Part shown: positions 1-9,093 of the stretch, piece after piece
How the letters are laid out: every line of letters begins with the position of its first letter
How positions within the stretch are numbered: the first letter of the stretch is position 1
Virus record (IMG/VR): IMGVR_UViG_2537561928_000018
Reading direction: 5' to 3' (one strand)
From: a virus
Taxonomy: Duplodnaviria; Heunggongvirae; Uroviricota; Caudoviricetes
Length of the DNA: 9,093 nt
Program-made: the position numbers and the translations under genes
Notes under the pieces: generated by a model
Told to the model about the DNA's origin: nothing
What the model saw: only the letters and a program-made list of their open reading frames with translations
The model's database searches: none

Positions 1-540
1 AAAAATACTTAACAGAACTACCAAGAAGAGAGGGAACGATAAGACCGGAGGTAGTGACCTTGTTAGACAGGCTGTTTCAAAGCTCTTAAGAATCTGTTAA
101 GTAAGGTCATGTGAACAATCTTACCATTTTGTCAATGCTTTTGTCTTTGACCTAAATCAATAAAATGTATCGTTTGATGTGCTTTTAAACAAAGTAGCTA
201 AAAAATCTTTTTAGAGGGGCGCTTCGCTTGGGGTCACTATGTTCTTTCTCTCCCGTTAAGAGGGGAGTTACAGGGCATTTCAAAGCCCTGATAAGGTAAG
301 CCCGATGATAACAGAAACAGAGGGCAAAACCACTTATCAACACTGTGAACGAATAACGTAAAGGGCTGGTTAAGAAAGTCGGTTTAGGGATTGGTAGATG
401 ATTCGGATGAAGCATCCTCATAACAATACCAATTAGAAGGGAGCTTCCCTCTCTGGGGTTATCGCTCTTCTCCCGCTTAGTGGATAGCTAAGAAGGCTTG
501 AAGTCATCTGTGAAGGTGCTGAACAGCTACTATATTGGGT

Positions 541-583
541 GATTGCAACTCGTTGAAAAATAAGCATTTTTAGAAATCACTGT
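541..583 (+). repeat. 43-bp imperfect direct repeat, copy 1 (partner at 638-680)
   Basis: Seen in sequence: gattgcaactcgttgaaaaataagcatttttagaaatcactgt versus aattacaacttattgaaaaataagaacttttagaaattactgt; about 36 of 43 positions identical by eye, same orientation, 97-bp period. Confidence 0.6.
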
Positions 584-637
584 TAAGGTTACAGAGTCAA
601 CTGTGAAGAGACTTGTCAGTTCTCTATATATATGGCT

Positions 638-680
638 AATTACAACTTATTGAAAAATAAGAACTTTTAGAAATTACTGT
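638..680 (+). repeat. 43-bp imperfect direct repeat, copy 2
   Basis: See copy 1; shared core ttgaaaaataag...ttttagaaat.actgt. Confidence 0.6.
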
Positions 681-761
681 CAGAGAGGTGAATACTTGAT
701 AGACACAGCTTTCTGGTTCTGTCAAGCTATTTTTTAATAGATAGCACAAAATGCTAAAGAT

Positions 762-790
762 ACCCCTGTACGAGATGGTATAGGGGTTTT
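762..790. terminator. Hairpin with T-run, possible intrinsic terminator
   Basis: acccctgtac / gtataggggt forms a roughly 10-bp stem (one G-T pair) with 6-nt loop gagatg, followed by tttt on the + strand; sits about 10 bp 3' of the stop of the minus-strand ORF 800-1012, so it could act on either strand. Not folded computationally. Confidence 0.35.
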
Positions 791-799
791 GAAGGGGGT

Positions 800-1012
800 T
801 TAACGGGGGTCCGTGTGGTCATTATCCTTAAGGTCAAGCGTCCATGTACGACCGAACAGTTTAAAGACAACAAGCACTCTGACGAGGACGTAGCGGAGTA
901 ACAGACCTGCAATCAGCCCGATACCTCCACCAGCCCATACATCAGGTGACCCCAGTTCAGGAGGGAGATTTACCATTAAATTTCCTGTGTGCAATGCAAT
1001 ACCATGTGACAT
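800..1012 (-). CDS. Hypothetical small protein with one hydrophobic segment (70 aa; alternative start at internal Met, codon 977-979, gives 58 aa)
   Basis: ORF track; hydrophobic stretch AGGGIGLIAGLLLRYVLVRVLVV; no clear SD before ATG at 1012, weak AGGA before the internal ATG; region looks GC-richer than its surroundings. Could be spurious. Confidence 0.3.
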   Translation of the reverse strand: MSHGIALHTGNLMVNLPPELGSPDVWAGGGIGLIAGLLLRYVLVRVLVVFKLFGRTWTLDLKDNDHTDPR

Positions 1013-1140
1013 ACATAGTTGATTCGGTTAGTTGGGCTTGTACCAACCCCTATCGAATAAACCTCATAGCCACGCCTTTATATTTTACTCTCCCCATAGA
1101 ACCATTATACCACAGATGTTAATAAAATGTTAAAAAATAC

Positions 1141-1179
1141 TTGACATTAGTCTTTGAAAATGCTAGTATTGTATATATA
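1141..1179 (+). promoter_or_regulatory. Sigma70-type promoter P1: TTGACA, 17-bp spacer, extended -10 TGcTAGTAT, then TGTATATATA box
   Basis: Seen in sequence: ttgaca at 1141-1146, tgc-tagtat at 1161-1169, tgtatatata at 1170-1179; located about 50 bp upstream of the 1221 start codon. Confidence 0.55.
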
Positions 1180-1220
1180 AGTTAACAGAATAATAACATC
1201 TTATGAGGGTCGGAACATGA

Positions 1221-1778
1221 ATGAGAGACGCAGAATTTAGAGCGATGCTTCAGGCATCGAGACAACGTAACAAGCACAACTCCTACGCTTACACAAACAA
1301 CCCAACCAGCTACGAACTACCCAAGCTCACCAAGAAAGAACGCAAAGGCATTGACGAAGTAATTCGTAGCATTACGCCACGAGACAGATTTATGCCAACC
1401 AGAAAGAGCACCCAGAACACTATTAAAAATTATCTGGCTAACTTTGATTCTTACGAGCAACTACCAAGTAAGCTTGATGATATTTTCATTGGATTCTGTA
1501 GAAGTGAAGGCCACCCGAAATACAACAAAAAACTATTTTATCTTCTAAAGAATCTTGACGAAATTAACGCAGCCAGCGTGACAAATTATCTTCAAAGACA
1601 AGCAACCAGACTTAGCCATGAATTACCAAGCGATAAATATTGCGCTTTGCTTGCTGTAATGTGTGCAAAGCTAATTGGTATTGTTGAACATCATATTGCC
1701 GTTGGGAATATTGAGCCAATGGAAAACGAGCAACCAGATTTCGAGTTTGACCCGTATTTAGTTACAGAGGAATTTTAA
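1221..1778 (+). CDS. Hypothetical protein, 185 aa, acidic C-terminal tail (first gene of coupled operon)
   Basis: ORF track; ATG start; GAGGG about 11 nt upstream; stop TAA directly abuts the next start codon (TAAATG). No family recognised. Confidence 0.7.
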   Translation: MRDAEFRAMLQASRQRNKHNSYAYTNNPTSYELPKLTKKERKGIDEVIRSITPRDRFMPTRKSTQNTIKNYLANFDSYEQLPSKLDDIFIGFCRSEGHPKYNKKLFYLLKNLDEINAASVTNYLQRQATRLSHELPSDKYCALLAVMCAKLIGIVEHHIAVGNIEPMENEQPDFEFDPYLVTEEF

Positions 1779-2057
1779 ATGAATAAACACACATTAACCC
1801 GTATTTCAGAGGAAGCTTTTAACGAGCTTACCAGAATTAAACGAGCTACTAACTTGCCTCATCAAACTGTAATGCAGCTTGCAATTGCTAAAGAGGTCAC
1901 TGAGTCGGATTTACTTAAATATCCAGTCTCTAAAGGTCGTAAGCACATCCGAATTACTCAGGACGCTTTAGATACTTTGAAGGCACTTAACGGCTTTAAG
2001 ATTGATATTGCCCGTCTATTGAGTCTTAAGATTCACAAGTTAGCGATGGAGGTTTAA
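1779..2057 (+). CDS. Putative DNA-binding protein with two ribbon-helix-helix-like repeats, 92 aa
   Basis: ORF track; SD GAGGAA 6 nt upstream; pattern HTLTRI-SEEAFNELTRIKRAT-NLP-HQTVMQLAIAK and a second HIRIT-QDALDTLKALNG-IDIARLLSLKIHK resemble strand-helix-helix units. Fold assignment is inference only. Confidence 0.6.
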   Translation: MNKHTLTRISEEAFNELTRIKRATNLPHQTVMQLAIAKEVTESDLLKYPVSKGRKHIRITQDALDTLKALNGFKIDIARLLSLKIHKLAMEV

Positions 2058-2272
2058 TGCTATGCGTTACCTTTGAATACCACACGGATAAAATGATTCG
2101 CCACATCTCCGACCTCCTGATTAAGGGAAACGGATTCGGTGACATCCATAACTCAAAAGATATTTTCATTAAAGCCATTGGCCCAAATGAAGTACTGAAA
2201 ACAGCAGTTAAACCGGAATGGTTTGAGCGTCACAAGATTGAATTAGGTTATTGGGGTGAGGAGGTTTTATGA
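2057..2272 (+). CDS. Hypothetical protein, 71 aa
   Basis: ORF track; start overlaps upstream stop (TAATG); GGAGG 4 nt upstream; stop overlaps next start (ATGA). Confidence 0.6.
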   Translation: MLCVTFEYHTDKMIRHISDLLIKGNGFGDIHNSKDIFIKAIGPNEVLKTAVKPEWFERHKIELGYWGEEVL

Positions 2273-2556
2273 AACCTTGGCATGAAGATGTTAGACGATA
2301 TTTTACAGAACACCTTATCTATGATGAATCCAGTGATTCCCTGTGCTGGTCTGATGGAGAGTCAGTCACGATAAATACCGACGACTACGGCAACAAAACA
2401 TTTAATATAGGCCGATATACTTTCTACGTGAAATATGTTGTCTGGTTCCTTTATCATGGCTATCAATCCAACAAGCAAATTATCCATCGAAATGGTAACA
2501 GAGCCGATACCAGACCAAAAAATCTTATGCAAGTCCGAGACTTTAAGAGAAATTAG
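2269..2556 (+). CDS. Minimal HNH-family endonuclease, 95 aa
   Basis: ORF track; SD GGTGAGGAGG 4 nt upstream; C-terminal motif IIHRNGNRADTRPKNLMQV matches the H-x-x-G-N...N-L signature of phage-type HNH endonucleases, preceded by YVKYVVWFLYHG; recalled family pattern, not searched. Confidence 0.7.
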   Translation: MKPWHEDVRRYFTEHLIYDESSDSLCWSDGESVTINTDDYGNKTFNIGRYTFYVKYVVWFLYHGYQSNKQIIHRNGNRADTRPKNLMQVRDFKRN

Positions 2557-2711
2557 AAAAATAGCTTCTCAGGCGCTCTCAATCGCATTCTAACGCAAAA
2601 AACTATCTTATTTTAGGGTGGGTAATACCACTGTACAGGCTACCCCTGAAAAAGACTGTTTAGCTCGTTACAGAGCGATTGAGGAGGTCTGGTAAAAAGG
2701 AGATTTTAAAA

Positions 2712-3035
2712 ATGAACAATTACCCATTACAGATTTTCGTTGATAACGACACCGCTATGATGATTCAGGCTTTCACTGATGTAGGTGTTAGCATTGACTT
2801 TGACAGGCTGTTAAGGCTAATGGCTGATAACTCAGAAGTAATTGAAGACTTTATTCAGTCGGTGGAGTTTAACGAGCCTCGAATGATGCTACCAATTATA
2901 GACAGCAACATGAAAAGATTGGTTATCGAGCAAACGAACAAATACAGTATTAGCCCTGAAAGATATCTCAAGGCAGCTATAGCAATTTTGTACGCTGACA
3001 ATATTTTGGTGACGGATTCGAAGGTGGTGCATTAA
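2712..3035 (+). CDS. Hypothetical acidic protein, 107 aa from the ATG (ORF track begins at TTG 2679)
   Basis: ATG at 2712 has SD AAGGAG 9 nt upstream, preferred over the TTG at 2679 which overlaps a GAGGAGG; D/E-rich; no family recognised. Confidence 0.65.
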   Translation: MNNYPLQIFVDNDTAMMIQAFTDVGVSIDFDRLLRLMADNSEVIEDFIQSVEFNEPRMMLPIIDSNMKRLVIEQTNKYSISPERYLKAAIAILYADNILVTDSKVVH

Positions 3036-3100
3036 TGGAATTGGTGATTATCTGTTTTGTATTGATTGGTATGATTGCAGGTGCATCTATTAAAGTATAA
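3035..3100 (+). CDS. 21-aa hydrophobic micropeptide MELVIICFVLIGMIAGASIKV (not in ORF track)
   Basis: Seen in sequence: ATG overlaps upstream TAA (TAATG); strong SD AAGGTGG 5 nt upstream inside the end of the preceding gene; one predicted transmembrane-length hydrophobic stretch; stop TAA at 3098-3100. Confidence 0.4.
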   Translation: MELVIICFVLIGMIAGASIKV

Positions 3101-3125
3101 ATGTTACCAATCTGTTAAAAAGCTG

Positions 3126-3164
3126 TTGACAAATAACCTTGAGCATGACATAATTGTATATATA
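3126..3164 (+). promoter_or_regulatory. Sigma70-type promoter P2: TTGACA, 17-bp spacer, extended -10 TGaCATAAT, then TGTATATATA box
   Basis: Seen in sequence: ttgaca 3126-3131, tga-cataat 3146-3154, tgtatatata 3155-3164; same architecture as P1. Confidence 0.55.
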
Positions 3165-3243
3165 GGGAGAGCAATTCTCCTTGAATTAAAATATTAATCG
3201 TCTCTACATCGATGATAACTATATTCTGAGTTGGAAAGGTGCA

Positions 3244-3420
3244 ATGCTTTTCGTCATGGCCTTTCAGGTTAGTCTGAGAGGCTATCTCAAAAAGTGCTTA
3301 ATCATTCATTCATTGAACCCTTTACAGCTTTGCCCTAATCATGAGTTAGGGCGTTTCTTTAAGAGTTTTCAAACAGAACTTTTAAAGAAAGTTTTTCCTG
3401 AAACTTCGTTAACGTTATAA
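3244..3420 (+). CDS. Candidate small ORF, 58 aa, basic (alternatively an untranslated leader or small RNA)
   Basis: ATG at 3244 with stop TAA at 3418-3420; lies between P2 and a hairpin at 3432-3473; SD weak (AAAGGTG only 2 nt from the ATG); just below the ORF-track length cutoff. Coding status uncertain. Confidence 0.25.
   Translation: MLFVMAFQVSLRGYLKKCLIIHSLNPLQLCPNHELGRFFKSFQTELLKKVFPETSLTL
3332..3360 (+). terminator. Terminator-like hairpin gccctaa / ttagggc with tail gtttcttt
   Basis: 7-bp perfect stem, 7-nt loop, T-rich tail; located inside the candidate 58-aa ORF or leader, so it may be an attenuator rather than a gene-end terminator. Confidence 0.35.
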
Positions 3421-3431
3421 AGCAAACCTCC

Positions 3432-3480
3432 AAAGCCCTTCACAGATGAGGATGAACCTATGTTTAGGGCTTTTCTTTAT
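3432..3480 (+). terminator. Terminator-like hairpin aaagccct / agggcttt with tail tctttat
   Basis: 8-bp stem but a large 26-nt loop, followed by a T-rich run; begins 12 nt after the stop of the candidate small ORF. Confidence 0.3.
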
Positions 3481-3573
3481 AGAGCATCTTTAATAAATCG
3501 TTAAGTCATCTTCTAAGTGTATTGGCGTTGAAGGTGCTCTATTAAGAAATAATCACACTTAGAGGAAATTATA

Positions 3574-4284
3574 ATGACAAATGATATTTACATTAATGGC
3601 AGAAAGGTTGATAGCTTCGGTGACTGGTCGCCACAGACTGAACATCCAGCTATCACTATTCAGCGTAAAGAACACGATGAAAGAATTAAGCTTGAGCAAT
3701 CGTTAAAGATGTCACCAAAGGTAATTTCCTTTGTGTCTCCTGAGCCTCAAGAAATGCCAGATATCTGCAAAAGTGAAGCACTATTTAATCTTGAGCGTGA
3801 ATATTACCCACAGTTAAAAGCACAGCGTATTAAACTTGATGACGCTTACAGCAAAGTTACCCTGATGCAATCAGCTATTGAGCCGTCAGAATTTGAGATT
3901 CAGGATGAATTGTCACAGAAACCATTTGTCTATTACCAATACGAAGATAATGATGGTTTTGGTACTTTTCCTGAGAATATCCCAGACGTGATTAATAATC
4001 TTCCTGACGGATATCGAATTGTGAAGATGGTTAAAGCTTCAAGGGGTGCTGGTCAATTTATTTATATGACTAATAAGAGCGATGAAGAACTCTGTGAACT
4101 TGCTAGACAGAACATCTTGGCATCACGTAACAAGCAACTTGAAAATGTTAAGTTGTATCTCTCAAGAGAGCTTCAGGCTATGAAAGAACTTGTTAGTGAA
4201 TATGAATCACAGAAGAAGATTGCTATGCAAGCCGATATTGAGCAGTTAATGAAGATTTCTCAGAAATATGCAAAGGCTATTTGA
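3574..4284 (+). CDS. Hypothetical protein, 236 aa
   Basis: ORF track; SD AGAGGAAA 5 nt upstream of ATG; predicted helical, charged C-terminal third; no family recognised. Confidence 0.75.
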   Translation: MTNDIYINGRKVDSFGDWSPQTEHPAITIQRKEHDERIKLEQSLKMSPKVISFVSPEPQEMPDICKSEALFNLEREYYPQLKAQRIKLDDAYSKVTLMQSAIEPSEFEIQDELSQKPFVYYQYEDNDGFGTFPENIPDVINNLPDGYRIVKMVKASRGAGQFIYMTNKSDEELCELARQNILASRNKQLENVKLYLSRELQAMKELVSEYESQKKIAMQADIEQLMKISQKYAKAI

Positions 4285-4292
4285 GGTGATTA

Positions 4293-4601
4293 ATGAATGA
4301 TTTAACAGAACGCGATAAAAGAATTAAAGGGGTGATGGAACCTTTTGAAGATAGGTTCAATGAAATTAAAACGACTCTTGGTGATATTCAGGAGGTCACT
4401 GAATATCTTATTGGTCGTATGGACGAAAAGCCTCTTGCCGAACTAAAGTGTGATGGTCGGGATGATTTAACGCGACTTCTTATCGAACTCAAGGATAAGA
4501 TAAATAAGCTTGATACTGTGTATTATCAAACTGGTCTTTCACTACGTTATGAAATTCAAAAGAATGAACGCGGTGTCGAGTGTATACACTACTTAGATTA
4601 A
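4293..4601 (+). CDS. Hypothetical protein, 102 aa, N-terminus MNDLTER
   Basis: ORF track; SD GAGG 6 nt upstream; N-terminus paralogous to the next gene. Confidence 0.7.
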   Translation: MNDLTERDKRIKGVMEPFEDRFNEIKTTLGDIQEVTEYLIGRMDEKPLAELKCDGRDDLTRLLIELKDKINKLDTVYYQTGLSLRYEIQKNERGVECIHYLD

Positions 4602-4626
4602 AATCGAATTAAAAAGGAGGTGGTGA

Positions 4627-4830
4627 ATGATTGATTTAACAGAACGCTATGAACTCATCAAGGCAATTAGTGAACGACTGAAAGAACAACCCAACAAACC
4701 AAAACGAATCAAATCATCCACCTCTAAGCAAAATAACAGAATCAGAAGAATCGCTAAATGGTGTCTTGATAAATTACCAAGTGATTGTCAGATTGTTGGT
4801 GAAGATGGCAATTATTATCTGGTTGGGTAA
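4627..4830 (+). CDS. Hypothetical basic protein, 67 aa, N-terminus MIDLTER
   Basis: ORF track; strong SD AAGGAGG 6 nt upstream; K/R-rich middle region. Confidence 0.65.
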   Translation: MIDLTERYELIKAISERLKEQPNKPKRIKSSTSKQNNRIRRIAKWCLDKLPSDCQIVGEDGNYYLVG

Positions 4831-4850
4831 AAAGATTGGTTGGGTAAAAA
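4821..4850 (+). repeat. Tandem repeat of ggttgggtaaaaa (2 copies, 17-bp period) overlapping the stop codon of the 67-aa gene
   Basis: Seen in sequence: 4821-4833 and 4838-4850 are identical 13-mers. Confidence 0.55.
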
Positions 4851-4855
4851 TCTAC

Positions 4856-4897
4856 GGGAGAGATTATCGAGTGACATCGGTAGTTTCTCCCTTTTTT
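4856..4897 (+). terminator. Hairpin gggaga / tctccc followed by tttttt, putative intrinsic terminator
   Basis: 6-8 bp stem, roughly 20-nt loop with internal complementarity, then a T6 run; lies between the 67-aa gene and the tape-measure-like gene. Confidence 0.45.
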
Positions 4898-4904
4898 GTA
4901 TGTG

Positions 4905-4970
4905 TGCTACGTGAAATCTGTAAAGCTAATACCCACACTGAAAAATAGAATTTACGTACAACACGCTTAA
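4905..4970 (+). promoter_or_regulatory. Conserved 66-bp intergenic element, copy A (upstream of the tape-measure-like gene)
   Basis: Shares the ordered blocks tgctacgtgaaatct ... atacccac ... aaaaat ... tttacgta ... cacgcttaa with copy B at 7049-7114; first 15 nt identical. Confidence 0.5.
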
Positions 4971-4988
4971 AGAGGTGAAATATGAACA

Positions 4989-7037
4989 ATGAGCAAATTT
5001 ACAGTTGATAGTTTTATCGTTGAATTAGGCTTCAGTGAAAACGTTGTTAAAGGCTTGCAAAGAGTTGAAAAGGCAGCTTTGCAGTCAGCACAAAGAATTG
5101 AAAAGAACCTAAATAAAGGTTTCAGGATTAATACAAAACAGCTTGATAGTAATTTGACAAGTTCTTTAGGGCAACTTGAAAGGAAGTTTAATAAGGCTTT
5201 TGACAAGATTGAACAGAGAGCAAGAAGCACAAAAGCTTTCCGTTTCACAAGTCAGGTTAATGACGCTATTAATCCTCCAAAACAACCAAGACAGCCACGA
5301 ATTAGCGGAAACAGAGCAATCACAGCAGCTTACTCAGCGAATATGAGCAAGTTAAAGGGCTTTGACCCTGTTTTGCAGAAATACATCAAATCTCAGTTTT
5401 ACGGGCTATCTGCTAAAGCTGGTCAGATGGATAATTCAAAATTCAATGAGAAGCTGGCTCAGTTAAATGCTTCAGTCAGAGAAGCAATTGCTAAAGCTAA
5501 AGGTCATACATCCACCAGCATTAACGGTGACAGAGCAGCTAATAGTCTTGATAGTTTGAGTTCAGCAGCAGTTAAAACAGCAGGTGCATTTATCAGCTTT
5601 CAGGCTGTACTATCCGCTTATCAGAAGATTATGGAAGTTGGCCTTCAACGTGCATCATCGGAAAGAAGTATTGATTTCGTATTCGGTGACCAAAGTACAC
5701 AGGTCAAAAAGTTCATTCAAGATTTAACTCAAATTACTGGTATGGACACAACCGAAACACAAGCACAGTTTGCTTCATTTGGTGCATCTGCAAAAAATAC
5801 GATGGGTCTTGAAGGCTCAGAGGAATTATTTAAAAACTTAACTGGATATGCCCGTTTAATGGGTCGTTCAGATGAGCAGATTCAAAGAGCATTAACCGCA
5901 GTATCGCAGATGGCTTCTAAGGGTCAGGTGATGGCTGAAGAGCTTAAGGGGCAACTATCTGAAGCTTTACCGGGTGCTACTCAGGCATTTGCAAAGGCTT
6001 TAGGTCTGACTGAAAAACAGCTTTTCGATAAGATGAAAAATGGTGATGTTAAAGCCTCTGATGCACTCCCTAAGTTTGCTAAAGAACTTGGTTCACAGAT
6101 TAATTCCAGAGGTGGCTGGAAAGCTATTCAGGACTCTACGCAGACGATGTTAGGGAACTTAAAGAATACTTGGAACAACTCACTAACGGATATCTTCAGA
6201 GGTTCTGAAAATGGTCTTCAAGATTTCACAAGAAGCTTAACAACGCTTTTAAATAGTCTTGGTGGGAGTGGTAAAACATTAGGTGAAAGTCTTGGTAATC
6301 TCATGACTTCTATGTCACACGGTGTCGATAACCTGACTGATATTAGTTACAGGGTAAGGGCGTTCTTTGACGAGGTGACATTGGCTTATCGTGGTTTAAC
6401 CGATGAACAAAAGAAAGTTGTTGATGCTTTAGGTTCTGGCTTGATTAATAGTTTAAAAGTCTTGGCTGGTGTTATTGCTGTAAATAAAGTTGTTGGTGTA
6501 ACCAGAAGTATTTACGGGCTTATGACTGCTATCACAAGATTAGGTCAGGTCGCTGATACTACAGCGGATAACGTGAATAGAAAGAACGGGAAACCATCAA
6601 GGTTTAATCTTGGGAATATGCTATTAGCTGGTAGTGCTATCTATGCAGGTTATGAAAGATTAGCCTCTACACCTGAACGAATGGAAGCACAAGCTAAATT
6701 ACCAGAGCTGGCTAAAGAGTCTGGACTTAAGCCAGTATTTACTATGGACGATGTGAAAGGTTGGTTTAATAGTGCAGCTATGAATCTTGCTAACTTCCAG
6801 CATCCAGAATTAATCACCATGAGACAAGATGCGGCATTAACGAATACGGATATCCAAAGCCTGAGAGATGAAATTAGTGCTTTGAGCAAACGTATTCAGG
6901 AGCCTGTGAAAGTTTCACTTGGTGGTGAAGTTGCCATTAAACCAGATGAAACCAGCTTTATGACCTTTAGCAGTAATATCTACGACCAATACGCAGAAGC
7001 TACGCTATTAAGTTCATCATTCCCAGAAGATGATTGA
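4989..7037 (+). CDS. Tape-measure-like protein, 682 aa
   Basis: ORF track; residues about 300-368 (ALTAVSQMASKGQVMAEELKGQLSEALPGATQAFAKALGLTEKQLFDKMKNGDVKASDALPKFAKELG) match my recollection of the conserved core of phage tail tape-measure proteins (SKG.V.AEEL..QL.E.LPGA...A.A.G pattern); A/Q/K/L/S-rich helical composition. The only SD (AGAGGTG) is about 11 nt upstream of the ATG. Confidence 0.6.
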   Translation: MSKFTVDSFIVELGFSENVVKGLQRVEKAALQSAQRIEKNLNKGFRINTKQLDSNLTSSLGQLERKFNKAFDKIEQRARSTKAFRFTSQVNDAINPPKQPRQPRISGNRAITAAYSANMSKLKGFDPVLQKYIKSQFYGLSAKAGQMDNSKFNEKLAQLNASVREAIAKAKGHTSTSINGDRAANSLDSLSSAAVKTAGAFISFQAVLSAYQKIMEVGLQRASSERSIDFVFGDQSTQVKKFIQDLTQITGMDTTETQAQFASFGASAKNTMGLEGSEELFKNLTGYARLMGRSDEQIQRALTAVSQMASKGQVMAEELKGQLSEALPGATQAFAKALGLTEKQLFDKMKNGDVKASDALPKFAKELGSQINSRGGWKAIQDSTQTMLGNLKNTWNNSLTDIFRGSENGLQDFTRSLTTLLNSLGGSGKTLGESLGNLMTSMSHGVDNLTDISYRVRAFFDEVTLAYRGLTDEQKKVVDALGSGLINSLKVLAGVIAVNKVVGVTRSIYGLMTAITRLGQVADTTADNVNRKNGKPSRFNLGNMLLAGSAIYAGYERLASTPERMEAQAKLPELAKESGLKPVFTMDDVKGWFNSAAMNLANFQHPELITMRQDAALTNTDIQSLRDEISALSKRIQEPVKVSLGGEVAIKPDETSFMTFSSNIYDQYAEATLLSSSFPEDD

Positions 7038-7048
7038 TAATAGTCGAA

Positions 7049-7114
7049 TGCTACGTGAAATCTTCTGAACAGATATACCCACCAAAAATTATTTTTTACG
7101 TAGCTCACGCTTAA
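7049..7114 (+). promoter_or_regulatory. Conserved 66-bp intergenic element, copy B (upstream of the 258-aa gene)
   Basis: See copy A; begins 12 nt after the stop of the tape-measure-like gene and ends about 80 nt before the ATG at 7195. Confidence 0.5.
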
Positions 7115-7194
7115 CAGAGAAAACACTTATATATCAAAGGCTTGGTTAAAAATGATTAAAATACACTAAGTCTTTGAAATCAAAGGAGAATTTA

Positions 7195-7968
7195 ATGATT
7201 TACTCTAACCAAATCAAATATAGTGGCAAAGATGGCATCTATTTCCACTTAAGAGATAATGTAGATGCCTTCTTAACCTTATCAGCAACTGAAAACATGG
7301 AATTTGACAGCCCTATGCAGGTAACTACACAGAACATGCAATCAGGGCAAACCGTCACAGATAATGTGCAAAGAGCACCCAGAACAATCACTATTAGTGG
7401 TGTCGTTGTAGTTGGCTATGAAGGAAGTTTATTATTAACTCGTCAGGGTCAATTAGTAGAAAACTTCATTGACACTCTCGAAAGCTGGCGTGACCAGAAG
7501 CAAATTATTTCGGTCATCTGTAAAGACGGTATCAAGATTGATGACTCCATTATCACGAGTTTTAAAGCCTCTAAAGATGTTGGAATTTCAAACGGCTTAA
7601 GAATCCAATTAACTTTTCAGGAAATTAACTTTAAAGCTATTGTGGGTCAGACTGATATCTCGGCTGCGACCGGAAGGACTTCTACCACAAGTGATGGTGG
7701 TGCTACCAGTAAAAAGAATACTGGTAATACTACAACAAGTCTAGGTAATGGTATGTTGCTGTGTCAGGAGCTATATAATCGCTCTACGAGTGAACTTTCT
7801 AATGAGCAACTTCAAGCCCGTATCAATTGTGGTAGAAGTGTCAAAGTTGAGAATGGAAAAAGCACCTTCTCAGATGCCGCTAATGAGCAAGCTTCAAAGG
7901 CGCTTAATAATGCTGGTACAGGTAATGTTTTGAAGAGGCTTTCTGTGAATCCTAACAAGCGCTACTGA
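7195..7968 (+). CDS. Hypothetical protein, 258 aa from the ATG (ORF track begins at TTG 7174); possibly tail-associated by position only
   Basis: ATG at 7195 has SD AAGGAG 6 nt upstream, and the TTG at 7174 would overlap it; contains an S/T/G-rich linker ([28 protein letters not shown]) between two regions; no family recognised. Confidence 0.7.
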
Positions 7969-7982
7969 CGATAGAATCTCAA

Positions 7983-8678
7983 CTATATGATAACCTCATC
8001 AACATCTATTAAACCCCTCTCAGTGACTTCAGAAAGCGACTGTATAGCCTCTGTAACGTCCTCTGAGGGGTTTTCTGTTATTGGTAAGGTGATTGCTCTA
8101 CCGTTGTGAAAAGTTACTTTACAGCGACGTTTAGCAGTATTTAAAACGACCTCTTTAACAGCACTTTTGATTATCAGTTGTGCTTCAATCCTTCCCGCCT
8201 TTGTAGTCAAGTCACAATCAGACAAAGAGCCTGTATCGATAGACTTAAGCCGCTGTGTCTCCTTCTCGATATCCGCATCAACCTGTGATAGCTCACCTTT
8301 TAACTGTTTTAGTTTGCTGGTAATAGCGGACAAGTCTTCAATTTCAAGTGATAGCTGTACCAGCTTTTCAATATTGTTTGAGATGTGTTCACGGTGTAGC
8401 TTCAGTGTGTCTATGGTATTCGTCGTATCGCTATCAAATCGGTCAAGACGAGATAGCAGGGTAAGTAATGTACCATCGGTTTGCTTACGTGAAAGTCCTT
8501 TAGCACTACAACGGTTTTCATTACGAAGGGGACAACGATAAATCCCGTTTCTTGTATTGCTAAAGCCTGTGATAATCAGAGCATGACCACATTCAGAACA
8601 ACGGATAACACCTTTAAAGAGATTCACACTCAATGGTTTATCTGAAGCAGGTTTTCGACCGTAACGAGAATGTGATAG
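7983..8678 (-). pseudogene. Large serine recombinase, 3' fragment (zinc-ribbon plus coiled-coil region); 5' catalytic part displaced by the IS3 insertion
   Basis: Minus-strand frame is open from the IS3 boundary with no credible start (track start at 8633 is a TTG); Cys pattern RCSECGH...YRCPLRNENRC followed by a long heptad-like coiled coil is typical of the C-terminal region of large serine integrases; about 230 aa is too short for a complete enzyme. Confidence 0.7.
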
Positions 8679-8743
8679 TGATCTTACCCAGCAATAGTGG
8701 ACACGCGGCTAAGTGAGTAAACTCTCAGTCAGAGGTGACTCAC

Positions 8744-9043
8744 ATGACAAAAACAGTATCAACCAGTAAAAAACCCCGTAAACAGCATTCGCCTGAATTT
8801 CGCAGTGAAGCCCTGAAGCTTGCTGAACGCATCGGTGTTACTGCCGCAGCCCGTGAACTCAGCCTGTATGAATCACAACTCTACAACTGGCGCAGTAAAC
8901 AGCAAAATCAGCAGACGTCTTCTGAACGTGAACTGGAGATGTCTACCGAGATTGCACGTCTCAAACGCCAGCTGGCAGAACGGGATGAAGAGCTGGCTAT
9001 CCTCCAAAAGGCCGCGACATACTTCGCGAAGCGCCTGAAATGA
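8744..9043 (+). CDS. insE: IS3 OrfA (transposase N-terminal / regulatory protein), 99 aa from the ATG
   Basis: Translation MTKTVSTSKKPRKQHSPEFRSEALKLAERIGVTAAARELSLYESQLYNWRSKQQ... is the IS3 OrfA sequence as I recall it; the track start at 8735 is an upstream GTG. Confidence 0.85.
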   Translation: MTKTVSTSKKPRKQHSPEFRSEALKLAERIGVTAAARELSLYESQLYNWRSKQQNQQTSSERELEMSTEIARLKRQLAERDEELAILQKAATYFAKRLK

Positions 9044-9093
9044 AGTATGTCTTTATTGAAAAACATCAGGCTGAGTTCAGCATCAAAGCAATG
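9040..9093 (+). CDS. insF: IS3 OrfB (transposase catalytic part), 5' end only
   Basis: ATG overlaps the insE stop (ATGA); translation MKYVFIEKHQAEFSIKAM matches the IS3 OrfB N-terminus as I recall it; truncated by the window edge. Confidence 0.8.
   Translation, partial: MKYVFIEKHQAEFSIKAM

Follow-up and report, generated by a model that had tools for sequence, protein, structure and literature searches.

A copy-number-polymorphic non-coding module in an Escherichia coli island resembling a satellite of Felix O1-like phages

The pair of direct repeats that lies upstream of gene P1 in the 9,093-nucleotide stretch of DNA analyzed here (the window, with positions counted from its first letter) is a copy-number-polymorphic duplication of one functional module and not an iteron array, and a place within a conserved regulatory RNA or control region looks likelier for the pair than a role as replication-origin iterons. 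Taken alone, the pair is modest as a finding, being a polymorphic duplication of a conserved non-coding element whose function is unassigned, and the island in which it sits, which is widespread, apparently undescribed, and linked to Felix O1, is of more interest than the repeats. The island carries its own recombinase together with tail-gene homologues and non-coding segments that are common to the phages, and it therefore resembles a satellite-type element of Felix O1-like (Felixounavirus) phages, its putative helpers. If the module is indeed a regulatory RNA or a control site, it would provide a handle on how the island senses or manipulates a virulent phage.

The repeat pair and its unit

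A repeat search of the window places the direct repeat at 536-583 and 633-680, with 40 of the 48 nucleotides identical (83%) and 97 bp from start to start. Searching 200 shuffles of the window on both strands with the 42-nt core, and allowing up to 13 mismatches, returned no matches, and the pair proposed in the earlier note is thus real and far beyond chance. The 43 bp at 84% identity described there are a sub-span of this repeat, which is longer, at 48 nt, and is itself embedded in a unit of ∼95 bp. Alignment of ten relatives, and of 34 units from 20 related islands, shows that the full unit of ∼95 to 100 nt is duplicated head to tail, and that it is organized in the order AAGTT, a CTGTGAAG box, a short variable palindrome (of the CTNNNCAG type), TATAT, TGG, and the 48-mer. 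The period of the duplicated unit is 94 to 97 bp among the two-unit islands, varying because a (TA)n run differs between them, and the unit duplication is missed by Tandem Repeats Finder because the left half of the unit has diverged. The parts of the two units are as follows.

About 487-583, plus strand: distal unit (copy 1), with its best-kept core, TGGGTGATTGCAAC...ATCACTGT, at 536-583
508-515, plus strand: CTGTGAAG box of unit 1, followed by the short variable palindrome and then TATAT-TGG
About 584-680, plus strand: proximal unit (copy 2), with a core at 633-680 that is nearly invariant in all relatives
601-608, plus strand: CTGTGAAG box of unit 2, placed by the unit alignment

The repeat stretch is AT-rich (30% GC) and is non-coding, as had been proposed, containing only open reading frames of 37 to 44 aa that are annotated in none of the relatives, and no conserved open reading frame was found in it. 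A candidate small peptide in 681-735 was discarded, as its reading frame is broken in one relative (L008). Scans of the whole window gave no Rfam 15 matches at E ≤ 1 and no tRNA or tmRNA. The location upstream of P1 is correct but loosely described, as P1 starts at 1221, and a small minus-strand gene and a pair of divergent promoters lie between it and the repeats.

The number of units varies among the related islands, with two units in 15 of 22 and a single unit in the other seven (L007, L008, L009, L015, L022, L023, and the Salmonella island L027). The earlier note had proposed a search for further copies in the complete element, and none of the 22 islands has more than two units. The single-unit islands span several lineages and hosts, Salmonella included, and join the left flank of copy 1 to the right flank of copy 2, a pattern expected either from unequal crossing-over or from an ancestral state.

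The sequence of the module is strongly constrained. The 48-mer is without any insertion or deletion in all 34 units, and its invariant blocks are discontinuous (TGG, ATT, CAAC, TTGA, ATAA, TTTT, and GT); copy 1 is more variable than copy 2, and the same invariant blocks are kept in both. The repeat sequence is present and conserved in every homologous island examined. Per-site diversity, computed across 18 islands, is distributed as follows.

620-699 (copy 2 with ∼20 nt after it): 0.07
700-819: 0.11
Left half of the unit: 0.25
P1 coding sequence: 0.17 to 0.29
P1 core promoter: 0.055

Copy 2 and the ∼100 nt that follow it are among the least variable DNA of the region, and their low diversity, together with the lack of a conserved open reading frame, argues that they are functional and non-coding. 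Neither the 48-mer nor the unit was found in Felixounavirus or other phages by blastn, a mismatch scan, nhmmer, or an IMG/VR pattern scan, and all matches to the unit are in island-like contigs; its absence from phages suggests an island-specific function and not a copied phage site.

The polymorphism in copy number allows the duplication to be read as neutral, with the proximal copy alone being functional and the distal copy a passenger of unequal crossing-over, and both the spread of single-unit islands over several lineages and hosts and the greater variability of copy 1 agree with this. We regard it as improbable, however, as copy 1 retains every invariant block of copy 2 although the DNA adjacent to it on the left has diverged (0.25), and copy 1 thus still appears to be under selection.

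Conserved direct repeats in the AT-rich, non-coding DNA of a mobile element also bring to mind the iterons of a replication origin, a partition site, or a site-specific recombination site, all of which had been suggested for the pair, and the PLE, SaPI, and P4 satellites do place repeats in their origins. The likeness to PLE of Vibrio cholerae, the SaPI ori, and the P4 ori/crr lies in the direct repeats within a long non-coding stretch of a small, recombinase-integrated island with one helper, and in the case of PLE it extends to a large serine recombinase and a virulent myovirus as the helper (here an apparent one). Nonetheless, it is very unlikely that the copies have any of these three roles. 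Iteron origins have at least three direct repeats of about 17 to 22 bp, usually spaced ∼22 bp apart, and an adjacent Rep gene, whereas the island has one or two copies of a ∼95-bp unit with a 94- to 97-bp period, no short or phased sub-repeats, and no recognized initiator gene. Searches of Pfam, PHROGs, and NCBIfam with the island proteins, several of which are without assigned function, identified no Rep, primase, or helicase family; the AlphaFold structure model of the P1 protein (pLDDT of 43) is too poor to use. No parA- or parB-type genes are present in the island, which speaks against a partition site, and because the repetition itself is not conserved (one unit in 7 of 22 islands and never more than two), both an iteron array and a centromere-like site are disfavored. 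As for recombination, the island has its attachment sites at the two ends, whereas the repeats are internal, some 2.5 kb from the left end, and are about 1.5 kb from the small resolvase gene in those islands that have one. Moreover, the repeats are retained in lineages without the small resolvase; the lineage of the window has lost this gene and keeps both copies, and a res-type site is therefore unlikely.

A possible structured RNA or cluster of protein-binding sites

The reading that we prefer, held tentatively and at somewhat less than an even chance, is that copy 2 begins a structured plus-strand non-coding RNA or a leader or 3′ untranslated region. The stretch from about 612 or 633 to 790 would be transcribed on the plus strand as a structured RNA with the 48-mer as its 5′ part, and it would end at the hairpin at 763-790, a putative bidirectional terminator common to the RNA and the convergent small gene at 800-976. 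Such an RNA would regulate the small gene, or another transcript made by the island or by the helper phage, and the distal copy would supply the 5′ module once more in slightly degenerate form. Whereas the duplication, its polymorphism in copy number, the sequence constraint, the lack of the unit in the helper phage, and the strand asymmetry of folding and substitutions are observed, we infer the existence of the RNA, as well as its start, stop, and targets. The features of the region between copy 2 and P1 are the following.

681-762, plus strand: conserved block 3′ of copy 2, with predicted hairpins inside
695-703 with 718-726, plus strand: predicted 9-bp stem CTTGATAGA/TCTGTCAAG, from the consensus fold
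742-746 with 752-756, plus strand: predicted stem TAGCA/TGCTA, from the consensus fold
763-790, both strands: GC-rich hairpin CCCCTGTACGAGATGGTATAGGGG (763-786) and then TTTT, terminator-like on either strand
800-976, minus strand: conserved small gene, annotated in relatives, converging on the repeat region
1104-1169, both strands: divergent sigma70 promoters, back to back (diversity, 0.055 to 0.09)
1133 to 1104, minus strand: strong leftward promoter, TTAACA-18-TATAAT, driving the small gene at 800-976
1141-1169, plus strand: strong sigma70 promoter of P1, TTGACA-17-TAGTAT, with the rightward operon behind it

Both the folding and the substitutions point to a plus-strand RNA. First, the plus strand, and not the minus strand, folds better than shuffled sequence; compared with dinucleotide shuffles, the plus strand has z scores of −2.4 (633-760), −3.2 (612-760), and −3.0 (487-800), and those of the minus strand range from −0.2 to −1.1. 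Second, the substitutions are strand-asymmetric. Among columns predicted to be paired in the plus strand, 11 of 25 A positions have A>G changes, compared with 3 of 30 T positions that have T>C changes (Fisher P = 0.005, in a test that counts sites and not independent events, among closely related sequences), and the two rates are equal at unpaired columns. The ratio of pair-keeping to pair-breaking transitions is 12:5 for the plus-strand fold and 3:11 for the minus-strand consensus fold. This asymmetry is what G·U-tolerant pairing in a plus-strand transcript would leave, and in the divergent lineage L021, a stem is altered by an A>G change opposite a T. No base pair has compensatory double changes and covariation scores equal those of shuffled controls, as the relatives are too similar for such changes.

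No plus-strand promoter for the RNA was found. A conserved TATAT(T/A) precedes the TGG and is without a usable −35 element, the hexamer at that position being TGTGAA, and a phage-type promoter class of the form CTGTGAAG-N-TATAT was considered and dropped, as this arrangement is absent from the phage genome. The 48-mer was also considered as a hairpin in its own right, but both the outer stem, (G)T(A/G)ATT/AAT(T/C)A(C), and the inner stem, CTTATT/AATAAG, are statistically unsupported, and of 23 distinct sequences, 14 do not keep the U16-A27 pair. When phage D4 and the island were searched for sequences to which the conserved block could be antisense, nothing beyond chance matches of 12 to 14 nt was found.

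The conserved GC-rich hairpin at which the RNA would end adjoins the stop codon of the convergent small gene, and because of this position at the 3′ end of the gene, it would serve both transcripts. A terminator scan scores the hairpin at 763-786 as a minus-strand terminator of the small gene in relatives; on the plus strand, the U-run that follows it is 4 nt and is shorter in some relatives. Most related islands carry the hairpin as CCCCTATACCATCTCGTACAGGGG, to which CCCCTGTACGAGATGGTATAGGGG of the window is exactly reverse complementary; L001, L012, and L023 have it in one orientation and the other islands in the opposite one. The small palindromic segment has thus been flipped between lineages, an inversion by which the stem is kept on both strands. 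A short tandem repeat (AGGGGGTTTAA, 2.6 copies) at 782-810 comes directly after the hairpin and extends into the 3′ end of the small gene.

The small gene codes for a protein of 58 to 62 aa with a single hydrophobic helix (MVNLPPELGSPDVWAGGGIGLIAGLLLRYVLVRVLVVF...), for which no match to known families was found. Given a strong promoter that is back to back with that of P1, the protein could be a toxin, a holin-like protein, or an exclusion protein. The organization is similar to that of type I toxin-antitoxin systems with a 3′ overlap, such as txpA/RatA and bsrG/SR4 of Bacillus prophage-like elements, in which a small hydrophobic-protein gene converges on a structured non-coding stretch in a phage-related element and a hairpin terminator is shared, although here the two could overlap by no more than the ∼28-nt hairpin, a search for a promoter of the RNA found none, and neither partner has a family match. 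Near the divergent promoters, 20-nt inverted repeats (AGATGTTAATAAAATGTTAA and TTAACAGAATAATAACATCT, 80% complementary) flank the P1 promoter at 1114-1201 (21114-21201 in L001), and they are candidate operators, since their TGTTAA core is enriched in the non-coding region of the phage.

A serious alternative to the RNA, which we consider somewhat less likely, is that the module consists of clustered sites at which a protein encoded by the island or the helper binds double-stranded DNA, and that it serves as an operator, an accessory site for replication or packaging, or a nucleoprotein scaffold. The lack of indels in the 48-mer in 34 units, the discontinuous invariant blocks, and the flanking boxes of the CTGTNAAG and CTNNACAG types fit a protein-binding module about as well as they fit an RNA, and both the near-complete invariance of the CTGTGAAG box, which is unchanged in nearly every unit of the alignment, and the AT-rich composition of the stretch are in keeping with DNA sites. 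Related 8-mers are hugely enriched in the non-coding terminal-repeat region of the helper phage, other non-coding pieces of the island are copied from the same phage region, and TGTTAA-containing inverted repeats are present around the P1 promoter. On the other hand, the 48-mer is absent from the phage, the enrichment of CTTAACAG-type 8-mers within the island is no more than mild (5 compared with about 1 expected), and no DNA-binding or initiator family is recognized among the island proteins. The strand-asymmetric substitutions on which the preferred RNA reading draws are also unexpected for a duplex binding site.

A further alternative concerns the opposite strand. The earlier note had stated that neither copy makes a properly spaced sigma70 promoter, and this holds for the plus strand, whereas on the minus strand, each copy has a 9-of-12 match to the consensus hexamers with an 18-bp spacer. 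Each copy could therefore be a weak minus-strand sigma70 promoter (TTAACA or CTGACA, 18 bp, TATTTT), the two forming tandem leftward promoters for a non-coding or antisense RNA directed toward the methylase side of the island. A consensus scan flags these sites in the window (586 to 557 and 683 to 654) and also in L027 (5462 to 5433) and L028 (5411 to 5382 and 5316 to 5287), and the hexamers and the 18-bp spacing, which give each copy its likeness to one of a set of tandem sigma70 promoters, are kept in 31 to 34 of the 34 units. Nonetheless, the match reaches just 9 of 12, the spacer is non-optimal, and matches of this quality are at chance level, with 19 sites found compared to 23.9 expected in shuffles, and conservation reaches well beyond the hexamers, with invariant positions in the would-be spacer and in the part that would be transcribed. 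Furthermore, the minus-strand RNA has no folding signal, any resemblance to the P1 promoter is not above chance, and there is no obvious gene or terminator in the leftward direction, and we consider such promoters to be rather improbable. The related idea that the unit is an inverted paralogue of the P1 promoter was rejected, as the local alignment score is within the shuffle distribution.

The island and its relatives

An uninterrupted copy of the ∼11.5-kb island, of which the window is the larger part, is present in NZ_CP058901 (locus L001, 18086-29576), where it splits yecE, into which a large serine recombinase has inserted it. The window is chromosomal DNA of E. coli, and at least 80% of it is present at 99.9 to 100% identity in 119 complete E. 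coli genomes. The island is organized, from left to right, with a leftward-transcribed HNH-AP2 homing-endonuclease gene, a gene-free part of ∼1.6 kb in which the repeats are located, a rightward operon, and a leftward-transcribed gene for a large serine recombinase. Encoded in the operon are a tape-measure protein and a Dit-like tail protein, both with homologues encoded by two consecutive Felixounavirus tail genes, along with an HNH endonuclease and seven proteins without assigned function. Identity to the phage D4 homologue is 32% for the tape-measure protein, with the first 28 residues almost identical, and 81% for the Dit-like protein; more than 200 Felix O1-type genomes match the Dit-like gene at 94 to 95% nucleotide identity over 544 nt. 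Elsewhere in the window, the genes for neighboring 102-aa and 67-aa proteins (starting MNDLTERDKRIK and MIDLTERYELIK, respectively) have 5′ ends (4283-4319 and 4617-4653) that are 86% identical over 37 nt, a local gene duplication.

The related islands are located in yecE, beside yciI, or beside ymdF. Most of them have a small resolvase and a Dam methylase at the position where the lineage of the window has the HNH-AP2 homing endonuclease (19120-19644 in L001), which is present in that lineage and in O157:H7, in contrast to L004, L005, L027, and L028. The small resolvase gene occurs in both orientations, its alleles are divergent, and a simple inversion does not account for the flipped form, since blastn shows that the alleles are different. 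The large serine recombinase gene is truncated in the window by an IS3-family element (8663-9093, with an orfA-type transposase from 8735), and other copies of the island have IS2, ISEc12, IS100, or IS1203 in the tape-measure gene or elsewhere; these insertions suggest that many copies are decaying.

Of 5,426 complete E. coli genomes, 429 (∼8%) have homologues of window positions 440-1220, and the region is also carried by many Shigella sonnei and Salmonella assemblies. Close homologues of the P1 protein number more than 1,000 and come from E. coli, Shigella sonnei, Salmonella, E. fergusonii, and E. albertii. The P1 family is narrow, with almost no distant homologues and a single full-length cluster at 50% identity. 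The island is neither SpLE2 nor Sp13 of O157 Sakai, both of which were considered and are different elements, and a literature search for a Felix O1-associated satellite or for the present island found no relevant paper. A broader proposal, more speculative than probable, is that these islands make up an undescribed family of satellites of virulent Felix O1-type phages, widespread in E. coli, Shigella sonnei, and Salmonella, with tape-measure and Dit-like tail genes of their own and mimicry of the phage terminal-repeat region, and with the module as a new satellite-specific regulatory RNA or a helper-sensing cis element that governs switching between the small gene and the rightward operon. 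Felix O1-type phages are widely used in Salmonella typing, biocontrol, and therapy, and with the island widespread in these hosts, either interference with the phage or riding on it would affect phage efficacy and gene transfer.

Links to Felixounavirus DNA

The non-coding links to the putative helpers center on the phage terminal repeat. The genome of phage vB_EcoM_D4 has a 581-bp direct terminal repeat, its first 581 bases being the same as its last 581, and this repeat is within a gene-free region of about 1.4 to 1.7 kb; PhageTerm results have been reported for Felixounavirus phages (PMC11737134). Short boxes are dense in the D4 region, with CTTGTTAG observed 16 times compared with 0.06 expected and CTGTTAAG 11 times compared with 0.17. 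The island resembles this region in its short boxes (TGTTAA/CTGTTAAG) and has three segments in common with it, namely 20-65, 384-435, and the GATTGGTAACAATACCAAT palindrome, although the phage region is without the 95-bp unit and its 48-mer core. Window positions 20-65 (plus strand) are 81% identical to positions 255-302 of the D4 terminal repeat. The segment at 384-435 (plus strand) is a 52-nt palindromic block, in which the inverted repeat TTGGTA/TACCAA encloses another, GGATG/CATCC, and it is 94 to 100% identical to non-coding DNA of NBEco004, NBEco005, and EC106, the only three Felixounavirus genomes that it matches. A second copy is present at the left end of the island (18113-18164 in L001), 2,271 bp away, and a short form, GATTGGTAACAATACCAAT, which lacks the inner ∼28 nt, is found in other relatives and elsewhere in the phage.

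Other repeats are present in the coding part of the island and in the phage. A 66-nt direct repeat (4905-4970 and 7049-7114, 71% identical) is positioned just 5′ of the tape-measure and Dit-like genes, and each copy contains TACGTGAAA and an inverted TACGTAAAA-like motif. The motif TACGTRAAA occurs five times in the window compared with 0.15 expected, and D4 has two GTTACGTAAA motifs immediately outside the left boundary of its terminal repeat; the 66-nt repeat and the TACGTRAAA motifs are a possible shared regulatory or packaging signal. In the early region of D4 (L025/L026, for example 82737-88146), an intergenic element, CTTTACAAGGGGCTTA...TAAGCCCCAGATAAAGAGC, is repeated many times, and it consists of promoter-like hexamers and a stem-loop, resembling the 57-bp repeats reported for Felix O1 (PMC3185647).

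Follow-up and report, generated by a model that had tools for sequence, protein, structure and literature searches.

The omega repressor of the inc18 plasmids (pSM19035) is a ribbon-helix-helix (RHH) protein that acts on arrays built from short heptad repeats and located in several promoter regions. TraY from the F plasmid, which has tandem RHH motifs in one polypeptide, binds a cis-acting site (oriT) as well as its own promoter. Strong early promoters of lytic phages, such as those of the T5 and T7 A1 type, combine a consensus -35 with a 17-bp spacer, an extended -10, an upstream A tract, and an AT-rich start. Among phage satellites, PLE from Vibrio cholerae exploits the virulent myovirus ICP1. 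Felix O1-type phages serve to type Salmonella and are also biocontrol candidates.

Here we consider two promoters, P1 and P2, from a window of 9,093 nucleotides (IMG/VR record IMGVR_UViG_2537561928_000018). Their interest is that they form the control region of an island that is common in E. coli and that takes both noncoding DNA and genes for tail proteins from Felix O1-type phages, which are virulent. A preliminary description of the window had placed strong sigma-70-type promoters at 1141–1179 and 3126–3164, each ending in a 10-mer box, and had proposed this box as a common operator. Our analysis suggests that P1 and P2 are ordinary in kind: strong sigma-70 promoters with short candidate repeat operators, and with an RHH protein as the probable reader. 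The features are listed in Table 1.

Table 1. Features around P1 and P2, in window coordinates
Feature	Position	Strand	Details
Small ORF with a hydrophobic segment	800–1012	-	62–70 aa; 3' of the leftward promoter; hypothetical protein in loci L005 and L008
Divergent leftward promoter	1104–1133	-	TTAACA (1133–1128), 18 nt, TGgTATAAT (-10 at 1109–1104); 11/12 matches, TG present
Upstream repeat pair of P1	1117–1133	+	TGTTAA-taaaa-TGTTAA; 11 bp start to start; ends 7 nt before the -35
P1 core promoter	1141–1169	+	TTGACA (1141–1146), 17-nt spacer ending in TGc, TAGTAT (1164–1169); 10/12 in consensus scan
P1 box	1170–1179	+	TGTATATATA; from position relative to the -10; predicted start A1175 or A1177
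Inverted repeat pair just 3' of the P1 start	1182–1198	-	TGTTAT-tattc-TGTTAA; + strand is TTAACA-gaata-ATAACA
P1 operon	1221–3100	+	RefSeq annotation of identical locus L001
orf185	1221–1778	+	First gene of P1 operon
orf92, predicted tandem RHH	1779–2057	+	Second gene of P1 operon
orf71	2057–2272	+	P1 operon
HNH endonuclease	2269–2556	+	P1 operon; HNH_3 match
orf107	2712–3035	+	P1 operon
21-aa hydrophobic peptide	3035–3100	+	End of P1 operon
Upstream repeat pair of P2	3102–3118	+	TGTTAC-caatc-TGTTAA; register to the -35 identical to P1
P2 core promoter	3126–3154	+	TTGACA (3126–3131), 17-nt spacer ending in TGa, CATAAT (3149–3154); 11/12 in consensus scan
P2 box	3155–3164	+	TGTATATATA; from position relative to the -10; predicted start A3160 or A3162
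P2 RNA (predicted structured noncoding RNA or leader)	3162–3360	+	~200 nt; 5' hairpin (3163–3183), invariant GAAAGGTGCAATGCTTTTC, long central hairpin, terminator
Intrinsic terminator of P2 RNA	3331–3353 (stem)	+	Followed by T run; from terminator scan
Second terminator-like hairpin	3432–3478	+	AAGCCCT...AGGGCTT, then TTCTTT; between P2 and orf236 (3574); read from sequence

Direct reading of the sequence agrees exactly with the architecture that had been described for P1 and P2. Both have the near-consensus hexamers, a spacer within the range of 16–18 bp (17 bp in each), and the TG one base 5' of the -10 that are expected of sigma-70 promoters with an extended -10, and the claim that they are strong promoters of this type holds up. 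In a consensus scan, they were the two top matches on the + strand of the window and ranked first and third overall. The total number of promoter-like matches was not above chance (19 found, 23.9 expected). Across 36 distinct sequences from the family, the -35 hexamer is invariant (pairwise difference of 0).

The two promoters had been called near-identical over 39 nucleotides. The layout is indeed shared, but this was an overstatement, as just 28 of the 39 positions match (6/6 in the -35, 9/17 in the spacer, 3/6 in the -10, and 10/10 in the box). The likeness also reaches further 5' than had been described: a gapless alignment that starts at the first TGTTA (1117 or 3102) and takes in the whole box has 43 identities in 63 bases. 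In 200,000 random window pairs, the corresponding number was 16.5 ± 3.6 and no pair exceeded 41, so the likeness between P1 and P2 is due to homology or shared constraint and not to chance. The geometry TGTTAN-N5-TGTTAA-N7-TTGACA-N17-hexamer-box is common to both. Judging by their sequences, P1 and P2 do represent two copies of a single 63-base promoter cassette. Neither cassette had a significant match in phage records. Scans of sequence collections with the degenerate pattern TGTTAAAAARYWSTTGACA recovered at least ~26 loci of the family, and among the matches listed, most were chance matches.

Within the window, exact copies of TGTATATATA are found only at P1 and P2, and TCTATATATA at 623–632 is a copy with one mismatch. 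Three copies with at most one mismatch are not significant on their own (this was reached in 12/200 shuffles). When we compared ~35 related elements, the 10-mer was the most variable segment of the promoter. Per site, pairs of sequences differ on average by 0.34 in the P2 box, where 8/10 columns are variable, by 0.16 in the P1 box, and by 0 in the -35. The alleles of the P1 box in the family are TGTATATATA/G, TGTCTATATA, TGTATGTATT, TGTGCATATA, and TGTATATAGG. The alleles of the P2 box are TGTATATATA/G, TTTAATTATA/G, TTTAAGTATG, and GGTAATAGGG; these represent four classes (TGTATATAT, TTTAATTAT, TTTAAGTAT, and GGTAATAGG), which differ at up to 6 of the 10 positions. The same 10-mer is present at both promoters in only 5/20 elements, and the P1 and P2 alleles assort independently of each other and of the type of RHH protein.

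All of the box alleles fit the consensus TKTNNNTATR: they are AT-rich, and the T-A of the predicted start lies at the canonical distance, with starts expected 6–8 nt after the -10. The sequence comparison suggests that the box is most likely an AT-rich discriminator plus the start site. The preliminary description had also raised a shared requirement for an initial transcribed sequence. This is close to our reading of the start region. At P1, the box has changed fairly little (TGT..ATAT; 13 of the 21 distinct P1 sequences have TGTATATAT), so it may have a sequence-specific role there. We rejected by eye the idea that the box is an alternative -10 hexamer, because TATATA has no T at -7 and the TG stands in the wrong register. 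We also rejected the box as a promoter motif from a helper phage: phage JH2 has no exact copy and just three copies with one mismatch, which is below chance.

The constant features that track the RHH gene are TGTTA repeats with an 11-bp period. TGTTA-N6-TGTTA occurs three times in the window, always at P1 or P2, while 0.04 occurrences are expected (first-order Markov model; 0/500 simulations reached 3). Two of these pairs belong to P1, one upstream (about -59 to -43) and one inverted (about +6 to +22), and P2 has the upstream pair only. The upstream pair of P1 is kept in 21 distinct P1 sequences, with changes mostly in the N5 spacer, and the upstream pair of P2 is found in ~30 distinct P2 sequences, from elements with all three types of RHH protein. 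The downstream pair of P1 is kept as GTTAACAG-N5-TAACA in all P1 relatives. Among these relatives, its distance from the -10 varies from 9 to 12 bp, which argues against strict phasing or looping.

In the type-C elements, the RHH gene comes first and has its own promoter. This promoter has three repeat units across the -35, the spacer, and the -10 (TGTTGAcaataTGTTAAataaaTGTTAAGAT), and it does not have the TATATA box. The operator of an RHH repressor of the Arc, CopG, or omega type would be expected to have short subsites on one face of the DNA, with a period of ~10–11 bp, at or in the regulator's own promoter, and the TGTTA units at P1 and in the type-C elements have this arrangement. As judged from these patterns, the TGTTA pairs are a likelier common control site than the 10-mer, and they are a candidate operator.

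What protein might read these repeats? An RHH-like protein had been noted at 1779–2057, and the one confident structure prediction agrees. AlphaFold2 models the 92-amino-acid product, Orf92, as beta-alpha-alpha twice, which is the tandem form with two RHH motifs in one chain; this model is confident in one of five cases (pLDDT of 89.9, and ~45 for the other four). The top matches from Foldseek were all tandem RHH proteins (chains from the F-plasmid relaxosome, DndE, and AvtR), with weak E values of 0.04 and above. The best structural match was 9f0x_E (probability 0.99, TM 0.5–0.6, 7–9% identity, E = 0.04); we take this and the related F-plasmid relaxosome chains to be TraY. Profile searches with Orf92 also gave weak matches to DndE, and there was no Pfam match above threshold. 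Within the family, the RHH protein has diverged into three types, but the beta-strand residues are conserved (HT.TR and.IRI.). Members of this protein family are also found in Salmonella, Citrobacter, and E. albertii. Given the predicted fold, Orf92 is the best candidate for a regulator of P1 and P2.

The -35 of the leftward promoter is the reverse complement of the second TGTTAA unit of the P1 pair, and the stretch ccattataccaca at this promoter is kept in all relatives. Because the upstream pair of P1 doubles as the leftward -35, binding there would also block the leftward promoter. The small ORFs received no names from Pfam, PHROGs, NCBIfam, or PADLOC.

The predicted RNA downstream of P2 has a fold z-score of -4.2. 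Among relatives, there are compensatory changes in the 5' hairpin and in the terminator, and there are frame-breaking indels in the region. The 5' hairpin starts 1–4 nt past the box in most alleles. In four P2 sequences (L004, L006, L085, and L095), the box and the 5' hairpin are instead separated by an insertion of 27 nt that contains a hairpin of its own. A scan of the whole window against Rfam, with E up to 1, gave no match. The second terminator-like hairpin was missing from the terminator scan because its loop is too long for the scan. We considered the start of the leftward ORF as a target of the P2 RNA (9 nt of complementarity, 3239–3247 with 989–997), and dropped it because the duplexes do not stand out in energy and some relatives have mutations in the site.

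The island is a chromosomal element of ~11.5 kb in E. coli, and most of its ORFs have no known function. In the RefSeq locus that is identical to ours, it lies between the two halves of a DUF72 gene (yecE) and has a 507-amino-acid serine recombinase at its right end. Relatives of the island are integrated at other sites, and ~9% of complete E. coli genomes contain related DNA. Like a phage satellite, the island has its own recombinase and a split target gene, and it lacks a full set of virion genes but has sequence ties to a presumed helper. Its only tail genes encode a tape-measure protein (30% identity to JH2) and a Dit-like protein (81% amino acid identity and 94% nucleotide identity). Also, a noncoding stretch in the left arm is 75–77% identical to part of the repeat-array region of the Ounavirinae, which is the subfamily of Felix O1. 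In JH2 (87.7 kb), 13 of the 14 TGTTA-N6-TGTTA pairs are within one noncoding stretch of 750 bp, and the array is at 84.7–85.4 kb. All three of the Ounavirinae that we examined (JH2, JLBYU28, and Mooglevirus Moogle) have TGTTA arrays with an 11-bp period in a noncoding region. There is no matching promoter geometry near these arrays. The array region of the presumed helper is possibly terminal.

We did not find a published description of the island in the literature, where papers on yecE concern Stx phages. SpLE2 and Sp13 of O157 Sakai are different elements, the first CP4-44-like and the second P2-like, and the island seems to be absent from Sakai. We looked in JH2 for the D1 repeat, which lies 5' of the tail genes, as a possible late-promoter motif of the helper, and did not find it. 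By its gene content and sequence ties, the island is an undescribed E. coli element that is phage-satellite-like and is related to Felix O1-type phages. More tentatively, it might represent a new family of satellites (or satellite-like defense islands) of virulent Felix O1-type phages, with one protein, either the tandem RHH protein or the phage's, that reads the TGTTAA repeats of both genomes. If so, expression of the satellite would be coupled to the site at which the helper is replicated or packaged, or else the satellite would attack that site.

In the model that we propose, each cassette starts with a TGTTAN-N5-TGTTAA pair and continues with a short A tract, TTGACA, 17 bp of spacer with TGn at its end, the -10, and a discriminator that is AT-rich and has a pyrimidine-purine start. 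The 10-mer would be core-promoter sequence that aids melting and fixes the start, rather than an operator for a protein, and its identity at P1 and P2 of this element would reflect common descent. The two promoters would be co-regulated via the TGTTA repeats, which are spaced by one helical turn and would most likely be bound by the island's tandem RHH protein, Orf92. TGTTA pairs flank P1 and Orf92 is encoded in the P1 operon, so Orf92 would feed back on its own operon. P1 would drive this operon of proteins, and P2 would drive the structured and terminated RNA of ~200 nt that precedes the tail-gene module. From the sequence architecture, the conservation pattern, and the predicted fold, we infer the binding protein and the start sites, along with a regulatory effect that might be repression or activation. 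We put the probability of this model as a whole (the box as core promoter, and the TGTTA pairs as a candidate operator that is probably read by Orf92) at roughly 60%. The earlier proposal that P1 and P2 are co-regulated is backed by our results, and they very probably share regulation.

Some observations count against our model. The family alignment shows that the upstream region is conserved as a whole, so the TGTTA repeats do not have a sharp footprint. The A tract after the second unit is also compatible with a proximal UP element. And a lone site at -59 to -43, as at P2, would be an unusual place for a repressor.

We weighed three other explanations. In the original proposal, TGTATATATA at the start site serves as an operator for both promoters, and a repressor such as the RHH protein binds it and couples P1 to P2. 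A classic position for a repressor is indeed over +1, this element has the exact 10-mer in the same position at both promoters, and the P1 box is mostly kept. However, a start-site operator should be conserved among the elements that keep the regulator, and it should be the same at all of the co-regulated promoters, and the box is neither. The P2 box varies the most while the -35 and the TGTTA pairs are kept. The alleles at P1 and P2 do not covary, nor do they track the type of RHH protein, despite the conservation of its DNA-reading strands. Also, the RHH promoter of the type-C elements lacks the box, and the length of the TA repeat at P1 varies among relatives. Overall, this explanation seems very unlikely. 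It also seems unlikely that there is no dedicated regulator and that P1 and P2 are constitutive promoters of maximal strength, with TGTTAA-AAAA acting as an UP element for the alpha subunit of RNA polymerase. Both promoters are indeed built like strong phage early promoters: an A tract (about -44 to -38) precedes the consensus -35, the spacer is 17 bp long, the -10 is extended with TGn, and the discriminator is AT-rich. But one of the pairs is inverted and lies 3' of the P1 start, a position in which an UP element would be pointless; the type-C RHH gene has three units within its core promoter; and the same unit and period are found in the long noncoding arrays of the phages.

Alternatively, a protein from the helper phage might read the TGTTA repeats, alongside or instead of the island's RHH protein, and the promoters would sense infection by Felix O1-type phages. 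The repeat arrays are present in Ounavirinae genomes without an RHH homolog (we looked for one in JH2 and did not find it), so a phage protein could be the real ligand. The dense array of JH2 is conserved in JLBYU28 and Mooglevirus Moogle, the left arm of the island resembles part of the array region, and the island carries homologs of the phage tape-measure and Dit-like genes. On the other hand, we found no candidate protein in the phage, and the repeats in the type-C RHH gene's own promoter point to a protein from the island. We give this explanation some weight but consider it doubtful.

If our model is correct, then the bases that are likely to act as a switch are the TGTTA pairs, and not the TATATA box, which can guide mutagenesis. 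The shared TGTTA repeat is also a concrete and testable link from the island to its presumed helper. As in PLE, there is a chromosomal island (~11.5 kb) with a large serine recombinase at its edge, mostly ORFs without a known function, a nuclease gene, and sequence ties to a virulent myovirus. No similarity of the island's proteins to those of PLE was detected by name or by domain. To our knowledge, described satellites usually lack genes for tape-measure and Dit-like tail proteins, whereas the island has both.

P1 and P2 resemble the T5 N25 and T7 A1 early promoters in all of the elements listed above, but they are in an integrated element and are flanked by repeat units, and their box is absent from JH2. 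The model of Orf92 shares the topology of TraY, with beta-alpha-alpha twice, although the identity is just 7–9%, the E value of 0.04 is weak, and the context includes neither a relaxase nor oriT. The omega repressor binds contiguous 7-bp heptads, while the island has a 6-bp unit with an 11-bp period. Orf92, a candidate reader, is predicted to have two RHH motifs per chain and has no sequence relationship to omega. Nevertheless, as with omega, several promoters of a single element carry short asymmetric units, direct or inverted, and one of these promoters belongs to the predicted reader's own operon; the reader is predicted to have the RHH fold; and one protein would couple several transcription units.

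The preliminary description had reported two near-identical promoters, and its reading of their elements (P1 and P2 in the table) is exact as written. When we scanned the window with the sigma-70 consensus, P1 and P2 were the top two matches on the + strand; the total number of promoter-like matches was not above chance. The exact 10-mer at their predicted start sites, TGTATATATA (the box), occurs at only these two sites in the window. "Near-identical" is generous, as P1 and P2 match at 28 of the 39 bases in this span, but the likeness holds and extends upstream: both promoters are preceded, in the same register, by TGTTAN-N5-TGTTAA and then 7 nt. Counting from the first TGTTA through the whole box, 43/63 bases are identical without any gap, compared to 16.5 ± 3.6 identities for random pairs of windows (maximum 41 in 200,000 pairs). 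P1 and P2 are copies of one cassette.

Positions of features in the window, or in L001 (an E. coli locus with an uninterrupted copy of the island) where indicated
Feature	Position	Strand	Details
P1	1141-1179	+	TTGACA 1141-1146; 17-nt spacer ending TGc; TAGTAT 1164-1169; TGTATATATA 1170-1179; direct sequence reading
P2	3126-3164	+	TTGACA 3126-3131; 17-nt spacer ending TGa; CATAAT 3149-3154; TGTATATATA 3155-3164; direct sequence reading
TGTTA-N6-TGTTA pair	1117	+	upstream of P1
TGTTA-N6-TGTTA pair	3102	+	upstream of P2
TGTTA-N6-TGTTA pair, inverted	1198	-	TTAACA 1182-1187, ATAACA 1193-1198; just downstream of P1 start
Divergent promoter, strong		-	-35 TTAACA 1133-1128; TGgTATAAT, -10 at 1109-1104; sigma-70 scan
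62-70-aa protein with membrane-like segment	800-1012	-	driven by the divergent leftward promoter
21-aa hydrophobic peptide	3035-3100	+	overlaps orf107 stop codon; longer in relatives
Intrinsic terminator	3331-3353	+	after P2
Second terminator-like hairpin	3432-3478	+	upstream of orf236
48-nt direct repeats	536-583 and 633-680		97 bp apart, 83% identical
~45-nt direct repeat	380-424; L001 10108-10155		GGTAGATGATTCGGATGAAGCATCCTCATAACAA
66-nt element	4905-4970, 7049-7114; L001 ~10480-10570 (-)		inverted arms GCTACGTGAAAT ... ATTTCACGTAGC, then CACGCTTAA
IS3-family insertion sequence	8680-9093		identical genomes annotate it as IS2 family

A common operator for both promoters was one of the two readings proposed for the box, the other being a shared requirement of the initial transcribed sequence. 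About 35 related loci gave us 21 distinct sequences for P1 and about 30 for P2, and in these the box is variable. The P1 alleles are TGTATATATA (9 distinct sequences), TGTATATATG (4), TGTCTATATA (3), TGTATGTATT (2), TGTGCATATA (2), and TGTATATAGG (1); the P2 alleles are TGTATATATA (7), TGTATATATG (4), TTTAATTATA (7), TTTAATTATG (5), TTTAAGTATG (3), and GGTAATAGGG (4). The mean pairwise difference per site in the box is 0.34 for P2 and 0.16 for P1, with corresponding values of 0 and 0 for the -35 hexamer, 0.16 and 0.085 for the spacer, and 0.15 and 0.17 for the -10 hexamer. Among the 20 elements with both promoters captured, P1 and P2 alleles pair freely, and just five have the identical 10-mer at both. 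All of the alleles fit TKTNNNTATR, which means that they are AT-rich and have a T-A step at the canonical distance for a start. Relatives also differ in the length of the TA repeat at P1, by as much as 3 bp, so the next conserved block lies 9-12 bp from the -10. Four loci (L004, L006, L085, and L095) have a 27-nt insertion, GAGGATAGTCTTCTATCCGAAGTCTAT, which has its own hairpin and falls exactly between the P2 box and the hairpin at the 5' end of the P2 RNA. This pattern of variation is how a discriminator and start region behaves, rather than a sequence-specific operator. Most probably, TGTATATATA is core-promoter sequence that is identical in the window's lineage by descent.

The TGTTA repeat pairs are the more probable operator. 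The window contains three copies of TGTTA-N6-TGTTA; in Markov-1 simulations, 0.04 copies were expected and 0/500 simulations reached three. If the pairs were UP elements, this could not account for the position of the inverted pair, which is downstream of the P1 start. The pair upstream of P1 includes the -35 hexamer of the divergent promoter, which faces a small hydrophobic ORF (1012-800). Among relatives, most of the changes are in the N5 spacers, with fewer in the hexamers. Because the entire upstream region is well conserved, the pairs do not give a sharp footprint.

The candidate regulator is a 92-amino-acid protein (1779-2057, + strand) that had been described as ribbon-helix-helix-like (RHH). 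All of its matches to DndE profiles are below threshold, as are those from a profile search of solved structures (ArgR, E = 0.09; carbonic anhydrase, E = 0.47). AlphaFold2, with 22 homologs, gave one good model (pLDDT 89.9) and four poor ones. The good model has beta-alpha-alpha twice, with strands at residues 4-10 and 54-60. Foldseek's best matches for this model were chains of the F-plasmid relaxosome, which we take to be TraY, followed by DndE and AvtR (probability at most 0.99 and E at least 0.04), and all of these carry two ribbon-helix-helix motifs per chain. The model and these matches support the RHH assignment with moderate confidence. The RHH protein has three diverged types, all of which conserve the residues of the two predicted strands (HT.TR and.IRI.). 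The family is also found in Salmonella, Citrobacter, and E. albertii.

All three RHH types have the identical P2 repeat pair, and the box alleles are unrelated to type. What most tellingly seems to tie the TGTTA repeat, and not the box, to the RHH protein is the promoter of the RHH gene in type-C elements (L045, L059, L085, and L130), a diverged form of the island that lacks orf185 and has the RHH gene as the first early gene. This promoter, gaTGTTGACAatATGTTAAataaATGTTAAGAT, has three TGTTxA units with an 11-bp period over the -35, spacer, and -10, and the TATATA box is absent from it. Repeat units over these parts of a gene's own promoter are the standard layout of an autorepressed promoter. 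An asymmetric single-chain RHH protein would fit a non-palindromic unit that is used in either direct or inverted orientation. Overall, P1 and P2 are likely to be co-regulated, as the preliminary description proposed, and the RHH protein was a reasonable candidate for the regulator; it is the box that gives way to the TGTTA pairs as the probable operator.

The P1 operon contains, in order, orf185, the RHH gene, orf71, an HNH endonuclease, orf107, and the 21-aa peptide. The 410 nt after P2 contain no conserved reading frame, because relatives carry frame-breaking indels. The first 200 nt have a folding z-score of -4.2 and contain an invariant GAAAGGTGCAATGCTTTTC. A hairpin with compensatory changes begins 1-4 nt past the box, and a central stem covaries (GCC/GGC to ACC/GGT). 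Besides the second terminator-like hairpin, inverted repeat I4 lies upstream of orf236, and the sigma-70 scan of the window found no other promoter-like site before orf236. Such a structured, terminated, and frameless stretch suggests that the product of P2 is either a small RNA or a terminated leader gating the genes that follow. The invariant GTGCAATGC of the P2 RNA (3239-3247) recurs on the same strand at 989-997, where the leftward small ORF begins, so the P2 RNA could pair with 9 nt of that ORF's mRNA near the start codon. The energy of this duplex is not outstanding, and the target is mismatched in some relatives.

Many E. coli strains have chromosomal DNA that is 100% identical to positions 1-8679 of the window; a plasmid search found no match. 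In L001, the uninterrupted copy (10086-21576) is an ~11.5-kb island, most of which the window covers. It is inserted in the DUF72 gene yecE, which it splits, and has a gene for a 507-aa serine recombinase at its right end. In the window, this gene (7983-8679, - strand) is cut by the IS element from about 8680. In other copies, the tape-measure or Dit-like genes carry insertions of the IS21, IS5, or IS1 type, which suggests that many copies of the island are decaying. Among 5,426 complete E. coli genomes, 485 carry related DNA, which is integrated at several different sites. The domain libraries had no names for the island's small ORFs, and our literature search found no paper describing the island.

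The left arm of the island differs among relatives. The ~45-nt repeat has one copy at the extreme left end, by the yecE junction, and a second copy 2.3 kb further in; these leftmost 2.3 kb (an AP2/HNH gene and phage-like noncoding DNA) may form a module that is separate or in tandem. Between the 48-nt repeats is a copy of the box with one mismatch (TCTATATATA, 623-632). Each 48-nt repeat contains an inverted repeat (GTGATT...AATCAC or CTAATT...AATTAC), and the change looks compensatory.

The island has the appearance of a Felix O1-type phage satellite, or of a satellite-like island. Three ties link it to these virulent phages. The first is a 257-aa Dit-like protein that shares 81% identity with the neighbor of the tape measure in the Felixounavirus JH2 (94% DNA identity over 544 nt), and the second is a tape-measure protein that is 30% identical to JH2's and shorter (682 vs. 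747 aa). The third is the left noncoding arm (14-82 in the window; 10877-10992 in L001), which is 75-77% identical to part of a noncoding region of Ounavirinae phages; two of its stretches are about 77% identical to the region in JH2, and one stretch of ~115-125 nt has matches of roughly 75% in about 50 phages of this subfamily. The 66-nt element, which is conserved in relatives, is absent from JH2; one copy immediately precedes the tape-measure gene, another precedes the Dit-like gene, and a third is close to the left end of the island. Our scan of the window found no sigma-70-like promoter before the tape-measure or Dit-like genes.

The phages have the TGTTA pairs as well. In JH2 (87.7 kb), 13 of the 14 pairs are inside one 750-bp stretch, within a noncoding region of ~1.7 kb where two gene blocks converge (84.2-85.9 kb; 39200-40900 in the JH2 locus L003). 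Arrays are retained in the Felixounavirus JLBYU28 and the Mooglevirus Moogle, with 11-12 pairs and ~30 TGTTAR hexamers in 2-3 kb. The array region, in which the TGTTAR repeats are densely placed with an 11-bp period, is the same region that is homologous to the island's left arm. It is within 1 kb of the start or end of several phage records, which hints at a genome end, and it may act in packaging or replication as a site that has been copied by the island. We did not find a homolog of the RHH protein in JH2. Either the repeats would be read by a phage protein too, or the island's protein would read the phage array.

The twin promoters are real; protein binding, the sign of regulation, the start sites, and helper dependence are all inferred. 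The regulatory mechanism is of a known kind, and the interest lies in the uncharacterized island and in the repeat that it has in common with Felix O1-type phages.

Follow-up and report, generated by a model that had tools for sequence, protein, structure and literature searches.

The closest described counterpart of the element reported here is PLE, a satellite of a lytic myovirus that integrates by means of a large serine recombinase (LSR; PMC6002521, PMC7145576) and that has been reported from Vibrio cholerae only (PMC10085698). The window, a stretch of 9,093 nucleotides (IMG/VR record IMGVR_UViG_2537561928_000018), lies within an integrated island of 11.49 kb; the six-gene operon found in it is carried by a mobile element, as the initial annotation had supposed. 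This island is an undescribed mobile element, and the literature on Felixounavirus and Ounavirinae satellites, yecE serine recombinases, and tail-carrying satellites yielded no paper on it. Our leading explanation, to which we give about even credence, is that the island is a phage satellite whose helpers are virulent myoviruses like Felix O1 (Felixounavirus and related Ounavirinae), and that the operon is its conserved leftward-end “early” or regulatory operon.

In Escherichia coli the island is inserted in yecE (positions 4085 to 15574 of the 20.7-kb locus L008), with precise attL and attR sites and a 7-bp overlap, AAAATCA. The attP arms are TAGTGTATTTA and TAAATACACTA, and attP is dyad-symmetric. 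The integrase is a 507-aa LSR that is intact in L008. In the window, the C-terminal part of the recombinase gene remains (7983..8679, minus strand; Pfam Zn_ribbon_recom at 7983-8633), cut from approximately position 8680 by an IS3-family element that encodes a transposase at 8735-9043 (Pfam HTH_Tnp_1). Because its recombinase is broken, this copy of the island is probably immobile. IS insertions are found in other copies of the island too.

The genes are ordered ORF1, ORF2, a variable set of small genes, ORF5, ORF6, the promoter P2, and a gene for a 236-aa protein, followed by small genes, a tape measure gene, a Dit-like baseplate gene, and the recombinase gene. The same order is found in Salmonella, Shigella (S. 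sonnei), E. albertii, Citrobacter, and IMG/VR proviruses, and islands in different genera have different recombinases and integration sites; the Salmonella island, for example, occupies a yciI/tonB site and has an LSR that is only 34% identical. Remote versions of the island in Pectobacterium and Klebsiella aerogenes keep an LSR, an ORF1-like gene, and the tape measure gene. Among these remote islands the Dit-like gene is seen in Pectobacterium only, since the Klebsiella locus stops inside the tape measure gene. The operon is present in 476 of 5,426 complete E. coli genomes (approximately 9%) at 74 to 100% identity, with no more than three copies per genome, and all 527 places are chromosomal, with none on a plasmid.

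One metagenome contig (L022, from ERZ1090866; 11,473 bp) contains an exact attP junction in its interior and no identified host DNA. It is a candidate excised form of a close relative, with an LSR 93% identical to that of the island and without ORF1. A search for circle closure of the contig found no locus spanning its joined ends, and no island sequence appears in IMG/VR as a small stand-alone contig; queries there with the attP junction or the invariant spacer described below matched provirus-type contigs of 24 to 55 kb only, or nothing. The disrupted recombinase and the IS insertions elsewhere, an ORF4 that resembles a truncated endonuclease, and the large noncoding stretches could all be those of a decaying prophage remnant in which the small ORFs are functionless leftovers. 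We find this highly improbable, however, given that ORF1 to ORF5 are under purifying selection, that an architecture of 11 to 12 kb is repeated at different sites and with different recombinases in several genera, that a candidate excised form exists, and that no complete phage with the operon genes occurs among 50,697 phage records.

All six ORFs of the operon are genuine genes. GGAG-type Shine-Dalgarno sites lie 6 to 10 nt 5' of each of ORF1 to ORF5, with a weaker one (AAGGTGG) ahead of ORF6; the dN/dS ratios of ORF1 to ORF5 against diverged island variants are 0.07 to 0.28, a substitution pattern that indicates purifying selection; and the micropeptide encoded by ORF6 is kept as two allelic types. 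Every junction had been described as abutting or overlapping, which holds at TAA|ATG (1778/1779), TAATG (2057), ATGA (2269), and TAATG (3035) but fails between ORF4 and ORF5, where there is a gap of 155 nt (2557-2711). No terminator-like site is present on the plus strand from 1221 to 3331. The sequence contains no tRNAs, and neither the window nor the noncoding left part of the island has an Rfam match.

The initial annotation recognized no matching operon, and PADLOC and Pfam searches likewise return no corresponding system. For the operon as a whole, Pfam, PHROGs, NCBIfam, and PADLOC gave only HNH_3 and weak phrog_23123 matches, and profile searches of PDB sequences with the ORF1, ORF2, and ORF5 families gave nothing significant. 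The sole match in PADLOC-DB was that of ORF4 to a methyltransferase model (E = 0.014), with no defense-system membership. Nor do these look like ordinary phage early genes: neither blastn and megablast of positions 1100 to 3200 nor tblastn of ORF1, ORF2, ORF3, ORF5, and three downstream genes found a match among the 50,697 phage records.

What recurs across genomes is the entire 11.5-kb island rather than a unit of six genes. ORF1, ORF2, and ORF5 are syntenic in all eight enterobacterial island variants mapped, with ORF6 or an allelic counterpart occupying the same slot, and at every locus examined ORF1, ORF2, ORF5, and ORF6 lie within such an island. This bears on the earlier suggestion that the operon is a self-contained defense, counterdefense, or addiction module carried as cargo, for example, a ribbon-helix-helix (RHH) antitoxin or regulator that works with a membrane peptide and an HNH nuclease as effector. 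Antitoxins are often RHH proteins and effectors often HNH nucleases, the size and composition of ORF6 are like those of small hydrophobic type I toxins, satellites and prophages often bear defense hotspots, and the operon fits no described system. However, PADLOC, Pfam, and NCBIfam identify no defense or toxin family, and a search for a type II toxin-antitoxin system with an RHH antitoxin gave a VapB-type match at E = 0.14 only and no toxin family among the neighboring genes. Furthermore, ORF1, ORF2, ORF5, and ORF6 are fixed in every enterobacterial variant mapped and form the backbone of the island family, not a swappable cassette. The HNH gene is the least conserved part of the operon, being moved, missing (L014 and L016), or altered from His to Phe (L009, L011, and L015), and ORF2 is a double RHH protein like TraY and AvtR, without the toxin-binding tail of an antitoxin. 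A cargo module of this type is therefore improbable.

ORF1 (1221..1778, plus strand; 185 aa) encodes the hallmark protein of most islands in the family. Its family comprises 1,087 clusters (90% identity) in Escherichia, Shigella, Salmonella, and Citrobacter, with only 23 matches among 1.84 billion representatives, and homologs of 28 to 35% identity are encoded in the analogous Pectobacterium and Klebsiella islands. The protein matches phrog_23123 and has a dN/dS of 0.15 to 0.25; its AF2 model is all-helical but of low confidence (pLDDT 44.7) and too poor for use. ORF3 (2057..2272, plus strand; 71 aa; dN/dS, 0.07 to 0.18) is a variable backbone gene, with homologs of 66 to 71 aa and 68 to 97% identity in L009, L011, L012, and L013, a weak match (33%) in L015, and no homolog in L014 and L016 among the mapped variants.

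The product of ORF5 (2712..3035, plus strand; 107 aa) is acidic, as had been noted (pI 4.4). This conserved backbone gene has a homolog in all eight variants (76 to 95% identity among the six intact ones aligned) and a dN/dS of 0.19 to 0.28 where substitutions suffice, and its product has no match in Pfam, PDB, or PADLOC. The possibility that ORF5 is a further RHH protein is unsupported (hhalign probability against ORF2, 0.7%). ORF6 (3035..3100, plus strand) is start-coupled to ORF5 by TAATG and encodes a 21-aa hydrophobic micropeptide with a GRAVY value of 2.2. It is 95 to 100% identical in L009, L011, and L014, while L012, L013, L015, and L016 have in this slot a TAATG-coupled 25-aa allele (M-x-L-x-I-x-WTLLGL...GN..NRN) that varies by synonymous and conservative changes. 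An unannotated gene divergent from the operon (800..976, minus strand) encodes a 58-aa single-pass membrane protein (MVNLPPELGSPDVW...), which is kept in seven island variants; the Citrobacter version has 57% identity and in-frame indels. This gene is annotated in one assembly only (L005).

ORF2 (1779..2057, plus strand; 92 aa; pI 9.9) had been called a small tandem RHH-like protein, which proved correct: it is a single-chain tandem RHH protein of the RHH (Arc/MetJ) superfamily, predicted to bind DNA, in which two beta-alpha-alpha units form a pseudodimer, and its double RHH has no tail at the C terminus. Other single-chain tandem RHH proteins are TraY of the F plasmid, AvtR of an archaeal virus, and DndE, although their sequence identity to ORF2 is only 6 to 14%. 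The Pfam match to DndE is below the cutoff (E = 0.068), so that ORF2 has no Pfam membership, and, unlike TraY and DndE, it is surrounded by neither relaxosome nor dnd genes. Another reading would make the island an integrative element mobilized by conjugation, with ORF2 as a TraY-like accessory protein of the relaxosome at an oriT in the noncoding DNA and with ORF4 or the HNH-AP2 protein as the nicking enzyme. We consider this very unlikely: neither a relaxase nor a coupling protein nor any known oriT is present; ORF2 and TraY have only the generic tandem RHH fold in common, at 6% sequence identity; phage tail genes are what accompanies ORF1 conservatively from genus to genus, and one of them has recombined with a virulent phage; and each of the 527 E. 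coli places is chromosomal.

ORF4 (2269..2556, plus strand; 95 aa) had been proposed to be a minimal HNH nuclease. The HNH_3 domain, which is its only domain, is well supported (Pfam E = 1.8e-8; 34.3 bits against a curated cutoff of 24.8), but nuclease activity is doubtful. The protein ends 10 residues past the HNH motif and has no AP2, NUMOD, or IENR module, and of the H-N-N motif it has the His and the final Asn, with the middle Asn changed to Thr. Sister alleles in L009, L011, and L015, which are 40% identical and placed before the ORF3 homolog, carry Phe where the catalytic His is expected and Cys instead of the middle Asn; these are probably inactive, judging from the substitutions, yet they are still under purifying selection. 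The position of the gene thus shifts relative to ORF3, and it is missing in L014 and L016. ORF4 aligns collinearly with residues 5 to 100 of a 174-aa HNH-AP2 protein encoded by the island itself; this longer protein has 37 to 41% identity to homing endonucleases from RB49-like phages and Klebsiella phages.

Free-standing HNH-AP2 homing endonucleases of T4-like and other phages share HNH_3 with ORF4, which differs from them in having neither an AP2 domain nor the middle Asn. A weak AP2-like similarity 3' of ORF4 is collinear but in another frame (E = 0.086 in a 561-nt search space), and it falls within a spacer that is also kept in islands with no HNH gene ahead of it. A reading of ORF4 as a frameshifted HNH-AP2 pseudogene with its AP2 part in the 155-nt gap was rejected, since the gap is nearly invariant in islands that have the HNH gene elsewhere. 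ORF4 is probably a domesticated or decaying derivative of a homing endonuclease, and a domesticated binding or regulatory protein is more likely than a free nuclease. Truncation, loss of motif residues, and retained purifying selection are more in keeping with domestication than with a homing enzyme that is still active.

The operon is preceded by P1 (1141..1169, plus strand; TTGACA-17-TAGTAT with a TG extension), and the consensus-like promoter claimed for it is thus confirmed, with 10 of 12 matches and preservation in all eight island variants compared. Back to back with P1 is a leftward promoter, P_L (1104..1133, minus strand; TTAACA-18-TATAAT, TG-extended, 11/12), and an internal promoter, P2 (3126..3154, plus strand; TTGACA-17-CATAAT, TG-extended, 11/12), lies 5' of the tail gene module; both are kept in all variants. 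A motif, TTAACA-N6-TAACA, brackets P1 and precedes P2. One copy (1117..1133, minus strand) lies directly 5' of the P1 -35 hexamer and overlaps that of P_L, an inverted one (1182..1198, plus strand) lies in the initially transcribed region of P1, where it is a candidate operator, and a third (3102..3118, minus strand) is as far from the P2 -35 hexamer as its counterpart is at P1; a further copy with one mismatch is found at 84..100 (minus strand). At 1182..1198 the half-sites are kept among variants and the 6-nt spacer is variable. L008 has five matches, compared with 0.57 expected, and all five are in noncoding control regions of the island. At P_L, the motif and the -35 hexamer fall together. 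Among the island proteins, we infer that ORF2 is the best candidate for binding at this motif.

P2 resembles the late promoter of lambda. In lambda, pR' is a late promoter with a short terminated leader (6S RNA, tR'). By analogy, P2 is a near-consensus promoter with a structured 5' end, an untranslated leader of approximately 200 nt, and a terminator-like hairpin at which termination is predicted and which precedes virion genes, as at pR'; unlike lambda, the island has neither a qut site nor a gene for a Q-like antiterminator. At its 5' end the predicted transcript has a hairpin, or alternatively a palindromic operator (3164..3182, plus strand), the arms of which covary among variants (GGAGA/TCTCC, GGAAGAG/CTCTTCC, and AGAGAGA/TCTCTCT), and the terminator-like hairpin with its T-run (3331..3363, plus strand) lies in the 420-nt leader from P2 to the 236-aa gene. 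Within the operon, the 155-nt noncoding spacer between ORF4 and ORF5 (2557..2711, plus strand) is predicted to form a long hairpin (-50.2 kcal/mol, z = -2.65) and is nearly invariant among islands; it has no Rfam match. In three islands with flanking genes that diverge by 5 to 40%, the spacer has approximately 98% identity; it is kept in six of eight variants, and in L015 the apical hairpin is swapped for another.

Downstream of P2, the genes for the 236-aa, 102-aa, and 67-aa proteins (3574..4830, plus strand) lie 5' of the tape measure gene, where tail assembly genes sit. By tblastn none of the three has a match among the 50,697 phage records; homologs of the 236-aa gene are present in all mapped variants and those of the 67-aa gene in all except the truncated L015 contig. 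The tape measure protein (4989..7037, plus strand; 682 aa; Pfam TMP_3, 9e-18; phrog_4036, 8.5e-86) has its nearest phage homologs in Felixounavirus, at only approximately 30% identity and with the similarity confined to the first 510 residues. The Dit-like baseplate gene (7195..7968, plus strand; Pfam Dit_like, 4.2e-20; phrog_3721, 1.9e-137) is a mosaic with Felixounavirus: its product is 79 to 82% identical to the phage protein, and nucleotides ~7249 to 7668 have 88 to 97% DNA identity to phage VpaE1, while the last 230 nt are only approximately 45 to 60% identical, the C-terminal part being unrelated to phage. This pattern of identity indicates recent DNA exchange between the baseplate gene and Felixounavirus. 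An origin of the window as a piece of a Felix O1-like phage was rejected, as the DNA match covers only 544 nt and the locus is chromosomal, between yecN and yecD.

Searches of the island identified no gene for a capsid, portal, terminase, sheath, or tube, and there is no recognizable replication initiator, primase, small terminase, or capsid-remodeling gene. Without capsid, terminase, sheath, and tube genes, the island would be unable to form particles alone. The tail genes might instead make it a mobile antiphage element, whose tape measure and Dit-like proteins are poison subunits against tail assembly of Felix O1-like phages, with the operon merely regulating them and the island spreading by another route. 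A Dit-like gene that is near-phage in its N-terminal two-thirds (90 to 97% DNA identity) and foreign in its C-terminal part, and a tape measure protein that resembles that of the phage over the first 510 residues only, are what would be expected of subunits that dock but misfunction, and defense through blocked tail assembly is known (PMC10884400). However, the same pattern fits a satellite that puts its own proteins in helper tails. In addition, some route of transfer is needed for an element of 11.5 kb that occurs in several genera with several recombinase types and integration sites, and conjugation genes are lacking. We therefore regard poison subunits as unlikely; they would overlap with satellite-mediated interference rather than exclude it.

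Returning to a satellite of Felix O1-like phages, we consider it plausible, if on balance slightly doubtful, that these islands are an undescribed and widespread Enterobacterales satellite family that supplies its own tape measure and baseplate proteins for helper-built tails and uses ORF1 to ORF6 to sense or hijack the helper. P1 and P2 would be strong sigma-70 promoters, restrained or coordinated by a DNA-binding protein that the island encodes and that acts at the shared motif; ORF2 is the best candidate for this protein. When a helper phage infects the cell, the proteins encoded by the operon (ORF1, ORF2, ORF3, ORF4 with its HNH origin, the acidic ORF5, and ORF6, the membrane micropeptide) would commandeer the helper or organize excision and replication of the island. 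P2 would then drive expression, beyond the terminated leader, of the island tape measure and baseplate proteins, which would be incorporated in helper-made tails. Typing of Salmonella, biocontrol, and phage therapy against E. coli all make wide use of Felix O1-like phages. An island that trades DNA with them may ride on or block them, and this could alter the outcomes of phage therapy as well as gene flow. The confidently folded regulator ORF2, the repeated candidate operator, the truncated HNH protein, and the two small membrane proteins offer tractable entry points.

In its integrase, precise site-specific integration, and small size, the island resembles known satellites. It shares with the PICI, cfPICI, and P4-like satellites of Enterobacteria a length of approximately 10 to 15 kb, site-specific integration, divergent promoters where the main operon starts, and a set of virion genes that is incomplete. 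Those families, however, have tyrosine integrases, AlpA, primase-replicases, and packaging or capsid modules, none of which was found in the island: Pfam, PHROGs, and NCBIfam searches of the window proteins gave no AlpA, primase-replicase, Sid/Psu/Delta, terS, or capsid gene and no PLE RepA, CapR, NixI, or LidI. Lacking these markers, the island falls outside all four described families. Tail genes are forbidden components in the SatelliteFinder models for PICI and cfPICI (PMC10085698), so that the island would be excluded by design and present satellite finders would miss it.

PLE and the island are both small chromosomal islands integrated by an LSR (PMC6002521 for PLE). Both consist mainly of small genes without known function and encode small membrane proteins and endonuclease-derived proteins, and both are associated with a virulent myovirus, which for the island is a putative helper, rather than with a temperate phage. 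The excision of PLE is paralleled by the candidate excised form of the island. The two differ in that no sequence homology is seen between them and in that the island has no RepA-type initiator or capsid-scaffold gene. The cfPICI make their own capsids and use stolen tails, whereas the island encodes two tail proteins and no capsid, and the island, unlike PLE, encodes a tape measure protein and a Dit-like baseplate protein of its own. If the proposed relationship is true, the island would be the second satellite of a strictly virulent myovirus, after PLE in V. cholerae, and the first known satellite with tail-interior proteins instead of capsid functions.

The operon ORF1 to ORF6 lies within a chromosomally integrated island. 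In E. coli MS10495 (NZ_CP058901.1), the locus is flanked by yecN/cmoA and yecD/aspS, and yecE (DUF72) is interrupted, being annotated as two fragments; defined against the intact yecE of K-12, the insertion measures 11.49 kb. Its junctions carry a 7-bp overlap, AAAATCA, and the arms of the reconstructed attP (TAGTGTATTTA/TAAATACACTA) form a perfect 11-nt inverted repeat, a dyad symmetry expected for a serine-recombinase site. The left end of the island, outside the window, carries a gene for a 174-aa HNH-AP2 protein (minus strand, 5120 to 5644 of the 20.7-kb locus, L008). About 1.5 kb without annotated genes, the operon, and a second promoter with a long leader follow, and then come genes for proteins of 236, 102, and 67 aa, a 682-aa tape measure protein (4989 to 7037; Pfam TMP_3), a 257-aa Dit-like baseplate protein (7195 to 7968), and a 507-aa large serine recombinase. 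The HNH-AP2 gene is a full homing-endonuclease gene, 37 to 41% identical to T4-like phage counterparts; the Shigella sonnei island, one IMG/VR island, and an apparently excised variant have an HTH-containing small resolvase instead.

In the window, the recombinase is broken at about 8680 by an IS3-family element (8680 to 9093, with an HTH_Tnp_1 transposase at 8735 to 9043), so that the island copy here can probably no longer move. Insertions of IS1, IS2, IS21, or IS5 occur at various positions in other copies. Some 2.6 kb of the island's 11.5 kb (L008 4086 to 5119 and 5645 to 7220) holds no credible open reading frame (ORF) other than a 58-aa gene. Within this gene-poor DNA lie two 48-nt repeats (536 to 583 and 633 to 680 of the window), 83% identical, 97 nt apart, and each internally palindromic, together with short TATCTTAACAAT repeats; such DNA might serve as an origin or a packaging site or might encode small RNAs.

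The exact ORF1 protein occurs in thousands of assemblies, every time on a bacterial chromosome, and the operon is matched in 476 of 5426 complete E. coli genomes at 74 to 100% identity, exclusively on the chromosome and at no more than three places per genome. Mapping by tblastn reveals the same gene order (ORF1, ORF2, variable small genes, ORF5, the micropeptide, the 236- and 67-aa genes, tape measure, Dit-like, and recombinase) in Salmonella enterica, where the island sits beside yciI/tonB and the recombinase is only 34% identical, and in S. sonnei, E. albertii, Citrobacter, and three IMG/VR provirus contigs. ORF1 forms 1087 clusters at 90% identity in Escherichia, Shigella, Salmonella, and Citrobacter but has just 23 matches among 1.84 billion representatives. 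Its remote relatives (28 to 35% identity) in Pectobacterium and Klebsiella aerogenes again lie in islands that also encode a large serine recombinase and a tape measure protein; neither host has a detectable ORF2, ORF3, or ORF5 there, and the Dit-like gene is found in the Pectobacterium island alone, as the Klebsiella locus stops within the tape measure gene. That the island is a dead remnant is unlikely, since the same architecture recurs across hosts, i.e., as a family of islands. The initial annotation, which proposed a six-gene accessory system, was only partly right. What recurs, is under selection, and moves is the island as a whole, and ORF1, ORF2, ORF5, and ORF6 belong to its backbone.

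All six genes proposed for the operon are present on the plus strand, namely, ORF1 (1221 to 1778), the tandem ribbon-helix-helix (RHH) protein ORF2 (1779 to 2057), ORF3 (2057 to 2272), the HNH_3 protein ORF4 (2269 to 2556), ORF5 (2712 to 3035), and the membrane micropeptide ORF6 (3035 to 3100). The suggestion that every junction is translationally coupled holds at 1778/1779 (TAA|ATG), 2057 (TAATG), 2269 (ATGA), and 3035 (TAATG), but ORF4 is not coupled to ORF5, from which it is separated by 155 nt (2557 to 2711). A GGAG-type ribosome-binding site precedes each of ORF1 to ORF5, the site of ORF6 being weaker, and no terminator-like sites were found on the plus strand from the operon up to 3331. 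Calculated with diverged copies found in other genomes, dN/dS is 0.15 to 0.25 for ORF1, 0.13 to 0.20 for ORF2, 0.07 to 0.18 for ORF3, 0.07 to 0.25 for ORF4, and 0.19 to 0.28 for ORF5, and these are thus not chance ORFs. The 21-aa ORF6 is kept at 95 to 100% in three variants of the island, and in four others a 25-aa hydrophobic peptide (M-x-L-x-I-x-WTLLGL...GN..NRN), with conservative changes among its own copies, occupies the same slot with the same TAATG coupling, which indicates that the micropeptide gene is real.

The 155-nt spacer is itself about 98% identical in islands whose neighboring genes have diverged by 5 to 40%. A long hairpin is predicted within it (z = -2.65), the apical hairpin is exchanged for another in E. 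albertii, and a comparison with Rfam matched no family.

As proposed, the operon stands behind a consensus-like promoter, P1 (TTGACA-17-TAGTAT, plus strand, 1141 to 1169), with a TG extension. Back to back with it is a leftward promoter (TTAACA-18-TATAAT, minus strand, 1133 to 1104) facing a divergent gene for a 58-aa single-pass membrane protein (minus strand, 976 to 800), which lacks a RefSeq annotation and is kept in seven variants, down to 57% identity and with in-frame indels. Five copies of the motif TTAACA-N6-TAACA were counted in the 20.7-kb locus (0.57 expected), all of them within island control regions. One copy (1117 to 1133) is directly upstream of the P1 -35 element and coincides with the -35 element of the leftward promoter; another (1182 to 1198) is inverted at +11 to +30 of P1 and has constant half-sites with a changing spacer among variants. 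Further copies lie at 84 to 100 and at 3102 to 3129, where a second copy overlaps and the distance upstream of the -35 element of the second promoter, P2, is the same as that at P1. The motif is plausibly a common operator of P1 and P2, and the obvious candidate for its binding protein, by inference, is ORF2.

P2 is near consensus (TTGACA-17-CATAAT, plus strand, 3126 to 3154) and is followed by a hairpin at the 5′ end whose two arms covary among variants through compensatory changes. A terminator-like hairpin (plus strand, 3331 to 3353) lies about 200 nt past P2 and about 220 nt ahead of the 236-aa gene. This layout before the tail genes may be likened to the lambda late leader.

The proteins of the operon are unevenly conserved. 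ORF4 scores above the Pfam cutoff for HNH_3 and is collinear with residues 5 to 100 of the 174-aa HNH-AP2 protein of the island, ending right behind the motif. In the Salmonella, S. sonnei, and E. albertii islands, the ORF4 homologs (about 40% identity) score slightly under that cutoff, lie upstream of the ORF3 homolog (downstream in the window), and carry Phe at the position of the catalytic His; the middle Asn is absent from every allele. Two variants lack both ORF3 and ORF4 and carry an HTH-containing gene instead. With its shifting position, its absences, and its His-to-Phe alleles, ORF4 is thus the least constant component, and the label “minimal HNH nuclease” is better replaced by that of an HNH derivative that is truncated and probably domesticated, although nuclease activity is possible for the window allele because it keeps the His.

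ORF1 yields a helical model of low confidence (pLDDT 44.7). Nine of 10 ORF1 family members match phrog_23123, and hypothetical proteins encoded in the DNA-metabolism regions of lytic phages, Salmonella phage 7-11 among them, are more remotely related. For ORF3 and ORF5, no relatives were detected outside the islands. An RHH-like sequence pattern was noticed in ORF5, but profile comparison with ORF2 gave no support for an RHH protein. For the operon as a self-contained defense or addiction system, as first suggested, we found no evidence.

DNA-level similarity to sequenced phages is confined to 544 nt of the window, in the Dit-like gene, at about 95% to Felixounavirus. In a 60-nt sliding comparison with phage VpaE1, this gene is 88 to 97% identical at about 7249 to 7668 and about 45 to 60% identical over its last 230 nt; it is a mosaic. 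The Salmonella island and one IMG/VR island display the same pattern, and two other islands without the high-identity patch have about 65 to 75% identity in the N-terminal part and about 45% in the C-terminal part. For the tape measure protein, too, the nearest phage relatives are from Felixounavirus (about 30% identity, in most comparisons over residues 1 to 510 only); the 170 residues at its C terminus vary between islands and show no relationship to the VpaE1 protein. A tblastn search of 50,697 phage records gave no match for ORF1, ORF2, ORF3, ORF5, or the 236-, 102-, and 67-aa proteins. With so short a DNA match and most proteins lacking a phage match, the island does not represent a fragment of a Felix O1-like phage. 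Rather, it has undergone recent recombination with such phages. Felix O1-like phages are virulent, so both partners must meet in infected cells.

The exact attP junction was found once in the metagenome collection, at 2938 to 2967 of an 11,473-bp contig, L022 (ERZ1090866 NODE_760), which has no identified host DNA and a 93% identical recombinase. This contig appears to be an excised form of a closely related island; it has TTATCTA-type repeats at both ends and a Nextera sequencing adapter at one, and no circle closure is demonstrable. It lacks ORF1 and encodes a 137-aa acidic protein at that position; mosaicism thus extends even to hallmark genes. Its other products include a 98-aa protein that is unmatched in Pfam but HNH-like by eye, a small resolvase, and a Dam-like methyltransferase.

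The simplest account is that the island is a satellite of Felix O1-like phages. It cannot form particles or conjugate alone, and a conjugative route of spread is unlikely, yet it occupies several integration sites in several genera, using two or more types of recombinase; an apparent excised form exists; and it exchanges DNA with virulent myoviruses and mimics their tape measure and baseplate proteins. As such a satellite, it would use the operon as an early or regulatory, helper-manipulating module, and P2 would drive its contribution to the tail. The tail proteins may instead act as poison subunits, a close variant of the satellite reading; both can hold.

The island gave negative results for the marker genes of all four described satellite families (PLE, PICI, cfPICI, and P4-like). 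SatelliteFinder would leave it out of the PICI and cfPICI models, since tail genes are forbidden there (PMC10085698), and PLEs are reported from Vibrio cholerae only (PMC10085698). We found no paper on this island in a literature search of incomplete coverage, and an earlier description is possible. We would class it as a putative phage satellite or phage-related chromosomal island, with helper dependence predicted; this context is more interesting than the operon alone. The V. cholerae PLEs, which rely on a large serine recombinase for integration, exploit the lytic myovirus ICP1 (PMC6002521, PMC7145576); the island would be analogous to them in its mode of integration and in having virulent myoviruses as predicted helpers.

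Follow-up and report, generated by a model that had tools for sequence, protein, structure and literature searches.

The island and the 3′ end of its early operon

The window (the whole stretch of DNA analysed here, 9,093 nt) is E. coli DNA covering most of a phage-like island of about 11.5 kb, which splits yecE (DUF72) between yecN and yecD. At its left end the island carries a minus-strand gene of the AP2 family, which is followed by about 1.5 kb without annotated genes, in which divergent promoter-like sites are located at 1104-1169. Six cistrons are then tightly packed on the plus strand, encoding proteins of 185, 92 and 71 aa, an HNH protein (95 aa), a 107-aa protein and, finally, the product of the micro-ORF which is the subject of this report (Table 1). 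No plus-strand terminator-like site was found between these genes before 3331-3353, and the micro-ORF is therefore the sixth and last cistron of an early/regulatory operon, the place which a first, sequence-only reading of this DNA had assigned to it. The terminator at 3331-3353 probably also constitutes the 3′ end of this operon. On the 3′ side of the micro-ORF there is an unannotated gap of 470 nt, and then genes for proteins of 236, 102 and 67 aa. Of the tail genes of the island, one codes for a tape measure protein (PF20155, phrog_4036) and another for a Dit-like protein (PF21821; phrog_3721, 1.8e-137), whose DNA is 94-95% identical to that of Felix O1-like phages over 544 nt. The recombinase of the island is a large serine recombinase of 507 aa, encoded on the minus strand, whose copy in the window is cut by an IS3 element at ~8680.

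Table 1. Positions of the micro-ORF, its start region and the neighbouring features in the window
Feature	Position	Strand	Remarks
Divergent promoter-like site	1133-1104	minus	adjoins 1141-1169
Candidate operon promoter	1141-1169	+	TTGACA-17-TAGTAT with TG; putative
Gene of the 107-aa acidic, soluble-looking protein	2712-3035	+	WP_001678977.1, hypothetical; start as in RefSeq
Shine-Dalgarno sequence AAGGTGG	3021-3027	+	inside the last codons of the 107-aa gene
TAATG stop/start overlap	3033-3037	+	same overlap in all loci examined
Micro-ORF	3035-3100	+	21 sense codons and TAA; product MELVIICFVLIGMIAGASIKV
Sigma-70 promoter, near-consensus	3126-3154	+	TTGACA-17-CATAAT, TG, 11/12 matches
Structured transcript, about 200 nt (~190-260 nt)	3161-3362	+	ends at intrinsic terminator 3331-3353

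As read from the window sequence, the ATG of the micro-ORF lies at 3035-3037 and its TAA at 3098-3100; the 107-aa gene ends in a TAA (3033-3035) whose final A also opens this ATG. The start region (positions 3020-3043) has the sequence GAAGGTGGTGCATTAATGGAATTG. The peptide, its coordinates and the overlap with the preceding stop codon, as given by the sequence-only reading, were matched exactly on re-reading. That reading also placed a strong Shine-Dalgarno (SD) sequence 5 nt upstream of the start: the AAGGTGG itself is indeed present, but its distance from the ATG is 7 nt, the value of 5 nt being a matter of register, obtained by counting from the overlapping GGTG (3026-3029).

The 107-aa protein encoded immediately upstream is represented by 3460 Escherichia/Shigella clusters, and no match to it was found in Pfam, PHROG, NCBIfam, PADLOC or among PDB sequences. 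Its AlphaFold model is of low confidence (pLDDT 63), with a beta-alpha-alpha topology repeated twice, and the fold matches are weak (best E = 0.025, with chains of the F-plasmid relaxosome; also DndE). This model gives only a hint that the protein might be a tandem ribbon-helix-helix DNA binder. No gene for a membrane partner adjoins the micro-ORF, and none of its companion genes in the operon codes for a membrane protein.

The sequence-only reading had expected the micro-ORF to escape standard annotation, and this was borne out: no CDS is annotated at its position in the 17 RefSeq copies inspected, and eight variants of the peptide, searched as exact sequences, are absent from a collection of ~15 billion proteins. 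The peptide strings were absent from ~8 million papers and preprints, and the literature searches gave no description of the island either. When the 21-aa peptide was compared with the NCBIfam and Pfam HMMs, no family was obtained at E values up to 10; the HMMs of Ibs, Ldr, ShoB and TisB gave no match, nor did PADLOC. The only HMM signal came from the 25-aa form of the peptide (see below), which matched PetG far below threshold (E = 0.14-0.2; 12 bits against cut-offs of 23.7 and 60). A search of 50,697 phage records also produced no match, either with the region 2500-3700 (blastn set for distant matches) or with the 107-aa protein and the 25-aa peptide (tblastn, E up to 10). Judged by its sequence, the micro-ORF is almost certainly a new, previously unannotated gene of a small membrane protein. 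Proteins of less than about 30 aa are systematically missed by annotation.

The DNA immediately 3′ of the micro-ORF is extremely conserved, and this conservation belongs to a separate feature, composed of a promoter and a transcript. The promoter at 3126-3154, located 26 nt 3′ of the micro-ORF stop codon and preceded by three TGTTA repeats with 11-nt phasing (3100-3129), was found in 103 of 111 loci and is 95-99% conserved; it belongs to the next transcription unit and not to the micro-ORF. For the structured transcript, RNAalifold (35 distinct sequences) yielded 39 consensus pairs, six of them with compensatory changes, and an Rfam scan of the whole window by E-value gave no hits. Situated between the regulatory and the tail-gene operons, this transcript is reminiscent, in its position, of the terminated leader RNAs of phage late promoters. 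A 58-aa ORF within the gap (3244-3420) is broken by 2-nt indels in homologous loci and is non-coding.

Conservation and coding status of the micro-ORF

Among 5426 complete genomes of E. coli, 478 (~9%) carry a diverged relative of the locus (region 2650-3600, 75-91% nucleotide identity). The set used for comparison comprises 110 assessable loci, including the window. It was drawn from E. coli genomes (L001-L014 and L109-L111), other Escherichia sampled at one genome per species (E. albertii and one Escherichia sp.), IMG/VR (11 loci) and gut metagenomes (80 loci, of which 78 were assessable). These loci are not independent, many of them coming from related strains with alleles that are recombination mosaics, and both locus counts and pairwise pN/pS values therefore overstate the number of independent events.

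The ATG embedded in the TAATG overlap is present in all 110 loci, and in 109 of them the reading frame behind it is intact, with a length of 21, 22 or 25 aa. The sole disrupted copy (L081) carries a 14-nt deletion between short repeats. Conservation of the frame had been set beforehand as the test by which the micro-ORF could be refuted, and with one disrupted copy in 110 loci it stands. Within a set of 107 loci, 77 ORFs have 25 aa, 28 have 21 aa and one has 22 aa, and L109-L111 add three more ORFs of 25 aa. The position of the stop is fixed, whereas the codon used varies (TGA in 64, TAA in 34 and TAG in nine of the 107 loci). The SD sequence is of the AAGGTGG type in 59 loci, of the GAGGG/GAGGA type in most others and GAGGT in L109-L111, and its version tracks the C-terminus of the 107-aa protein.

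The micro-ORF is the least conserved nucleotide stretch in its surroundings, with 52-61% identity to the window as compared with 82-99% in the flanks, which indicates that its intactness is not a by-product of recent common ancestry. The loci L109-L111 provide a further contrast: their homologue of the 107-aa protein is only 23% identical to that of the window, whereas their micropeptide shares 22 of 25 residues with other 25-aa alleles, and the TAATG and an SD sequence are retained. The micropeptide is thus more conserved there than the upstream gene to which it is coupled.

The substitution pattern was analysed separately for the two main lengths, with pN/pS values that serve as contrasts between frames and not as calibrated probabilities, since the loci are related and the alleles mosaic. 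For the 25-aa class (46 distinct alleles) the ratio is 0.28 in frame against 1.16 and 1.47 in the other two sense frames, and for the 21-aa class (eight alleles) it is 0.45 against 1.77 and 1.74. In the same loci the annotated 107-aa gene has a ratio of 0.33, so the constraint on the micropeptide is as strong as that on its annotated neighbour. Among the first 19 distinct 25-aa (type-B) alleles, eight of the 24 internal codons vary synonymously only, including those of both GxxxG glycines and of Cys16. We also permuted the 36 variable columns, each being moved at random to a column with the same consensus base (5000 runs): the 14 extra amino-acid states observed compare with 34.0 +/- 3.3 after permutation, no run of the 5000 was as low, and only 5.8% of the permutations were free of new stop codons. 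A ratio of 0.40 in one antisense frame is the expected wobble mirror, since its third positions coincide with the third positions of the sense frame.

The sequence-only reading had called translation plausible, and the data go further in the same direction: purifying selection acts in this frame only, and the ATG, the SD sequence and the position of the stop are kept across allele classes. From this pattern of sequence change it is very likely that the micro-ORF is a bona fide protein-coding gene. The opposite view, that it is a chance open frame in a spacer, kept through recency or through some other constraint on the DNA, could draw on the abundance of short ORFs in AT-rich DNA, on the high conservation of the flanking promoter and on the fact that hydrophobic coding leaves antisense frames open as well. 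However, start, frame and stop persist despite the lowest nucleotide identity in the vicinity, stop-free permutations are rare and none of them matches the low amount of amino-acid change, and the same architecture recurs in three allele classes; we regard this explanation as effectively refuted.

Several other candidate explanations were considered and rejected. For an antisense gene or RNA no promoter-like site was found nearby (at 9/12 matches or better), and the antisense ORFs begin at different points and have different lengths from locus to locus, with none in the window. RNA structure as the cause of conservation was examined because pairing is possible between the conserved GTTACCAATC block and the 3′ portion of the ORF (inverted repeat I2), but the allele classes do not pair in the same register, and the pairing is disrupted by synonymous GGT-to-GGC changes. 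A fusion to the 107-aa protein by -1 frameshifting is not compatible with a micro-ORF frame which, in most loci, extends upstream for no more than ~11-13 codons before it is closed by a stop; the last 15 codons of the 107-aa gene contain no canonical slippery heptamer (X XXY YYZ), and the longer entries found in databases are N-terminal over-extensions, not fusions.

Allele classes and the predicted membrane helix

The 110 loci carry at least 56 distinct nucleotide alleles, which form three allele classes. The class of the window is represented by MELVIICFVLIGMIAGASIKV, with the variants I6L, I11V, I19V, V21A and E2V. The majority class conforms to M[GTSA]LI[IV][AL]WT[LA]LGL[FL][VC]GC, followed by WVGNTVNKN, WMGNTVNKN, IINNAVNKN or LIANAANRN. 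A single hybrid allele, MELVIMWTLLGIAIAFAISMEK, joins the N-terminus of the window class to the WTLLG core of the majority class, which argues that the allele classes are homologous.

In the window peptide a single transmembrane helix is predicted from L3 to I19, an uncharged hydrophobic core of ~17 residues flanked by E2 and K20 and bearing G12xxxG16. Its GRAVY is 2.21, by far the highest among the 30 ORFs of 18-30 aa that begin with ATG when all six frames of the window are read (runner-up 1.28), and its best 17-residue hydropathy window reaches 2.81. An uncharged hydrophobic core of ~17 residues is common to all classes. The GxxxG motif occurs in 109 of 110 loci (the hybrid has GxxxA) and is extended to GxxxGxxxG in 63 of 110; this full glycine zipper is missing from the 21-aa class of the window and from the IINNA subclass. 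Lysine and arginine are confined to the last six residues in 106 of 107 loci, and neither occurs among the first five residues in any of the 110. A hydrophobic stretch of bilayer length with charges only at its ends is what is seen in single-pass small membrane proteins, and the features shared by the classes characterise a membrane helix that has a face for packing, in contrast to stalling peptides and signal sequences. On the basis of these sequence features, the product is likely to be a membrane helix.

TAATG overlaps support termination-reinitiation, and in this operon the overlap would physically couple initiation at the micro-ORF to termination of the 107-aa gene, so that ribosomes finishing the latter may start anew at the ATG contained in the overlap. 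A peptide of only 21-25 residues is set free while still inside the ribosomal exit tunnel; because the micropeptide is shorter than this tunnel, it would be inserted into the inner membrane post-translationally. According to the positive-inside rule, the lysine-bearing C-terminus should be cytoplasmic, and an N-out/C-in topology is predicted by this rule only. GxxxG motifs mediate helix-helix packing, and the glycine face might pack against another transmembrane helix, belonging either to further copies of the peptide or to a membrane protein of the host or of a helper phage. The behaviour of the inner membrane could in this way be changed whenever the early operon is switched on, which may affect the outcome of a phage infection (the timing of lysis, or the exclusion of incoming DNA).

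Taken as a whole, we consider it probable that the micro-ORF is a genuine gene of the early operon of the island, encoding a single-helix micropeptide of the inner membrane, whose part in the outcome of phage infection is a guess. For its function we favour, speculatively, a role at the membrane in the conflict between phage, host and island, exerted through a partner helix; our confidence in any specific function proposed for the micropeptide is low.

Known small membrane proteins and rival functions

In size class, in having one transmembrane helix and in the shortness of its tails (a few residues), the micropeptide resembles YohP (27 aa) and YobI (21 aa) of E. coli. Post-translational membrane insertion has been demonstrated for YohP, and the same route would apply to the micropeptide, which is too short for co-translational targeting (PMC7549839). 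In contrast to these proteins, with which it has no sequence relationship (no NCBIfam or Pfam match), it is encoded by a mobile island and not by the core genome, as the coupled last cistron of a six-gene operon instead of a stress-induced monocistron, and it has GxxxG and three allele classes. One-helix peptides encoded within operons and coupled to partner genes are also exemplified by KdpF, CydX and PetG, the last being itself the one-helix subunit to which the sub-threshold HMM signal of the 25-aa class pointed; unlike these, which adjoin genes of the membrane complex that they join, the micro-ORF adjoins the gene of an acidic, soluble-looking protein. At a distance of only 12 kb from where the island is inserted, YobI does carry an annotation, which shows that a gene of this kind is named by PGAP only if there is a model for it.

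The main rival to this partner-helix role is a self-assembling depolarising toxin or abortive-infection effector, which would form a leaky glycine-zipper pore upon induction of the operon, arresting or killing the cell, and act in the manner of IbsC, TisB or DinQ, under the control of operon transcription or translation rather than of an antisense RNA. The sequence-only reading had noted a likeness to very small membrane toxins and membrane-regulatory peptides, and the likeness is real: the peptide is a single hydrophobic helix with GxxxG and falls into the 19-27-aa class of IbsC and YohP. Similarly to IbsC (19 aa), it is a tiny, almost wholly hydrophobic helix (21 aa and the GRAVY given above, type I toxins being small hydrophobic peptides of <60 aa), and it resides on a mobile element, as do the hydrophobic type I toxins of prophages (PMC12648545). 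The GxxxGxxxG pattern in more than half of the loci points the same way, and glycine-zipper membrane toxins are documented (TelE and EsxX). Nevertheless, of the zipper only the GxxxG is universal, the 21-aa class of the window and the IINNA subclass doing without the rest, and nothing resembling an antitoxin was found near the micro-ORF. The search for an sRNA partner, whether antisense or divergent, was negative: on the minus strand no site with at least 9/12 matches lies within several hundred nucleotides (the nearest is at 2637-2610), in a promoter consensus scan which may pass over weak or non-sigma-70 promoters. The structured RNA at 3161-3362 was rejected as a trans-acting antitoxin, since its duplex with the micro-ORF mRNA is no better than those of shuffled sequences, 57% of which were as good (RNAduplex). 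Moreover, the micro-ORF has neither a promoter of its own nor a structured 5′ UTR, which follows from its being a coupled terminal cistron, and none of the toxin HMMs matches it. No independent toxin transcript is apparent, as the SD sequence lies inside the upstream gene and the start overlaps its stop, by which expression is tied to that gene. We do not think that the micropeptide is a stand-alone type I toxin, and we judge the wider idea of a depolarising toxin to be unlikely.

In another view the act of translation alone would matter (through Rho, the unfolding of RNA or the downstream promoter), the micro-ORF being a cis-regulatory uORF with a functionless peptide. It is true that a promoter/operator block of very high conservation lies 26 nt past the end of the ORF and that the product comes close to TnaC (24 aa) in length, but selection acts on the amino-acid sequence (the in-frame ratio of 0.28 and the absence of any matching permutation), and classes that are not alignable share the hydrophobic core, GxxxG and a C-terminal lysine, not a stalling motif. 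In addition, neither a terminator nor a regulated gene follows directly after the stop, and the -35 element at 3126 would be out of reach for a ribosome positioned on the stop codon; this makes a cis-regulatory uORF very improbable. For the 25-aa class it could be argued that LFVG-C16 is the lipobox of a tiny lipopeptide precursor, from which a 10-residue acylated CWVGNTVNKN would be released, given that a lipobox-like [LVIFM][ASTVI][GAS]C occurs in 78 of 110 loci (25-aa class only) and that Cys16 shows only synonymous variation among the first 19 type-B alleles. Against this, the n-region contains no K or R in any of the 110 loci, and with the only basic residue located C-terminally the topology would be opposite to that of a lipoprotein. 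The 21-aa class of the window has VIIC and hence no lipobox, while the hybrid has no cysteine. We consider a lipopeptide confined to the 25-aa class extremely improbable, and for the family as a whole a lipoprotein precursor was rejected in view of the missing basic n-region and the unshared lipobox. A holin of a lysis cassette was rejected as well: no endolysin was called by Pfam, NCBIfam or RefSeq in the island (the tail protein at 7195-7968 has PHROG matches labelled endolysin (1517, 380), which are weaker than that to its own family, and is Dit-like by Pfam), the ORF stands at the end of an early/regulatory operon, and with its 21 aa the peptide is much smaller than known holins.

A more specific version of the role that we favour can be drawn from phage satellites. 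The PLE satellite island is ~18 kb long. In the PLE satellites of Vibrio cholerae, LidI is encoded by a previously unannotated ORF with one or more transmembrane domains, which was found through synteny, has a short (66 aa) and a long (121 aa) size class and alters the timing of lysis of the helper; this phage-parasitic island also uses a large serine recombinase (PMC7182436). The micro-ORF is likewise an unannotated ORF with size classes and a predicted transmembrane product, on an island with a large serine recombinase whose satellite status is putative. It differs in that LidI is 3-6 times longer and shows no sequence similarity, and in the identity of host and helper. By this analogy the island might be a PLE-like satellite or defence island directed against Felix O1-type virulent phages, with the GxxxG peptide of 21-25 aa as its membrane effector, a proposal which we hold to be rather unlikely. 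Such an effector could collapse the lysis control of the helper or block the tape-measure-mediated DNA entry of a superinfecting phage, and the three allele classes might then match different membrane targets in phages or hosts.

If the effector proposal were true, the micropeptide would be the smallest known effector protein of phage conflict. An effect of any kind on phage infection would make it a tractable minimal model of how a single transmembrane helix acts, whereas with no such effect it would lengthen the already growing list of small membrane proteins known from bacteria. The natural alleles (21 aa, 25 aa with the glycine zipper, 25 aa without it, and the hybrid) constitute a ready-made set of mutants.

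A promoter and a predicted structured RNA 3' of the micro-ORF

We found that the micro-ORF is followed (region 3100-3362, + strand) by a near-consensus promoter whose conservation (95-99%) is above that of the adjoining genes. The predicted transcript from this promoter is a structured RNA of approximately 200 nt, which contains a 5' hairpin, a central hairpin and invariant blocks, and ends at an intrinsic terminator (Table). Compensatory changes were observed in 6 of its 39 consensus pairs, and no Rfam family was assigned to it. This RNA may be a terminated leader or a regulatory RNA of the tail-gene operon. A second, strong intrinsic terminator precedes the tape measure gene, and the tail genes would therefore need a promoter of their own or read-through.

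Three direct repeats directly downstream of the micro-ORF extend into the -35 box. Since these repeats are phased, they suggest a putative operator for a regulator that binds DNA; possible candidates are the RHH-like 107-aa and 92-aa proteins encoded by the upstream operon. A 58-aa ORF in the gap that follows the micro-ORF was rejected as a coding gene, because homologs carry 2-nt indels directly after its ATG and its frame passes through the terminator hairpin.

The micro-ORF itself was disrupted at a single locus (1 of 110), L081 of metagenome contig OLHG01000032.1, where the deletion of 14 nt between short GCTTGG repeats causes a frameshift, with the product MGLIIAWLICWLLGGQYGK (19 aa). This deletion could be a true loss or an assembly error.

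Coordinates of features in the window
Feature	Position	Strand	Details
Promoter-like site, left-end divergent pair	1133-1104	-	11/12
Promoter-like site, left-end divergent pair	1141-1169	+	10/12
Direct repeats TGTTA/TGTTG (three)	3100-3129	+	11-nt spacing; ATGTTAC-CAAT-CTGTTAA-AAAG-CTGTTGA
Near-consensus promoter	3126-3154	+	TTGACA-17-CATAAT
5' hairpin of RNA	3165-3181	+	
Invariant blocks in RNA	GAAAGGTGCAATGCTTTTCG, 3234-3253	+	
58-aa ORF (rejected)	3244-3420	+	SD-like AAGGTG upstream
Intrinsic terminator of RNA	3331-3353	+	
Strong intrinsic terminator	4856-4891	+	15-bp stem + T-run; between 67-aa gene and tape measure gene
Truncated serine recombinase gene	7983-8633	-	C-terminal 216 codons left
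orfA, InsE-like frame of IS3 copy	start 8735		

The island and the Felix O1-like phages

The element is an island of approximately 11.5 kb in yecE (window 1-9093; 10086-21576 in the E. coli locus L001), although its site varies, e.g. the copy of L002, another E. coli locus, lies between yciI and tonB. It encodes a large serine recombinase, HNH, an AP2-family regulator, a tape measure and a Dit-like tail protein, but genes for a capsid, a terminase and lysis are absent. Relatives are present in 478 of 5426 complete E. coli genomes; we found no description of the island in the literature. In the window, an IS3 copy (8680-9093) stands in place of the catalytic N-terminal part of the recombinase, and the island in this copy can probably no longer excise.

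A 544-nt segment within the Dit-like gene (7210-7753, +) shares 94-95% identity with more than 200 Felix O1-like phages of Escherichia and Salmonella, while megablast gave no phage match for the rest of the window. This looks as if the island and virulent phages had recently exchanged part of a tail gene. The island could be a satellite of Felix O1-like phages or a defence element against them.

The 236-aa protein and the left end

Many genomes have a homolog of the 236-aa protein (3574-4284, +) that PGAP labels “transposase”; in other genomes the label is “hypothetical”. The former name looks unsupported, because the window's copy matched no Pfam, NCBIfam, PHROG or PADLOC model. The left end (1-1220) comprises about 1.2 kb without a convincing gene, with strong divergent promoter-like sites at its end. 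In the related islands of the E. coli loci L003 and L004, the matching interval holds a gene for an N6-adenine DNA methyltransferase, or what remains of one.

Follow-up and report, generated by a model that had tools for sequence, protein, structure and literature searches.

The window analysed here is the whole 9,093-nt stretch of IMG/VR record IMGVR_UViG_2537561928_000018, and it is part of an island of 11-15 kb that is confined to Escherichia and integrates via a large serine recombinase. Positions 2600-4400 are 100% identical to the chromosomes of many E. coli strains and, in a DNA search, are absent from plasmids and phage records; neither 2600-4400 nor 3093-3330 gave a meaningful DNA match to phages or plasmids. 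In strain WCHEC020031, an island of about 15 kb splits yecE and has the large serine recombinase gene at its boundary. Related islands with the same gene order are located elsewhere, in yecE again, next to ymdF, and between yciI and tonB. The island starts with variable cargo, followed by a small leftward gene, divergent promoters and five small genes, one of which codes for an HNH endonuclease (2269-2556, identified by Pfam) and is located shortly upstream of the leader studied here. Next come the intergenic region under study, the genes for the 236-aa, (102-aa) and 67-aa proteins, and a strong terminator. These three genes form the second operon, which ends at the terminator at 4856-4891. 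A tape-measure gene, then a Dit-like gene and finally the recombinase gene complete the island; in this window, the recombinase gene is truncated and followed by an IS3 copy.

The tail genes of the island are arranged in the same order as a phage tail module. The Dit-like gene shares 94-95% DNA identity with Felixounavirus, and the tape-measure protein is 29% identical to a Felixounavirus phage protein, with conserved ends. Each of these two genes is preceded by a conserved non-sigma-70 repeat, D1, which is absent from the studied leader. Searches of the island proteins against Pfam, PHROG, NCBIfam and PADLOC matched the HNH protein, the tape-measure N-terminal domain and the Dit-like protein, together with two lesser cases, a weak sub-threshold DndE-like match and a homing-endonuclease model for a cargo protein. 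The 236-aa and 107-aa proteins have no tblastn matches among phages and give nothing except designed-repeat noise against PDB sequences. The 107-aa protein, encoded upstream, is acidic, and its single-sequence AlphaFold prediction has a pLDDT of 42. The left non-coding region (1-800) carries direct repeats at 536-583 and 633-680.

The intergenic region is matched by BLAST in 477 of 5,426 complete E. coli genomes (~9%). When one genome per bacterial species was scanned by alignment of the 236-aa protein, only one further locus was found, in another Escherichia, so that there is no cross-genus covariation to draw on. The comparative sample consists of 13 E. coli loci taken across the whole BLAST ranking, 12 IMG/VR loci and 97 metagenome loci, and it yielded 110 leaders, 103 of them distinct. 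The IMG/VR and metagenome loci supply 96 of the 110 leaders and were retrieved through an exact promoter match, and hence promoter conservation in that subset is given by construction, whereas features downstream of the promoter are free of this bias. No feature is annotated at the leader in any RefSeq record examined. The features of the region are listed in Table 1. The mid hairpin, the 5' hairpin at 3163-3183, the domain at 3228-3330 and H6 with its anti-Shine-Dalgarno loop were absent from the initial annotation of this DNA.

Table 1 Features of the region between the two operons (positions are those of the window)
Feature	Position	Strand	Details
TGTTA direct repeats	3102-3106 and 3113-3117	+	11-bp spacing, then an A-run shortly before the -35 element
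P2, sigma-70 promoter	3126-3154	+	TTGACA (3126-3131), 17 nt, TG (3146-3147), CATAAT (3149-3154)
H1, 5'-terminal stem-loop	3163-3183	+	8 bp, loop GCAAU; -8.5 kcal/mol, z -3.1
Conserved structured domain	3228-3330	+	~105 nt; closing stem GAGUUGGAAAGG with CCUUUACAGCUU around H3
Invariant 20-mer	3234-3253	+	GAAAGGTGCAATGCTTTTCG; Shine-Dalgarno-plus-ATG look; parts of two stems
58-aa ORF	3244-3420	+	ATG start; not conserved coding sequence
H3, long hairpin inside the domain	3247-3294	+	-20.3 kcal/mol, z -5.0
T1, intrinsic-terminator-like hairpin	3332-3360	+	Stem 3332-3352, -11.7 kcal/mol, z -3.9; UUUCUUU at 3354-3360
Mid hairpin	3354-3396	+	16-bp AU-rich stem 3354-3390; -14.0 kcal/mol, z -4.1; UUUUU at 3392-3396
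T2 hairpin	3432-3479	+	Hairpin 3432-3473, GCCCU/AGGGC core, -14.1 kcal/mol, z -2.3; then UUUUCUUUA
H6, long near-perfect hairpin	3472-3549	+	21 bp (relatives: up to 27 bp); -30 kcal/mol, z -8.0
Anti-Shine-Dalgarno segment in the H6 apical loop	3509-3520	+	UCUUCUAAGUGU; 12-nt run complementary to 3555-3566
Shine-Dalgarno region and start codon of the 236-aa gene	3555-3576	+	ACACUUAGAGGA; Shine-Dalgarno 3555-3566, start codon 3574-3576

P2 has 11 of the 12 sigma-70 consensus bases and an extended -10 TG, and transcription from it would start near 3161-3162. Sites with at least 11/12 matches and an upstream TG occur at 0.013 per dinucleotide shuffle of the window, and only 4 of 300 shuffles had any; the window holds two. 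As classes, neither promoter-like sites (19 found versus 23.9 expected in the window) nor terminator-like sites (7 found versus 5.8 expected) are enriched, and so the case rests on match quality, position and conservation. P2 is nearly identical in 14 BLAST-sampled loci, and in the most distant BLAST relatives (H108-H110) window 3093-3179, which contains the promoter, is the only part that still aligns. The initial annotation had called 3126-3154 a promoter and had seen no convincing sigma-70 promoter directly in front of the gene at 3574. P2 is indeed a real-looking promoter, being a close match, rare in shuffles and conserved, and no promoter-like site of at least 9/12 is present on the + strand between 3155 and 3970. 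A relative that lacks T1 and T2 likewise has no other promoter-like site before its counterpart of 3574. The -10 element of P2 is followed by AT-rich, -10-like hexamers, which are TGTATA/TATATA here and TTTAAT or GGTAAT in relatives.

The TGTTA repeats upstream of P2 are a candidate regulator site or UP-like element. The promoter P1 of the first operon (1116-1146) has the same TGTTA-N6-TGTTA-AAAA-N3/4-TTGACA layout. At P1, the layout persists in 46 family loci whose retrieval did not depend on P1, and at P2 it is nearly invariant, with 4 of the 14 BLAST-sampled loci differing by a substitution in either the spacer or the first repeat. The shared element suggests, as far as its sequence goes, a common control of the two promoters, perhaps by a small operon-1 protein. 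Two other promoter readings were rejected. An antisense promoter using a TGTTAA repeat as its -35 element has a -10 element that is not conserved in relatives. A T7-like promoter, TATAGGGAGA at 3161-3170, is mismatched in the upstream specificity region, and Felix O1 encodes no polymerase (PMC3185647).

The leader of ~410 nt (416 nt were folded) has a predicted folding energy of -127 kcal/mol compared with -87 kcal/mol in shuffles (z = -7.0), and its single hairpins are each individually significant against shuffles. The leader of a relative with a different module set and no canonical terminator has a z of -6.5. H1 begins 2-3 nt past the predicted start, and a purine-rich 5' hairpin is present in all leaders (110/110). 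About 24 stem variants of it keep the pairing, among them GGGAGAG/TTCTCCT, GGAAGAG/TTTTTCC, GGGAAGAG/CTCTTCCT and AGAGAG/CTCTCT. The single-stranded linker at 3184-3226 is the least conserved stretch, whereas the paired parts are conserved. The domain at 3228-3330 folds with -34.1 kcal/mol (z -3.8). In H3, 94% of cells are paired compared with at most 69% in slid controls, and GC, GU and AU replace one another at two pairs (alignment columns 29-59 and 30-56). The H3 covariation score is 0.132 versus 0.111 in shuffles and was reached by none of 500 shuffles. The apical part of H3 occurs as three unrelated sequences, all of which form a hairpin. Double-change pairs in the covariation test number 3, a count that 53 of 500 shuffles reached. 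Since the sequences are all mosaics from a single genus, covariation gives modest support. H1, H3, T1, T2 and H6 are kept through sequence change, and the G-U pairs in several stems point to selection on the + strand RNA. No Rfam family matches at E<=1 anywhere in the window (4227 models, riboswitches and cis-regulatory elements included), and tRNA and tmRNA scans of the window found nothing.

The ORF at 3244-3420 had been put forward as a possible small regulatory protein of 58 aa. It is present in the window, but it does not hold up as a protein. Read from the conserved ATG (3244), the frame stays open for 5 to 58 codons in 106 relatives, the commonest lengths are 12 aa and 5 aa, and 58 aa is kept in only 2 of the 106. 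The relatives use differing frames and stops, the stop shifts with respect to the hairpins, and neither Pfam nor PHROG gives a match. Because its length is not conserved and frameshifts and stops intervene, the 58-aa ORF is not a gene; judged in this way it is a by-product of the sequence. A conserved ORF that decides between hairpins, as in a leader-peptide attenuator, is not found either. The ATG lies in the invariant 20-mer, which shows 93-100% k-mer conservation that is not imposed by the way the sequences were collected, and which has no second occurrence in the window even when 3 mismatches are allowed. Two stems each take one strand from the 20-mer: its GAAAGG pairs with a CCUUU further along, and its GCUUUUCG pairs with CRAAAAGU. 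The GAAAGG/CCUUU pairing is in the minimum free energy structure of 77 of 79 distinct sequences. GCUUUUC has alternative partners, the upstream GAAAGGU in the RNAalifold consensus or the downstream CRAAAAGU in 77 of 79 single-sequence folds. Both partners are invariant, and hence no covariation signal is available to choose between the pairings.

Three hairpins followed by U-tracts are located between the domain and the second operon. Two of them had been noted previously, as a clean hairpin with a T-tail at 3332-3360 and a second hairpin with a T-run at 3432-3480, and both are present and fold as predicted, as T1 and T2. The T1 stem starts 2 nt past the end of the conserved domain. T1 is found in 78 of 110 leaders, in 18 variants that keep the stem while an A-U pair changes to G-U and the loop varies. 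The U-tract of T1 is also the 5' arm of the mid hairpin, which is present in 61 of 110 leaders. A regular expression for a hairpin with a U-tract matches 91 of 110 leaders, some of the matches being T1, so that the true number for T2 is lower. The loop of T2 varies from ~8 to 45 nt, and ~15 of 110 leaders have the T2 hairpin without its U-tract. The U-tracts of both T1 (UUUCUUU) and T2 (UUUUCUUUA) are interrupted.

The leaders are 281-496 nt long and are built from optional modules, which include two hairpin insertions of 28-29 nt and the T1-mid-T2 block. A promoter followed by a short leader with an intrinsic-terminator-like site ahead of the genes is seen in ~86% of the family leaders. By two scanners, ~15 of 110 leaders (~14%) have no canonical terminator, and these still have P2, H1, the domain and H6. 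The universal role of the region thus appears to be that of a promoter plus leader to which the terminators are an add-on, and conditional termination is not the whole story.

H6 is the most significant single element of the leader and is a possible RNase III substrate. Because its 5' arm overlaps the T2 U-tract and only ~25 nt separate it from the start codon, there is no room for a separate promoter. H6 exists in three unrelated sequence versions, v1, v2 and v3, with 36, 41 and 9 distinct sequences, respectively, and all of them form the hairpin. Each leader version is associated with its own version of the 236-aa protein, and the protein versions share ~25% identity. For all three, the apical loop of H6 is complementary to the Shine-Dalgarno region of the same version: UCUUCUAAGUGU to ACACUUAGAGGA in v1, CCUCUUCUAAG to CUUAGAAGAGG in v2 and UUCACCUCU to AGAGGUGAA in v3. 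The mean complementary run is 11.8 nt in v1, 11.6 nt in v2 and ~8-9 nt in v3. The mean cognate duplex has -16.5 kcal/mol compared with -7.1 +/- 2.7 kcal/mol for shuffled loops, and pairings of v3 with v1 or v2 are weaker (-5.8 to -10.2 kcal/mol). The complementarity reaches past the purine core of the ribosome site and is therefore more than the usual resemblance between a Shine-Dalgarno and an anti-Shine-Dalgarno sequence. Co-variation of loop and Shine-Dalgarno sequence in three versions places the leader and the coding region of gene 3574 on one RNA. The pairing argues for translational gating of gene 3574, as predicted from these complementarities. Both a stem of at least ~20 bp and complementarity to the Shine-Dalgarno sequence, as expected of an RNase III-processed masking leader, are present.

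Taken as a whole, 3102-3576 is probably one unit, in which a promoter is joined to a cis-acting 5' leader of ~410 nt that gates both read-through into the second operon and its translation. The span 3126-3480 given initially has the features at the right positions but is too short, since the unit runs to the start codon at 3574. The transcription start, termination, cleavage and regulation described for this unit are predictions from sequence. Host RNA polymerase with sigma-70 would start at P2 near 3161. The RNA would open with a protective 5' stem-loop and fold into the conserved domain of ~105 nt, and the polymerase would then meet three successive hairpin-plus-U-tract sites, T1, the AU-rich hairpin and T2. 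Most transcripts would end at these sites to give RNAs of ~195, 235 and 315 nt, and only polymerases that read through would reach the operon genes. This is in line with the initial proposal that the downstream operon depends on read-through or antitermination past the hairpins, which are conserved and are followed by no other promoter. In the read-through RNA, the H6 apical loop may pair with the Shine-Dalgarno sequence of the first gene to form a second gate, on translation. This block could be lifted if RNase III cut the long stem or if the RNA refolded. How read-through would be set can be stated only tentatively. It is conceivable, with somewhat less than even chances, that it is raised by a factor, such as an antitermination function encoded by the island or by a helper phage. 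It is less probable that read-through is constitutive and leaky and that control is exerted at the promoter through the TGTTA repeats.

An unlikely alternative is processive antitermination of the lambda PR'/Q or N/put kind, in which a factor or the conserved RNA domain would modify the polymerase at P2 or in the leader, so that it ignores T1, the mid hairpin, T2 and possibly the terminator at 4856-4891 during helper-phage infection. In the late unit of lambda, PR' is followed by qut, the 6S RNA and tR', and Q acts as the antiterminator. The present layout is lambda-like in that regulator-sized genes precede a near-consensus promoter, a terminated leader of ~200 nt and morphogenesis-related genes. 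As at PR'/tR', a strong, constitutive-looking sigma-70 promoter follows small regulatory genes, ~200 nt of leader lead to an intrinsic terminator, and the downstream genes would be reached only by read-through. Terminators in series suit a processive mechanism, and T1 follows the conserved domain at a distance of 2 nt. In the presumed helper group, transcription relies on the host polymerase, rho-independent terminators are numerous and the temporal control is unknown (PMC3185647). However, none of the five operon-1 proteins matches a Q or N family in Pfam, PHROG or NCBIfam, no boxA/boxB or put match was found, and Rfam gives nothing at E<=1. Unlike lambda, the leader has up to three terminators instead of one, and these are optional within the family; it also has an extra anti-Shine-Dalgarno hairpin before the first gene.

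It is also improbable, and rather more so, that the stretch from P2 to T1/T2 is chiefly a stand-alone trans-acting small RNA of ~195-315 nt with targets in the host, the island or a helper phage, and that read-through is incidental. A strong promoter followed by tandem terminators, a 5' hairpin and a stable structured body would suit such an RNA. A dual role has a prophage precedent in IsrK of Gifsy-1, where one promoter makes both a short RNA that ends at a terminator and a read-through mRNA whose own structure prevents its translation; the short RNA activates this mRNA by pairing with it in trans (PMC4825925). Unlike IsrK, with which there is no sequence relationship, the short form here has no above-chance complementarity to the distal leader (-34.4 kcal/mol versus -37.4 +/- 4.6 kcal/mol in shuffles). 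There is no conserved seed, since the conserved parts are paired and the linker at 3184-3226 shows the lowest conservation. Searches of the window and of 50,697 phage records, Felixounavirus included, gave no complementary target. Moreover, ~14% of the members have no canonical terminator and the U-tails are interrupted, and the single-stranded seed and long uninterrupted U tail of Hfq-type small RNAs are not seen. The complementarity of 3295-3313 to the start of the 102-aa gene, considered as an antisense target, is no better than 30 other chance inverted pairs.

It is very unlikely that the hairpins mainly terminate operon 1 (P1 at 1141), that P2 is fortuitous or vestigial, and that operon 2 is expressed from a non-sigma-70, helper-phage-specific signal. 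T1 is the first + strand terminator-like site after P1, and the tape-measure and Dit-like genes further downstream each have the non-sigma-70 repeat D1 in front of them. However, D1 is not in the leader, and P2 is the best-conserved intergenic segment, unlike a vestige. The loop-Shine-Dalgarno covariation puts the RNA upstream of 3555 on the transcript of the gene, and the gap between H6 and the start codon cannot hold a promoter. HNH genes adjoin cos sites in some phages, and with the HNH gene at 2269-2556 nearby and an island that needs such sites somewhere, the stretch could act as DNA, as a packaging site, replication origin or recombination site, but this is most improbable because the G-U pairs and GC/GU/AU exchanges fit a + strand RNA and not DNA cruciforms, the loop-Shine-Dalgarno complementarity co-varies, and the left non-coding region (1-800) with its direct repeats is a better candidate.

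Satellite P4 immunity uses the constitutive promoter PLE, the leader-derived CI RNA and premature termination via Rho, and P1 and P7 use the C4 antisense RNA. In these elements and, as predicted, in the present one, a mobile element silences an operon by ending transcripts from a constitutive promoter in a structured leader. Unlike P4, which uses Rho, the termination sites here look intrinsic. No internal complementarity of the seqA/seqB/seqC type was found in the leader beyond the local hairpins. Rfam, which probably includes a C4/CI RNA family, has no covariance model that matches at E<=1. In the lambda N leader and the early mRNA hairpins of T7, phage leaders are processed by RNase III and mask ribosome sites. 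Like them, the present leader has a stem exceeding 20 bp close in front of a gene, and the ribosome site can pair with part of the element. It differs in that the mask is in the apical loop, a pseudoknot-type contact, and not in the stem, and in that cleavage is a prediction here. Literature searches on the island, on Felix O1-like phage satellites and on the conserved sequence strings gave no relevant paper. These leaders make up a new RNA family, but elements of this type, regulatory leaders with terminators and a masked ribosome site, are familiar. Also new is the way in which an invariant upstream domain, a co-varying contact between loop and Shine-Dalgarno sequence and an optional terminator cascade are combined.

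A further-reaching reading, which is speculative and quite doubtful, is that the promoter and the ~105-nt domain form a new antitermination switch by which a so far undescribed family of phage satellites or tail-interference islands of Escherichia senses Felixounavirus infection, and that the genes it controls hijack or poison the tail assembly of the helper. In such a switch, a factor of the phage or the island, or else the RNA, would carry host polymerase past the terminator cascade, and the genes switched on would act together with the island's own tape-measure and Dit-like proteins. Felix O1 has host-type promoters and many terminators, and the timing of its transcription is stated to be unknown (PMC3185647).

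A false small-protein call falls away, and the leaders constitute an RNA family that could enter Rfam. The leader is an unannotated conserved regulatory RNA between the regulatory and the tail-related halves of an apparently undescribed island, and the island itself may be more interesting than the leader. If the leader responds to infection, it would provide a handle on how such islands stay silent and then fire, and on the timing of transcription in Felix O1-like phages.

The divergent promoters of the island are both of the extended -10 type, with the leftward one reading TTAACA-18-TATAAT and the rightward one, P1, reading TTGACA-17-TAGTAT. P1 shares with P2, the sigma-70 promoter ahead of the second operon, a TGTTA-N6-TGTTA-A-run upstream of the promoter, and TGTATATATA 3' of the -10 is the same in the P1 and P2 of this island. 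At P1, the layout is kept across 46 loci. Downstream of P2, the leaders of other family members carry two short optional insertions in varying combinations, and neither the 29-nt hairpin nor the 28-nt segment is present in the leader of the window. Upstream of P2, the stop of the 107-aa gene overlaps with a 21-codon ORF that lacks RefSeq annotation. Relatives have an ORF of 25–26 codons in the equivalent position, which differs in sequence and retains the hydrophobic character. A genuine small membrane peptide is the probable product of the 21-codon ORF.

Features of the window and of comparison loci L002, L004 and L125
Feature	Position	Description
48-nt direct repeat	536-583; 633-680	83% identity; within long non-coding left part (1-800)
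Divergent promoter pair	1104-1169	near-consensus; extended -10 in both
21-codon ORF	3036-3101	hydrophobic, MELVIICFVLIGMIAGASIKV; overlaps stop of 107-aa gene (TAATG)
Start region common to 102-aa and 67-aa genes	4283-4319; 4617-4653	37 nt, 86% identity
Intrinsic terminator	4856-4891	strong; 15-bp stem, run of six T's; between 67-aa and tape-measure genes
66-nt direct repeat	4905-4970; 7049-7114	71% identity; directly upstream of tape-measure gene and Dit-like gene
Tape-measure to Dit-like region	4989-7968; L125 2737-5777	protein and DNA comparison with Felixounavirus
Serine recombinase remnant	7983-8633	C-terminal 216 codons only
IS3-type OrfA	8735-9043	downstream of recombinase remnant
29-nt hairpin insertion	L002 about 9060-9090	GAGGATAGTCTTCTATCC...; directly 3' of transcription start
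28-nt insertion	L004 about 9130-9160	GGTATGTTCTATACCGAACAT; 5' of invariant 20-mer

Because of the position of the intrinsic terminator, the second operon probably ends there. Its 102-aa and 67-aa genes are, as judged from their common start region and N-terminal residues (MNDLTER and MIDLTER, respectively), paralogues. They sit where the phage has its tail-assembly chaperone genes, and several relatives lack the 102-aa gene. Within the 66-nt repeat beyond the terminator lies an imperfect inverted repeat, GCTACGTGAAA...TTTACGTAGC. The 66-nt repeat has a 15-nt core that is kept in 43 family loci and was not found in the compared phage segment. A role in late control or in processing is possible for this repeat. 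The left non-coding region, which also contains several hairpins besides its 48-nt repeat, may serve as an origin, as a packaging site or as an accessory site for the recombinase.

In the window, the recombinase is reduced to its C-terminal part, and an IS3-type OrfA comes next. The island has probably lost its mobility in this copy. The copy in E. coli WCHEC020031 is different: IS2 splits the tape-measure gene, and an IS21-like element splits the recombinase.

The tape-measure and Dit-like genes stand in the same order in the island and in Felixounavirus. The tape-measure protein of the island (682 aa) shows 29% identity to its Felixounavirus counterpart (747 aa), with the N-terminal 26 residues and the C-terminal LLSSSxPEDD kept, and the Dit-like genes are 94–95% identical at the DNA level. 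Taken together with the large serine recombinase and the multiple integration sites, these two genes make the island look like a so far undescribed satellite, or an island for tail interference, directed at Felix O1-like phages.

Follow-up and report, generated by a model that had tools for sequence, protein, structure and literature searches.

Gene content of the locus

The window analysed here is the whole 9,093-nt stretch of a Caudoviricetes record (IMGVR_UViG_2537561928_000018), of which positions 3,574–7,968 are under study. It contains the following features, including a gene for a tape measure protein (TMP) and a gene for a tube initiator (TI).

1..1220, no strand: right part of a conserved ORF-less region that continues left of the window
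14–82: 69-nt match inside the Felixounavirus terminal repeat (DTR), 77% identity to JH2 85198–85130
384–435: 52-nt element, copy 2, 97% identical to NBEco005 257–315, DTR-internal
536–583 and 633–680: two 48-nt direct repeats
1104–1133 (−) and 1141–1169 (+): divergent sigma70-like promoters
1221..1778, +: h185, core protein, 59–88% amino acid identity across island variants, dN/dS 0.15–0.28
1779..2272, +: h92 and h71, small conserved proteins, syntenic across all variants
2269..2556, +: 95-aa HNH endonuclease (Pfam HNH_3, 1.8e-8; PHROG 99)
2712..3035, +: h107, conserved small protein, syntenic in all variants, dN/dS 0.16–0.39
3574..4284, +: h236 (236 aa), island-specific, predicted long helical hairpin/coiled coil plus small alpha/beta domain (AF2 pLDDT 79)
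4293..4601, +: h102 (102 aa), 5′ end duplicating the h67 gene start, yecE-type variants only
4627..4830, +: h67 (67 aa), small basic protein directly 5′ of TMP in every variant, dN/dS 0.07–0.28
4856..4891, +: strong terminator-like hairpin (15-bp stem and T-run) just 5′ of the TMP RBS
4905..4970, +: 66-nt element, copy 1, with inverted repeat GCTACGTGA...ACGTA; an extra copy unique to the window's variant
4989..7037, +: TMP of 682 aa, 65 aa shorter than its colinear Felixounavirus counterpart (747 aa) and ~30% identical to it
7049..7114, +: 66-nt element, copy 2, conserved in all island variants in the gap from TMP to TI
7195..7968, +: TI, a Dit-like baseplate hub ring protein of 257 aa, homologue of Bas63 gp18 and JH2_087
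7210..7753, +: near-identity tract to Felix O1-like phage DNA, covering the tube-like N-terminal domain of TI
7983..8679, −: 3′ fragment (~231 codons) of a large serine recombinase, with a Zn_ribbon_recom match
8680..9093, +: left end of an IS3-family element, non-island, with inverted repeat TGATCTTACCCAGC..., orfA and an HTH_Tnp_1 match

The four reading frames from h236 to TMP that an earlier note had called are borne out, as is the frame downstream of TMP (7174/7195–7968, 264/257 aa). The AT-rich composition it described also holds, with 38.9% GC across window positions 1–8679 versus 50–51% in the chromosomal flanks.

A two-gene tail cassette

TMP and TI together make up a two-gene tail cassette, carried on an ~11.5-kb integrative island. 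The 682-aa protein, suspected earlier to be a tape measure, is a genuine TMP: Pfam TMP_3 (9e-18, residues 235–398), TIGR02675 (1.7e-14, residues 288–358) and PHROG 4036 (8.5e-86) match it, and TMP-family profiles cover residues 300–370, the region set beforehand as the test. It also matches PDB 9ndy_F (E 3.7e-69), and full-length tblastn gives 28–30% identity to the TMPs of Felix O1-like phages. The segments conserved between island and phage TMPs are the N-terminal 45 aa and a C-terminal LLSSS[FY]PE motif; in the structure of Bas63, the last 25 aa of the TMP touch the hub and PA (PMC12609058). At the DNA level, the 5′ end of the TMP gene shares 70–80% identity with phages in all variants, and in variant L012 the final 30 nt are 100% identical to JH2. 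Every island TMP seen is 21–65 aa shorter than the 747-aa phage protein, and dN/dS of TMP among islands is 0.23–0.42.

The gene downstream of TMP, listed in the earlier note as encoding an unknown 258-aa protein, encodes a recognisable tail and baseplate protein. Its best match is PDB 9ndy_A, 'tube initiator protein gp018' (gp18 of Felixounavirus Bas63; E 1.7e-127), Pfam Dit_like (PF21821) matches at 4e-20, and its close phage homologues are all Ounavirinae. In the Bas63 structure, the TI hexamer links hub and tube (PMC12609058). The adjacency and order of TMP and TI match those of phage JH2 (JH2_088, then JH2_087). The statement that the locus has no baseplate genes is therefore wrong, because this 3′ gene is one. 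The other absences stand: sheath, tube, fibre and capsid genes are missing from both the window and intact copies, and neither of the phage genes for tail assembly chaperones (TAC) is present in the island.

Overall, TI is 81% identical to JH2 in amino acid sequence, with a nearly identical N-domain and a C-terminal ~70 aa that diverge from the phage. The tract at 7210..7753 has 94–95% identity to more than 200 Felixounavirus records; specifically, window positions 7228–7467 (240 nt) show 98–100% DNA identity to JH2, falling to 78% and then to ~45%. We read the tract as the probable footprint of recent recombination with phage. As judged from these alignments, TMP and TI demonstrably share phage ancestry with Felix O1-like phages, with recent exchange of DNA. 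The GC content is 38.6% for the island and 38.8% for the phage.

Other genes and non-coding elements

Profile searches (Pfam, PHROG, NCBIfam) and hhalign turned up nothing in the island that is recognisable as a replication initiator, a terminase, a tail assembly chaperone or a gene for capsid remodelling. The core protein h185 has homologues in E. coli, Shigella, E. fergusonii, E. albertii and Salmonella, is replaced by a 311-aa HTH protein in one variant, and has no match in Pfam, PHROG, NCBIfam or PADLOC. AF2 gave no usable model of it (pLDDT 43), and it might tentatively be a regulator or a replication initiator. For h92, the only match is a weak DndE-like one (E 0.003). The HNH gene is variable, being present in variants L001, L012, L025, L039 and L040 and missing from L013 and L014.

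In a set of 1.84 billion cluster representatives, just 20 belong to the h236 family (dN/dS 0.2–0.47), and the predicted h236 fold has no significant match in BFVD or PDB. The NCBI name 'transposase' is unsupported by Pfam or NCBIfam, and h236 is not TAC-like; one might speculate that it modifies capsid or tail assembly. The gene starts of h102 and h67 form a 37-nt direct repeat (86%), and h102 is absent from L012–L014. By hhalign, h67 has no similarity to the phage TAC families phrog_1613, 3840 and 4963 or to JH2_089/090, and it is not recognisable as a TAC.

The ORF-less region at 1..1220, although non-coding, shares 82–85% nucleotide identity with Citrobacter and E. albertii islands, and matches no Rfam family. 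The 52-nt element has 91–97% identity to phage sequence inside the DTR, and in L001 and L005 a ~115-nt segment spans the phage DTR boundary (E 1e-18). DTR-like segments occur in yecE and Citrobacter variants only and were not found in L012–L014 at the sensitivity used; packaging-site mimicry is therefore either not family-wide or, in those variants, below detection. In other variants, the hairpin upstream of TMP directly abuts the TMP RBS. The pairs of the 66-nt element are mostly invariant, with little covariation, and its copy 2 is a candidate regulatory site.

Boundaries, mobility and distribution of the island

The intact island is 11,496 bp long and lies within yecE, a site that is empty in most E. 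coli. It is flanked by large-serine-recombinase att sites, and both junctions have inverted-repeat ends and a 7-nt core. The intact recombinase has 507 aa, with Resolvase, Recombinase and Zn ribbon domains. The earlier assignment of a serine recombinase thus holds as to type, but the window retains only the C-terminal ~231 codons, with IS3 inserted at 8680. Homology to intact island copies stops at 8679, and the sequence from 8680 to 9093 (48% GC) is IS3-like by annotation in matching genomes. Because IS3 disrupts the recombinase, the island copy in the window is probably immobile, with its tail cassette intact.

An extrachromosomal form of the island exists: one public contig, among ~10 island-length contigs examined, is a closed 11.3-kb circle through attP and has no chromosomal flank. 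In IMG/VR, the island is present solely within longer proviral predictions.

Of 5,426 complete E. coli genomes, 474 (~9%) carry TI-gene homologues, always on the chromosome and at 69–100% identity. The same gene order is found at at least three E. coli sites (yecE, ymdF/wrbA and yciI/tonB) and in related islands of Citrobacter and E. albertii, while Shigella and Salmonella have close homologues of single island proteins. Conservation is family-wide: no variant examined lacks the TMP and TI pair, other modules vary, and all genes tested are under purifying selection (dN/dS 0.07–0.5). Intact loci in other genomes keep the same small gene set and lack a full tail module.

Comparison with known systems

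The closest parallel is the PLE of V. cholerae, for which a tail-part substitution strategy against phage ICP1 has been proven by experiment (PMC12987554). PLE supplies a TMP, a TAC and a baseplate hub of its own and excludes the ICP1 versions, and the resulting tails are 10 nm shorter (PMC12987554); PLEs also have a large serine recombinase, an HNH nuclease and a large region without ORFs (PMC12987554; PMC9410903). The E. coli island is likewise a small chromosomal island with a large serine recombinase and, as putative target, a strictly lytic myophage. It encodes its own TMP next to its own baseplate hub/tube-initiator-type protein, the arrangement seen in the phage; in both systems the TMP is very divergent (20–30%) and the hub protein less divergent, and each TMP is shorter than its phage counterpart (by 95 aa in PLE11 and 21–65 aa in the E. 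coli island). The two also share an HNH-type nuclease gene, a large ORF-less region that is conserved, and a predominance of hypothetical proteins. They differ in size (~17–18 kb versus 11.5 kb) and in host and phage (Vibrio and ICP1 versus Enterobacteriaceae and Felixounavirus). Furthermore, the island lacks a recognisable TAC, RepA_N replication protein, TcaP-like scaffold or LidI-like protein, and its hub gene carries DNA tracts near-identical to phage.

The Felixounavirus tail module (Bas63 gp17 TMP and gp18 TI, PDB 9ndy; JH2_088/JH2_087) has the same genes in the same order, with the TMP termini and core domain conserved in the island. In the phage, however, the pair is placed among ~25 structural genes and preceded by two TAC genes, neither of which the island has. 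The cf-PICIs, other PICIs and P4-like elements resemble the island as ~10–15-kb E. coli chromosomal islands that rely on phage morphogenesis or interfere with it, and putative tmp genes have been reported in some cf-PICIs (PMC12987554, Extended Data Fig. 10 legend). These elements differ in their tyrosine integrases and temperate helpers, in primases of the Pri-Rep or alpha type, and in capsid/terS or sid/psu genes; the island shows no detectable counterpart of any of these. Tail-targeting defences (PLE11 Rta and others cited in PMC12987554) would, like the island, act at tail assembly around the TMP, but they are inhibitors without tail-part homology, whereas the candidate effectors of the island are tail-part homologues.

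A possible satellite of Felix O1-like phages

Felix O1-like phages (Ounavirinae) are strictly virulent. The comparisons tip somewhat towards the island being a PLE-like satellite or tail-interference island specialised on these myophages. Of the possibilities raised in the earlier note, a satellite with a tape measure of its own is the reading that the evidence favours, and it has an experimental precedent in the V. cholerae PLE (PMC12987554). We infer induction by the phage, incorporation of the parts into tails, packaging and transfer. Specifically, infection by a Felix O1-like phage would trigger excision of the island by its own large serine recombinase, and the excised island would then express its TMP and TI. 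The conserved contact surfaces, namely the N-terminal 45 aa of TMP, its C-terminal hub-binding motif and the tube-like N-domain of TI (partly DNA-identical to phage), would fit these proteins into the phage assembly line of hub, tube and sheath. The outcome would be chimeric tails, predicted to be 3–10 nm shorter, which may serve island-containing particles, spoil phage tail assembly, or both.

A smaller but appreciable chance falls to a non-transducing defence island, one that moves by some other route and never enters particles. Its TMP and TI would be nothing more than dominant-negative decoys, sabotaging the tail assembly of Felix O1-like phages and shielding the clonal population. Conserved contact surfaces around a divergent and shorter TMP core are what a poison subunit would show, several variants lack DTR-like segments, and genes for packaging, capsid and replication are not recognisable. 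Tail-assembly interference is, moreover, an established strategy of defence, and the tail manipulation by PLE also blocks ICP1 (PMC12987554). However, PADLOC matched only the homing endonuclease, the size, recombinase, ORF-less region and excised circle are typical of satellites, and a pure decoy would not need the terminal-repeat copies seen in some variants; hitch-hiking and interference can also coexist. It is quite unlikely that the cassette is accidental cargo, a phage fragment taken up by illegitimate or homing-endonuclease-driven recombination whose tail genes have no role. The island does carry HNH and HNH-AP2 homing-endonuclease genes, of a kind that marks phage exchange boundaries, and the recombination tract is sharp, but the cassette persists where other modules vary, its TMPs differ by up to 60% yet remain intact (dN/dS ~0.3), and TMP and TI are framed by a conserved regulatory element and a terminator.

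Descent from an integrated tailed phage through deletions and IS activity, which the earlier note had entertained as a decayed prophage, is very improbable. Only two structural genes are left, IS3 interrupts the recombinase in the window, other island copies have insertions of IS2, IS21 and IS100, and in Citrobacter the TMP itself is interrupted by IS21. Against this, the sole phage relatives of TMP and TI are Ounavirinae, which lack an integration module (no integrase or repressor is annotated in the JH2 record), and the remaining nine island genes have no match in phage. The minimal gene set recurs in IS-free copies, both at three different sites and in further genera; the ends are clean att sites, and all genes tested are under purifying selection. 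Tailocins and eCIS also contain TMP and tube-initiator homologues, but membership of such a non-phage contractile or secretion device is extremely unlikely: sheath, tube, spike, wedge and ATPase genes are absent from the island and its flanks, and the TI gene shows near-identity to a virion gene of one specific phage genus. Recruitment of a TMP-like protein by a non-tail system, as also proposed earlier, finds no footing either, since the TMP is colinear over its whole length with that of a virion, and the gene behind it encodes the virion's tube initiator.

As a candidate satellite of virulent phages infecting E. coli, Shigella and Salmonella, the island would be the first of its kind.

The window carries a tape measure gene and a tube initiator gene

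A six-frame ORF listing recovers the plus-strand genes that the earlier note placed at 3574–7968, in an AT-rich segment of the window with a GC content of 35–42%, together with a recombinase fragment and an insertion sequence.

Features of the window (ORFs from the six-frame listing; h-names give the length of the protein in aa)
3574–4284, + strand: ORF of 236 aa (h236)
4293–4601, + strand: ORF of 102 aa (h102)
4627–4830, + strand: ORF of 67 aa (h67)
4989–7037, + strand: ORF of 682 aa, the tape measure protein (TMP)
7174 or 7195–7968, + strand: ORF of 264 or 257 aa, the tube initiator (TI)
7983–8633, − strand: recombinase fragment ORF
8680–9093: IS3-family element with inverted repeat TGATCTTACCCAGC, inserted in the large serine recombinase (LSR) gene of the island; orfA from 8735

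The 682-aa protein matches the Pfam family TMP_3 (PF20155) at residues 235–398 (E = 9e-18; 65 bits, cut-off 41), TIGR02675 at residues 288–358 (E = 1.7e-14) and PHROG 4036 (E = 8.5e-86). These matches confirm the tape-measure call of the earlier note, and by its sequence the protein is a true TMP. It also aligns with gp17, the TMP of Felixounavirus Bas63 (PDB 9ndy_F; E = 3.7e-69), in the N-terminus, the core and the C-terminal motif. The query coverage against Felix O1-like TMPs is 100%, with an identity of only 28–30% and a length of 682 versus 747 aa. Specifically, the ~45 N-terminal residues are well conserved with the phage, the ~120 nt at the 5′ end of the gene share 70–72% DNA identity, and the C-terminal motif LLSSS[FY]PE[ED] is common to island and phage TMPs. 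In Bas63, the final 25 residues of the TMP touch the hub and the PA protein gp21 (PMC12609058). Island TMPs are 21–65 aa shorter than the phage TMP in every case seen. By the rule of thumb of 0.15 nm of tail length per residue, this shortfall would amount to 3–10 nm.

The protein downstream of the TMP, previously listed as unknown, is a recognisable tail protein. It matches the Pfam family Dit_like (PF21821; E = 4e-20), and its closest solved structure, aligned over residues 5–256, is 9ndy_A, 'tube initiator protein gp018' (E = 1.7e-127), from the cryo-EM structure of Bas63. The Bas63 TI forms a hexameric adaptor between the three-fold hub and the six-fold tube (PMC12609058). The order of the two genes in the island, TMP and then TI, matches that of the Felixounavirus phage JH2, in which the TMP gene JH2_088 comes immediately before JH2_087.

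When the window was compared by megablast with 50,697 phage records, matches were confined to window 7210–7753, with 94–95% identity to more than 200 Felixounavirus genomes. The DNA identity with JH2 is 98–100% over window 7228–7467, falls to 78% at ~7767 and is ~45% beyond. Phage homologues of the TI with more than ~40% identity all belong to the Ounavirinae, which are virulent phages, and the JH2 record contains no integrase. The GC content of the island (38.6%) is close to that of JH2 (38.8%), as against 50–51% in the chromosomal flanks. Other than TMP and TI, the island proteins have no match anywhere in the JH2 genome.

The tail genes lie in a serine-recombinase integrative element

At least 80% of the window is present in 119 complete Escherichia coli genomes. 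In copies free of insertion sequences, such as that in NZ_CP058901, yecE is split by an insertion of 11,496 bp that contains the genes; the left junction at yecE is common to 186 genomes, and yecE is uninterrupted in most others. The element ends in an imperfect inverted repeat (TAAATACACTA / TAGTGTATTTA), has the 7-nt core AAAATCA at both junctions and, at the right end of intact copies, encodes a 507-aa LSR with Resolvase, Recombinase and Zn-ribbon domains.

An 11,341-bp contig (Logan SRR18272906_12275) is circular, with a 25-nt terminal overlap and a breakpoint within the TI gene. Its junction (...TAGTGTATTTAAACGTGTCTAATAAAAATCA / TCAAGGTCTAAATACACTA...) joins the right island end to the left through the 7-nt core and includes no chromosomal flank; attP lies at about 1985–2035 (TAGTGTATTTAAACGTGTCTAATAAAAATCATCAAGGTCTAAATACACTA). 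This single contig is the attP form of a yecE-type island, ~90% identical to the reference. The LSR domains in intact copies, the inverted-repeat ends, the shared core and the empty site, all of the marks of an LSR integrative element, are present, and the attP circle comes in addition. Four further island-length contigs were considered as excised forms and rejected, being integrated copies that appear as assembly-graph bubbles: L025 and L040 end exactly 30 nt (k−1) outside the att core, and the flanks of L037 and L039 are similarly short. IMG/VR holds no free island contigs; the island occurs there only inside proviral predictions of 20–55 kb.

In the window, homology to intact copies ends at 8679, where the inverted repeat of the IS3 element begins. 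The serine recombinase of the earlier note is an IS3-truncated fragment, of which the C-terminal ~231 codons are left. Because the IS3 element disrupts the recombinase, the island copy of the window is probably immobile, with its tail genes intact. Other island copies carry insertions of IS2, IS21/ISEc12 or IS100, and the Citrobacter island has an IS21 inside its TMP gene.

The islands inspected occupy three chromosomal sites: yecE, ymdF/wrbA and yciI/tonB. Islands at the yciI/tonB site (L005, L013, L037, L039 and L041) have a different LSR and are inserted at the extreme start of tonB. The core there, CAATGACCCTTGA, overlaps the start codon of tonB, which is kept at the right junction together with the 5′ end of the gene. 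The Citrobacter LSR is 35% identical to the yecE-type LSR. With high confidence, we regard these elements as a family of mobile islands directed at phages and linked to Felixounavirus.

A minimal gene set is conserved across the island family

Homologues of the TI gene are present in 474 of 5,426 complete E. coli genomes (~9%), all chromosomal, at 69–100% identity and in up to six places per genome. Homologues of h185, the 185-aa island protein, occur in Shigella sonnei (more than 1,000 contigs), S. flexneri, E. fergusonii, E. albertii and Salmonella, and a 97%-identical TMP is present in a Salmonella Typhi assembly. A TMP query of genome contigs returned only two loci, because such a single-protein query reaches close relatives only. 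The family comparison also took in one island from Citrobacter and an incomplete one from E. albertii. Gene order is identical in the complete islands inspected, from the three E. coli sites and Citrobacter, and the 5.2-kb E. albertii contig has the same order from h185 to the start of TMP, where the contig ends.

Gene order of the islands
1. Variable left cargo: small serine recombinase, HNH-AP2 homing endonuclease or Dam methylase
2. ORF-less region of 1.5–2 kb
3. h185; a helix-turn-helix (HTH) protein instead in one variant
4. h92, h71, an optional HNH gene, h107, h236 and h67
5. TMP of 682–726 aa, then TI of 256–262 aa
6. LSR, on the opposite strand

In the left variable region, some variants carry a Dam-family DNA methyltransferase gene (PF05869; L037 1481–2143, L038 1715–2383 and L041 2178–2846), and others carry a small serine recombinase/invertase gene.

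Sheath, tube, fibre, capsid and terminase genes are absent from every island variant inspected. Pairwise dN/dS is 0.07–0.5 for TMP, TI, h236, h185, h67 and h107. Modules are reshuffled among variants: the yecE-type locus L001 and the ymdF/wrbA locus L014 agree by 88% in h236 and 45% in TMP, and the reverse holds for L001 and L013 (27% in h236 and 75% in TMP). The earlier note had offered a decayed prophage as one of its three readings. The same gene set is found in copies free of insertion sequences at three sites, and this conserved minimal set, combined with the purifying dN/dS values, below 0.5, rules out an ordinary decaying prophage. A remnant of a tailed phage was likewise rejected, there being neither other phage modules nor any further match of island proteins to JH2.

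Proteins encoded upstream of the tape measure gene

The h236 family has 20 representatives among 1.84 billion clusters. The AF2 model predicts a long helical hairpin and a small alpha/beta domain (pLDDT 79), and a fold comparison gave no significant match. The public name of this family, 'transposase', is without Pfam, NCBIfam or PHROG support and looks like a propagated mis-annotation. The product of h67 is a small basic protein, and h102 is a partial duplicate of h67 confined to yecE-type variants. A tail assembly chaperone (TAC) identity was considered for h67, h102 and h236 and rejected at the sequence and profile level: none matches a PHROG TAC family (phrog_1613, 3840 and 4963), and the hhalign probability against JH2_089/090 is below 1%. 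The AF2 model of h185 (pLDDT 43) is unusable. Domain searches found no RepA_N or Pol I domain in any island protein.

Conserved elements flank the tape measure gene

A strong terminator-like hairpin with a 15-bp stem is positioned at window 4856–4891, just before the TMP ribosome-binding site. Its position is kept in L005 and L012–L014, where it directly abuts the ribosome-binding site. The conservation of this hairpin suggests that the tail genes are controlled by read-through or antitermination.

In every variant, the stretch between TMP and TI contains a conserved 66-nt element (window 7049–7114), and an extra copy precedes TMP in the window (4905–4970). The element carries a 9-bp inverted repeat (GCTACGTGA...TCACGTAGC), the pairs of which are mostly invariant by RNAalifold, with little covariation; an RNA structure and a protein- or DNA-binding site are both candidates. 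Its motif TACGTGAAATCT was considered as a Felix O1 late promoter and rejected: a motif search found no repeats of it in JH2, and it is not read as a phage late promoter because it is island-specific. No Rfam family was found across the whole island at E values up to 1. A further σ70-like promoter is located at 3126–3154. Overall, this arrangement suggests that the tail genes may be insulated from constitutive transcription and conditionally switched on.

Some islands carry copies of phage terminal-repeat sequence

Felixounavirus genomes have a direct terminal repeat (DTR) of ~580–613 bp. The DTR of Pr103Blw is 581 bp by PhageTerm (PMC8303462), 613 bp are identical at the two ends of the SPJ41 record, and the NBEco005 record begins at the exact nucleotide where SPJ41 ends. 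In JH2, the DTR (~84867–85457) falls within 1.7 kb of non-coding sequence that separates convergent gene blocks. In L001, which extends to the left of the window, a ~115-nt segment (13877–13992) matches JH2 84923–84810 (E = 1e-18; 45-nt core at 93%) and straddles the left boundary of the phage repeat; window 14–82 matches the DTR-internal sequence JH2 85198–85130. In addition, a 52-nt element, of which the island has two copies separated by 2.27 kb (L001 13113–13164 and window 384–435), is 91–97% identical to DTR-internal sequence of NBEco005, NBEco004 and EC106. This element contains a hairpin (GGATGAAGCATCC) and is inverted in variant L012.

Part of the DTR-boundary segment is retained in the Citrobacter island, and in the yecE variant the HNH-AP2 gene is inserted between the two DTR-like pieces. 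This gene (L001 14120–14644, to the left of the window) encodes a 174-aa homing endonuclease with HNH_3 and AP2 domains and forms a ~0.7-kb insertion, the flanking segments being contiguous in Citrobacter. Its product is labelled 'AP2/ERF family transcription factor' by PGAP and is the sole match of PADLOC 2.0 on the island, to a homing-endonuclease model; no known anti-phage defence system was recognised.

The DTR-like pieces are of the type of cis elements that a satellite would copy for packaging, and we treat them as a lead, not as a trait of the family. No DTR-like segment was found in variants L012–L014 at the sensitivity used, and packaging-site mimicry as a family-wide trait is not upheld. 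In L014 (ymdF/wrbA site, strain 97-3250), a 130-nt non-coding segment (5046–5176) matches JH2 76739–76891 at 70%; this intergenic phage region is distinct from the terminal repeat.

The ORF-less region of 1.5–2 kb is conserved and contains repeats. Upstream of h185, it includes two iteron-like 48-nt direct repeats (window 536–583 and 633–680, 97 bp apart), and a divergent pair of strong σ70-like promoters is located at 1104–1169. These repeats and promoters may mark an origin or a control region, with transcription possibly running leftward as well.

Discussion

The closest known system is that of the PLEs, the Vibrio cholerae satellites of phage ICP1. PLEs integrate through an LSR and parasitise a virulent myophage; they also possess a large origin region that is ORF-less and encode an HNH nickase (PMC9410903). 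Work in 2026 showed that they carry genes for a TMP, a TAC and a baseplate hub protein of their own, with 20, 20 and 41% identity to the ICP1 versions, which these proteins replace in PLE particles to give a tail ~10 nm shorter; deletion of the PLE tmp gene lowers transduction by 96–99.9% (PMC12987554). Like a PLE, the island encodes a TMP and a baseplate protein with homology to their counterparts in a virulent myophage, and its TMP is very divergent and shorter, with both ends phage-like. The tube-like, hub-facing N-domain of its TI has been kept near-identical to the phage by recombination. In contrast to a PLE, the island has no TAC beside its TMP that is recognisable at the sequence or profile level, and no recognisable RepA_N protein; for these reasons we do not classify it as one. 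Judged from its genes, the island would work like a PLE. Searches with Pfam, PHROGs and NCBIfam for the marks of PICI, cf-PICI and P4-like satellites (tyrosine integrase, AlpA, Pri-Rep/alpha primase, terS/capsid and sid/psu/delta) found none on the island, and a literature search for any connection between satellites and Felix O1, Felixounavirus or Ounavirinae found nothing relevant.

Among the readings of the earlier note, a satellite supplying its own tape measure is the one supported here. We propose that the island TMP and TI would replace the phage TMP and tube initiator, giving chimeric, shorter tails, and that some lineages would mimic the packaging signals of the phage terminal repeat. 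The main rival reading takes the island for a decoy-type defence element that never gets packaged, and it differs from the satellite reading only at the last step. On balance, we lean slightly towards the island being a true hitch-hiking satellite that makes chimeric tails. We put at about even chances the fuller proposal, in which a widespread, undescribed family of ~11-kb satellites in Enterobacteriaceae (E. coli, Shigella, Salmonella and Citrobacter) parasitises strictly virulent Felix O1-like phages by swapping TMP and TI, making chimeric shorter tails, with terminal-repeat packaging mimicry in some lineages.

If true, the family would give these model hosts their first satellite system for virulent phages and would stand as a convergent counterpart, of independent origin, to PLE/ICP1, the only satellites of virulent phages known in detail so far. 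Chimeric-tail assembly was reported only in 2026, and a second, unrelated family would show that the strategy is general. The system is common, its hosts are genetically tractable, and its helper genus has a solved virion (Bas63) and isolates at hand (the BASEL collection and Felix O1), so the need of a satellite for its own tape measure is directly testable. Felix O1-like phages are used in Salmonella typing, biocontrol and therapy. Given the carriage of homologues of the TI gene, a marker of the island family, by ~9% of complete E. coli genomes and of h185 homologues by more than 1,000 Shigella sonnei contigs, the island could determine resistance to these phages and have gone unrecognised in that role.

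Follow-up and report, generated by a model that had tools for sequence, protein, structure and literature searches.

A conserved 66-bp element precedes the tail genes of an enterobacterial island and is a candidate activator-dependent promoter/operator

Late promoters that depend on the activators Ogr, delta, or C combine a -10 without a -35 with an upstream dyad, which in promoters of the P2/P4 type is TGT-N12-ACA near -55. The 66-bp element described here resembles the promoters controlled by P2 Ogr and P4 delta (P4 Psid and the P2 late promoters) and by Mu C/Mor in having a -10-like hexamer and no usable -35, in having a dyad upstream at a fixed distance, in preceding morphogenetic genes, and in apparently serving a mobile element that relies on a phage or interferes with it. 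It differs from them in that its boxes are ACGT-centred and lie near -47 and -3, and in that the second box, which is inverted, overlaps the site where transcription is predicted to begin. Among the island proteins, none was recognizable as an activator like Ogr, delta, or C, and the motif of the element was not found at the late promoters of a helper-type phage (Felix O1).

Promoters controlled by Stl in SaPIs and by AlpA in PICIs offer a second comparison. There, too, palindromic sites flank the core promoter, and an island promoter under a dedicated regulator is fired by helper-phage infection, as is predicted here. Unlike SaPIs and PICIs, the present island has no identified repressor or AlpA homologue, encodes a large serine recombinase rather than a tyrosine integrase, and has a presumed partner phage that is virulent. 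The middle (MotA box) and late (TATAAATA) promoters of T4 share with the element a TAnnnT-type -10 and a non-canonical upstream element in place of the -35; however, the element has neither a TGCTTtA box at -30 nor TATAAATA, and to our knowledge Felix O1-type phages do not encode MotA/AsiA or gp55/gp33. The element recalls antitermination sites such as lambda nut and rrn boxB-boxA through its predicted hairpin and, after it, a sequence like CGCTTAACA with a loose resemblance to boxA (TGCTCTTTAACAA in rrn), but it falls 3 nt short of a boxA match, the hairpin shows no covariation beyond shuffled controls, and the element lies downstream, not upstream, of the only nearby terminator. Like REP/BIME, ERIC, and MITE repeats, the element is short and intergenic, has terminal inverted repeats, and is present in several copies per genome. 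Unlike them, it occupies two defined positions in one island family in a single orientation and belongs to no Rfam family, and we know of no resemblance to the REP or ERIC consensus sequences.

The window analyzed here, the whole 9,093-nt stretch of the IMG/VR record IMGVR_UViG_2537561928_000018, is part of a chromosomal island of ~11.5 kb that lies between the halves of E. coli yecE and encodes a 507-aa large serine recombinase. It belongs to a family of islands of E. coli and Citrobacter, ~10-12 kb in size, that carry a large serine recombinase and are inserted at yecE, tonB, or wrbA. Of 5,426 complete E. coli genomes, 420-467 (~8%) contain such islands, with as many as 6 copies in a single genome; islands of this kind also occur in Citrobacter and E. 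albertii. Two of the genes in the window encode tail proteins, a tape-measure protein (TMP) and a Dit-like baseplate protein (Table 1). The TMP is 31% identical to that of Felix O1, with the first ~40 aa conserved. Dit is 82% identical to Felix O1 ORF68 overall and ~97% identical across alignable residues 6-185, and at the nucleotide level 7210-7753 is ~95% identical to Felix-like phages of E. coli. Judged by sequence, the island captured TMP and Dit from virulent phages of the Felix O1/SUSP1 type (Ounavirinae).

Several traits of phage satellites were seen in the island, namely an integrase, a small size, and genes matching a helper phage (the Felix O1-type TMP and Dit). Circular or concatemer junctions were absent among 133 loci from metagenome and virome contigs, no replication or packaging gene was recognized on the island, and PADLOC returned no match for it. 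The only PHROG, Pfam, or NCBIfam match among its non-tail proteins was one HNH domain. Searches of the island proteins for a regulator (Pfam, PHROGs, NCBIfam, PADLOC, and PDB sequences) gave nothing informative, and a homology search with a 236-aa island protein gave only near-identical E. coli proteins, labeled 'transposase' at NCBI and lacking a domain. No description of the island or of the element was found in the searchable literature. The element itself is of an ordinary kind, and the undescribed island that surrounds it is the more interesting of the two.

The two copies of the element in the window, copy A upstream of TMP and copy B upstream of Dit, were the top direct repeat in a repeat search (66 nt, 71% ungapped identity). 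An all-against-all scan of the whole window gave no ungapped 66-nt pair with more matches than their 47/66, and the corresponding values in 15 shuffles of the window were 36-40 (mean, 37.9). The 15-mer TGCTACGTGAAATCT has two exact occurrences, where 0.32 matches would be expected even with three mismatches tolerated. The 66-bp repeat is real and lies far above chance. An earlier note on this DNA had described the pair, and its description was confirmed: the copies are of equal total length and start with 15 identical nt, and all of the ordered blocks that it listed were found, with ATACCCAC and AAAAAT shifted by 1-2 nt between copies. As it had said, each copy precedes a start codon, at a distance of 18 nt for copy A (start at 4989) and 80 nt for copy B (start at 7195, as annotated in RefSeq), and follows a terminator-like hairpin (copy A) or a stop codon (copy B, which begins 11 nt after the TMP stop at 7037). 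The two ACGT cores, reported as ~45 bp apart, are separated by 45 bp in copy A (4909-4912/4954-4957) and copy B (7053-7056/7098-7101) alike, and a sigma-70 scan agreed that neither copy contains a -35/-10 pair.

Table 1. Features of the two copies of the 66-bp element and of the surrounding genes (positions in the window)
Feature	Position	Strand	Remarks
Intrinsic-terminator-like hairpin with T-run	4856..4899	+	Hairpin 4856-4891; closes the upstream operon before copy A
Copy A, 66-bp candidate cassette	4905..4970	+	Upstream of the tape-measure gene
Left ACGT box, copy A	4906..4916	+	GCTACGTGAAA; centre ~47 bp upstream of the predicted start
-10-like hexamer, copy A	4946..4951	+	TAGAAT; element columns 42-47
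Right ACGT box, copy A	4951..4961	+	TTTACGTACAA; inverted partner of the left box
CACGCTTAA block, copy A	4962..4970	+	Directly abuts RBS GAGGTG (4971-4976)
Tape-measure protein gene	4989..7037	+	682 aa; Felix O1 ORF67 type; Pfam TMP_3, phrog_4036
Copy B, 66-bp candidate cassette	7049..7114	+	Upstream of the Dit-like baseplate gene
Left ACGT box, copy B	7050..7060	+	GCTACGTGAAA
-10-like hexamer, copy B	7090..7095	+	TATTTT
Right ACGT box, copy B	7095..7105	+	TTTTACGTAGC
CACGCTTAA block, copy B	7106..7114	+
Leader (80 nt), copy B to Dit start	7115..7194	+	13-bp hairpin 7134-7146/7165-7177; RBS AGGAG 7184-7188
Dit-like baseplate protein gene	7195..7968	+	257 aa; Felix O1 ORF68 type; Pfam Dit_like, phrog_3721
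Large serine recombinase gene of the island, 3' part	7983..8633	-	Interrupted by an IS3-family insertion, orfA 8735-9043

Searches of E. coli genomes, IMG/VR, and metagenomes for related elements gathered 166 copies, representing 53 variants. With search patterns that permitted a wide length range, 162/166 copies were exactly 66 nt long, despite A- and T-runs of differing length, and the distance from the left ACGT box to the -10-like hexamer was a constant 38 bp, centre to centre, again in 162/166 copies. Wherever the downstream gene was readable (161/161 copies), the element lay in the coding-strand orientation, 12-27 or ~80 nt before a TMP or Dit start. It was present upstream of 113/115 Dit genes vs 48/100 TMP genes. 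The remaining 52/100 TMP genes lay directly behind the terminator and were still intact, so the element is not essential for every TMP copy. Identity was 84-95% within the element vs 69-89% in the flanking coding DNA, and the 80-nt leader that follows copy B had a mean identity of 96% across 61 distinct contexts.

Conservation within the element was unevenly distributed. Over 52 variants, T42, A43, and T47 were invariant and columns 44-46 variable, and T48, A20, A25-T26-A27, and C32-A33, together with the A-tract, also stayed invariant or nearly so beside freely varying neighbors. The invariance of the TAnnnT, A-tract, ATA, and CA columns was not forced by any search pattern. That of the ACGT boxes is in part a product of how the copies were retrieved: CTACGTGA of the left box was (near-)invariant over the 52 variants, which the search pattern in part imposed.

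We consider the chances about even (a probability of roughly 0.5) that the 66-bp element is an activator-dependent promoter/operator cassette, which would let the island switch on TMP and Dit itself. A promoter for a dedicated activator or an alternative sigma factor was one of three roles proposed in the earlier note, and it is the best supported of them, given the strict orientation and position, the invariant TAnnnT, and the constant length; promoter activity, the transcription start site, and protein binding at the boxes are what we infer from this anatomy. The cassette would give each captured gene its own transcription start. Its left ACGT box (columns 2-12) would be followed by conserved contacts at A20, ATA 25-27, and CA 32-33, by the A-tract (columns 37-40), and by the -10-like TAnnnT (columns 42-47). 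By the usual -10 spacing, transcription is predicted to start at column 54-55, that is, at ~4958-4959 in copy A and ~7102-7103 in copy B. The right ACGT box (columns 47-57), inverted relative to the left one, would overlap this start and is placed as an operator might be, and CACGCTTAA would lie at the 5' end of the mRNA, leading straight into the RBS or the conserved leader.

Both hexamers have T-12, A-11, and T-7, the positions of a -10 that sigma-70 reads most strictly. A consensus scan found neither a canonical -35 located 16-18 bp upstream nor an extended -10 TGn in either copy: the best -35 candidate, TGAACA (4/6), is present in some variants only, with none in the copy A type, and the TGn position is taken by AA[A/T]. 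Lacking a -35, the element would require a helper protein for RNA polymerase, possibly an activator bound at the left box or the -30 contacts. The ACGT boxes have their centres near -47 and -3, which differ from the classical activator positions, and the opposite strand of the invariant bases reads TA[A/T]TTT, so the orientation of the -10 is given by context only. The upstream operons of the island have canonical sigma-70 promoters at 1141-1169 and 3126-3154, and the terminator just before copy A means that a new transcription start is needed there.

Parts of the element were also read as sites for sigma-32, sigma-E, sigma-54, CRP, LexA, and IHF, or for DnaA, MarA, TyrR, ArgR, and MotA (MotA box), and by eye none of these readings was kept across variant types. 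A T4-middle-like CGCTTAA-N13-TATATA downstream of copy B was rejected because an RBS immediately follows in copy A and in a second type of Dit (MFDTKQ start).

There is no terminator between TMP and copy B, and the element could instead act in a polycistronic TMP-Dit transcript as a site for RNA processing, stability, or protein binding and so uncouple the downstream gene in its expression. Its inverted boxes would then pair, GCUACGUGAAA with UUUACGUAGC, and enclose a loop of ~35-45 nt. Such a stem (8-11 bp) was predicted in every variant tested, three of four folds gave sense-strand z values of -2.5 to -3.9 and the other gave -1.0 (~ -0.5 for the antisense strand), and the only common variable pair switches between G-U and G-C (30 vs 21 variants, with one A-U). 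Covariation over the 52 variants, however, equalled that of shuffled controls, with 89.2% vs 89.4% of cells paired and both sides changed at 2 pairs vs 1.9, and outer and inner stem positions were broken without compensation. Five of the 11 pairs never vary and three deviate by unpaired cells only, the invariance of the core being partly forced by retrieval. A search of Rfam 15 with permissive filters (E<=1) gave no match anywhere in the window, and sequence-specific invariant columns at a fixed length are unusual in a large hairpin loop. With a strong terminator ahead of copy A, readthrough RNA that includes this copy would be scarce. No intrinsic terminator was found by scan inside either copy, the right arm being followed by GCTCACGC or CAACACGC. 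With neither covariation beyond shuffles nor an Rfam match, the RNA processing or structural role suggested earlier finds no support, and we regard it as unlikely.

The element was added on the island side, since TMP and Dit abut without a spacer or element in Felix O1 and SUSP1, where they lie inside a tightly packed late operon. It could owe its form to those same phages, by mimicking one of their late or middle promoters so that a phage factor fires the island tail genes on infection, much as P2 Ogr acts at P4 Psid. The phage-derived payload, with the Dit and coliphage identities given above, fits such a scheme, as does the element's combination of an upstream dyad with a -10 but no -35, the architecture of Ogr-, delta-, and C-dependent late promoters. 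Phage genomes were scanned for the element in full for Felix O1 and in part for SUSP1. In the 86-kb Felix O1 genome, exact or near-exact words for the boxes and position-weight matrices for five sub-regions did not score above shuffled expectation, and the intergenic regions ahead of structural genes, when read through, did not resemble the element. By blastn, the copy B region had no match among 50,697 phage records, and copy A matched phages only in the TMP-proximal stretch from 4948 on, where Felix O1 lacks the element. On these scans of Felix O1, of part of SUSP1, and of the phage records, mimicry of a phage promoter seems quite improbable.

The variants are mosaics, and a given variant may occupy either the TMP-side or the Dit-side position; copy A is identical to the element on the Dit side of the TMP-Dit junction in another island (L005). 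These patterns, which indicate that ordinary homologous recombination runs through the element, could also be expected if the two direct copies were sites for exchange of the TMP gene, or if the element were a MITE-like mobile inverted-repeat insertion. It does bear 11-nt terminal inverted repeats and is present or absent upstream of TMP in 48 vs 52 cases. A dedicated recombination site, the third role in the earlier note, is nevertheless unsupported. The att core of the island, TAGTGTATTTAAAC-GT-CTAAATACACTA, as derived from the island ends, has no similarity to the 66-mer, and no second recombinase is present. The gene downstream was always TMP or Dit (161/161), and no arrangement in which TMP was missing or replaced by another gene was found in the 161 contexts or in extra genomes. 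The 'empty' TMP sites were several differing deletion remnants rather than clean sites, target-site duplications were not seen, and the copies were confined to two genomic contexts. We therefore judge both cassette exchange and MITE-like mobility to be very unlikely.

Slighter still is the chance that the element has no function of its own and is a duplicated 5' untranslated region, carried along and conserved on account of the young age of the islands. In favor of this, the element is carried solely by closely related islands of Enterobacteriaceae, and TMP-side copies have decayed in many cases. Against it, invariant columns are interspersed with columns that have two or three common alleles, element length is constant in spite of run-length changes, and the Dit-side copy is kept in 98% of islands and is conserved at least as well as the neighboring coding sequence.

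If the element is a regulated promoter, it would be the control point of a widespread island whose tail genes were captured, and continue to be updated, from virulent phages of the Felix O1 type. Such phages serve in typing and biocontrol of Salmonella and E. coli. As a tentative extension, which we think rather unlikely, the promoter/operator cassette may be an infection-responsive switch of undescribed islands that live as parasites of virulent Ounavirinae (Felix O1/SUSP1-like) phages or provide defense against them. The -35-less promoter would be fired by a factor, encoded by phage or island, that acts on the ACGT boxes. Dit, with its near-identical N terminus, and the shortened tape measure would then enter phage tail assembly and poison it or redirect it for spread of the island. 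Satellites and defense elements that act against virulent coliphages, and the ways in which they sense infection, are poorly known, and the element offers a short, testable handle as a 66-bp reporter and as bait for a regulator pull-down. Should it serve the island as no more than a housekeeping promoter, the finding would be ordinary.

Two further observations concern the vicinity of the element. Islands that lack the rest of it still keep the remnant AACACTTAAGAGG. The terminator hairpin before copy A is kept among islands, with changes on both arms as seen by eye and uncounted.

The window is not a phage but covers the right-hand portion of an ~11.5-kb island in E. coli yecE, and it carries two copies of a 66-bp element, copy A before a tape-measure protein (TMP) gene and copy B before a gene for a Dit-like baseplate protein. 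The earlier note's observation of this repeat was confirmed. A repeat search ranked the two copies first among direct repeats, and by all-against-all scan no other ungapped 66-nt pair of the window matched as well, at 47 positions (71% identity) compared to 36-40 in 15 shuffles. The 15 identical nucleotides reported at their start are present; only 0.32 occurrences of this 15-mer are expected even allowing three mismatches. Also as reported, copy A lies behind a strong terminator-like hairpin and copy B lies 11 nt past a stop codon, with ATG start codons 18 nt and 80 nt, respectively, after the ends of the copies.

Features of the window and of locus L002, which holds an intact island copy at 10085-21577
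Feature	Position	Remarks
TTAACAG sites	9-15, 94-100, 580-586, 1182-1188, 2808-2814, 3112-3118, 4302-4308, 4636-4642, 7111-7117, 8155-8161	
Small palindrome GATGATTCGGATGAAGCATCCTCAT	397-421; L002 10126 and 12397	beside attL; second site 2.3 kb into the island
48-nt direct repeat	536-583 / 633-680	83% identity, spaced 97 bp
Canonical promoter	1141-1169	TTGACA-17-TAGTAT
Left-box 11-mer CTACGTGAAAT	2424-2434	inside HNH endonuclease ORF, encoding FYVKY
Canonical promoter	3126-3154	TTGACA-17-CATAAT
Starts of two small ORFs	4283-4319 / 4617-4653	RBS and first ~9 codons, 86% identical
Terminator-like hairpin	4856-4891	end of second operon
Copy A	4905-4970	predicted transcription start 4958-4959
8-codon mini-ORF	4982-5008	ATGAACAAT...
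TMP gene	4989-7037	Pfam TMP_3, phrog_4036; Felix O1 ORF67 homologue
Copy B	7049-7114	predicted transcription start 7102-7103
80-nt leader	7115-7194	copy B to Dit start
Leader hairpin	7134-7146/7165-7177	13 bp
5-codon mini-ORF	7152-7169	MIKIH
Dit-like gene	7195-7968	Pfam Dit_like, phrog_3721; Felix O1 ORF68 homologue
Dit, near-phage-identical part	7210-7753	first ~185 codons
Dit, divergent part	7754-7968	last ~70 codons
IS3-family insertion	8680-9093	orfA 8735-9043
Degenerate third copy, 3' half	L002 10554-10578	AGATTTCATGTAGAACACGATTAG; island left end, outside the window

Distribution of the element was analyzed across genomes. The regions of the two copies were found in 420 and 467 of 5,426 complete E. 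coli genomes, in at most 5-6 places each and never on plasmids, and pattern scans of IMG/VR and metagenomes added 121 loci. All loci pooled gave 166 copies in 53 distinct variants; the retrieval patterns fix the two ACGT boxes, and all carriers are closely related. Although A and T run lengths differ among variants, 162 copies were exactly 66 nt and four were 67 nt, under patterns that permitted a broad length range. The element was on the coding strand in all 161 copies with a readable downstream gene, 12-27 nt before TMP starts, 12-25 nt before MFDTKQ-type Dit starts, and 78-81 nt before MIYSNQ-type Dit starts (types named by N-terminal residues). It preceded 113 of 115 Dit genes, the two others being cut by an insertion sequence and having a phage-like TAATG junction, respectively, but only 48 of 100 TMP genes, where other sites had several different deletion remnants (e.g., AACACTTAAGAGG), one internal deletion, or a palindromic insertion. 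These counts indicate that the position upstream of Dit is canonical and strongly retained and that the TMP-side copy, here copy A, is dispensable. It is scarcely probable that the element lacks a function.

Alignment of the 52 equal-length variants revealed (near-)invariant columns at CTACGTGA (columns 3-10), A20, A25-T26-A27, C32-A33, A37-A40, T42-A43, T47-T48, ACGTA (columns 50-54), and CAcGCTTAA (columns 58-66). Because the retrieval patterns required the boxes, some of the A-run, and GCTTA, conservation there was partly imposed; A20, ATA, CA, TA, and TT were free of such constraint and have neighboring columns in which two or three alleles are common. T42-A43-N3-T47 forms a TAnnnT hexamer (forms include TAGAAT, TATTTT, TAGATT, and TAATTT), which retains exactly the three -10 positions that sigma-70 reads most strictly. 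Neither a conserved -35 nor a TGn was found in the element by variant alignment and promoter scan.

As a kind, the element is a variant of something known. Judged from sequence, its most likely role (probability about 0.5) would be that of a -35-less promoter cassette, controlled by an activator or operator, for independent expression of captured tail genes. Transcription would start 7 nt past the hexamer, at column 54-55, which would place the left box center near -47 and the right box, its inverted partner, across the start. CACGCTTAA would then supply the first bases of the mRNA, with a 23-30-nt leader into the RBS or, in the MIYSNQ type, the 80-nt leader with its hairpin. The island's other operons have canonical promoters, and the second ends at the terminator directly before copy A, so that the layout resembles early operons, a terminator, and specially controlled tail genes. 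A promoter for a dedicated activator or alternative sigma factor, as proposed in the earlier note, stands as the most likely reading. A search for the regulator among the island proteins gave no informative family or structure matches.

Of the stretches measured, conservation was highest in the 80-nt leader (mean identity of 96% over 61 contexts). The 8-codon mini-ORF overlaps the TMP start, beginning 7 nt upstream of it, has better RBS spacing than the TMP ATG, and is conserved as ATGAACAATGGCACAATTTAA in other islands. TTAACAG occurred 10 times compared to 1.8 expected (0/200 shuffles reached 10); several copies adjoin the sigma-70-like promoters and one lies at the copy B 3' edge, and the heptamer may be a binding motif.

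Function at the RNA level is rather unlikely. The boxes can pair as an 8-11-bp stem around a large loop; sense-strand z was -1.0 in one fold and between -2.5 and -3.9 in the three others (antisense, about -0.5). Across the 52 variants, covariation for the suggested RNA structure was at the level of shuffles: 89.2% of cells were paired compared to 89.4% in shuffles, two pairs changed on both sides (1.9 expected), and three departed solely through unpaired cells. The helix core is invariant, which leaves an RNA role some probability. At column 49, a T/C exchange is frequent (G-U or G-C) and is equally compatible with an RNA helix and with an imperfect inverted repeat in DNA. Rfam gave no match. 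A total length that stays constant and a sequence-specific "loop" are more in keeping with protein-DNA geometry than with a hairpin loop.

Clear mosaicism was seen among variants, and a given variant can stand before TMP in some islands and before Dit in others, as a recombination or mobile role would allow. Another island (L005) has a Dit-side copy with exactly the sequence of copy A, and the two copies of one island share 67-97% identity. Homologous exchange, both among related islands and between the two positions, would be expected to give such patterns, which do not indicate a dedicated recombination site. The att core from the island ends, TAGTGTATTTAAAC-GT-CTAAATACACTA, does not resemble the element, the island has no second recombinase, and circular junctions were sought but not found. 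Exchange of the flanked gene, raised earlier, found no counterpart among the islands examined, none having it missing or replaced. We consider a recombination or mobile role very unlikely.

The promoter cassette might, as a special case, mimic a phage promoter, which is unlikely. The TMP and Dit genes are of the type found in the virulent Ounavirinae phages Felix O1 (scanned in full) and SUSP1 (in part), where no spacer separates the chaperone, TMP, and Dit genes, which overlap or adjoin one another, indicating that the element belongs to the island. A copied Felix O1 promoter was rejected for Felix O1 itself: box, 3' block, and matrix matches did not exceed shuffles, and its intergenic regions do not resemble the element. 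The copy-B region had no match in phage records, and copy-A matches were restricted to the TMP-proximal stretch from 4948 on, where Felix O1 lacks the element. Any regulator would thus more probably be encoded by the island, or else be a phage protein inactive at such sites in the phage's own genome.

A large serine recombinase (507 aa) marks the island boundary. Its gene is truncated here by the IS3-family insertion, and this island probably can no longer excise. Sister islands sharing this right-hand module adjoin tonB and wrbA, and others occur in Citrobacter and E. albertii. Only TMP, Dit, and HNH/AP2 endonuclease-like genes are shared with Felix O1. TMP is 31% identical to ORF67 overall, with conservation of its first ~40 residues; Dit reaches 82% identity to ORF68 overall and about 97% across alignable residues 6-185. 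E. coli Felix-like phages are about 95% identical over the near-phage-identical part of Dit, the remaining window having no close phage match. The Dit-like gene is thereby chimeric, with a divergent end, which suggests recent recombination with the phage. PADLOC had no match to the island, family searches of its other proteins yielded nothing beyond one HNH domain, and no description was found in the literature searched. The island could be a new satellite or defense island aimed at virulent Ounavirinae. This context, a common island in which the N-terminal domain of Dit is almost identical to that of phages and TMP has diverged, would repay experiments more than the element itself.

The two small ORFs (102 and 67 aa, starting MNDLTER and MIDLTER) are consecutive and occupy the Felix O1 tail-chaperone position, without detectable homology to tail-chaperone genes. 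The 48-nt repeat, in the island's long non-coding left part, looks iteron-like and could mark an origin or regulatory region. About 0.004 chance occurrences of the left-box 11-mer are expected. The degenerate third copy scored 13.7 (shuffle maximum, 6.3) and has no gene after it. In four metagenome copies, the TMP-side element has its left ACGT box split by a ~25-nt palindrome related to GATGATTCGGATGAAGCATCCTCAT; palindromes of this type may be tiny mobile hairpins or remnants of a tandem insertion.

Follow-up and report, generated by a model that had tools for sequence, protein, structure and literature searches.

An IS3 insertion splits the large serine recombinase gene of a yecE island and would leave the island without mobility of its own

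The window, that is the entire stretch of 9,093 nucleotides analysed here (IMG/VR virus record IMGVR_UViG_2537561928_000018), covers the interior of a chromosomal island, the 3' fragment of a large serine recombinase gene on the minus strand and, directly abutting this fragment, the left part of the insertion sequence IS3. The following features were recognised, with positions beyond 9093 given in extended coordinates on the source contig described below:

1-7982, plus strand: interior of the approximately 11.5-kb yecE island served by the recombinase (AR434 annotation, Pfam, PHROG and comparison with K-12)
2269-2556, plus strand: HNH endonuclease (AR434 annotation, Pfam/PHROG)
4989-7037, plus strand: tape-measure protein (AR434 annotation, Pfam/PHROG)
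7195-7968, plus strand: Dit-like baseplate protein (AR434 annotation, Pfam/PHROG)
7983-8678, minus strand: 3' fragment of the large serine recombinase (putative integrase), codons 277-507 and the stop
8675-8678: ATAG, left copy of a 4-bp target-site duplication; the right copy lies outside the window at 9937-9940 (extended)
8679-9093, plus strand: left 415 bp of IS3, matching the annotated copy in ET846 at 415/415 positions
8679-9936 (extended): full IS3 of 1258 bp on the source contig, 1258/1258 identical to the ET846 IS3
8679-8717, plus strand: left terminal inverted repeat of IS3, about 39 bp, imperfect, starting with TG (from comparison of the two IS3 ends)
8709-8711, minus strand: in-frame TAG (plus-strand CTA) within IS3, closing the broken recombinase frame (sequence and frame arithmetic)
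8744-9043, plus strand: IS3 orfA, 99 aa, helix-turn-helix part of the transposase (Pfam HTH_Tnp_1, E 5.7e-10)
9040-9093, plus strand: start of IS3 orfB, the DDE/rve part of the transposase, overlapping the orfA stop in ATGA

The first-pass annotation, made from the letters of the window, had described a minus-strand recombinase frame that lacks a start codon, enters IS3 at 8679 and stops at 8709-8711, and both the list of open reading frames and the sequence itself bear this out. The fragment, bounded by its stop codon (7983-7985) and position 8678, comprises 231 codons and contains no ATG; its earliest alternative starts, TTG at 8633 and GTG at 8627, both fall within the coding sequence of the intact protein. 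Past 8678 the frame runs on for ten codons of IS3 sequence before reaching the TAG at 8709-8711, which is in register with the recombinase (8709-7983 = 726 = 3 x 242). Congruent with the earlier view that only the zinc-ribbon and C-terminal part remains on this side, the window keeps residues 277-507 of a 507-aa recombinase, an assignment on which Pfam, the domains of the intact allele and the alignment to the A118 integrase agree. The fragment holds a Zn_ribbon_recom domain (PF13408, E 6e-8, fragment residues 20-73) with a four-cysteine zinc ribbon, CSECGH...CPLRNENRC, and a match to the coiled-coil Seryl_tRNA_N domain that is weak and falls below the Pfam cut-off; the C-terminal region may form a coiled-coil. 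Judged by these sequence features, the recombinase fragment and the adjoining IS3 end are not attributable to chance.

An intact counterpart is present in the chromosome of E. coli AR434, to which window positions 1-8679 are 99.99% identical with a single mismatch (position 704). There the recombinase gene is uninterrupted, with an ORF of 1524 nt and a product of 507 aa, and the fragment in the window is 100% identical in DNA to its 3' part. The domains of the intact protein are, in Pfam:

Residues 4-164: Resolvase catalytic domain (PF00239, E 5.6e-20)
Residues 190-277: Recombinase domain (PF07508, E 3e-14)
Residues 296-349: Zn_ribbon_recom

Ser11, within the motif YIRFSS, is likely the nucleophile, as judged by eye against known integrases, and residues 240-455 align to the solved structure of the C-terminal domain of the Listeria phage A118 integrase (4kis/6dnw; E 4e-5), an alignment that covers the putative coiled-coil region with low accuracy. 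Given this domain set and the A118 match, the 507-aa protein can be regarded as a typical large serine recombinase, sharing with the A118/LI integrase, phiC31 and Bxb1 the order Resolvase, Recombinase, Zn_ribbon_recom and long C-terminal region. The zinc ribbon, the AR434 allele and the A118 match likewise settle that the part left in the window derives from a serine recombinase, as had been assumed. Among phage-borne proteins, its closest relatives are YbcK-like recombinases from lambdoid phages of E. coli, with only 36% identity.

The IS3 portion of the window opens with TGATCTTACCC, and the sequence from 8679 onward, TGATCTTACCCAGCAATAGTGG..., is the left end of IS3; the two ends of the complete element compare as TGATCTTACCCAGC... 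versus TGATCCTACCCACG.... On the source contig orfA is also called as a 99-aa gene, and orfB in full encodes 288 aa with rve domains (9040-9906, extended), while the RefSeq annotation of the identical copy in ET846 carries the remark 'programmed frameshift'. The element thus shows no difference of substance from IS3 of Escherichia coli (IS3 family, IS3 group), with exact identity, a length of 1258 bp, imperfect inverted repeats of about 39 bp with TG at the start and CA at the end, overlapping orfA and orfB and a short target duplication.

To reach sequence beyond the window we looked up the 214-aa product that would start at the GTG of the truncated recombinase, and recovered the NCBI draft contig AQEW01000010.1 (GCA_000354735.2), the reverse complement of which matches the window at 9093/9093 positions (about 310420-319512 of the contig). 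With the 216-aa product that starts at the TTG, the equivalent look-up gave nothing but a contig in which another IS sits 6 bp away. The order on AQEW01000010.1 is zinc-ribbon fragment, IS3 orfA, orfB, a 282-aa fragment with Resolvase and Recombinase domains, the 5' part of yecE, and yecD. The remainder of the recombinase had been expected about 1.26 kb further on; indeed, the complete 1258-bp IS3 is followed, beyond the right ATAG, by recombinase codons 1-277, up to an ATG at extended coordinate 10768. As it stands, this upstream ORF of 282 aa consists of 277 recombinase residues and five contributed by IS3, and it carries the resolvase-type catalytic domain that was predicted to lie past the element and that is absent from the window. 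The sequence past IS3 hence continues the recombinase with its catalytic and recombinase-domain half, the duplication standing in between.

The junctions read ...gtgATAG/TGATC...GGATCA/ATAGttgctgg, so that ATAG, single in the intact allele, stands on both sides of IS3 in the disrupted one. On this point the first-pass annotation was off by one base: it had predicted a target duplication of 3 bp, and the one read at both junctions of the contig is 4 bp. Three base pairs is the more usual duplication of IS3; the copy in this recombinase gene has four. Removal in silico of IS3 and one ATAG yields a single ORF of 1524 nt, identical in DNA to the AR434 allele, and its 507 aa fall within the 450-550 aa foreseen for the repaired frame; the whole island then differs from that of AR434 by one base. 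Misassembly as the source of the junction is unlikely because a second assembly, GCA_000354355.2, has the identical recombinase/IS3 junction. Exact scans for the 40-nt junction gave no match in GTDB species representatives, JGI metagenome contigs or IMG/VR, and it was also absent from the complete RefSeq E. coli genomes, where the sole high-coverage match, ET846, has its IS3 placed elsewhere.

In AR434 the island appears as an insertion of about 11.5 kb that splits yecE, a DUF72 gene, and its ends were set by alignment with the empty, intact yecE of K-12. The recombinase gene lies 71 bp inside the right end (attR). A 7-bp core, AAAATCA, is common to attL, attR and attB, and the rebuilt attP has perfect 10-bp inverted repeats, AGTGTATTTA and TAAATACACT, around this core, a layout of the kind expected for a serine integrase. 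Because the gene sits 71 bp from the end, the core is shared, attP carries the inverted repeat and yecE of K-12 is empty, the recombinase is, as far as sequence can tell, the integrase of the yecE island; the position beside attR and the structure of the att sites thereby substantiate what the first reading had raised conditionally. As in phage-type serine integrases, the gene adjoins an att site, the common core is short and attP is palindromic; unlike them, this recombinase serves an 11.5-kb island devoid of capsid and packaging genes, and in the window it is split.

Relatives of the recombinase gene beside yecE are found in about 297 of 5426 complete E. coli genomes. Variants of the island differ by 6-14% in DNA with unchanged gene order and at the same site. 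Such divergence is larger than one would expect from vertical descent within E. coli, and it suggests that the island may have been acquired repeatedly. Two known elements of O157 Sakai were considered as possible equivalents and rejected: Sp13 is a P2-like prophage near yecA, and SpLE2 lies between cobU and yeeB (PMC8190617). Literature searches for a serine recombinase at yecE returned nothing relevant.

With Pfam and PHROG, no directionality factor, capsid or packaging genes were recognised in the island, and the annotation of the AR434 variant lists no other recombinase. Hallmarks of P4-like, PICI, cfPICI and PLE satellites and catalogued defence systems were likewise not found, Pfam and PHROG seeing only the HNH, tape-measure and Dit-like genes; PADLOC gave no match except to its homing-endonuclease model, and for the eight hypothetical proteins of the island nothing usable came from Pfam, PHROG or PADLOC scans. 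The island has two HNH endonuclease genes, one at window 2269-2556 and one outside the window (3138-3662 of locus L001), and it is an HNH protein with an AP2 DNA-binding domain that matches the PADLOC model. Window positions 1-1220 and 3036-3573 are long stretches free of convincing ORFs and of genes annotated in sister genomes. Cargo in the left part of the island varies (L002 2502-4409, L008 2333-3253): in place of the AP2/HNH gene of AR434, ET846 has a DNA adenine methyltransferase and a small recombinase of the resolvase/invertase type, and the O157:H7 strain Vac_07.1 has an additional 306-aa hypothetical protein.

The tape-measure and Dit-like pair (window 4989-7968) mirrors a gene pair of virulent Felixounavirus phages. 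The Dit-like gene is 95.4% identical in DNA to its Felixounavirus counterpart over 544 bp (window 7210-7753). The order of the pair is also the same in phage phiWec172, where the Dit counterpart comes immediately after the tape-measure gene. At the protein level the N-terminal part of the Dit-like protein is about 98-100% identical to that of the phage, reaching 100% over approximately residues 40-160, while their C-terminal thirds differ. Overall identity between the tape-measure proteins is only 29%, but they have in common the first 40 or so residues (78%) and a C-terminal LLSSS-PE motif. The AP2/HNH endonuclease of the island is about 41-43% identical to Felixounavirus HNH endonucleases, and the remaining island genes gave no match in the comparison with the phiWec172 genome, PADLOC, Pfam or PHROGs. 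In addition, a non-coding stretch of 38 bp (window 28-65) is 89% identical to an unannotated region of phiWec172, about 83094-83131 of LC739530.1 (E 2.6e-7 in a two-sequence comparison), which could be a shared regulatory site or chance.

The island may accordingly be a tail-module remnant, an interference island or a Felix O1-like satellite. We consider it unlikely that the island belongs to a novel class of elements directed against virulent Felixounavirus phages, by interference or as a satellite; in such a scheme, its tail proteins would enter phage tail assembly and corrupt or redirect it, either for defence or to parasitise the phage like a satellite. No relevant paper on a satellite or defence island of Felixounavirus came out of the literature searches.

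Disruption of the recombinase gene is not confined to the window, since at least nine independent IS insertions were found in different strains (ISEc12 twice, IS2 twice, IS3 twice and a multi-copy IS three times). With gene positions numbered within L001 11990-13600, they are:

453-461: ISEc12, in a large clade of complete genomes, e.g. SCEC020026
657: multi-copy IS-like element (L015)
702: the same multi-copy IS-like element as in L015, in both orientations (L004, L016)
708: IS3 (the window, L011, which is AQEW01000010.1, and L012)
719-724: IS2 (EC45, L018)
785: ISEc12 (L013)
804: IS2 (L014, L017, L019)
856: IS3, in the diverged ET846 copy

The affected stretch, L001 12442-12845, corresponds to about window 8424-8678 and the part of the gene beyond it, and is seen in loci L002, L003, L004, L006 and L013-L019. 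Four of the insertions lie within 22 bp of the IS3 site, a stretch towards which the look-ups are biased. A hot spot at nucleotides 702-724 was considered and is not claimed here: the 214-aa and 216-aa look-ups detect only insertions in that stretch of the gene, and the clustering of sites is for this reason not interpretable. Sampling one in five of the complete genomes gave 22 islands of at least 99% identity, of which 15 had the ISEc12-disrupted gene and seven an intact one. Other island copies carry IS elements in the tape-measure gene or between genes, and RefSeq/NCBI annotation marks sister copies of the recombinase gene as incomplete pseudogenes.

At the contig ends of L004 (positions 1-29), L015 and L016, the recombinase fragment borders on TGTCAACGACGGATGAAAAGTGATCCACT, which resembles the end of an IS, and on TGTCACGAACGGTGCAATAGTGATCCACA, probably the matching other end; the former occurs in 2973 of 5426 E. 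coli genomes, with up to 25 copies per genome. In ET846 (L002 11584-13816) an identical IS3 lies about 150 bp further into a diverged recombinase gene, has no duplication and leads straight into an unrelated prophage's lysis and head genes, which points to a rearrangement mediated by IS3 and not to a simple insertion.

Our reading of the window is that an entire IS3 of canonical form inserted itself at codon 276-277 of the 507-aa integrase. The insertion was simple, with the 4-bp ATAG duplicated and neither deletion nor rearrangement, and IS3 now parts the catalytic and recombinase domains, beyond the window, from the zinc-ribbon/C-terminal region at 7983-8678; the cut falls at the very end of the Recombinase domain (residues 190-277). 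Large serine recombinases need the catalytic, recombinase and zinc-ribbon/coiled-coil domains in one polypeptide to bind att sites, synapse and cut. Since all of these are required in one chain, neither fragment should be able to recombine, and with neither fragment functional and no other recombinase in this variant of the island, loss of self-excision is to be expected: the island would be left without its own excision and re-integration. We are highly confident in this reading as a whole, in which the split of the integrase by a simple IS3 insertion is read directly from the contig and the loss of mobility is what we infer from it; the earlier statement that the insertion had fixed the element in place was in this sense sound. 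The event is recent, as the DNA on either side does not differ from the intact allele. Some mobility could nevertheless persist or return: a related recombinase encoded at another place in the genome might supply the function in trans, and rare precise excision of IS3 could restore the integrase gene.

Other accounts of the same junction were weighed against this one. IS3 might mark the end point of a rearrangement or deletion, with the 5' half of the recombinase gone or located elsewhere, and ET846, where IS3 sits at another position of a diverged gene copy and leads into unrelated prophage lysis and head genes, provides a precedent. On the contig identical to the window, however, the two halves of the gene stand on either side of IS3 and its 4-bp duplication, and removing IS3 restores the exact intact allele, which makes a rearrangement extremely improbable here unless the window stems from another genome that has these 9093 bases in common. 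More difficult to set aside is that the island may have been immobile already before IS3 arrived, so that the insertion changed little; this follows from the lack of recognisable directionality factor, capsid and packaging genes. IS3 would then be part of the neutral decay of a dispensable gene in a remnant, fixing nothing that was mobile, as is also in line with the IS elements in the tape-measure gene or intergenic DNA of other strains' islands and with the nine or more independent insertions in the recombinase gene itself. Yet intact 507-aa alleles persist in many genomes, and the variants with 6-14% divergence but the same architecture and site, together with the empty site of K-12, point to repeated acquisition by a working integrase. 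We regard such prior decay as a real possibility, albeit one with the odds somewhat against it.

Inactivation of the integrase might also have been selected, as a domestication of an island that benefits its host, for instance by interfering with Felixounavirus phages. The disruptions recur independently, about two thirds of the sampled near-identical islands have an IS in the recombinase gene, and the tail genes are mostly intact and match Felixounavirus genes. On the other hand, a single ISEc12 event that spread clonally accounts for most of the disrupted copies, several strains have an IS in the tape-measure gene as well, and the look-ups that found the other events are biased to one part of the gene. 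Selection of this kind is thus quite improbable, and a simple IS3 insertion that deprived the island of its own integrase remains our preferred explanation.

Integrase genes that are truncated or disrupted by an IS have precedents in cryptic prophages and islands: intQ and intR have been discussed as likely integrase pseudogenes (PMC3603311). Like cryptic prophages and islands of the intQ/intR type, the yecE island would have lost its recombinase to a secondary insertion and become fixed in the chromosome; it differs from them in having a serine rather than a tyrosine integrase, and in that the allele before the insertion is known exactly. That an IS interrupts the integrase of a prophage-like island is commonplace when mobile elements decay or become fixed; as a known kind of event between known families, the IS3 finding matters little. 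Its practical value is that it accounts for the truncated 'zinc-ribbon recombinase' ORF and provides the exact pre-insertion allele, and the recombinase/IS3 junction is a lineage-specific marker usable for strain typing. Of more interest than the IS3 event is that a serine integrase and copies of Felixounavirus tail genes occur together on one island, which could repay experiment; if the island is indeed aimed at these phages, the recurrent knock-outs of its integrase by IS elements could reflect the domestication of a useful island.
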